Source: Escherichia coli
GTDB taxonomy: Bacteria; Pseudomonadota; Gammaproteobacteria; Enterobacterales; Enterobacteriaceae
Reading direction: 5' to 3' (one strand)
Length of the DNA stretch: 64,000 nt
Assembly: GCF_041886205.1 (NCBI RefSeq)
Contig: NZ_CP169029.1
Below the pieces are notes generated by a model. The model did not search any database. It had not been told where the DNA came from and was given only the letters and a program-made list of their open reading frames with translations. Shown piece after piece: positions 1 through 64,000 of the stretch (positions are counted from its first letter, which is position 1; every line of letters starts with the position of its first letter). The position numbers and the translations under genes are program-made.

Positions 1-17840: not shown

Positions 17841-18653
17841 ATGATTTCACGCCGCCGATTTTTGCAGGCTACTGCCGCGACGATAGCCACGAGCTCAGGT
17901 TTCGGTTATATGCATTACTGTGAGCCAGGCTGGTTTGAATTAATCCGTCACCGCCTCGCCTTTTTTAAAGACAACGCAGCACCATTCAAAATTCTTTTTC
18001 TGGCCGATCTCCATTACTCTCGTTTTGTTCCTTTAAGCCTGATTTCTGACGCGATTGCTCTTGGCATAGAACAAAAGCCCGATTTGATATTACTGGGCGG
18101 CGATTACGTATTATTTGATATGTCGCTGAATTTTTCGGCGTTTAGTGACGTACTCTCCCCCCTTGCCGAATGTGCGCCGACGTTTGCCTGCTTCGGCAAC
18201 CACGATCGCCCTGTTGGTACAGAAAAAAATCACTTAATTGGCGAGACGTTGAAATCAGCGGGCATCACGGTGTTGTTTAACCAGGCTACGGTGATCGCCA
18301 CGCCGAACAGGCAATTCGAACTGGTAGGCACTGGTGACTTATGGGCCGGACAATGCAAACCGCCTCCCGCCAGCGAAGCAAATCTGCCAAGACTGATGCT
18401 GGCACATAATCCCGACAGCAAAGAAGTCATGCGTGATGAACCCTGGGATCTGATGCTGTGCGGCCATACTCACGGCGGGCAACTGCGCGTACCGTTGGTT
18501 GGTGAACCTTTTGCCCCTGTCGAAGATAAACGTTACGTCGCCGGATTAAATGCCTTTGGCGAACGACACATCTACACAACCCGTGGCGTGGGCAGTTTGT
18601 ATGGTTTGCGTCTGAACTGCCGCCCGGAAGTAACGATGCTGGAACTGGTGTAG
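17841..18653 (+). CDS. yaeI: calcineurin-like metallophosphoesterase YaeI (270 aa), Tat-type signal
   Basis: N-terminal RRRFLQATAATIA twin-arginine motif; metallophosphatase motifs (GDYV, GNHD, GHTH). Confidence 0.85.
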   Translation: MISRRRFLQATAATIATSSGFGYMHYCEPGWFELIRHRLAFFKDNAAPFKILFLADLHYSRFVPLSLISDAIALGIEQKPDLILLGGDYVLFDMSLNFSAFSDVLSPLAECAPTFACFGNHDRPVGTEKNHLIGETLKSAGITVLFNQATVIATPNRQFELVGTGDLWAGQCKPPPASEANLPRLMLAHNPDSKEVMRDEPWDLMLCGHTHGGQLRVPLVGEPFAPVEDKRYVAGLNAFGERHIYTTRGVGSLYGLRLNCRPEVTMLELV

Positions 18654-18814
18654 AACGTGAATTTTATCACCACAATAAAGCAGGTAATTTTTTGATTTTT
18701 ACGCCATGATAGAAGTCTGGAAGAAAAAGGCTTTCTGCGATCACAGTCGAGCCGGGCGGGCCAGGCCAAATGCTAAAATAAGCACAATTTACTGACTCAT
18801 TTTGAGGTAACGCT

Positions 18815-19201
18815 ATGTACGACAATCTGAAAAGTCTGGGTATTACCAATCCTGAAGAAATTGATCGTTACAGCCTCCGGCAGGAAGCCAACAACGATAT
18901 TCTGAAAATCTATTTCCAGAAAGACAAAGGCGAGTTTTTCGCCAAGAGCGTTAAGTTTAAATATCCGCGTCAGCGTAAAACGGTCGTCGCTGATGGTGTG
19001 GGTCAGGGTTATAAAGAAGTCCAGGAAATCAGCCCGAATCTACGGTATATCATTGATGAGCTTGATCAAATCTGCCAGCGTGACCGCAGCGAAGTTGATC
19101 TTAAGCGTAAGATCCTCGACGACTTACGTCACCTGGAGTCAGTCGTAACCAATAAGATCAGCGAGATTGAAGCCGATCTGGAAAAACTAACGCGTAAATA
19201 A
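18815..19201 (+). CDS. yaeH: UPF0325 family protein YaeH (128 aa)
   Basis: 128-aa [45 protein letters not shown]...; conserved position between yaeI and cdaR. Confidence 0.85.
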
Positions 19202-19225
19202 TCCCGAATTGACGGTTAACTCGGG

Positions 19226-19259
19226 CATTCCCCTCTCCCCTTCGGGCTGAGGGGAATGA
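19226..19259. terminator. hairpin between convergent yaeH and cdaR
   Basis: 10-bp stem cattcccctc/gaggggaatg with 14-nt loop. Confidence 0.5.
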
Positions 19260-19289
19260 GCCAGCGCCGCCTCAACCTTAACGCATAAC

Positions 19290-20447
19290 CTACCGCTCTT
19301 CATCCAGTTGTAACGCCACATACAGCAGCAACCTGTCATCAAAATTGCCCAAATCAAGCCCGGTCAGTTCCGATATACGATTAAGCCGATACTCCAGGGT
19401 ATTACGATGAATAAACAACGCCTTTGACGTTGCCAGCGGTTGCACATTGTGACGAAACCACGCCGCCAGCGTTCGTCGCAGCAAGCCGTTATTGTCCATC
19501 GCTTTCAGCCGCGCCAGCGGTCGCGCCAGTTCGTTGGCCTGCCAGTCGCCACGCAAACTGTCGAGTAACACAGGTAACATCAGATCCTGATAAAAATAGC
19601 AGCGACTTTCTGGCATCCGCTGTTTACCCACCACCATCGTCGTTTTCGCCGTACGATAGGATCGGGCAATACTGCCAGGACCGGTAAAATAGTTGCCCAG
19701 TGAAACGCGAAAACGCAGCTGGCCGTACTCTTTCATGCGGGTAATCAGTTGTTCAACTCGCTTACGATGATCTTCTGCATCCCAGCGCCCAAAAGAGTTC
19801 AACGCCGGTTTCAACACCACCATTTCGGTCAGCGAGACAATTGCCACCAGATTATTACGCTCGGGCGTAGTCAGCGCGTTTTGCAGTTGTTGTAACTCCG
19901 CCATTGCGCTGTCCACACCAAGCTGACCGCTGTCGACCTCAACAATAGCCACCACTCGCGGTTGATTGAGATCGATCCCCAGCCGTTGCGCCCATTCAGT
20001 AAGTGCGGGAGTATTCTCCTCTGCCTGAATCAGGTTCATCACCAGTTCTTCCCGCAAACGGCTATCCTGCGCCAACAAGTGCATCAACCGCGACTGTTCC
20101 AGCATCATTTCAGCCGTCATGCAGACCAGTTCGCCATATTTACGCAGATTCTCTGGTTCACCTGTCAGGCCAATTACGCCGACAATTTCACCTTCCAGCC
20201 GTAACGGTAGATTAATCCCCTGCCGCACACCGTGCAGATGACGTGCTACCGCGTCATCGATATCGACGACTCGTCCCTGTGAAAGTACCAGCAATGCACC
20301 TTCGTGCAATTCACCAATACGCTCACGATCGCCGCTGCCGATAATTCGCCCACGGGCATCCATTACGTTGATATTGGTATCGATGATGCGCATGGTACGT
20401 GCCACGATATCCTGCGCCATTTTGGTATCAAGATGCCAGCCAGCCAT
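19290..20447 (-). CDS. cdaR: carbohydrate diacid regulator CdaR (SdaR), 385 aa
   Basis: Start taken at MAGWHLDTKMAQDIV... (ATG 20447, GGAGG RBS); C-terminal PucR-type HTH region. Confidence 0.88.
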   Translation of the reverse strand: MAGWHLDTKMAQDIVARTMRIIDTNINVMDARGRIIGSGDRERIGELHEGALLVLSQGRVVDIDDAVARHLHGVRQGINLPLRLEGEIVGVIGLTGEPENLRKYGELVCMTAEMMLEQSRLMHLLAQDSRLREELVMNLIQAEENTPALTEWAQRLGIDLNQPRVVAIVEVDSGQLGVDSAMAELQQLQNALTTPERNNLVAIVSLTEMVVLKPALNSFGRWDAEDHRKRVEQLITRMKEYGQLRFRVSLGNYFTGPGSIARSYRTAKTTMVVGKQRMPESRCYFYQDLMLPVLLDSLRGDWQANELARPLARLKAMDNNGLLRRTLAAWFRHNVQPLATSKALFIHRNTLEYRLNRISELTGLDLGNFDDRLLLYVALQLDEER

Positions 20448-20601
20448 AAGTCCTCCGTTATGCACGGCTTAGCATAAGGAAGTACGTAACGTACGGCATT
20501 GTGCAAATGCCTAAAGGATGATGAAGATGTATGGAGTTGTGGTAAAGTTCACAGATTGTAAGGAGAACCCCTTCCCGTTTTCAGGAAGGGGTTGAGGGAG
20601 A

Positions 20602-22026
20602 TTACTGCATTAACAGGTAGATGGTGCTGTCGCCGCGCTGAATGTTCAGTGCCAGCACAGACGGTTTGCTGTCGAGAACTTTACGCAGTTCAGCGATGTT
20701 TTTCACTGCCTGCTGGTTCGCGCCAATAATCACATCACCTTTCTTCAGGCCGATCTGCGCAGCCGGAGTGCCCGTTTTCACGTTGTTCACTACCACGCCC
20801 TGATCTTTGCCTTTGTTGCTCATCTCAGCACCTTCAATGCCGTTGAAGATGGAGCTGGAATCAACCTGATTCTGGCTGCTCTGCTGCAGTTCCAGATTCA
20901 CGTTGACCTGCTTACCGTCGCGCAGCAAGCCCAGGGTCAGTTTGCTGCCCACCGGCATAGTCCCCACCTGAGCACGCAGTGCGGCAAAGCTGCTGATTGG
21001 CTTACCGTTCAGTGAGGTGATCACATCACCCGCTTTAATGCCCGCTTTTGCAGCGGAGGAATTAGGCAGAACCTGGCTTACGAAAGCACCGCGCTGGGCG
21101 TCAACTTTCATCGCTTTCGCCAGTTCGGAGTTCAGCTCAGTCCCCATAATACCCAGCTCACCGCGTTTCACCTGGCCGTATTCCACCATCTGCGAGGTCA
21201 GGTTTTTCACCATGTTACTCGGGATAGCAAAACCGATACCGATGTTGCCGCCGTCCGGTGCGAGGATCGCGGTGTTGATACCGATCAGTTCGCCGTTCAG
21301 GTTAACCAGCGCACCACCGGAGTTACCACGGTTGATCGCTGCATCGGTCTGGATGAAGTTTTCGTAGTTTTCGGCATTCAGGCCGCTACGCCCCAGCGCA
21401 GAGACAATCCCGGAAGTTACCGTCTCGCCCAGACCAAACGGGTTACCAATCGCTACGGTGTAATCACCCACGCGCAGTGCATCAGAATCCGCCATCTTAA
21501 TTGCGGTCAGGTTTTTCGGGTTCTGGATTTGGATCAGCGCGATATCAGAGCGCGGATCTTTGCCAACCATCTTCGCGTCGAACTTACGGCCATCGCTCAG
21601 TTGAACTTTAATGACCGTCGCGTTATCAACAACGTGGTTGTTGGTGACGACATAGCCTTTATCGGCATCAATGATGACGCCGGAACCCAGCGCCATGAAT
21701 TTCTGTTGCTGGCCGCCACCATTACCGCCCTGGCCACCCTGGCAGAACGGAGAGCTCTGGAACGGAGAACCTTCCTGGCAGAACGGAGAATCATCACCGA
21801 AGAACTGCTGGAAATTACGCGGCATACGCGGCGTATTAACGGTTGTGCTACCTTCTACGTTAATGCTGACCACTGAAGGCATCACCTTTTCGAGCATCGG
21901 TGCAAGGCTTGGCATCTGCTGGGCTGTCGTTGCTGAAGAAGTCTCAGCCGCCGTTGCAGAGAGCGGAGATAACGCCAAACCTAAACTCAGAGCCAGTGCA
22001 CTCAGTGCTAATGTGGTTTTTTTCAT
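20602..22026 (-). CDS. degP: periplasmic serine endoprotease DegP (HtrA), 474 aa
   Basis: Signal peptide, trypsin-like domain with GNSGGAL active site, two C-terminal PDZ domains. Confidence 0.95.
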   Translation of the reverse strand: MKKTTLALSALALSLGLALSPLSATAAETSSATTAQQMPSLAPMLEKVMPSVVSINVEGSTTVNTPRMPRNFQQFFGDDSPFCQEGSPFQSSPFCQGGQGGNGGGQQQKFMALGSGVIIDADKGYVVTNNHVVDNATVIKVQLSDGRKFDAKMVGKDPRSDIALIQIQNPKNLTAIKMADSDALRVGDYTVAIGNPFGLGETVTSGIVSALGRSGLNAENYENFIQTDAAINRGNSGGALVNLNGELIGINTAILAPDGGNIGIGFAIPSNMVKNLTSQMVEYGQVKRGELGIMGTELNSELAKAMKVDAQRGAFVSQVLPNSSAAKAGIKAGDVITSLNGKPISSFAALRAQVGTMPVGSKLTLGLLRDGKQVNVNLELQQSSQNQVDSSSIFNGIEGAEMSNKGKDQGVVVNNVKTGTPAAQIGLKKGDVIIGANQQAVKNIAELRKVLDSKPSVLALNIQRGDSTIYLLMQ

Positions 22027-22071
22027 GTATTTCAGTCTCGATTAACAGATAACGCAAAATTGCTGTGTTCT

Positions 22072-22099
22072 TCAGATTCGTTTTATAGCCTGAAGTTCC
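22072..22099 (-). promoter_or_regulatory. sigma-E-type promoter of degP (-35 GGAACTT / -10 TCTGA)
   Basis: Minus-strand GGAACTT (22099..22093) and TCTGA (22076..22072) separated by 16 nt, about 50 nt upstream of degP ATG; GTAAA pentamers further upstream. Confidence 0.7.
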
Positions 22100-22155
22100 G
22101 AACTAAAGTTTCTGCAAAAGGTAAAAATTTATTGTTCGTCTTTACAAAAGCCTGG

Positions 22156-23673
22156 TTATTGTTCTACGGCCATCAGACGTCGGTATTCATCCCACGCATA
22201 GAGGTCGGTCATACCGCTGATATAATCCTGCAGCAGGCGGCAACGGTAATAATATTCCCATAGCGGAAACTCAGGAGAATCTGACGGTAATTTACTGACA
22301 GCCTCGACATAGGCCAGCCGATGGCGCGTCGAGAGTTTGTGGAATAAGCGCGATTCAATAGGGAAACGTTTCACCCGTTCTTTTTCTACCAGTTCAGTAA
22401 AGTCTGATAACGACAGGCTTAATAAAGGACGATAAGTCTCTAATAATCCGCTAATGACCCGATAGCCCTGCAATTCAAGCTGCTCGACATCTGGATGGCT
22501 AAACACATGTTTTACAGCGACATTTTTATATAGCTTAAGAAGATCGCTGCATTCGCTGGCATCTTCCAATAATGCATGATTAAACGTTCCGGCGAAAATC
22601 GCAGGCAGATTATCAATAAATCGTTGTGCCGCGTAGGGTACCAGTTTATTTAGGGTGTTTACTCGTAAATACATAAAAAACTGATCTTCCGTACTGCGGC
22701 TTAAACTATTTGAGCGTGATTTTTCCCAGGCATTTTCAACCACTAGCGAAAAGAGCGAACCTTTCTCATGCTGGCCCCACGCTTCGTGCAAATGATGATA
22801 AAGCTGCTCAACGGTAAATATTCTTTTCTCTACCGCATCTTCAAGGTCTGCCACACAATAGGAGATGTCGTCGGCAGCTTCCATAATCCACGTTAATGGA
22901 AAACGACTGTAAAGCGCCAAATTAAGTTCTTTACGCAACCGCGCAATATAGGCTTCTTCAGAAAGATAATAACCCGGCTTTTTCATTAAATAGTGATGTG
23001 TCTCAGGCGTTTCGCCACGCCACCACGCCGGACGGGTATATTTTAAAATACCGCCAACCTGTGCCCAGGTGAGATTCATCCGCATCAATGTATGCACCAG
23101 ACGAATGCCTTGTGCATTCCCCTCAAAATGACATAAGTCCTGACGAATCTTGCGCCGCAGCTCGTTAAGCGGTTCTTCCCCGTCCCGTAAACGTAGTGCC
23201 GCCACGCTGCAGCGATCGTCAGTCAGAGGCTGGCTTTCGGCATCTTCCGGGTGCAAACGTTGGCGAAACCAGTCATTTATCGCTGCTTCGCCAAAATGAC
23301 CAAACGGCGGATTGCCGATATCGTGCATCAGGCATGACATCTCAACAATGCTTTCAAAGGGGCCGGTCAGTTCATCCAGGCCGTATGCTTCCAGCAATTT
23401 AAGCTCTTTCAGACGGCTTAAAATTTCTTTGGCGATGTAGCGTCCCACCTGCTGGACTTCCATCGAGTGGGTAAGACGCGTGCGCACGGCGGCATTGCGC
23501 TCCAGTGGAAAAACCTGGGTCTTTTGTTGCAGACGACGAATTGCCGGAGAGTTGATGATACGCCCGCGATCGCTCTCGAAGATCCGCAGGATCTCATGTT
23601 CGGTTTTAACGCCCTGCGGTGAACGGTAACGACGATGCCAGTTTATTTTTTTTCGGAAATCAATCTGTGCCAT
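22156..23673 (-). CDS. dgt: dGTP triphosphohydrolase Dgt (505 aa)
   Basis: HD-domain phosphohydrolase (...[13 protein letters not shown]...); position between degP and mtnN. Confidence 0.95.
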
Positions 23674-23756
23674 GTCCTCTCCCGCGTGAGAAATACGCTT
23701 CCCCGTAAGCGCATGGTAAACTATGCCTTCAAATCGGGCTTATCGCGAGTAAATCT

Positions 23757-24455
23757 ATGAAAATCGGCATCATTGGTGCAATGGAAGAAGAAGTTACGCT
23801 GCTGCGTGACAAAATCGAAAACCGTCAAACTATCAGTCTCGGCGGTTGCGAAATCTATACCGGCCAACTGAATGGAACCGAGGTTGCGCTTCTGAAATCG
23901 GGCATCGGTAAAGTCGCTGCGGCGCTGGGTGCCACTCTGCTGTTGGAACACTGCAAGCCAGATGTGATTATTAACACCGGTTCTGCCGGTGGCCTGGCAC
24001 CAACGTTGAAAGTGGGCGATATCGTTGTCTCGGACGAAGCACGTTATCACGACGCGGATGTCACGGCATTTGGTTATGAATACGGTCAGTTACCAGGCTG
24101 TCCGGCAGGCTTTAAAGCTGACGATAAACTGATCGCTGCCGCTGAGGCCTGCATTGCCGAACTGAATCTTAACGCTGTACGTGGCCTGATTGTTAGCGGC
24201 GACGCTTTCATCAACGGTTCTGTTGGTCTGGCGAAAATCCGCCACAACTTCCCACAGGCCATTGCTGTAGAGATGGAAGCGACGGCAATCGCCCATGTCT
24301 GCCACAATTTCAACGTCCCGTTTGTCGTAGTACGCGCCATCTCCGACGTGGCCGATCAACAGTCTCATCTTAGCTTCGATGAGTTCCTGGCTGTTGCCGC
24401 TAAACAGTCCAGCCTGATGGTTGAGTCACTGGTGCAGAAACTGGCACATGGCTAA
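23757..24455 (+). CDS. mtnN: 5'-methylthioadenosine/S-adenosylhomocysteine nucleosidase (232 aa)
   Basis: [25 protein letters not shown]...; PNP/UDP phosphorylase family. Confidence 0.95.
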
Positions 24456-25248
24456 GTCACTGTTCAGGGCGCTGGTCGCCCTGTCTTTTCTCGCGCCACT
24501 GTGGCTCAACGCCGCGCCGCGCGTCATCACGCTTTCTCCCGCCAACACTGAACTTGCCTTTGCCGCCGGGATCACGCCGGTTGGGGTCAGCAGCTATTCC
24601 GACTATCCTCCACAAGCGCAAAAGATTGAGCAGGTTTCCACCTGGCAGGGGATGAATCTGGAACGCATTGTCGCGCTGAAACCCGATCTGGTGATTGCCT
24701 GGCGTGGAGGTAATGCCGAGCGGCAGGTTGACCAGCTGGCTTCGCTGGGAATAAAAGTGATGTGGGTCGATGCGACAAGCATTGAACAAATTGCCAATGC
24801 GTTACGTCAACTGGCCCCCTGGAGTCCGCAACCGGATAAGGCCGAACAAGCCGCGCAATCCCTGCTGGATCAGTACGCGCAATTGAAAGCGCAATATGCT
24901 GATAAACCTAAAAAACGTGTTTTTCTGCAATTCGGCATTAATCCGCCATTTACCAGTGGAAAAGAGTCGATTCAAAACCAGGTACTCGAAGTTTGTGGCG
25001 GAGAAAACATCTTTAAAGACAGCCGGGTTCCCTGGCCGCAAGTTAGCCGCGAACAGGTGTTAGCACGCTCGCCACAGGCGATTGTCATTACAGGCGGACC
25101 GGACCAAATTCCTAAAATCAAACAATACTGGGGTGAACAGCTCAAAATTCCCGTTATTCCTCTCACGAGTGACTGGTTTGAACGTGCAAGCCCACGTATT
25201 ATCCTCGCTGCACAACAGCTCTGTAATGCGCTTTCACAGGTAGATTAG
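24448..25248 (+). CDS. btuF: vitamin B12 periplasmic binding protein BtuF (266 aa)
   Basis: Start at [22 protein letters not shown] (signal peptide), overlapping the mtnN 3' end by 8 nt; ORF-track start 24421 is an over-extension. Confidence 0.9.
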
Positions 25249-25285
25249 CGCCAGACCTTTTCAGGTGCTCAGTGGGGATTGAACA

Positions 25286-25909
25286 ATGCTCGTCTATTGG
25301 CTGGATATAGTCGGCACAGCGGTATTTGCCATCTCCGGCGTTTTGTTAGCCGGAAAATTGCGTATGGACCCTTTTGGTGTTCTGGTACTGGGCGTGGTAA
25401 CCGCAGTAGGCGGCGGAACAATTCGCGACATGGCGCTGGATCACGGCCCGGTATTTTGGGTGAAAGATCCCACCGATCTGGTCGTTGCAATGGTCACCAG
25501 CATGCTGACCATCGTGCTGGTGCGCCAGCCAAGACGCTTACCAAAATGGATGTTGCCGGTGCTGGACGCCGTTGGTCTGGCGGTGTTTGTCGGCATTGGC
25601 GTGAATAAAGCCTTTAATGCGGAAGCCGGTCCGTTAATCGCGGTTTGCATGGGCGTCATTACTGGCGTTGGCGGCGGGATCATTCGTGATGTACTGGCCC
25701 GAGAGATCCCCATGATTTTACGTACAGAAATCTACGCAACTGCCTGTATTATCGGCGGTATTGTCCACGCTACGGCTTATTACACATTTTCCGTACCACT
25801 GGAAACAGCCAGTATGATGGGCATGGTCGTGACGCTATTGATTCGGCTGGCGGCTATTCGTTGGCATCTTAAGCTACCGACGTTTGCGCTGGATGAGAAT
25901 GGGCGTTGA
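25286..25909 (+). CDS. yadS: UPF0126 inner membrane protein YadS (207 aa)
   Basis: Two internal repeats of a Gly-rich transmembrane module (..GGGTIRD.. / ..GGGIIRD..). Confidence 0.85.
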   Translation: MLVYWLDIVGTAVFAISGVLLAGKLRMDPFGVLVLGVVTAVGGGTIRDMALDHGPVFWVKDPTDLVVAMVTSMLTIVLVRQPRRLPKWMLPVLDAVGLAVFVGIGVNKAFNAEAGPLIAVCMGVITGVGGGIIRDVLAREIPMILRTEIYATACIIGGIVHATAYYTFSVPLETASMMGMVVTLLIRLAAIRWHLKLPTFALDENGR

Positions 25910-25918
25910 AGAGAGAAG

Positions 25919-25945
25919 ATGTGCCGGATAGTTTATCCGGCACAT
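25919..25945. terminator. hairpin between convergent yadS and erpA
   Basis: Perfect 12-bp inverted repeat atgtgccggata-gtt-tatccggcacat. Confidence 0.5.
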
Positions 25946-25955
25946 GAACAACAGA

Positions 25956-26300
25956 TTAGATGCTAAAGGAAGAACCGCAACCGCAGGTGCTTTTCGCGTT
26001 CGGGTTGGTCACGATGAAACGAGAACCTTCCAGTCCTTCGGTGTAGTCAACGGAACCGCCGACCAGATATTGCAGGCTCATCGGATCAACCACCAGGCCA
26101 ACGCCCTGTTTTTCGATGGTCATATCGCCTTCGTTCACCTGATCATCAAAGGTGAAACCATACTGGAAGCCGCTGCAACCGCCACCGGTGATATACACGC
26201 GTAATTTCAGATTCGGGTTATCTTCGTCAGCGATCAGGCTTTTAACTTTGTTGGCTGCTGCGTCGGTAAACTCCAGCGGCAGTGCTACGTCATCACTCAT
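25956..26300 (-). CDS. erpA: iron-sulfur cluster insertion protein ErpA (A-type carrier), 114 aa
   Basis: Start at [11 protein letters not shown] (ATG 26300, GGAG RBS); conserved Cys residues (..GGGCSGF.., ..CGCGSSF) of A-type carriers. Confidence 0.9.
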
Positions 26301-26381
26301 ATTTTGCTCCAAACGACATCGGCAATTGGGCAAATTCTAACCCAATAATAATCGCCATTATCTAATACCCTGGTATTTCGT

Positions 26382-27821
<1,440 letters not shown>

Positions 27822-28027
27822 TCATACAAATAAGATGACGGCATTTTACTCGCACGTTCCATGAAAATCCTTTGCAAAGCGTAATGTTTCAAATGCACAA
27901 AACTTTTATACTCTAAGAAATCAGGATTGCACCAGTACAAGCAGCCTGATGTTTGACGAGTATTTAACTTGTTATGAATAACATAGAATAGCAGCCATTC
28001 ACTTTTTCTACGAATCAGGAACCCTCC

Positions 28028-29308
28028 ATGAGTAAGTCTGAAAATCTTTACAGCGCAGCGCGCGAGCTGATCCCTGGCGGTGTGAACTCCCCTGTTCGCG
28101 CCTTTACTGGCGTGGGCGGCACTCCACTGTTTATCGAAAAAGCGGACGGCGCTTATCTGTACGATGTTGATGGCAAAGCCTATATCGATTATGTCGGTTC
28201 CTGGGGGCCGATGGTGCTGGGCCATAACCATCCGGCAATCCGCAATGCCGTGATTGAAGCCGCCGAGCGTGGTTTAAGCTTTGGTGCACCAACCGAAATG
28301 GAAGTGAAAATGGCGCAACTGGTGACCGAACTGGTCCCGACCATGGATATGGTGCGCATGGTGAACTCCGGCACTGAAGCGACCATGAGCGCCATCCGCC
28401 TGGCCCGTGGTTTTACCGGTCGCGACAAAATCATTAAATTTGAAGGTTGTTACCACGGTCACGCTGACTGCCTGCTGGTGAAAGCCGGTTCTGGCGCACT
28501 CACGTTAGGCCAGCCAAACTCGCCGGGTGTTCCGGCAGATTTCGCCAAACATACCTTAACCTGTACTTATAACGATCTGGCTTCTGTACGCGCCGCGTTT
28601 GAGCAATACCCGCAAGAGATTGCCTGTATTATCGTTGAGCCGGTGGCAGGCAATATGAACTGTGTTCCGCCGCTGCCAGAGTTCCTGCCAGGTCTGCGCG
28701 CGCTGTGCGACGAATTTGGCGCATTGCTGATCATCGATGAAGTAATGACTGGCTTCCGCGTGGCACTGGCTGGTGCACAGGATTATTACGGCGTAGTGCC
28801 AGATTTAACCTGCCTCGGAAAAATCATCGGCGGTGGAATGCCGGTAGGCGCATTCGGTGGTCGTCGTGATGTAATGGATGCGCTGGCCCCGACGGGTCCG
28901 GTCTATCAGGCGGGTACGCTTTCCGGTAACCCAATTGCGATGGCAGCCGGTTTCGCCTGTCTGAATGAAGTCGCGCAGCCGGGCGTTCACGAAACGTTGG
29001 ATGAGCTGACATCACGTCTGGCAGAAGGTCTGCTGGAAGCGGCAGAAGAAGCCGGAATTCCGCTGGTCGTTAACCACGTTGGCGGCATGTTCGGTATTTT
29101 CTTTACCGACGCAGAGTCCGTGACGTGCTATCAGGATGTGATGGCCTGTGACGTGGAACGCTTTAAGCGTTTCTTCCATATGATGCTGGATGAAGGTGTT
29201 TACCTGGCACCGTCAGCGTTTGAAGCGGGCTTTATGTCCGTGGCGCACAGCATGGAAGATATCAATAACACCATCGATGCTGCACGTCGGGTGTTTGCGA
29301 AGTTGTGA
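28028..29308 (+). CDS. hemL: glutamate-1-semialdehyde 2,1-aminomutase HemL (426 aa)
   Basis: [26 protein letters not shown]...; class-III aminotransferase fold. Confidence 0.95.
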
Positions 29309-29315
29309 TGATTTT

Positions 29316-29336
29316 GCCTCGCCCACCGGGCGAGGC
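29316..29336. terminator. hairpin between convergent hemL and fhuB
   Basis: gcctcgccc-acc-gggcgaggc, 9-bp GC-rich stem. Confidence 0.5.
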
Positions 29337-29342
29337 ATTCAA

Positions 29343-31325
29343 TTAACGGCTCTGCTTTCTCAACAAATAGATAAAATATGGCGCGCCGATAAAGGTTGAC
29401 AGCAGCCCCGCCGGGATCTGGAATGGAAACAGCACCATCCGCCCACACCAGTCAGCGAACACCAGCAATAAACCACCCACCAGCGCCGAAATTACGATGT
29501 GCGGCATCGTCCGTCGAAAGCCCATCATCCGCGCAATATGCGGTGCCATTAAACCAACAAAACTCAACGGTCCAATAGTCATCGTCGCGGTCGCCGTCAG
29601 GCAAGCCGCTAACAGCAGCAGCGCAATTCGCGTCGGCGTCAGCGCCATTCCTACGGCTCGGGCGGTATCACCACCCAGCGGTAAAATGGTCAGCCAGCGG
29701 CGGCACAGCGGGGTAATCGCCAGCAAAATCACCATCACAATTCCGGTGCGCCAGACCTGCGCATCGGTCGCGTTGTAGGTCGAACCGGAAATCCAGGTCA
29801 GCACTTGCGCCATTCGCGGGTCACCACTTGCCTGCAACATCATCAAAAGCATGGTGAACGCGGTACTTAACGCCATCCCCGCCAGTAACATGCGGTGTGG
29901 GGAAAATCCACCGCGTCCGGCGGCGATCATAATGATCAACAGCGTCACCGCCGCCCCGAGACTGCCTGCGGGTAACAGCCAGCCAAAGGCATTACCCGGT
30001 ACCAGAAACAGCATTAACACCACACCAAACGCCGCGCCGGAGCTAATCCCCAGCACTTCCGGGCTTGCCATCGGGTTGCCGGTCAGTCGCTGAATAATAC
30101 AGCCCGCTACCGCCAGCATGACGCCCGCAAACAGCGCCGCCATAATTCGCGGCCAGCGCCAGGGCATTAAATCCTCGAGCAACGCCCCGCTCGCCCACGT
30201 CCAGCCGTGCGCATCACGACCAAACGACAGCGCCACCACCACAGCCATCAACAACAGCACGCCGCCCGCGAGGGCAAACGCCAGCACATGTTGGCGTTCA
30301 GTCGCGACACGATCGTTAACCTTCATATCCGGCGCGCTAATGCTGCGTAAACGCGGCAGCAGCCACAGTAGCAGCGGCGCACCGATCAACGCAGTGACCG
30401 AACCGGTGGAAACTTCCATCCACACGCGAGTCAGCCAGAGGATGATTTGATCAGAAAGCCACAGAATTAACGCACCAATCAGCGACGCCAGCATCAACCG
30501 TGGCAACAAACGCCGCGCCCCCAGCATTTTTGCCAGCAGCGGCGCGAACAACCCGATAAAGCCGATAATCCCTACCGCATTCACCAGCAGCGCACTGATG
30601 ACTATCGCCAGCGACAGCGCCGCCAGACGCGCGAGCGACAAGGCCAGCCCGAGATTGCGCGCCACGCCATCATCAAGCCCCATCAGGGTTAACGGGCGAA
30701 GTAGCAATAACGTCAACATCACGCCGCCCAGCAACTGCGGCCATAAACGCTCAACGCCGCCCCAGTCGGTTTGCGTCAGCGTTCCGGTGCTCCACAGGAA
30801 CATGCTTTGCAGCTGGTCGTGATGGAAGATAACCAGTAGCTGATTAATTGCCCCGCAATAAAGGCTCACCACCAGCCCCGCGAGAATAAGCGTAACCGGC
30901 GAAAGCCGTTTCCCCCACGCGACGCCAAAGACGATTAAGCCAACGACACAAGCGCCCACCAGCGCGGCAAACTGGCTCGCCATAGCACCTGGGATCGCCC
31001 AAAGTGTGGTGACGGTAATTCCCAGTTGCGCGCCTGTAGCAACGCCAAGCGTCGTCGGCTCCGCCAGCGGGTTACGCAGCACTTGCTGAAACAGCACGCC
31101 CACCAGCCCCAGGCCCGCGCCCACCAGCAGCGAAATCGCCAGACGCGGCAACAAGCTGTAGTGAAAAATCATCTGCTCGATGACGTCAATATCCGGCGAC
31201 CAGGTGGCCTGCGCCCACTGGCTGCGCGGCAGCGCCTGCGAAAAAGTCATCCAGGTGAGCGCCGTAGCGGCAATCACCAACAGCGCCAGCAATAACGCCG
31301 GAAAAAGCGCAATTCGTTTACTCAC
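29343..31325 (-). CDS. fhuB: ferric hydroxamate ABC transporter permease FhuB (660 aa, internally duplicated)
   Basis: Two homologous FecCD-type permease halves in one 660-aa ORF; 4-nt overlap with fhuD. Confidence 0.95.
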   Translation of the reverse strand: MSKRIALFPALLLALLVIAATALTWMTFSQALPRSQWAQATWSPDIDVIEQMIFHYSLLPRLAISLLVGAGLGLVGVLFQQVLRNPLAEPTTLGVATGAQLGITVTTLWAIPGAMASQFAALVGACVVGLIVFGVAWGKRLSPVTLILAGLVVSLYCGAINQLLVIFHHDQLQSMFLWSTGTLTQTDWGGVERLWPQLLGGVMLTLLLLRPLTLMGLDDGVARNLGLALSLARLAALSLAIVISALLVNAVGIIGFIGLFAPLLAKMLGARRLLPRLMLASLIGALILWLSDQIILWLTRVWMEVSTGSVTALIGAPLLLWLLPRLRSISAPDMKVNDRVATERQHVLAFALAGGVLLLMAVVVALSFGRDAHGWTWASGALLEDLMPWRWPRIMAALFAGVMLAVAGCIIQRLTGNPMASPEVLGISSGAAFGVVLMLFLVPGNAFGWLLPAGSLGAAVTLLIIMIAAGRGGFSPHRMLLAGMALSTAFTMLLMMLQASGDPRMAQVLTWISGSTYNATDAQVWRTGIVMVILLAITPLCRRWLTILPLGGDTARAVGMALTPTRIALLLLAACLTATATMTIGPLSFVGLMAPHIARMMGFRRTMPHIVISALVGGLLLVFADWCGRMVLFPFQIPAGLLSTFIGAPYFIYLLRKQSR

Positions 31326-32212
31326 GCTTTACCTCCGATGGCGTTATCCAGAACGCGCACAAAGTGCATTGCCGAGAGCGTCGCACCATAAAACCAGACT
31401 GCAGGTACGCGCTGAAAGCGTCCGGCGCGGACAAACGGCATGGCCTGCCACAGCGGCGTTGCCATTAGCGCATCCATGTCTTTGCTGTTGTCGTGATCAA
31501 AACAGAGCACATCAACGTCTTTATACGCCGCCAGACGATCGATACTGACGGCGGTACTGCCCCAGAAGTTGGTTTCCCCTTGCCAGGCATTTGGGATGCC
31601 GTACTCATCGAGAATTTCCTGAAACAAGCTGTTTGGACCGAAAACCAGCATATGGCGCGGATCGATAAGCGTCGTCAGCAATAACGGGCGTGCACCACGC
31701 TTCACAAAGCGGGGTTTCATGCTGCGGATAAAGTCTTCATATTGCGCTAAATGCGTTTCTGCTGCGCTTTGCAGGTTAAGTAAATCTGCCATTTCCGTCA
31801 GCGATTTACGCGCCATCGCCAGCGGCTGTTTGCCGTCGCTGAAGTTAAATCCGCGACCCGGTGCAATACGTGCCAGCATTTCTGGTGAAGGGCCATATCC
31901 TGCCGACCAGACCATAAACGACGGTTTCATTTCGGTCAGCAGTTCAAGGTTAGGTTCTGTACGCAAACCAACGTCAATCACTGAGTCCGGCAATAGCGGT
32001 TCGCTGACCCACAGGCGATAGTTGATGGTATCCGCCACGCCGTAAGGCACGATGCCGAGCGCCAGCAGTAATTCCACCGGCAACCACTCCAGCGCCACAA
32101 TACGATTGGGATCAATAGCCACCGCGTGGGCGGTATTAATCTGCCATAACAACGGAGAAAGCGCCATCGCCGTTAACAGTCGACGGCGCGAAATAAGAGG
32201 TAAGCCGCTCAT
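31322..32212 (-). CDS. fhuD: ferric hydroxamate periplasmic binding protein FhuD (296 aa)
   Basis: Start at ATG 32212..32210 (MSGLPLISRRRLLTAMALSPLLW, Tat-like signal); the ORF-track start at 32215 is TTG. Confidence 0.9.
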   Translation of the reverse strand: MSGLPLISRRRLLTAMALSPLLWQINTAHAVAIDPNRIVALEWLPVELLLALGIVPYGVADTINYRLWVSEPLLPDSVIDVGLRTEPNLELLTEMKPSFMVWSAGYGPSPEMLARIAPGRGFNFSDGKQPLAMARKSLTEMADLLNLQSAAETHLAQYEDFIRSMKPRFVKRGARPLLLTTLIDPRHMLVFGPNSLFQEILDEYGIPNAWQGETNFWGSTAVSIDRLAAYKDVDVLCFDHDNSKDMDALMATPLWQAMPFVRAGRFQRVPAVWFYGATLSAMHFVRVLDNAIGGKA

Positions 32213-33009
32213 CAATAAACAAAACTCACAGGTGCAGCACCCGCCGGATGCGGCAAAATACCCATCGGGATGCCATAAATCATTTCGAGGGTTTCGCCGC
32301 GCATAATTTCCGCAGGCGTTCCCTGAGCAATCATTTCACCACCGCGCAGGGCGACCAGATAATCACAGTAGCGTGCCGCCATATTGATATCGTGCAGCAC
32401 GGCAATGACCGTCAGGCCACGTTTCTGACTTAAACGGTGCACCAGCGCCAGCACATCAACCTGGTGGGCGATATCCAGCGCCGAAGTCGGTTCGTCGAGC
32501 AACAGACAACGGCTATCCTGCGCCACCAGCATGGCGATCCACGCCCGTTGACGTTCGCCGCCAGAGAGACTATCGACCAGCCGATGCGCCAGCGGTTTTA
32601 AGCCAACCAGCGAGATAGCTTCCTCGACTTTTTCGCGATCTGCCGCACCAAAGCGCCCCAGCGCGCCATGCCATGGGTAACGACCAATCGCTACCAGTTC
32701 ACGCACGGTCATCCCTTCTGCCGGAGGAAGCTGCTGCGGCAAATAAGCCACTTTGCGGGCAAACGCTTTGCTGCTCCAGCTTTCCAGCGGTTGGGCATCA
32801 AGAAGAATCTCCCCTTCCGACGGCGGCTGATGACGGCCAAGCATTTTGAGCAGAGTGGATTTACCAGAACCGTTGTGACCAATCAGACCGGTCACTTTCC
32901 CGGCAGGAAAGGTTAACGACAGCGGATGCAAAAGCGTGCGCCCGGGCACACGAAAGGAGATATTACGCAGTGCAAAAGTGGTATCGGAATGATTCGTGTA
33001 TTCCTGCAT
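32212..33009 (-). CDS. fhuC: ferric hydroxamate ABC transporter ATPase FhuC (265 aa)
   Basis: Start at MQEYTNHSDTTF (ATG 33009); Walker A GHNGSGKST, ABC signature LSGGERQR, Walker B LLLDEP. Confidence 0.9.
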   Translation of the reverse strand: MQEYTNHSDTTFALRNISFRVPGRTLLHPLSLTFPAGKVTGLIGHNGSGKSTLLKMLGRHQPPSEGEILLDAQPLESWSSKAFARKVAYLPQQLPPAEGMTVRELVAIGRYPWHGALGRFGAADREKVEEAISLVGLKPLAHRLVDSLSGGERQRAWIAMLVAQDSRCLLLDEPTSALDIAHQVDVLALVHRLSQKRGLTVIAVLHDINMAARYCDYLVALRGGEMIAQGTPAEIMRGETLEMIYGIPMGILPHPAGAAPVSFVY

Positions 33010-33059
33010 AACAGCCAACTTGTGAAATGGGCACGGAAATCCGTGCCCCAAAAGAGAAA

Positions 33060-35303
33060 TTAGAAACGGAAGGTTGCGGTTGCAACGACCTGACGTTCTG
33101 CGCCCCAGAAGCAGCCATAAGTGTTAAAGCAGCTGGCGACGTATTCACGATCGAACAGGTTGTTGACATGCAGCGCCACGTTGGAGCCCGCCATGCCGAC
33201 TCGCGCCAGATCATAACGCACTAACGCATCCACGACCGTATAACTTCCCACTTTAAAGGAGTTAGCCGGATCACCATAGCTGGAGCCAGTATAACGACCA
33301 CCGGTGCCCAGCGTCAGACCTGAAAGTGGACCGTCAAAGAAGGTATAGTCAGCCCACAGCGAAGCCATGTGTTTTGGCACCTGTGCAGGCGTATTTCCTT
33401 TGTAGTTGGTGTCAGTGGTGTATTCCGCGTCGGTGTAGGTGTAAGAACCGACTACGTTAACACTCGCCGATAGTGCCGCTTTCGCTTCCAGCTCTACGCC
33501 ACGCGCACGAATCTCACCGCCTTCAACCGAGAAGAAGGAACCCTCAGGGTCCGCCATCAGGTTGTTGGTTTTAGTGAGATTATACACGGCACCAGTAACT
33601 ACAATCGGACGATCTTCCGGTACATATTTCACACCGACTTCATACTGCTTACCCTTAGACGGTGCGAAAATATTACCATCCTTCCCAACTTGCGAAGAAG
33701 GTTCAAACGATTCGCTATAGCTAAAGTAAGGTGTTACGCCATTATCAAACAGGTAGTTAACACCACCACGCCAGGTAAACTGTTTGTCATCACGTTTATC
33801 GGTCGTCCCGGCAACGCGGTTAAGAGATTCTTGATCTGCCCAGTCATAACGACCGCCCAGGGTTACCAGCACTTTATCCCACTGCGCCTGATCCTGAACA
33901 TAAACGCCCGTTTGTTTCTGTTTATTCAGAATGCGGTAAGGGCCGGAGTTTGCCGGATCTTTGGCATTGAAGTCGAAATCGGTATTCACCGGATTGTACA
34001 GATTGAGCAGTGGCACAGAGTCGTCGTAACCAAACCAGGCGTTGATGTCATTACGCATACGCATAAAGTCGACACCGGTCAACAGGGTGTGGTCGATATC
34101 GCCAGTGGCAAACTTGCTCTGCAACTGGGTATCAACGGAGAAGTTTTGCAGCTTCTCATCATCAACGACGTATTTACGTGCCAGATAATGGCCTTTATCC
34201 GCTGGCGCTAATGCCGCACACTGTTTGCTGTAAGCATTCGCCGGATCGGAGCAGACGCCGTAACCATAAACGCTGTTTTGCGAGGTTTTGTTTTCAGCAA
34301 AGCGCAGGTTCTGACGCACAGTAAAGGTGTCGTTAAATTCGTGATCGAAGCTGTAGCCGACCATCTTCTCATTACGAGAATAGGTGTTGTTCTTCGCCCC
34401 TTCATTAAAGTCTGTCGGCAGACGCTTACCGTTCGGCAGCGGCTCAACGGTTCCCTCTTTCGGCAACCAGCCGTAATAACCGGTTTCCGGCTCGTTCTGG
34501 AAGTAAGAAAGGAAGGTGAAATTGGTTTTATCATCCGGACGCCAGGTGAACGCCGGTGCAATAGCATAACGCTGCTCTTCTGACCCTTTCTGCTGGGCAT
34601 TGGCAGAACGCGCAAGACCGGTCAGGCGATAAGAGTAAACGCCGTCATCATCCAGCGCATCGCTAAAGTCAAAACCAGTCTGGAACAGGCTGTCAGTACC
34701 GGCTTTAAACTGAACTTCTTTGAGCGGTTCGGTGGTCGGACGCTTGCTGACCATATTCAACAGACCGCCAGGACTACTTTTACCGTAAAGCACGGAAACC
34801 GGGCCACGCATAATTTCAGCGCGTTCCAGCATATACGGATCAATGACCGCATCGTTATAGAAGTTGCCCTGCAACTTCAGGCCATTCAGATAGTTATTCT
34901 GGCTTTGGCCTTCTGCCGCAAAACCGCGAATGATCAGGTGGTCATAGGTGTTGGATGCGCCACGCGTACCAACAGAGACACCCGGCGTGTAGCTAAGCGC
35001 TTCTTTTACCGACTTCGGCTGATGCAGCGCCATCTCTTCGGCGGTCACAACAGAAATAGACTGTGGCACTTTTTGAATCGGCGTATCGGTTTTAGTGCCG
35101 GTAGCTGACTGTCGCGCCGCAATAGTTGCAGCAGGCCCCCATGCGCTTTCTTGCGGCGCAGGTGCAGCGGTAACGGTGATAGTGTCTTCTTTCGGTTCAA
35201 CCGCTGCCTGTGCATAAACAGACATGCCGCTAACCGCTGTGGCTACTACAACTGCGATTTTACGCAGTGAGTGTTTTGGCTGAGCAGTTTTGGAACGCGC
35301 CAT
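33060..35303 (-). CDS. fhuA: TonB-dependent ferrichrome outer membrane receptor FhuA (747 aa)
   Basis: Signal peptide, TonB box (DTITVTA), plug and 22-strand barrel, C-terminal ...VATATFRF. Confidence 0.95.
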   Translation of the reverse strand: MARSKTAQPKHSLRKIAVVVATAVSGMSVYAQAAVEPKEDTITVTAAPAPQESAWGPAATIAARQSATGTKTDTPIQKVPQSISVVTAEEMALHQPKSVKEALSYTPGVSVGTRGASNTYDHLIIRGFAAEGQSQNNYLNGLKLQGNFYNDAVIDPYMLERAEIMRGPVSVLYGKSSPGGLLNMVSKRPTTEPLKEVQFKAGTDSLFQTGFDFSDALDDDGVYSYRLTGLARSANAQQKGSEEQRYAIAPAFTWRPDDKTNFTFLSYFQNEPETGYYGWLPKEGTVEPLPNGKRLPTDFNEGAKNNTYSRNEKMVGYSFDHEFNDTFTVRQNLRFAENKTSQNSVYGYGVCSDPANAYSKQCAALAPADKGHYLARKYVVDDEKLQNFSVDTQLQSKFATGDIDHTLLTGVDFMRMRNDINAWFGYDDSVPLLNLYNPVNTDFDFNAKDPANSGPYRILNKQKQTGVYVQDQAQWDKVLVTLGGRYDWADQESLNRVAGTTDKRDDKQFTWRGGVNYLFDNGVTPYFSYSESFEPSSQVGKDGNIFAPSKGKQYEVGVKYVPEDRPIVVTGAVYNLTKTNNLMADPEGSFFSVEGGEIRARGVELEAKAALSASVNVVGSYTYTDAEYTTDTNYKGNTPAQVPKHMASLWADYTFFDGPLSGLTLGTGGRYTGSSYGDPANSFKVGSYTVVDALVRYDLARVGMAGSNVALHVNNLFDREYVASCFNTYGCFWGAERQVVATATFRF

Positions 35304-35341
35304 TGGTATATCTCTGATGTAAAGTGAATGATAACGTAAAC

Positions 35342-35376
35342 GAGAATGATTATTATAAAGATAAGATAATATTCGA
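35342..35376 (-). promoter_or_regulatory. Fur box(es) in fhuA promoter region
   Basis: gagaatgattattataaagataagataatatt: overlapping matches (about 14/19) to GATAATGATAATCATTATC consensus upstream of fhuA. Confidence 0.6.
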
Positions 35377-35522
35377 AACGCTGGCGGGTTCGCAAGCGGT
35401 ACGCAATCTGAGCGTTCCTGAAGGGTTAATAAACAACCAGATGAAAAGAAAGGGTTAATACTTTGGGTGGGATGTTATTTTACCGGATGGCAACTCGCCA
35501 TCCGGTATTTCACGCTTAGACG

Positions 35523-38057
35523 TTAATTACTACCAAACATATCTTTAATCCAACCGGCTACACCGTCGCTGTCTTTCTGCTCTTGCTGAGCAGGTTGCTG
35601 TTGCGGCTGTTGCTGCGGCTGAGAAGACTGATCAAACGGATTGCTTGACGGCTGCTGCTGCATCTCACTCTGCTGGCACAGCGATTGCGGATCGCTGGTC
35701 CAGACCGGCAAGACACGCATGCCACCGCTGCAAACAAAGTTGCCGTCGTAGTCCACGCCCATATCTGCAATATCTTCTGGCGGAACAAGATTCAGCGGTG
35801 TTGGCGTCTGGTTAGCCAGATAACGCTGATAAATCGACATTGCCCCGCTGGCTCCATACAGTTTGGTCGGCTGGTTGTTATCACGGCCTACCCAGGTGAT
35901 GGTCACCGTGCTGCCGTCAATGCCCGCAAACCAGGTATCTACGTTATTGTTAGTAGTCCCTGTTTTCCCTGCCAGATGCAGGTTCGGGTATTTCGCCCCA
36001 AGCTGACGACCCGTACCGCGTTGTACCACCTGCTGCATGGTCCATAGTGTCAGATACGCCGCCTGCGCCGGAACAGCGCGTTCCGCCTGCGGGAAGCTCT
36101 GATACAGCACTTTGCCATCTTCCGCGATTACCGAACGCAGCGCAGAAAGCGGTGCACGGTTACCGCCGCTGGCGATGGTCTGGAATGCCTGCGCCACTTC
36201 GATTGGCGTTAAGTTCAACGCCCCCAGCAGCATCGCCGGAACCGGATGCAGCTGATCTTTCGGCACGCCCAGTTTGATCCAGGTCTCCGTAACCGCAGGC
36301 AGCCCCAGTGCCATCCCCAGATTTACCGTCGGCACGTTCATCGAACGGGTCAACGCATCCACCAGCATCACTCTGCCACTTTCGCTATAACGACGATCAT
36401 CGTTCTGCGGTGACCAGACCTGGCCATTCGGCTGACGCAGCGCGATTGGCGCATCCGCAATCCACGTGTTCAGGCGATAGATTTTCGGCTGGCTTAAGGC
36501 AGTCAGATAAGTCGCTGGTTTTGCAAGGGAACCAATCGAACGACGCGCCTGCATCGCACGGTTGTAGCCCGCAAACTGCGGCTCAGAACCTCCGACCATC
36601 GCACGAACTTCACCACTAAAGCGGTCGACGACCACAATCGCGGTTTCCAGATCGCTCAGCTTACGCTGTTTCTTCAGTGCCGGAATGCCTTCCACGGCGG
36701 CTTTTTCTGCCGCGTCCTGGGCCACCGAGTCAAAGGTAGTGAAGATCTTCACGCCGGACAGATCTTTTACCTTATCGCCTAATTTCTCCTGCAACTCCTG
36801 ACGCACCAGTTGCATAAAGGCTGGCTGTGGAGAGATTACCCCACCGCGCGGCTGTACGCCCAGAGGACGCGCGCTGAGCATTTCATACAGTTCACCATCG
36901 ATAATCTGCTGTTGTTGTAGCAAACGCAGCACCAGATTACGTCGCTCCAGCGCCAGTTTCGGGTTACGCCACGGGTTGTAGATGGACGCCCCTTTCACCA
37001 TGCCAACTAACAGCGCCTGCTGGTCAAGGCTCAACTCTTCTACCGGGCGACCAAAGTAGTACAGGCTCGCCAGCGGGAAGCCACGAATTTCGTTGTCGCC
37101 GCTCTGACCGAGATACACCTCATTCATATACAGCTCAAGAATGCGATCTTTGCTGTAACGCGCATCCATGATCAACGCCATATAGGCTTCGTTCGCTTTA
37201 CGCCAGTAAGAGCGCTCGCTGGAGAGGAACAGGTTTTTCACCAGCTGTTGCGTCAGCGTACTCGCACCCTGCACCGTGCGACCTGCGGTCAGGTTTGCCA
37301 GCACCGCACGTCCGATGGAGTAGAGACTGATTCCATCATGCTCGTAGAAATGGCGGTCTTCTGTCGCCAGCAAAGTATCCACCAGCAAATCCGGGAAACC
37401 ACTGCGCGGCACAAACAAACGCTGCTCACCGTTTGGTGAGGAGATCATGGTGATCAGGCGCGGATCAAGACGGAAGAAACCGAACTGACGGTTGTTCTCC
37501 ATATTGACGATCGTCGCCAGATGATCGCCATCAAAGGTCAGACGCGCGCGCACCTGTCCTTCTTTACTGTCCGGGAAATCAAACGGACGGCGAATCATCT
37601 CAATGCTGTTGGCCTGCACGGTAAATTCGCCAGGACGGGTCATTTTTGACACCTGACGATACTGGGTTGCCTCCAGCAGCTTCACCATCTCGTTCTTGCT
37701 GATGGTCATGTCTGGCTCAAGGTTGACCATTCGGCCATAAACTGCCGCAGGCAGTTGCCAGACCTTGCCATCAATACGGCTGCGAATTTTTTGATCGAGA
37801 TAAACGCCGTAAATGGCGATCAGCACGGCAAAAACGATAGCCAGTTTTAACAGCAGCCATAGCCAGCCGCGTTTGCCACGAGGCTTACGCCCTTTGCCTT
37901 TGCCCTTACCTTTGCGCGGCATCGGTTCTTCATCCTCATAGTCATCATAATCGTCGTAATCATCGTCATCTTCGTAACGACGACGGCTTACCTTTTGTTT
38001 GACCGGACGCGTCGGTTTCCCTTTGCGTCCAATTGGCTCGCGGTCATTCCCGGCCAT
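35523..38057 (-). CDS. mrcB: penicillin-binding protein 1B (bifunctional glycosyltransferase/transpeptidase), 844 aa
   Basis: Start at [14 protein letters not shown] (ATG 38057, GGAG RBS); acidic [15 protein letters not shown] tract, glycosyltransferase and transpeptidase motifs. Confidence 0.9.
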
Positions 38058-38153
38058 GCTTTTTCTCCGCAATATTCAGGCGCAAAAGCCCGATTTTCTG
38101 TTCTTCTGTTACAAGACAGAAGAAGATATCTCTCAAAATTTGTGCTCGATCGG

Positions 38154-38242
38154 TCCCCTCTCCCTTAAGGGAGAGGGTTAGGGTGAGGGTGAACGTGCGC
38201 GCTGATGCCCTCACCCCGGCCCTCTCCCACAGGGAGAGGGAG
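38154..38242. repeat. GC-rich palindromic extragenic repeat cluster (boxC/REP-like)
   Basis: Three adjacent dyads: cctctccc-ttaa-gggagagg, gggtgaggg...ccctcaccc, ccctctccc-acag-ggagaggg in the mrcB-hrpB spacer. Confidence 0.6.
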
Positions 38243-38252
38243 AAAACCAACC

Positions 38253-40682
38253 TTACGAATACTTTTTCGTCCGTCGCGTCGGTGCCGTGTTTGCCGGGTC
38301 GTCCGGCCAGACATGTTTGGGATAACGCCCTTTCATCTCTTTTTGCACCTCACGGTACGCTCCTTTCCAGAAGGCGCTCAAATCTCGTGTGATTTGTAAT
38401 GGCCTTTGGGCAGGGGAAAGCAACTCCAGCACCAGCGGCACGCGCCCCTGGGCGATCGTCGGATTGGTGGCCTCACCAAACATCTCCTGCATTCTCACCG
38501 CCAGCGCGGGCGGGTTATCTTCATGATAACGAATGGCGATCCGGCTTCCCGTCGGCACAGTGTAATGCGCAGGCAATTCACTATCCAGACGTTGCTGCAT
38601 TCCCCAATCAAGTAATCCGCGTAGTGCCTGATAAATGTCGAGTGATTTCAGGCCGCGTAGTGAATGCACGCCGGTCATATGTGGCAGCAGCCACGTTTCC
38701 AGCGTCGCCAACAAACTTTCATTATCAACCGCAGGCCAGTCATATTCCGGCAACCACTTTGCGGCGCATAACAAACGCAAGCGTAGCTGTTCCGCTTCCG
38801 CCGTCCAGTTGAGCACGCTTAAACCTTTATCACTAATGCCGTTAAGCATCGCCTGATGCAACTCGTCTTCTGACGGTTTCGCCAGTGGCTGCACTTTCAC
38901 CGTCAGCTGACCGATTTGCAGCCGACGCCAGGCTTTCAGCGTACCTTGCGCGTCATCCCACTCCACAGTGTCAGACTGCTGTACCAGCTGCGGGCAGCGT
39001 TGTACTAACTCATCAATATCGACCGGCAGCGCCAGTAAAATCCGCGCATCCGGCGAGGCGCTGCCCTGCAATAATAACGGTGCGATCAACCATTCGTGGC
39101 GGCTTAGCGCATCGTCGGCATCGAGCATCGCTCCCATGCCGTTTGCCAGTTGATAGCGTCCATCTTGCCCACGGCGATGAGCAATGCGATCGGCAAACGC
39201 CCCGGCAAGTAGCGGCGCGATAAGCGAACTGTCTGCCTCTCCGCCGCGTACGTTTAAGCGTTTTAACAGTTGCTGACTACGTTGCTGCCAGGCTGGTTGA
39301 TTGCGCGAAAACGCCACGCCCAGGTCACTATTGCCCATCCGTGGCGGCTCTTCGAGAATGGCGGCAATTTTTGCCGCGGTAGCAGCTTCGTCGTCGTTCT
39401 TTGCGCTAACCAGCATTGCCGCTAAACGCGGATCGTTACCCAGCGCTGCCATTTTTTGCCCCTGCGCACTAAGCCGTTCACCGTCCAGCGCCCCCAGCAT
39501 CTTTAACAGGCGTTTCGCGGCCAGTAAATTCACTGCTGGCGGTTGATCCAGCCAGCTCATCTGCGCCGGATCGCTGCATCCCCATTGCAGTAATTCCATC
39601 AGCAAACCGGAAAGATCGCTTTGTAAGATCTCCGGTTCACTTTGCGCGGCAGCGCGTTCTGCTTGTTCTTTGGCGATTAAATGCAGGCTGATACCCGGCT
39701 CCAGACGCCCGGCGCGCCCGGCACGCTGCGTCATCGACGCCTGACTGATTCGCTGAGTAATCAACCGCGTAAGCCCTGTTCGCGGATCAAAACGCGCCAC
39801 CCTTTCCTGGGCACAATCCACCACCAGACGAATACCTTCGATGGTTAAACTGGTTTCAGCAATATTGGTCGCCAGCACCACTTTGCGCATCCCTTGCGGT
39901 GCCGGAAGGATCGCTTTTCGCTGATCGTTCAGCGACAACGCGCCATACAGCGGGCAGAGCAACACATCACTGCCGATACGCGAAGCCAGTTGTTCCTGCA
40001 CACGCTGAATTTCTCCGACGCCTGGTAAAAATAACAGTAATGATCCACTTTCCTGACGCAGCATTTCAGCGGTGGCTACCGCAACGGCTTCGTCAAAACG
40101 CTGATGCGCGGGCAGCGGTAAATAACGGCGTTCAACCGGAAACGAGCGCCCTTCTGAGATGACGACGGGCGCTTCTGGTAGCATTTGTTGCAAGCGGTCG
40201 TTGTCCAGCGTAGCCGACATAATCAGCAGTTTAAGGTCATCACGCAGACCTTGTTGCACATCGAGTAACAGCGCCAACGCCAAATCCGCCTGCAAGCTAC
40301 GCTCATGAAATTCATCAAGGATCACCAATCCAACACCGCTCAACTCCGGGTCACGCTGGATCATCCGCGTCAGCACGCCTTCGGTAACTACTTCCAGGCG
40401 GGTATTCGGCCCGACGCAGTTTTGCGCACGCATCCGGTAGCCAACGGTATCGCCTGGCTTTTCGTTAAGCAGCTCCGCCAGCCGTTGCGCGACGTTACGC
40501 GCCGCCAGACGACGCGGCTCCAGCAGGATAATTTTCCCGTTAATGCCGGGATGCGCCAGCAGTTGCAGCGGCAGCCAGGTTGATTTCCCGGCCCCGGTCG
40601 GCGCACTTAATAATACCTGCGGCGCATAATCGAGAGCGGTAAGTAATTCAGGTAAGACGGCAGCAACGGGCAACGACGACAC
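38253..40682 (-). CDS. hrpB: ATP-dependent RNA helicase HrpB (DEAH-box), 809 aa
   Basis: Walker A APTGAGKST, DEFH box; start assigned to GTG 40682..40680 (VSSLPVAAVLPELL..., read as M); the ORF-track start at 40727 is probably too long. Confidence 0.85.
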   Translation of the reverse strand: MSSLPVAAVLPELLTALDYAPQVLLSAPTGAGKSTWLPLQLLAHPGINGKIILLEPRRLAARNVAQRLAELLNEKPGDTVGYRMRAQNCVGPNTRLEVVTEGVLTRMIQRDPELSGVGLVILDEFHERSLQADLALALLLDVQQGLRDDLKLLIMSATLDNDRLQQMLPEAPVVISEGRSFPVERRYLPLPAHQRFDEAVAVATAEMLRQESGSLLLFLPGVGEIQRVQEQLASRIGSDVLLCPLYGALSLNDQRKAILPAPQGMRKVVLATNIAETSLTIEGIRLVVDCAQERVARFDPRTGLTRLITQRISQASMTQRAGRAGRLEPGISLHLIAKEQAERAAAQSEPEILQSDLSGLLMELLQWGCSDPAQMSWLDQPPAVNLLAAKRLLKMLGALDGERLSAQGQKMAALGNDPRLAAMLVSAKNDDEAATAAKIAAILEEPPRMGNSDLGVAFSRNQPAWQQRSQQLLKRLNVRGGEADSSLIAPLLAGAFADRIAHRRGQDGRYQLANGMGAMLDADDALSRHEWLIAPLLLQGSASPDARILLALPVDIDELVQRCPQLVQQSDTVEWDDAQGTLKAWRRLQIGQLTVKVQPLAKPSEDELHQAMLNGISDKGLSVLNWTAEAEQLRLRLLCAAKWLPEYDWPAVDNESLLATLETWLLPHMTGVHSLRGLKSLDIYQALRGLLDWGMQQRLDSELPAHYTVPTGSRIAIRYHEDNPPALAVRMQEMFGEATNPTIAQGRVPLVLELLSPAQRPLQITRDLSAFWKGAYREVQKEMKGRYPKHVWPDDPANTAPTRRTKKYS

Positions 40683-40755
40683 AAAACGCTCCAGAGGGTT
40701 AACATTCTTCGCGCCACATTGTAGCATCGCGGTAATTCATAACCGAGTGCCTCAC

Positions 40756-42005
<1,250 letters not shown>

Positions 42006-42182
42006 TAAAGTAAGTAACTGGTTAATTTACATTCTGGTCGCGTGCGCAAATACGCTTTTCCTCACACAGTTGTCAAGTGTTACGTTTAGATAATTGCTAT
42101 CCGGAAAAGCATCTGCTATTTATAGCGGCCTCATTTTTCCCCCGAACATGGGGATCGATAGTGCGTGTTAAGGAGAAGCAAC

Positions 42183-42638
42183 ATGCAAGAAGGGCAAAAC
42201 CGTAAAACATCGTCCCTGAGTATTCTCGCCATCGCTGGGGTGGAACCATATCAGGAGAAGCCGGGCGAAGAGTATATGAATGAAGCCCAGCTGGCGCACT
42301 TCCGTCGTATTCTGGAAGCATGGCGTAATCAACTCAGGGATGAAGTCGATCGCACCGTTACACATATGCAGGATGAAGCAGCCAACTTCCCGGACCCGGT
42401 AGACCGTGCAGCCCAGGAAGAAGAGTTCAGCCTCGAACTGCGTAACCGCGATCGCGAGCGTAAGCTGATCAAAAAGATCGAGAAGACGCTGAAAAAAGTG
42501 GAAGACGAAGATTTCGGCTACTGCGAATCCTGCGGTGTTGAAATTGGTATTCGCCGTCTGGAAGCGCGCCCGACAGCCGATCTGTGCATCGACTGCAAAA
42601 CGCTGGCTGAAATTCGCGAAAAACAGATGGCTGGCTAA
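42183..42638 (+). CDS. dksA: RNA polymerase-binding transcription factor DksA (151 aa)
   Basis: Start at [19 protein letters not shown] (ATG 42183, AGGAGA RBS); coiled-coil plus C4 zinc finger (CESCGVEI...CIDC). Confidence 0.95.
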
Positions 42639-42666
42639 TTACAGCCGTTCCATCACGTTTACCACA

Positions 42667-42695
42667 GGCGGGAAATGCTCCCGCCTTATTTTTTG
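42667..42695 (+). terminator. intrinsic terminator downstream of dksA, overlapping the gluQ 5' end
   Basis: ggcggga-aatgc-tcccgcc followed by TTATTTTTT; the 42675 ATG lies in the hairpin loop. Confidence 0.8.
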
Positions 42696-43601
42696 TTCAA
42701 AGAGATGACAGACACACACTATATTGGCCGCTTCGCCCCCTCTCCTTCCGGCGAGCTTCATTTTGGTTCTCTGATTGCTGCGCTTGGCAGCTATTTGCAG
42801 GCTCGCGCCCGGCAAGGTCGCTGGCTGGTACGCATAGAAGATATCGACCCGCCTCGTGAAGTTCCCGGTGCCGCAGAAACTATCCTGCGCCAGCTGGAAC
42901 ATTACGGCCTGCACTGGGACGGCGATGTTCTCTGGCAATCGCAACGTCACCACGCCTATCGCGAAGCACTCGCCTGGTTACATGAGCAAGGACTAAGTTA
43001 TTACTGCACCTGCACGCGTGCGCGTATTCAAAGCATTGGTGGTATTTACGACGGTCATTGCCGGGAATTGCATCATGGACCAGATAACGCCGCAGTGCGT
43101 ATCCGCCAGCAGCATCCGGTCACCCAGTTTACTGACCAGCTGCGCGGCATTATTCACGCCGAAGAAAAACTGGCGAGGGAAGATTTTATTATTCATCGCC
43201 GTGATGGTTTGTTTGCCTATAACCTGGCGGTGGTGGTGGATGATCACTTCCAGGGCGTGAGCGAAATTGTCCGCGGGGCAGATTTGATCGAACCGACAGT
43301 GCGGCAAATCTCGCTGTACCAGCTTTTTGGCTGGCAAGTGCCAGATTACATTCATCTGCCGCTGGCGCTTAATCCACAAGGCGCTAAACTTTCCAAGCAG
43401 AATCATGCGCCTGCGTTGCCGAAAGGCGATCCACGCCCGGTACTAATCGCGGCACTTCAATTTCTGGGGCAGCAGGCAGAAGCACACTGGCAGGATTTCA
43501 GCGTCGAGCAAATCCTTCAGTCAGCCGTCAAAAACTGGACGCTGACCGCCGTGCCTGAGTCGGCAATTGTAAATTCAACATTCTCAAATGCGTCATGCTG
43601 A
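42675..43601 (+). CDS. gluQ: glutamyl-Q tRNA(Asp) synthetase GluQ (YadB), truncated GluRS paralog
   Basis: Class-I aaRS catalytic domain ([23 protein letters not shown]). Longest ORF starts at ATG 42675 (308 aa), which lies inside the dksA terminator hairpin; in-frame ATG at 42705 ([10 protein letters not shown], 298 aa) is an alternative start. Confidence 0.85.
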
Positions 43602-43660
43602 GCTATGATTAGCCGCTATTTTTTTGTCCTGAATGATGTTTGACACTACCGAGGTGTACT

Positions 43661-45058
43661 ATTTTTACCCGAGTCGCTAATTTTTGCCGCAAGGTGCTAA
43701 GCCGCGAGGAAAGCGAGGCTGAACAGGCAGTCGCCCGTCCACAGGTGACGGTGATCCCGCGTGAGCAGCATGCTATTTCCCGCAAAGATATCAGTGAAAA
43801 TGCCCTGAAGGTAATGTACAGGCTCAATAAAGCGGGATACGAAGCCTGGCTGGTTGGCGGCGGCGTGCGCGACCTGTTACTTGGCAAAAAGCCGAAAGAT
43901 TTTGACGTAACCACTAACGCCACGCCTGAGCAGGTGCGCAAACTGTTCCGTAACTGCCGCCTGGTGGGTCGCCGTTTCCGTCTGGCTCATGTGATGTTTG
44001 GCCCGGAGATTATCGAAGTTGCAACCTTCCGTGGACACCACGAAGGTAACGTCAGCGACCGCACGACCTCCCAACGCGGGCAAAACGGCATGTTGCTGCG
44101 CGACAACATTTTCGGCTCCATCGAAGAAGACGCCCAGCGCCGCGATTTCACTATCAACAGCCTGTATTACAGCGTAGCGGATTTTACCGTCCGTGATTAC
44201 GTTGGCGGCATGAAGGATCTGAAGGACGGCGTTATCCGTCTGATTGGTAACCCGGAAACGCGCTACCGTGAAGATCCGGTACGTATGCTGCGCGCGGTAC
44301 GTTTTGCCGCCAAATTGGGTATGCGCATCAGCCCGGAAACCGCAGAACCGATCCCTCGCCTCGCTACCCTGCTGAACGATATCCCACCGGCACGCCTGTT
44401 TGAAGAATCGCTTAAACTGCTACAAGCGGGCTACGGTTACGAAACCTATAAGCTGTTGTGTGAATATCATCTGTTCCAGCCGCTGTTCCCGACCATTACC
44501 CGCTACTTCACGGAAAATGGCGACAGCCCGATGGAGCGGATCATTGAACAGGTGCTGAAGAATACCGATACGCGTATCCATAACGATATGCGCGTGAACC
44601 CGGCGTTCCTGTTTGCCGCCATGTTCTGGTACCCACTGCTGGAGACGGCACAGAAGATCGCCCAGGAAAGCGGCCTGACCTATCACGACGCTTTCGCGCT
44701 GGCGATGAACGACGTGCTGGACGAAGCCTGCCGTTCACTGGCAATCCCGAAACGTCTAACGACGTTAACCCGCGATATCTGGCAGTTGCAGTTGCGTATG
44801 TCCCGTCGTCAGGGTAAACGCGCATGGAAACTACTGGAGCATCCTAAGTTCCGTGCGGCTTATGACCTGTTGGCCTTGCGAGCTGAAGTTGAACGTAACG
44901 CTGAACTACAGCGTCTGGTGAAATGGTGGGGTGAGTTCCAGGTTTCCGCGCCACCAGATCAAAAAGGGATGCTTAACGAGTTGGATGAAGAGCCGTCACC
45001 GCGTCGCCGTACTCGTCGTCCACGCAAACGCGCACCGCGTCGTGAGGGTACCGCATGA
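43661..45058 (+). CDS. pcnB: poly(A) polymerase I PcnB (465 aa), AUU start codon
   Basis: Nucleotidyltransferase motif [17 protein letters not shown]; start assigned to ATT 43661..43663 preceded by GAGG, following the published AUU initiation of pcnB; ORF-track TTG start 43640 is 7 codons upstream. Confidence 0.85.
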
Positions 45059-45534
45059 CAGTGGCGTATATTGCCATAGGCAGCAATCAGGCCTCTCCGC
45101 TGGAGCAGGTCAATGCTGCCCTGAAAGCATTAGGCGATATCCCTGAAAGCCACATTCTTGCCGTTTCTTCGTTTTACCGCACCCCACCGCTGGGGCCGCA
45201 AGATCAACCCGATTACTTAAACGCAGCCGTGGCGCTTGAAACTTCGCTCGCCCCGGAAGAGTTACTCAATCACACACAGCGTATTGAATTGCAGCAAGGT
45301 CGCGTCCGTAAAGCTGAACGCTGGGGACCGCGCACGCTGGATCTTGACATCATGCTGTTTGGTAATGAAGTGATAAATACCGAACGTCTGACCGTTCCGC
45401 ACTACGATATGAAAAATCGTGGCTTTATGTTATGGCCGCTGTTTGAGATTGCACCGGAGCTGGTTTTTCCTGATGGGGAGACGTTGGCGACAAGGCTCAC
45501 CAATTTGAACGCCTTATGCCCACAACGCTGGTGA
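45055..45534 (+). CDS. folK: 2-amino-4-hydroxy-6-hydroxymethyldihydropteridine pyrophosphokinase FolK (159 aa)
   Basis: [59 protein letters not shown]...; ATGA overlap with pcnB stop. Confidence 0.95.
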
Positions 45535-45938
45535 ACTTGCTATAGCAAAGAGTAAATTCATTCAGCGTTTTTATTACGTTTTTTTAATATTAATTCTTTC
45601 TCAAATCTAAGCATAATATTTAATAAAACGCATTTCATAGCTTTCGTGTTTTTGTCTGTGCGCTAACTATTCTGACAATAGATTAGTTAAAAAAGTCTTC
45701 ACCACCTTATTGATACATTGAAAGAATAACAGATTTAACAACACAGGCTTTTTAACGTCCAATTAATAAAAATATCACTCAAACAAATAACTAAATATTG
45801 CATATACACACAGTGAATATTATTTATTTTATCGAACTTCACATTCACCAGATCTATTTTTATTCCATTTGTATAAGCTTTATAATTTGCTGAGGTGACT
45901 CTTCTCACCTCTCTATTATTTTTATAAGGACATTAAAT
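45535..45938 (+). promoter_or_regulatory. AT-rich leader/promoter region of the yad fimbrial operon (candidate H-NS target)
   Basis: 404-bp spacer, strongly AT-rich with A/T tracts and TATAAT at 45881..45886; inverted repeat gaggtga-ctcttc-tcacctc at 45892..45911 just upstream of yadN. Confidence 0.5.
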
Positions 45939-46511
45939 ATGTTAAAGAAAAGCGCTATTGCTGCGGCATTAGTTATGTTTACCAGTTCGGCCTTCGCGCT
46001 GGATGGCGGCCAACTGGATTTCGCAGGTTTGGTAAGTGACAACACGTGTATCCTGCACGTCAACGGTGGTGCACAGGATGGACAAATTAACCTGGAAACC
46101 GCAACAACGGCTGAAGTTACAGGTGCTGGCGTAGTCAATGCAGCCAATGTCGGCGCGAAAGCTGAACCGTTCTCTATTACAGTGGATTGCTCAGCAAACA
46201 CGCCTGCCGCCGCTGAAGCCAATCTGAATATGAGCTCAGTTTTCTTCAGTAACAGCCAGGGCACCCTGAATAACGATATGTCCGTAAGCCAGGCGGCAAG
46301 CGGCGTCGCTATTGCCGTTCACTATGTACCAAGCGCCGGCACTTTCGAGCAGGTCAAAATCAATGACAGCACCGATATTAAAAACCTCACGTTAACCAAC
46401 GGTAAAGGGACCTGGAACTTCCAGGCATCTTACGTTAAGCAGGCAGCGTCGATTCCTGTCGTTGCCGGGTTTGTGAAAACCAACGCGGCTTATACGATCA
46501 CTTACCCGTAA
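45939..46511 (+). CDS. yadN: fimbrial major subunit-like protein (YadN-type), 190 aa, signal peptide
   Basis: Signal peptide MLKKSAIAAALVMFTSSAFA; fimbrial subunit features (Cys pair, C-terminal ...AAYTITYP donor-strand motif); first gene of the chaperone-usher operon. Confidence 0.8.
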   Translation: MLKKSAIAAALVMFTSSAFALDGGQLDFAGLVSDNTCILHVNGGAQDGQINLETATTAEVTGAGVVNAANVGAKAEPFSITVDCSANTPAAAEANLNMSSVFFSNSQGTLNNDMSVSQAASGVAIAVHYVPSAGTFEQVKINDSTDIKNLTLTNGKGTWNFQASYVKQAASIPVVAGFVKTNAAYTITYP

Positions 46512-46573
46512 TTCAGATACAGACCAGGCAGTCGATGTCGGGCTGCCTGTATGACTTTAATAAGGACATCATT

Positions 46574-47317
46574 ATGACCAGGACGCGTCAGTTACTCCTT
46601 GCTTCACTTTTCACCTGCGCAGGTGCATTAGCCAGCTTTTCTGCCTGTGCCGATATTGTGCTTTCCGGCACGCGTATTATTTACAACGCAAACCAGAAAG
46701 AAGTCTCCCTGCGTATGGAAAACAAAGGCAGCCGCCCGCTGCTGGTACAAACCTGGATCGATACCGGGAGTGAAAACGCGGATCCCAGCACCATCACCGT
46801 GCCTTTTACCGTCACGCCACCGGTCTCTCGTGTGGACGGTAAACGTGGGCAGACGGTGAAAATCGCCTGGAATACCAGCCAAACGTTGCCCGCCGATCGC
46901 GAAAGTGTTTTCTGGTTCAATGCGCTGGAAGTCCCCCCCAAAATGAGCGAGACCGAGGCTCAGGGGAAAAATATCCTGCAACTGGCGTTCCGCACCCGCA
47001 TCAAGCTGTTTTATCGCCCGGCTAACCTGGTCGGCAGCGCCCCGGACGCCCCCAAACAACTGACCTGGCATCTGCAATCCTCTGGCGGGAAAGTTGTGCT
47101 TCAGGCCACTAACCCAACGCCATTTCACGTCTCTTTCAGCAGCATTAGCCTGATTTCGGGCGGAAAAAAATACGCCGTCGACGCCACGATGGTCTCCCCA
47201 AAAAGCAGCGCTGACATGACAGTGAAAGGTCTGAGCACTGCATCTGCTGGTGCAACGATTGAATATACCGCCATTAATGACTTCGGCGGTGCCATTGAAG
47301 GCAAAGTGAAGCTTTGA
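46574..47317 (+). CDS. yadV: PapD-like periplasmic fimbrial chaperone (YadV/EcpD-type)
   Basis: Start at MTRTRQLLLASLFTCAGALA (ATG 46574, AAGGA RBS); PapD-like two-domain chaperone. Confidence 0.85.
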   Translation: MTRTRQLLLASLFTCAGALASFSACADIVLSGTRIIYNANQKEVSLRMENKGSRPLLVQTWIDTGSENADPSTITVPFTVTPPVSRVDGKRGQTVKIAWNTSQTLPADRESVFWFNALEVPPKMSETEAQGKNILQLAFRTRIKLFYRPANLVGSAPDAPKQLTWHLQSSGGKVVLQATNPTPFHVSFSSISLISGGKKYAVDATMVSPKSSADMTVKGLSTASAGATIEYTAINDFGGAIEGKVKL

Positions 47318-47347
47318 CGCACTGACTAACTACGCAGGGATTGCACA

Positions 47348-49969
47348 ATGACGACGCCTTTCAACGGCACAAAATTTCCCCTCTCTCCACTCGCTTGTCT
47401 GGTGGCGTTCAGTCTGCTGCCCTGCGCCTACAGCGCCATGGCGGCAGAGGAAGCTGTTGAATTTGATAACACCTTCCTGATGGGGGCCGGTGCCAAAAAT
47501 ATCGACGTCAATCGCTACAGTGATGGCAACCCCGCATTGCCAGGCCGTCACGACGTAAGCGTGTTTATCAACAATAAGCCGATCAGCAATCTGTCCATGG
47601 AGTTTATTGAAATAGCGAATAGCCGTAGCGCCAAACCCTGTATCTCTGCCAGCACCCTGCTCCAGCTGCATATTCGCCTGCCGGATAATCTCGACGATAC
47701 GGCGATTTTGCAAAAGCGCGACAGTACCGCGCAGGACTGTCTTAATCTTGAGGTCGCCATTCCCCAGTCCAGCCTCACCTATAACAGTAACGATCAGCGG
47801 ATGGACATTAATGTGCCTCAGCTGTGGTTACAAAAAACTTACGCTAACTATGTGGATCCTTCCCTGTGGGACGAAGGGATCAACGCAGCCATGTTTTCTT
47901 ACACGCTGAATGGCTGGCGCAGTGAATCGCCCGATCAAACCGCAGAGAGTACCTATGCCGGGCTGATGGGCGGCTTTAATTTATGGGGATGGCATTTCCG
48001 TTCGCACGGCAACTATTCATGGGACAAAGAGAGTGGCGGCAGTTTCGAGTTCCAGGACAAGTACCTGCAACGTGATATCACCAGGCTGCGGTCACAACTG
48101 GTTGTCGGTGAAACCAACACTACGGGGGAAACCTTTGATTCCGTTCGTATTCGCGGTGTTCGTCTCTACAGCGAAAGCCGCATGCTGCCACCGACGCTCG
48201 CCTCTTACGCGCCGGTGATCCGTGGGGTCGCGAACTCCAACGCCAAAGTAACAATTACCCAGAACGGCTACAAGATTTACGAAACGACGGTGCCGCCAGG
48301 CCCCTTTGCTATCGATGATTTGTCGCCAGCCGGATTTGGTGCCGATCTCGAAGTCACGGTCACCGAGTCTGACGGCTCACAGCGAACATTCACTCAGGCC
48401 TATTCGTCGGTGATCCAGATGATGCGCCCCGGCGTGGGCAAATGGGACATCAGCGCGGGTGAAATCAAAAAAGATGAGCTGAAGGACAAGCCCAATCTGA
48501 TACAGGGAACGTACTACTACGGGTTAAGTAATACGTTTACCGGCTATACCGGCCTGCAAATGACCGATAACGGCTACTGGGCCGGATTGTTAGGCCTTGG
48601 GATGAACACCTCATTGGGGGCATTTTCTCTTGATGTGACGCAGTCGCACACCGAAATCCCCAACGACAAAACCTATGAGGGCCAGAGCTACCGTATTTCG
48701 TGGAACAAATATTTTGCACCGACCGAAACGTCACTCAACATTGCGGCCTATCGCTACTCGACAAAAAACTATCTCGGTTTGAACGACGCCCTGACGCTGA
48801 TCAACGCTGCTAACCATCCTTATGATGAAGGTTACAAGGGAATCGTCTCCTATGGGCGTATGAAAAACCAGTTCAGCGTCAGCCTCAACCAGACGTTAAA
48901 AAATAGCGAGCGGGATTATGGTTCCTTCTACTTGAACGGGACATGGACGGACTACTGGGCCACTAATGAATCACAGAGTAGTTTTGCGTTTGGTTACAGC
49001 AGCGGCTTTGACTGGGCCAGCTACAGCGTCAGCCTGCAACGTACCTATGACGAAGACAATAACAAAGATGACTCTATCTATCTCAGCCTGACCATTCCGC
49101 TGGACAAACTGTTCGGCAGCGATAGCCGCGAAGGTGGCTTTAGGACACTGAATACCAGCGTCAACAGCGATATGAAGGGCAGTTCGCAATACAACGCTAA
49201 TGCCACCGGCTACAGCCAGGACAACCGCTGGAACTACAGCGTCAACACCTCCTATAACGCATTGAAAGAGACGGAAAGCCTGAAAACCATCAGTGGTTTC
49301 ACCAGCTATGAGTCACCCTGGGACACCCTTTCCGGTTCCGTCTCCGCCAGTAGCGACCACAGTCGTCAGTATGGCGTGAGTACCGATGGCGGCTTTGTGT
49401 TACATCGCCACGGGCTTACGTTCAGTAACGACAGCTTTACCGATTCAGACACGCTGGCGCTGGTCAACGCCCCCGGCGCGAAAGGTGCGCAAATTAACTT
49501 TGGCAGCAGTACCGTGGACCGATTTGGCTACGGGGTAACCAGTGCGCTTTCTCCGTATCATGAAAACACCGTCGCCCTCAACGTGGACAACCTGGATGAA
49601 GATGTGGAACTGAAAAGCACCAGCACCGTCGCGATCCCGCGCCAGGGTGCGATTATCTTCAGCCATTTCGACACCGACACCGGGCGTTCAGCCATTCTTA
49701 ACCTGCTGCGCAGTGATAAGCAGCCCGTACCGTTTGCTTCCGATGTGACAGACAGCAGCGGGCAGTCCATCGGCACAGTTGGGCAAGGGAGCCAGGCTTT
49801 CGTTCGCGGCATTGCCGACGAAGGGGAGCTGGTGGTTTCCTGGTATGAAAAAAATAGCCAGAAACAGTGCCGCATTCACTACCAGATACCGCCCTCTCCC
49901 ACCATGACGGGCAAAACTATCGTATTAAACGCCGTGCCCTGCACCCTGCAATCACAGGAGAGGAAATGA
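47348..49969 (+). CDS. htrE: fimbrial outer membrane usher HtrE (873 aa)
   Basis: 873-aa ORF with signal peptide and usher-size beta-barrel protein between chaperone and minor subunits. Confidence 0.9.
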   Translation: MTTPFNGTKFPLSPLACLVAFSLLPCAYSAMAAEEAVEFDNTFLMGAGAKNIDVNRYSDGNPALPGRHDVSVFINNKPISNLSMEFIEIANSRSAKPCISASTLLQLHIRLPDNLDDTAILQKRDSTAQDCLNLEVAIPQSSLTYNSNDQRMDINVPQLWLQKTYANYVDPSLWDEGINAAMFSYTLNGWRSESPDQTAESTYAGLMGGFNLWGWHFRSHGNYSWDKESGGSFEFQDKYLQRDITRLRSQLVVGETNTTGETFDSVRIRGVRLYSESRMLPPTLASYAPVIRGVANSNAKVTITQNGYKIYETTVPPGPFAIDDLSPAGFGADLEVTVTESDGSQRTFTQAYSSVIQMMRPGVGKWDISAGEIKKDELKDKPNLIQGTYYYGLSNTFTGYTGLQMTDNGYWAGLLGLGMNTSLGAFSLDVTQSHTEIPNDKTYEGQSYRISWNKYFAPTETSLNIAAYRYSTKNYLGLNDALTLINAANHPYDEGYKGIVSYGRMKNQFSVSLNQTLKNSERDYGSFYLNGTWTDYWATNESQSSFAFGYSSGFDWASYSVSLQRTYDEDNNKDDSIYLSLTIPLDKLFGSDSREGGFRTLNTSVNSDMKGSSQYNANATGYSQDNRWNYSVNTSYNALKETESLKTISGFTSYESPWDTLSGSVSASSDHSRQYGVSTDGGFVLHRHGLTFSNDSFTDSDTLALVNAPGAKGAQINFGSSTVDRFGYGVTSALSPYHENTVALNVDNLDEDVELKSTSTVAIPRQGAIIFSHFDTDTGRSAILNLLRSDKQPVPFASDVTDSSGQSIGTVGQGSQAFVRGIADEGELVVSWYEKNSQKQCRIHYQIPPSPTMTGKTIVLNAVPCTLQSQERK

Positions 49970-60233: not shown

Positions 60234-60896
60234 ATGAAAGACATAGATACACTCATCAGCAACAATGCACTATGGTCAAAAATGCTGGTGGAAGAGGATC
60301 CCGGGTTTTTTGAGAAACTGGCACAAGCGCAAAAACCGCGCTTTCTATGGATTGGATGTTCCGACAGTCGCGTTCCTGCAGAACGTTTAACCGGTCTTGA
60401 GCCGGGCGAACTCTTTGTTCACCGTAATGTTGCTAACCTGGTCATTCACACTGACCTGAACTGCCTTTCCGTGGTTCAGTATGCAGTGGATGTACTCGAA
60501 GTTGAACACATTATTATCTGTGGCCACTACGGTTGCGGCGGCGTACAAGCCGCCGTTGAAAACCCGGAACTGGGGCTTATCAACAACTGGCTGCTGCACA
60601 TCCGCGATATCTGGTTCAAACATAGCTCATTGCTCGGCGAAATGCCGCAAGAGCGCCGTCTGGATACCTTGTGTGAACTGAACGTCATGGAACAGGTGTA
60701 TAACCTGGGCCACTCCACCATTATGCAATCAGCGTGGAAACGCGGGCAGAAAGTTACCATTCACGGCTGGGCCTACGGCATTCACGACGGCTTGCTGCGT
60801 GATCTGGATGTCACAGCCACCAACCGCGAAACCCTTGAGCAACGTTACCGTCACGGGATTTCCAACCTCAAGCTGAAACACGCCAACCACAAATAA
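60234..60896 (+). CDS. can: beta-class carbonic anhydrase 2 (Can), 220 aa
   Basis: Beta-CA zinc ligands (CSDSR ... HxxCGG). Confidence 0.95.
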
Positions 60897-60905
60897 AAAT
60901 GCCAT

Positions 60906-60926
60906 GCCGGATGCAACACATCCGGC
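60906..60926 (-). terminator. hairpin between convergent can and hpt
   Basis: gccggatg-caaca-catccggc; on the minus strand followed by ATGGCATTTTTATTT. Confidence 0.6.
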
Positions 60927-60936
60927 AACTTCACAC

Positions 60937-61473
60937 TTACTCGTCCAGCAGAATCACTTTGCCGATATACGGCAGATGACGGTAACGCTGTGCGTAATCA
61001 ATGCCGTAACCCACCACAAACTCATCCGGGATCGAGAAACCGATGAATTCTACCGGGACGTTCACTTCACGACGGGACGGTTTATCCAGCAGCGTACAAA
61101 TCGCCAACGACTTCGGTTCGCGCAGGCTTAAGATCTCACGCACTTTCGACAGTGTATTCCCCGAGTCGATGATATCTTCAACAATCAGCACGTCCTTGCC
61201 ACGGATATCTTCATCCAGATCTTTGAGGATTTTCACATCACGGGTGGTGGACATGCCGCTACCGTAGCTGGAGGCGGTCATAAAGTCGACTTCATGAGAT
61301 ACCTGAACTTCACGGCACAGGTCCGCCATAAACATAAATGAGCCACGCAGCAGACCAACCAGCACCATATCGCTGCCGCTGTCTTTGTAACGCTCAGTAA
61401 TCTGACGACCCAGTTCGGCGATACGCGCTTTAATCTCCGCTTCGGGGATCATTACTTCTACAGTATGTTTCAT
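60937..61473 (-). CDS. hpt: hypoxanthine phosphoribosyltransferase Hpt (178 aa)
   Basis: Start at [22 protein letters not shown] (ATG 61473); PRPP-binding motif [13 protein letters not shown]; an in-frame ATG 4 codons upstream (61485) is an alternative. Confidence 0.9.
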
Positions 61474-61601
61474 ATCTCTAACCATATGATTTAAAAACAA
61501 ATCACTTCGCACGGGCAGGTTTTGGCACCGCAACAAAGCGCAAGACACGCAGTATACCAGTAAAACTATTCATTCGCGGAATCTGTTAATAAAGCTCGAA
61601 T

Positions 61602-61617
61602 TGTGATGACGATCACA
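61602..61617. promoter_or_regulatory. CRP-consensus palindrome TGTGA-N6-TCACA in hpt/gcd divergent region
   Basis: tgtgatgacgatcaca, perfect half-sites, about 62 nt upstream of gcd ATG. Confidence 0.55.
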
Positions 61618-61678
61618 CATGTTAAAACCTATAATTAATTGCTACTAAAATATTAATGAATTGAAATGGTGTCTCTTT

Positions 61679-64000
61679 ATGGCAATTAACAATACAGGCT
61701 CGCGACGATTACTCGTCACGCTAACAGCCCTTTTTGCAGCGCTTTGCGGGCTGTATCTACTCATTGGCGGAGGCTGGCTGGTCGCGATTGGCGGCTCCTG
61801 GTACTACCCTATCGCTGGTCTTGTGATGCTCGGCGTCGCCTGGATGCTGTGGCTTAGTAAACGTGCCGCGCTTTGGCTGTACGCAGCCCTGCTGCTCGGC
61901 ACCATGATTTGGGGCGTCTGGGAAGTTGGTTTCGACTTCTGGGCGCTGACTCCGCGCAGCGACATTCTGGTCTTCTTCGGCATCTGGCTGATCCTGCCGT
62001 TTGTCTGGCGTCGCCTGGTCATTCCTGCCAGCGGCGCAGTTGCCGCACTGGTGGTGGCACTGCTGATTAGCGGTGGTATCCTGACCTGGGCCGGATTTAA
62101 CGATCCGCAGGAAATCAACGGCACCTTAAGCGCCGATGCCACACCTGCGGAAGCTATCTCACCCGTTGCCGATCAGGACTGGCCTGCCTATGGTCGCAAT
62201 CAGGAAGGTCAACGCTTTTCACCTCTGAAACAAATTAACGCCGATAACGTTCACAAGCTGAAAGAAGCCTGGGTGTTCCGTACTGGCGATGTGAAGCAGC
62301 CGAACGATCCGGGTGAAATCACCAATGAAGTGACGCCGATTAAAGTGGGCGACACCCTTTACCTGTGTACCGCTCACCAGCGACTGTTTGCGCTCGATGC
62401 CGCCAGCGGCAAAGAGAAATGGCATTACGATCCTGAGCTGAAAACCAACGAGTCTTTCCAGCACGTAACCTGCCGTGGTGTCTCTTATCATGAAGCCAAA
62501 GCAGAAACCGCTTCGCCGGAAGTGATGGCGGATTGCCCGCGTCGTATCATTCTTCCGGTCAATGATGGTCGCCTTATTGCGATTAACGCTGAAAACGGCA
62601 AACTGTGCGAAACCTTCGCCAATAAAGGCGTGCTCAATCTGCAAAGCAATATGCCAGACACCAAACCGGGTCTGTATGAACCGACTTCGCCACCGATTAT
62701 CACCGATAAAACCATCGTGATGGCAGGTTCAGTTACCGATAACTTCTCAACCCGCGAAACGTCTGGCGTGATCCGTGGTTTTGATGTCAACACCGGGGAG
62801 CTGCTGTGGGCTTTTGATCCCGGCGCGAAAGATCCGAACGCAATCCCGTCTGACGAACACACCTTTACCTTTAACTCGCCAAACTCGTGGGCACCAGCGG
62901 CCTATGACGCGAAGCTGGATCTGGTGTATCTGCCGATGGGCGTGACCACGCCGGATATCTGGGGCGGTAACCGCACACCGGAACAGGAACGTTATGCCAG
63001 CTCGATTCTGGCGCTGAATGCCACTACCGGGAAACTGGCGTGGAGCTACCAGACCGTTCACCACGACCTGTGGGATATGGATCTTCCGGCACAGCCGACG
63101 CTGGCGGACATCACCGTTAATGGTCAGAAAGTGCCAGTTATTTACGCTCCGGCGAAAACCGGCAACATTTTTGTGCTCGATCGTCGTAATGGCGAACTGG
63201 TGGTTCCGGCACCGGAAAAACCGGTTCCCCAAGGTGCTGCCAAAGGCGATTACGTTACCCCTACTCAACCATTCTCGGAACTGAGCTTCCGTCCGACGAA
63301 AGATTTGAGCGGTGCGGATATGTGGGGAGCCACCATGTTTGACCAACTGGTGTGCCGCGTGATGTTCCACCAGATGCGCTATGAAGGCATTTTCACCCCG
63401 CCATCTGAACAGGGTACGCTGGTCTTCCCGGGTAACCTGGGGATGTTCGAATGGGGCGGGATTTCCGTTGATCCAAATCGTGAAGTGGCGATTGCCAACC
63501 CAATGGCACTGCCGTTTGTTTCGAAACTGATCCCGCGTGGTCCTGGCAACCCGATGGAGCAGCCGAAAGATGCCAAAGGCACGGGTACGGAATCCGGCAT
63601 TCAGCCACAGTACGGTGTACCGTATGGTGTCACGCTCAACCCGTTCCTCTCACCATTTGGTCTGCCATGTAAACAGCCAGCATGGGGTTATATCTCGGCG
63701 CTGGATCTGAAAACTAATGAAGTGGTGTGGAAGAAACGTATTGGTACGCCGCAGGACAGTATGCCGTTCCCGATGCCGGTTCCGGTGCCGTTCAATATGG
63801 GTATGCCGATGCTGGGCGGGCCAATCTCCACGGCGGGTAACGTGCTGTTTATCGCCGCTACGGCAGATAACTACCTGCGCGCTTACAACATGAGCAACGG
63901 TGAAAAACTGTGGCAGGGTCGTTTACCAGCGGGTGGTCAGGCTACGCCAATGACCTATGAAGTGAATGGTAAGCAGTATGTGGTGATCTCCGCAGGCGGT
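61679..64000 (+). CDS. gcd: membrane-bound PQQ-dependent glucose dehydrogenase Gcd, N-terminal 774 codons (3' end runs off window)
   Basis: ATG 61679 gives MAINNTGSRRLLVTLTALFAALCGLYLLIGGGWLVAIGG... (N-terminal TM segments) followed by quinoprotein beta-propeller; no stop before window end. Confidence 0.9.
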   Translation, partial: MAINNTGSRRLLVTLTALFAALCGLYLLIGGGWLVAIGGSWYYPIAGLVMLGVAWMLWLSKRAALWLYAALLLGTMIWGVWEVGFDFWALTPRSDILVFFGIWLILPFVWRRLVIPASGAVAALVVALLISGGILTWAGFNDPQEINGTLSADATPAEAISPVADQDWPAYGRNQEGQRFSPLKQINADNVHKLKEAWVFRTGDVKQPNDPGEITNEVTPIKVGDTLYLCTAHQRLFALDAASGKEKWHYDPELKTNESFQHVTCRGVSYHEAKAETASPEVMADCPRRIILPVNDGRLIAINAENGKLCETFANKGVLNLQSNMPDTKPGLYEPTSPPIITDKTIVMAGSVTDNFSTRETSGVIRGFDVNTGELLWAFDPGAKDPNAIPSDEHTFTFNSPNSWAPAAYDAKLDLVYLPMGVTTPDIWGGNRTPEQERYASSILALNATTGKLAWSYQTVHHDLWDMDLPAQPTLADITVNGQKVPVIYAPAKTGNIFVLDRRNGELVVPAPEKPVPQGAAKGDYVTPTQPFSELSFRPTKDLSGADMWGATMFDQLVCRVMFHQMRYEGIFTPPSEQGTLVFPGNLGMFEWGGISVDPNREVAIANPMALPFVSKLIPRGPGNPMEQPKDAKGTGTESGIQPQYGVPYGVTLNPFLSPFGLPCKQPAWGYISALDLKTNEVVWKKRIGTPQDSMPFPMPVPVPFNMGMPMLGGPISTAGNVLFIAATADNYLRAYNMSNGEKLWQGRLPAGGQATPMTYEVNGKQYVVISAGG

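Follow-up and report, generated by a model that had tools for sequence, protein, structure and literature searches.

In the gal operon one CRP site serves two promoters, galP1 being activated with the site at -41.5 and galP2 repressed with it at -36.5, and at class I promoters the canonical positions of CRP are -61.5 (the lac position), -71.5, -82.5 and -92.5. Single intergenic CRP sites that control transcription in both directions are described for araBAD-araC, gltA-sdhC, guaB-xseA and others and in the model system of El-Robh and Busby, and gcd-hpt is one of 11 divergent promoter pairs placed under a single CRP site (Shimada 2011, PMC3105977). In the same work gcd and hpt are two of the already known cAMP-CRP targets that genomic SELEX recovered as well, and the gcd-hpt 16-mer stands in two RegulonDB-derived rows of its supplement, one reading "gcd repressor -31.5" and the other "hpt activator -65.5".

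The DNA analysed here (the window) is a 64,000-nucleotide stretch of an Escherichia coli chromosome with the gene order yadH-yadG-can-hpt(-)/gcd(+)-cueO. Its hpt-gcd palindrome is the RegulonDB/EcoCyc gcd/hpt CRP site in another E. coli strain, identical to the catalogued one in sequence, position and locus, with no difference. The primary experimental papers on this site are reportedly those of Yamada in 1993 (J Bacteriol 175:568) and Izu in 2002 (Mol Genet Genomics 266:865). We consider it very probable that the back-to-back promoters of gcd and hpt have one cAMP-CRP operator in common. RegulonDB and papers of 1993, 2002 and 2011 already give this site together with its positions and roles, and what is added here is small: a cross-genus footprint, the observation that the site accompanies gcd and not hpt, and two natural alleles that remove it.

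The locus resembles gal in that one CRP dimer is credited with opposite effects on two promoters and in that repression is exerted from over the -35 region. The gal promoters, however, are co-directional and 5 bp apart, whereas the gcd and hpt transcription start sites (TSSs) are back-to-back and 98 bp apart, and the activated promoter has CRP at about -65.5 and not at -41.5. With araBAD-araC, gltA-sdhC and guaB-xseA it shares a single intergenic CRP site controlling both directions, but differs in that its two catalogued outputs are opposite in sign. The hpt promoter is like class I promoters such as lac in combining an upstream CRP site with a promoter whose -35 is poor (by our own reading of the sequence the -35 position of hpt is CCGCGA, accompanied by an extended -10), and differs from lac in that its CRP centre, at -65.5, misses the canonical -61.5 register by about 4 bp.

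The palindrome between hpt and gcd

The window contains the hpt coding sequence at 60937–61473 on the minus strand and that of gcd, which encodes the PQQ glucose dehydrogenase, at 61679–64000 on the plus strand, the latter continuing past the window end (RefSeq annotation; gene names were taken from an annotated genome that agrees with the window at every base of the hpt-gcd spacer region). Of 5426 complete E. coli genomes, 5424 have the 205-nt spacer between the two genes, and 4629 are at least 99% identical to the window there; the window carries the reference allele across this spacer.

The core palindrome TGTGATGACGATCACA (TGTGA-TGACGA-TCACA, no strand assigned) occupies positions 61602–61617 and is the 16-mer of the Shimada 2011 supplement. 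It agrees with CRP at 10 of 10 core bases and has T/A at the flanking positions 9 and 14. The 22-bp, footprint-sized site AATTGTGATGACGATCACACAT, likewise without strand, spans 61599–61620, corresponds to -42 to -21 of the gcd TSS and is the stretch given in capitals in RegulonDB; by a manual count it agrees at 16 of 22 positions with the CRP consensus, AAATGTGATCTAGATCACATTT. The preliminary description had reported a perfect CRP palindrome at 61602–61617, about 70 nt upstream of gcd and about 135 nt upstream of hpt. This is borne out: it is the only exact TGTGA-N6-TCACA match on either strand of the 64-kb window, and its centre at 61609.5 is upstream of both start codons, by 69.5 nt for gcd (ATG at 61679) and by 136.5 nt for hpt (ATG at 61473, minus strand).

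Window positions (w) convert to E. coli K-12 positions (k) by k = 202904 - w. The genomic SELEX-chip experiment with cAMP-CRP recovered the site as "gcd< >hpt, TGTGATGACGATCACA, 141294" (Shimada 2011, PMC3105977), and this peak centre, K-12 141294, maps to window 61609.5. A search for the 16-mer in the full text of papers gave no match, the sequence being present in supplementary tables only, and a search of the literature on gcd, cAMP and PQQ gave no further statement on regulation. We note that a Dam site, GATC, lies at 61611–61614 across the CRP spacer and the right half-site, and that GATCACA is present at this place in many of the other genera, not in all.

The gcd and hpt promoters

The 51-nt upstream string given for gcd in the supplementary TSS table of Kim 2012 is identical to window 61591–61641, so the gcd TSS (K-12 141263) is at 61641 on the plus strand, with a 38-nt 5' untranslated region; the read counts behind these TSSs are low (5–6 reads). 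A promoter consensus scan of the gcd strand found a -35 hexamer, ATGACG, at 61606–61611 within the CRP spacer, and after an 18-nt spacer a -10 hexamer, TATAAT, at 61630–61635, which is the gcd promoter ATGACG-18-TATAAT of Shimada 2014. Relative to the TSS at 61641 the CRP centre is at -31.5, in agreement with RegulonDB, and the 22-bp site at 61599–61620 encloses the -35 hexamer, as promoter occlusion would have it. In glucose, the gcd mRNA level of a strain with cAMP-independent CRP (CRP*) is below that of wild type, as is expected of a CRP-repressed gene. Two earlier suggestions, overlap of the site with the gcd promoter and repression of gcd by cAMP-CRP, are thus supported, the first because the mapped TSS puts the centre at -31.5, over ATGACG, and the second on the catalogued repressor role, the SELEX recovery and the lowered mRNA of the CRP* strain. 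The signs of regulation (gcd down, hpt up) are supported by the RegulonDB-derived supplementary table and by microarray.

Two further blocks of the gcd promoter may be noted here. TGTTAA at 61620–61625, in the promoter spacer (-21 to -16), is 97% conserved in the 24 hpt-gcd spacers compared below, which matches the level of the CRP half-sites, and AATTAATTGC at 61633–61642, running from the end of the -10 through the TSS, is as conserved as the half-sites. In Klebsiella pneumoniae a TSS at NC_009648 position 160190 is assigned to gcd with a 527-nt 5' untranslated region (Kim 2012). Its upstream string resembles the antisense of the hpt coding sequence (compare window 61141–61190), so this mapped "gcd" start appears to be inside hpt and not at a CRP-overlapped promoter.

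Within the initially transcribed region of gcd, +3 to +15 (61643–61655, plus strand), is a candidate IHF site, TACTAAAATATTA, which in E. coli has 2 mismatches to WATCAANNNNTTR; the latter is matched exactly at this place in 10 of the 24 spacers. A second IHF-like motif, AATCATATGGTTA, is located in the hpt 5' untranslated region at 61479–61491 (minus strand), has 1 mismatch and is conserved. IHF control is reported in Izu's 2002 work, and the motifs near gcd and hpt may correspond to the IHF sites of that work. We do not assign IHF sites in the E. coli spacer itself, where the matches are weak (1–2 mismatches).

The hpt promoter has an extended -10 element, TGGTATACT, at 61551–61559 on the minus strand, part of a conserved block, CAGTATACCAG, with 92–96% identity in the 24 spacers. 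It was picked by its conservation before the TSS data were seen, and the two hpt TSSs of Kim 2012, 61543 and 61550 (K-12 141361 and 141354; minus strand), are just downstream of it; the RegulonDB distance of -65.5 implies a start at 61544. The CRP centre is at -59.5 and -66.5 from the Kim 2012 TSSs, and none of the three distances is in class I register, which makes direct CRP activation of hpt geometrically atypical. Shimada 2014 proposed a different hpt promoter, TTAATA-18-TATAGG, on the opposite strand of the gcd -10. We rejected it: it would have its TSS at about 61621, where none has been mapped, and CRP at about +11.5, whereas mapping places the hpt TSSs at 61543 and 61550 and RegulonDB gives -65.5. 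The preliminary description missed both the hpt effect and the control by IHF.

Together these features suggest the following mechanism. With glucose absent and cAMP high, a CRP dimer would occupy the 22 bp at 61599–61620 and, centred at -31.5, would cover the gcd -35 and the upstream part of the promoter spacer, excluding RNA polymerase and repressing gcd by promoter occlusion. With glucose present cAMP would drop, the site would be vacated and gcd would be transcribed from the TATAAT at 61630–61635. The same dimer, 65.5 bp upstream of the hpt start that the extended -10 drives, would be the catalogued activator of hpt. That gcd repression works by steric occlusion is our inference, as distinct from what has been observed or published, namely the sequence, the mapped TSSs, the binding in SELEX, the two catalogued roles and the conservation; hpt activation may be a direct contact of the class I type.

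Occurrence of the site among hpt loci

To avoid bias, the comparison was anchored on the hpt protein and not on the site; it took in 80 loci of GTDB species genomes. In 23 of these hpt is adjoined by a divergent gcd N-terminus, which together with the window makes 24 spacers (Escherichia, Citrobacter, Enterobacter, Leclercia, Cedecea, Pseudocitrobacter, Phytobacter, Siccibacter, Pluralibacter, Mangrovibacter, Shimwellia and Pseudescherichia). In all 24 the top-scoring CRP-like site falls at the homologous position, with 10 of 10 core bases in 20 spacers and 9 of 10 in the other 4, whereas the second-best site of each spacer reaches only 6–7 of 10. The site starts at spacer position 129 or 130 in 22 of the 24 and at 127 in locus L082; the spacer of locus L027 is not comparable.

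The other 57 loci are without an intact divergent gcd; genera in which gcd does not adjoin hpt include Serratia, Yersinia, Erwinia, Pantoea and a Klebsiella sp. Two of the 57 still show the site, L008, which has an internal gcd deletion and keeps the promoter region, and L023, with upstream sequence of only 168 nt, and 55 are left. Within 300 nt upstream of hpt, a 10/10 CRP site is present in none of these 55 loci without adjacent gcd; one has a 9/10 site at a different position, against a chance expectation of about 0.5 loci (an estimate that assumes uniform base composition). Presence in 24 of 24 gcd-adjacent loci and absence from the 55 gcd-less ones indicate that gcd, and not hpt, is the gene the site accompanies. 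The extended -10 consensus TGnTATAcT is kept in many of the 55, and it recurs 5' of hpt in many Enterobacterales that have no adjacent gcd, among them Pectobacterium, Dickeya, Edwardsiella, Rahnella and Hafnia.

Three natural alleles are of interest at this locus. In E. coli P276M (locus L002, NZ_CP044293.1) positions 230–254, homologous to window 61603–61620, have GTGATGACGATCACACAT replaced by CGGGATGTAGACGATCTACATAGCA, which holds a new perfect palindrome, ATGTAGA-CGA-TCTACAT, with no change in the gcd -10 or at any flanking base. This is the most divergent of the 5424 hpt-gcd spacers, its differences are confined to the CRP site, and none of the other genomes among the 5426 of E. coli has the 38-nt variant. 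Its origin could lie in a natural operator swap, in a mutation templated by the palindrome or in an error of assembly. In Escherichia albertii NBRC 107761 (L005) a deletion of about 2.1 kb, with its junction between window 61606 and 63731, begins inside the palindrome just after TGTGA. The right half-site and the gcd promoter are lost, as are about 684 codons from the start of gcd, and the hpt extended -10 is retained. An 8/10 match 136 nt upstream of hpt in this genome, which might be taken for a decayed site, is really this deletion junction inside the palindrome. The soil metagenome-assembled genome CTSoil_132 (L008) has an independent internal gcd deletion, homologous to window 61685–63722, whose right junction, at 63723, nearly coincides with that of E. 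albertii (63731) and which leaves the CRP site TGTGATCATTATCACA and the promoter in place; this deletion may be real or an artefact of MAG assembly.

Because the hpt distances are off the class I register, we keep as a possibility, a rather unlikely one, that CRP acts directly on gcd only and that hpt is activated indirectly, by relief from competition or interference by the gcd promoter, by a change in local supercoiling or by IHF-dependent bending, and not through contact of CRP with the alpha-CTD. CRP centred at -65.5 (or at -59.5 or -66.5) would be more easily understood in this way, as would a site that is found with gcd in 24 of 24 loci and is absent from 55 gcd-less ones in which the hpt extended -10 often persists, and an E. 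albertii genome that lost the right half-site together with gcd and kept the hpt promoter. Against it, RegulonDB has CRP as an activator of hpt at this very site, and one CRP is treated as controlling both promoters by Shimada 2011 (PMC3105977). A related evolutionary reading, which we put forward tentatively, is that the CRP site is gcd's own and is "borrowed" by hpt, so that hpt activation would come about indirectly through silencing of the gcd promoter and not through class I contact. If this is true, the site knock-outs of E. coli P276M and E. albertii would leave hpt expression essentially CRP-independent.

Half-site conservation and the meaning of the operator

The reading we prefer, a cAMP-CRP operator shared by the two promoters, makes a prediction about which bases should be held constant. 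Over the 24 spacers, identity to the window is 98% in the ten bases of the half-sites, 59% in the 6-nt spacer between them, 97% in the gcd -10 and 61% in the rest. The E. coli gcd -35 falls in the variable CRP spacer and is not conserved in the other genera. Invariant half-sites around a free spacer are the pattern of an operator for a dimeric protein, and a -35 element would give the opposite. It is therefore very improbable that the palindrome is conserved as core promoter (a -35 or UP element) or as the operator of some other regulator and not for CRP: the overlap with the gcd -35 and the equal conservation of neighbouring blocks such as TGTTAA at 61620–61625 could be read in that way, but the -35 bases in the spacer vary while the half-sites do not, and the fragment was selected by cAMP-CRP in genomic SELEX.

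Taken alone, the exact match is only moderately improbable. Dinucleotide-preserving shuffles of the window have a mean of 0.05 exact matches, 5 of 100 shuffles contain at least one, and sites with one mismatch are not enriched (3 observed, 1.92 expected). Since near-matches are at chance level, it is the footprint across genera and the binding data in the literature that speak against chance. A functionless chance palindrome is refuted by the constant position of the site in about a dozen genera whose background identity is 61%, as well as by the published binding and regulation, and we give it almost no weight. Two of the one-mismatch sites in the window may be mentioned. TGTGGTAAAGTTCACA, at 20538–20553 between degP and cdaR, is 73–88 nt 5' of where the cdaR ORF starts (20465, minus strand) and is only a lead, given the chance-level count of such sites (3 vs 1.92); TTTGAGGATTTTCACA, at 61222–61237, is within the hpt coding sequence and is most likely due to chance.

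An RNA or DNA hairpin acting as terminator, attenuator or processing site can be set aside as equally negligible, for although a 6-bp stem with a 4-nt loop could form (-6 kcal/mol), an equal or better fold is reached by 25 of 200 shuffles (z = -1.11), there is no Rfam match and no T-run after the stem, the half-sites are invariant and do not covary, and the site is upstream of both mapped TSSs and so absent from either mRNA.

The practical value of this site is that of a positive control, a real and experimentally supported regulatory site found from raw sequence alone. As a cAMP-CRP operator it is a compact example of one CRP dimer with opposite outputs at two divergent promoters. It ties the expression of the periplasmic PQQ-dependent glucose dehydrogenase to glucose, gcd being off at high cAMP and on in the presence of its substrate, and such a response, on with glucose and off without it, makes physiological sense because glucose is what the enzyme acts upon.
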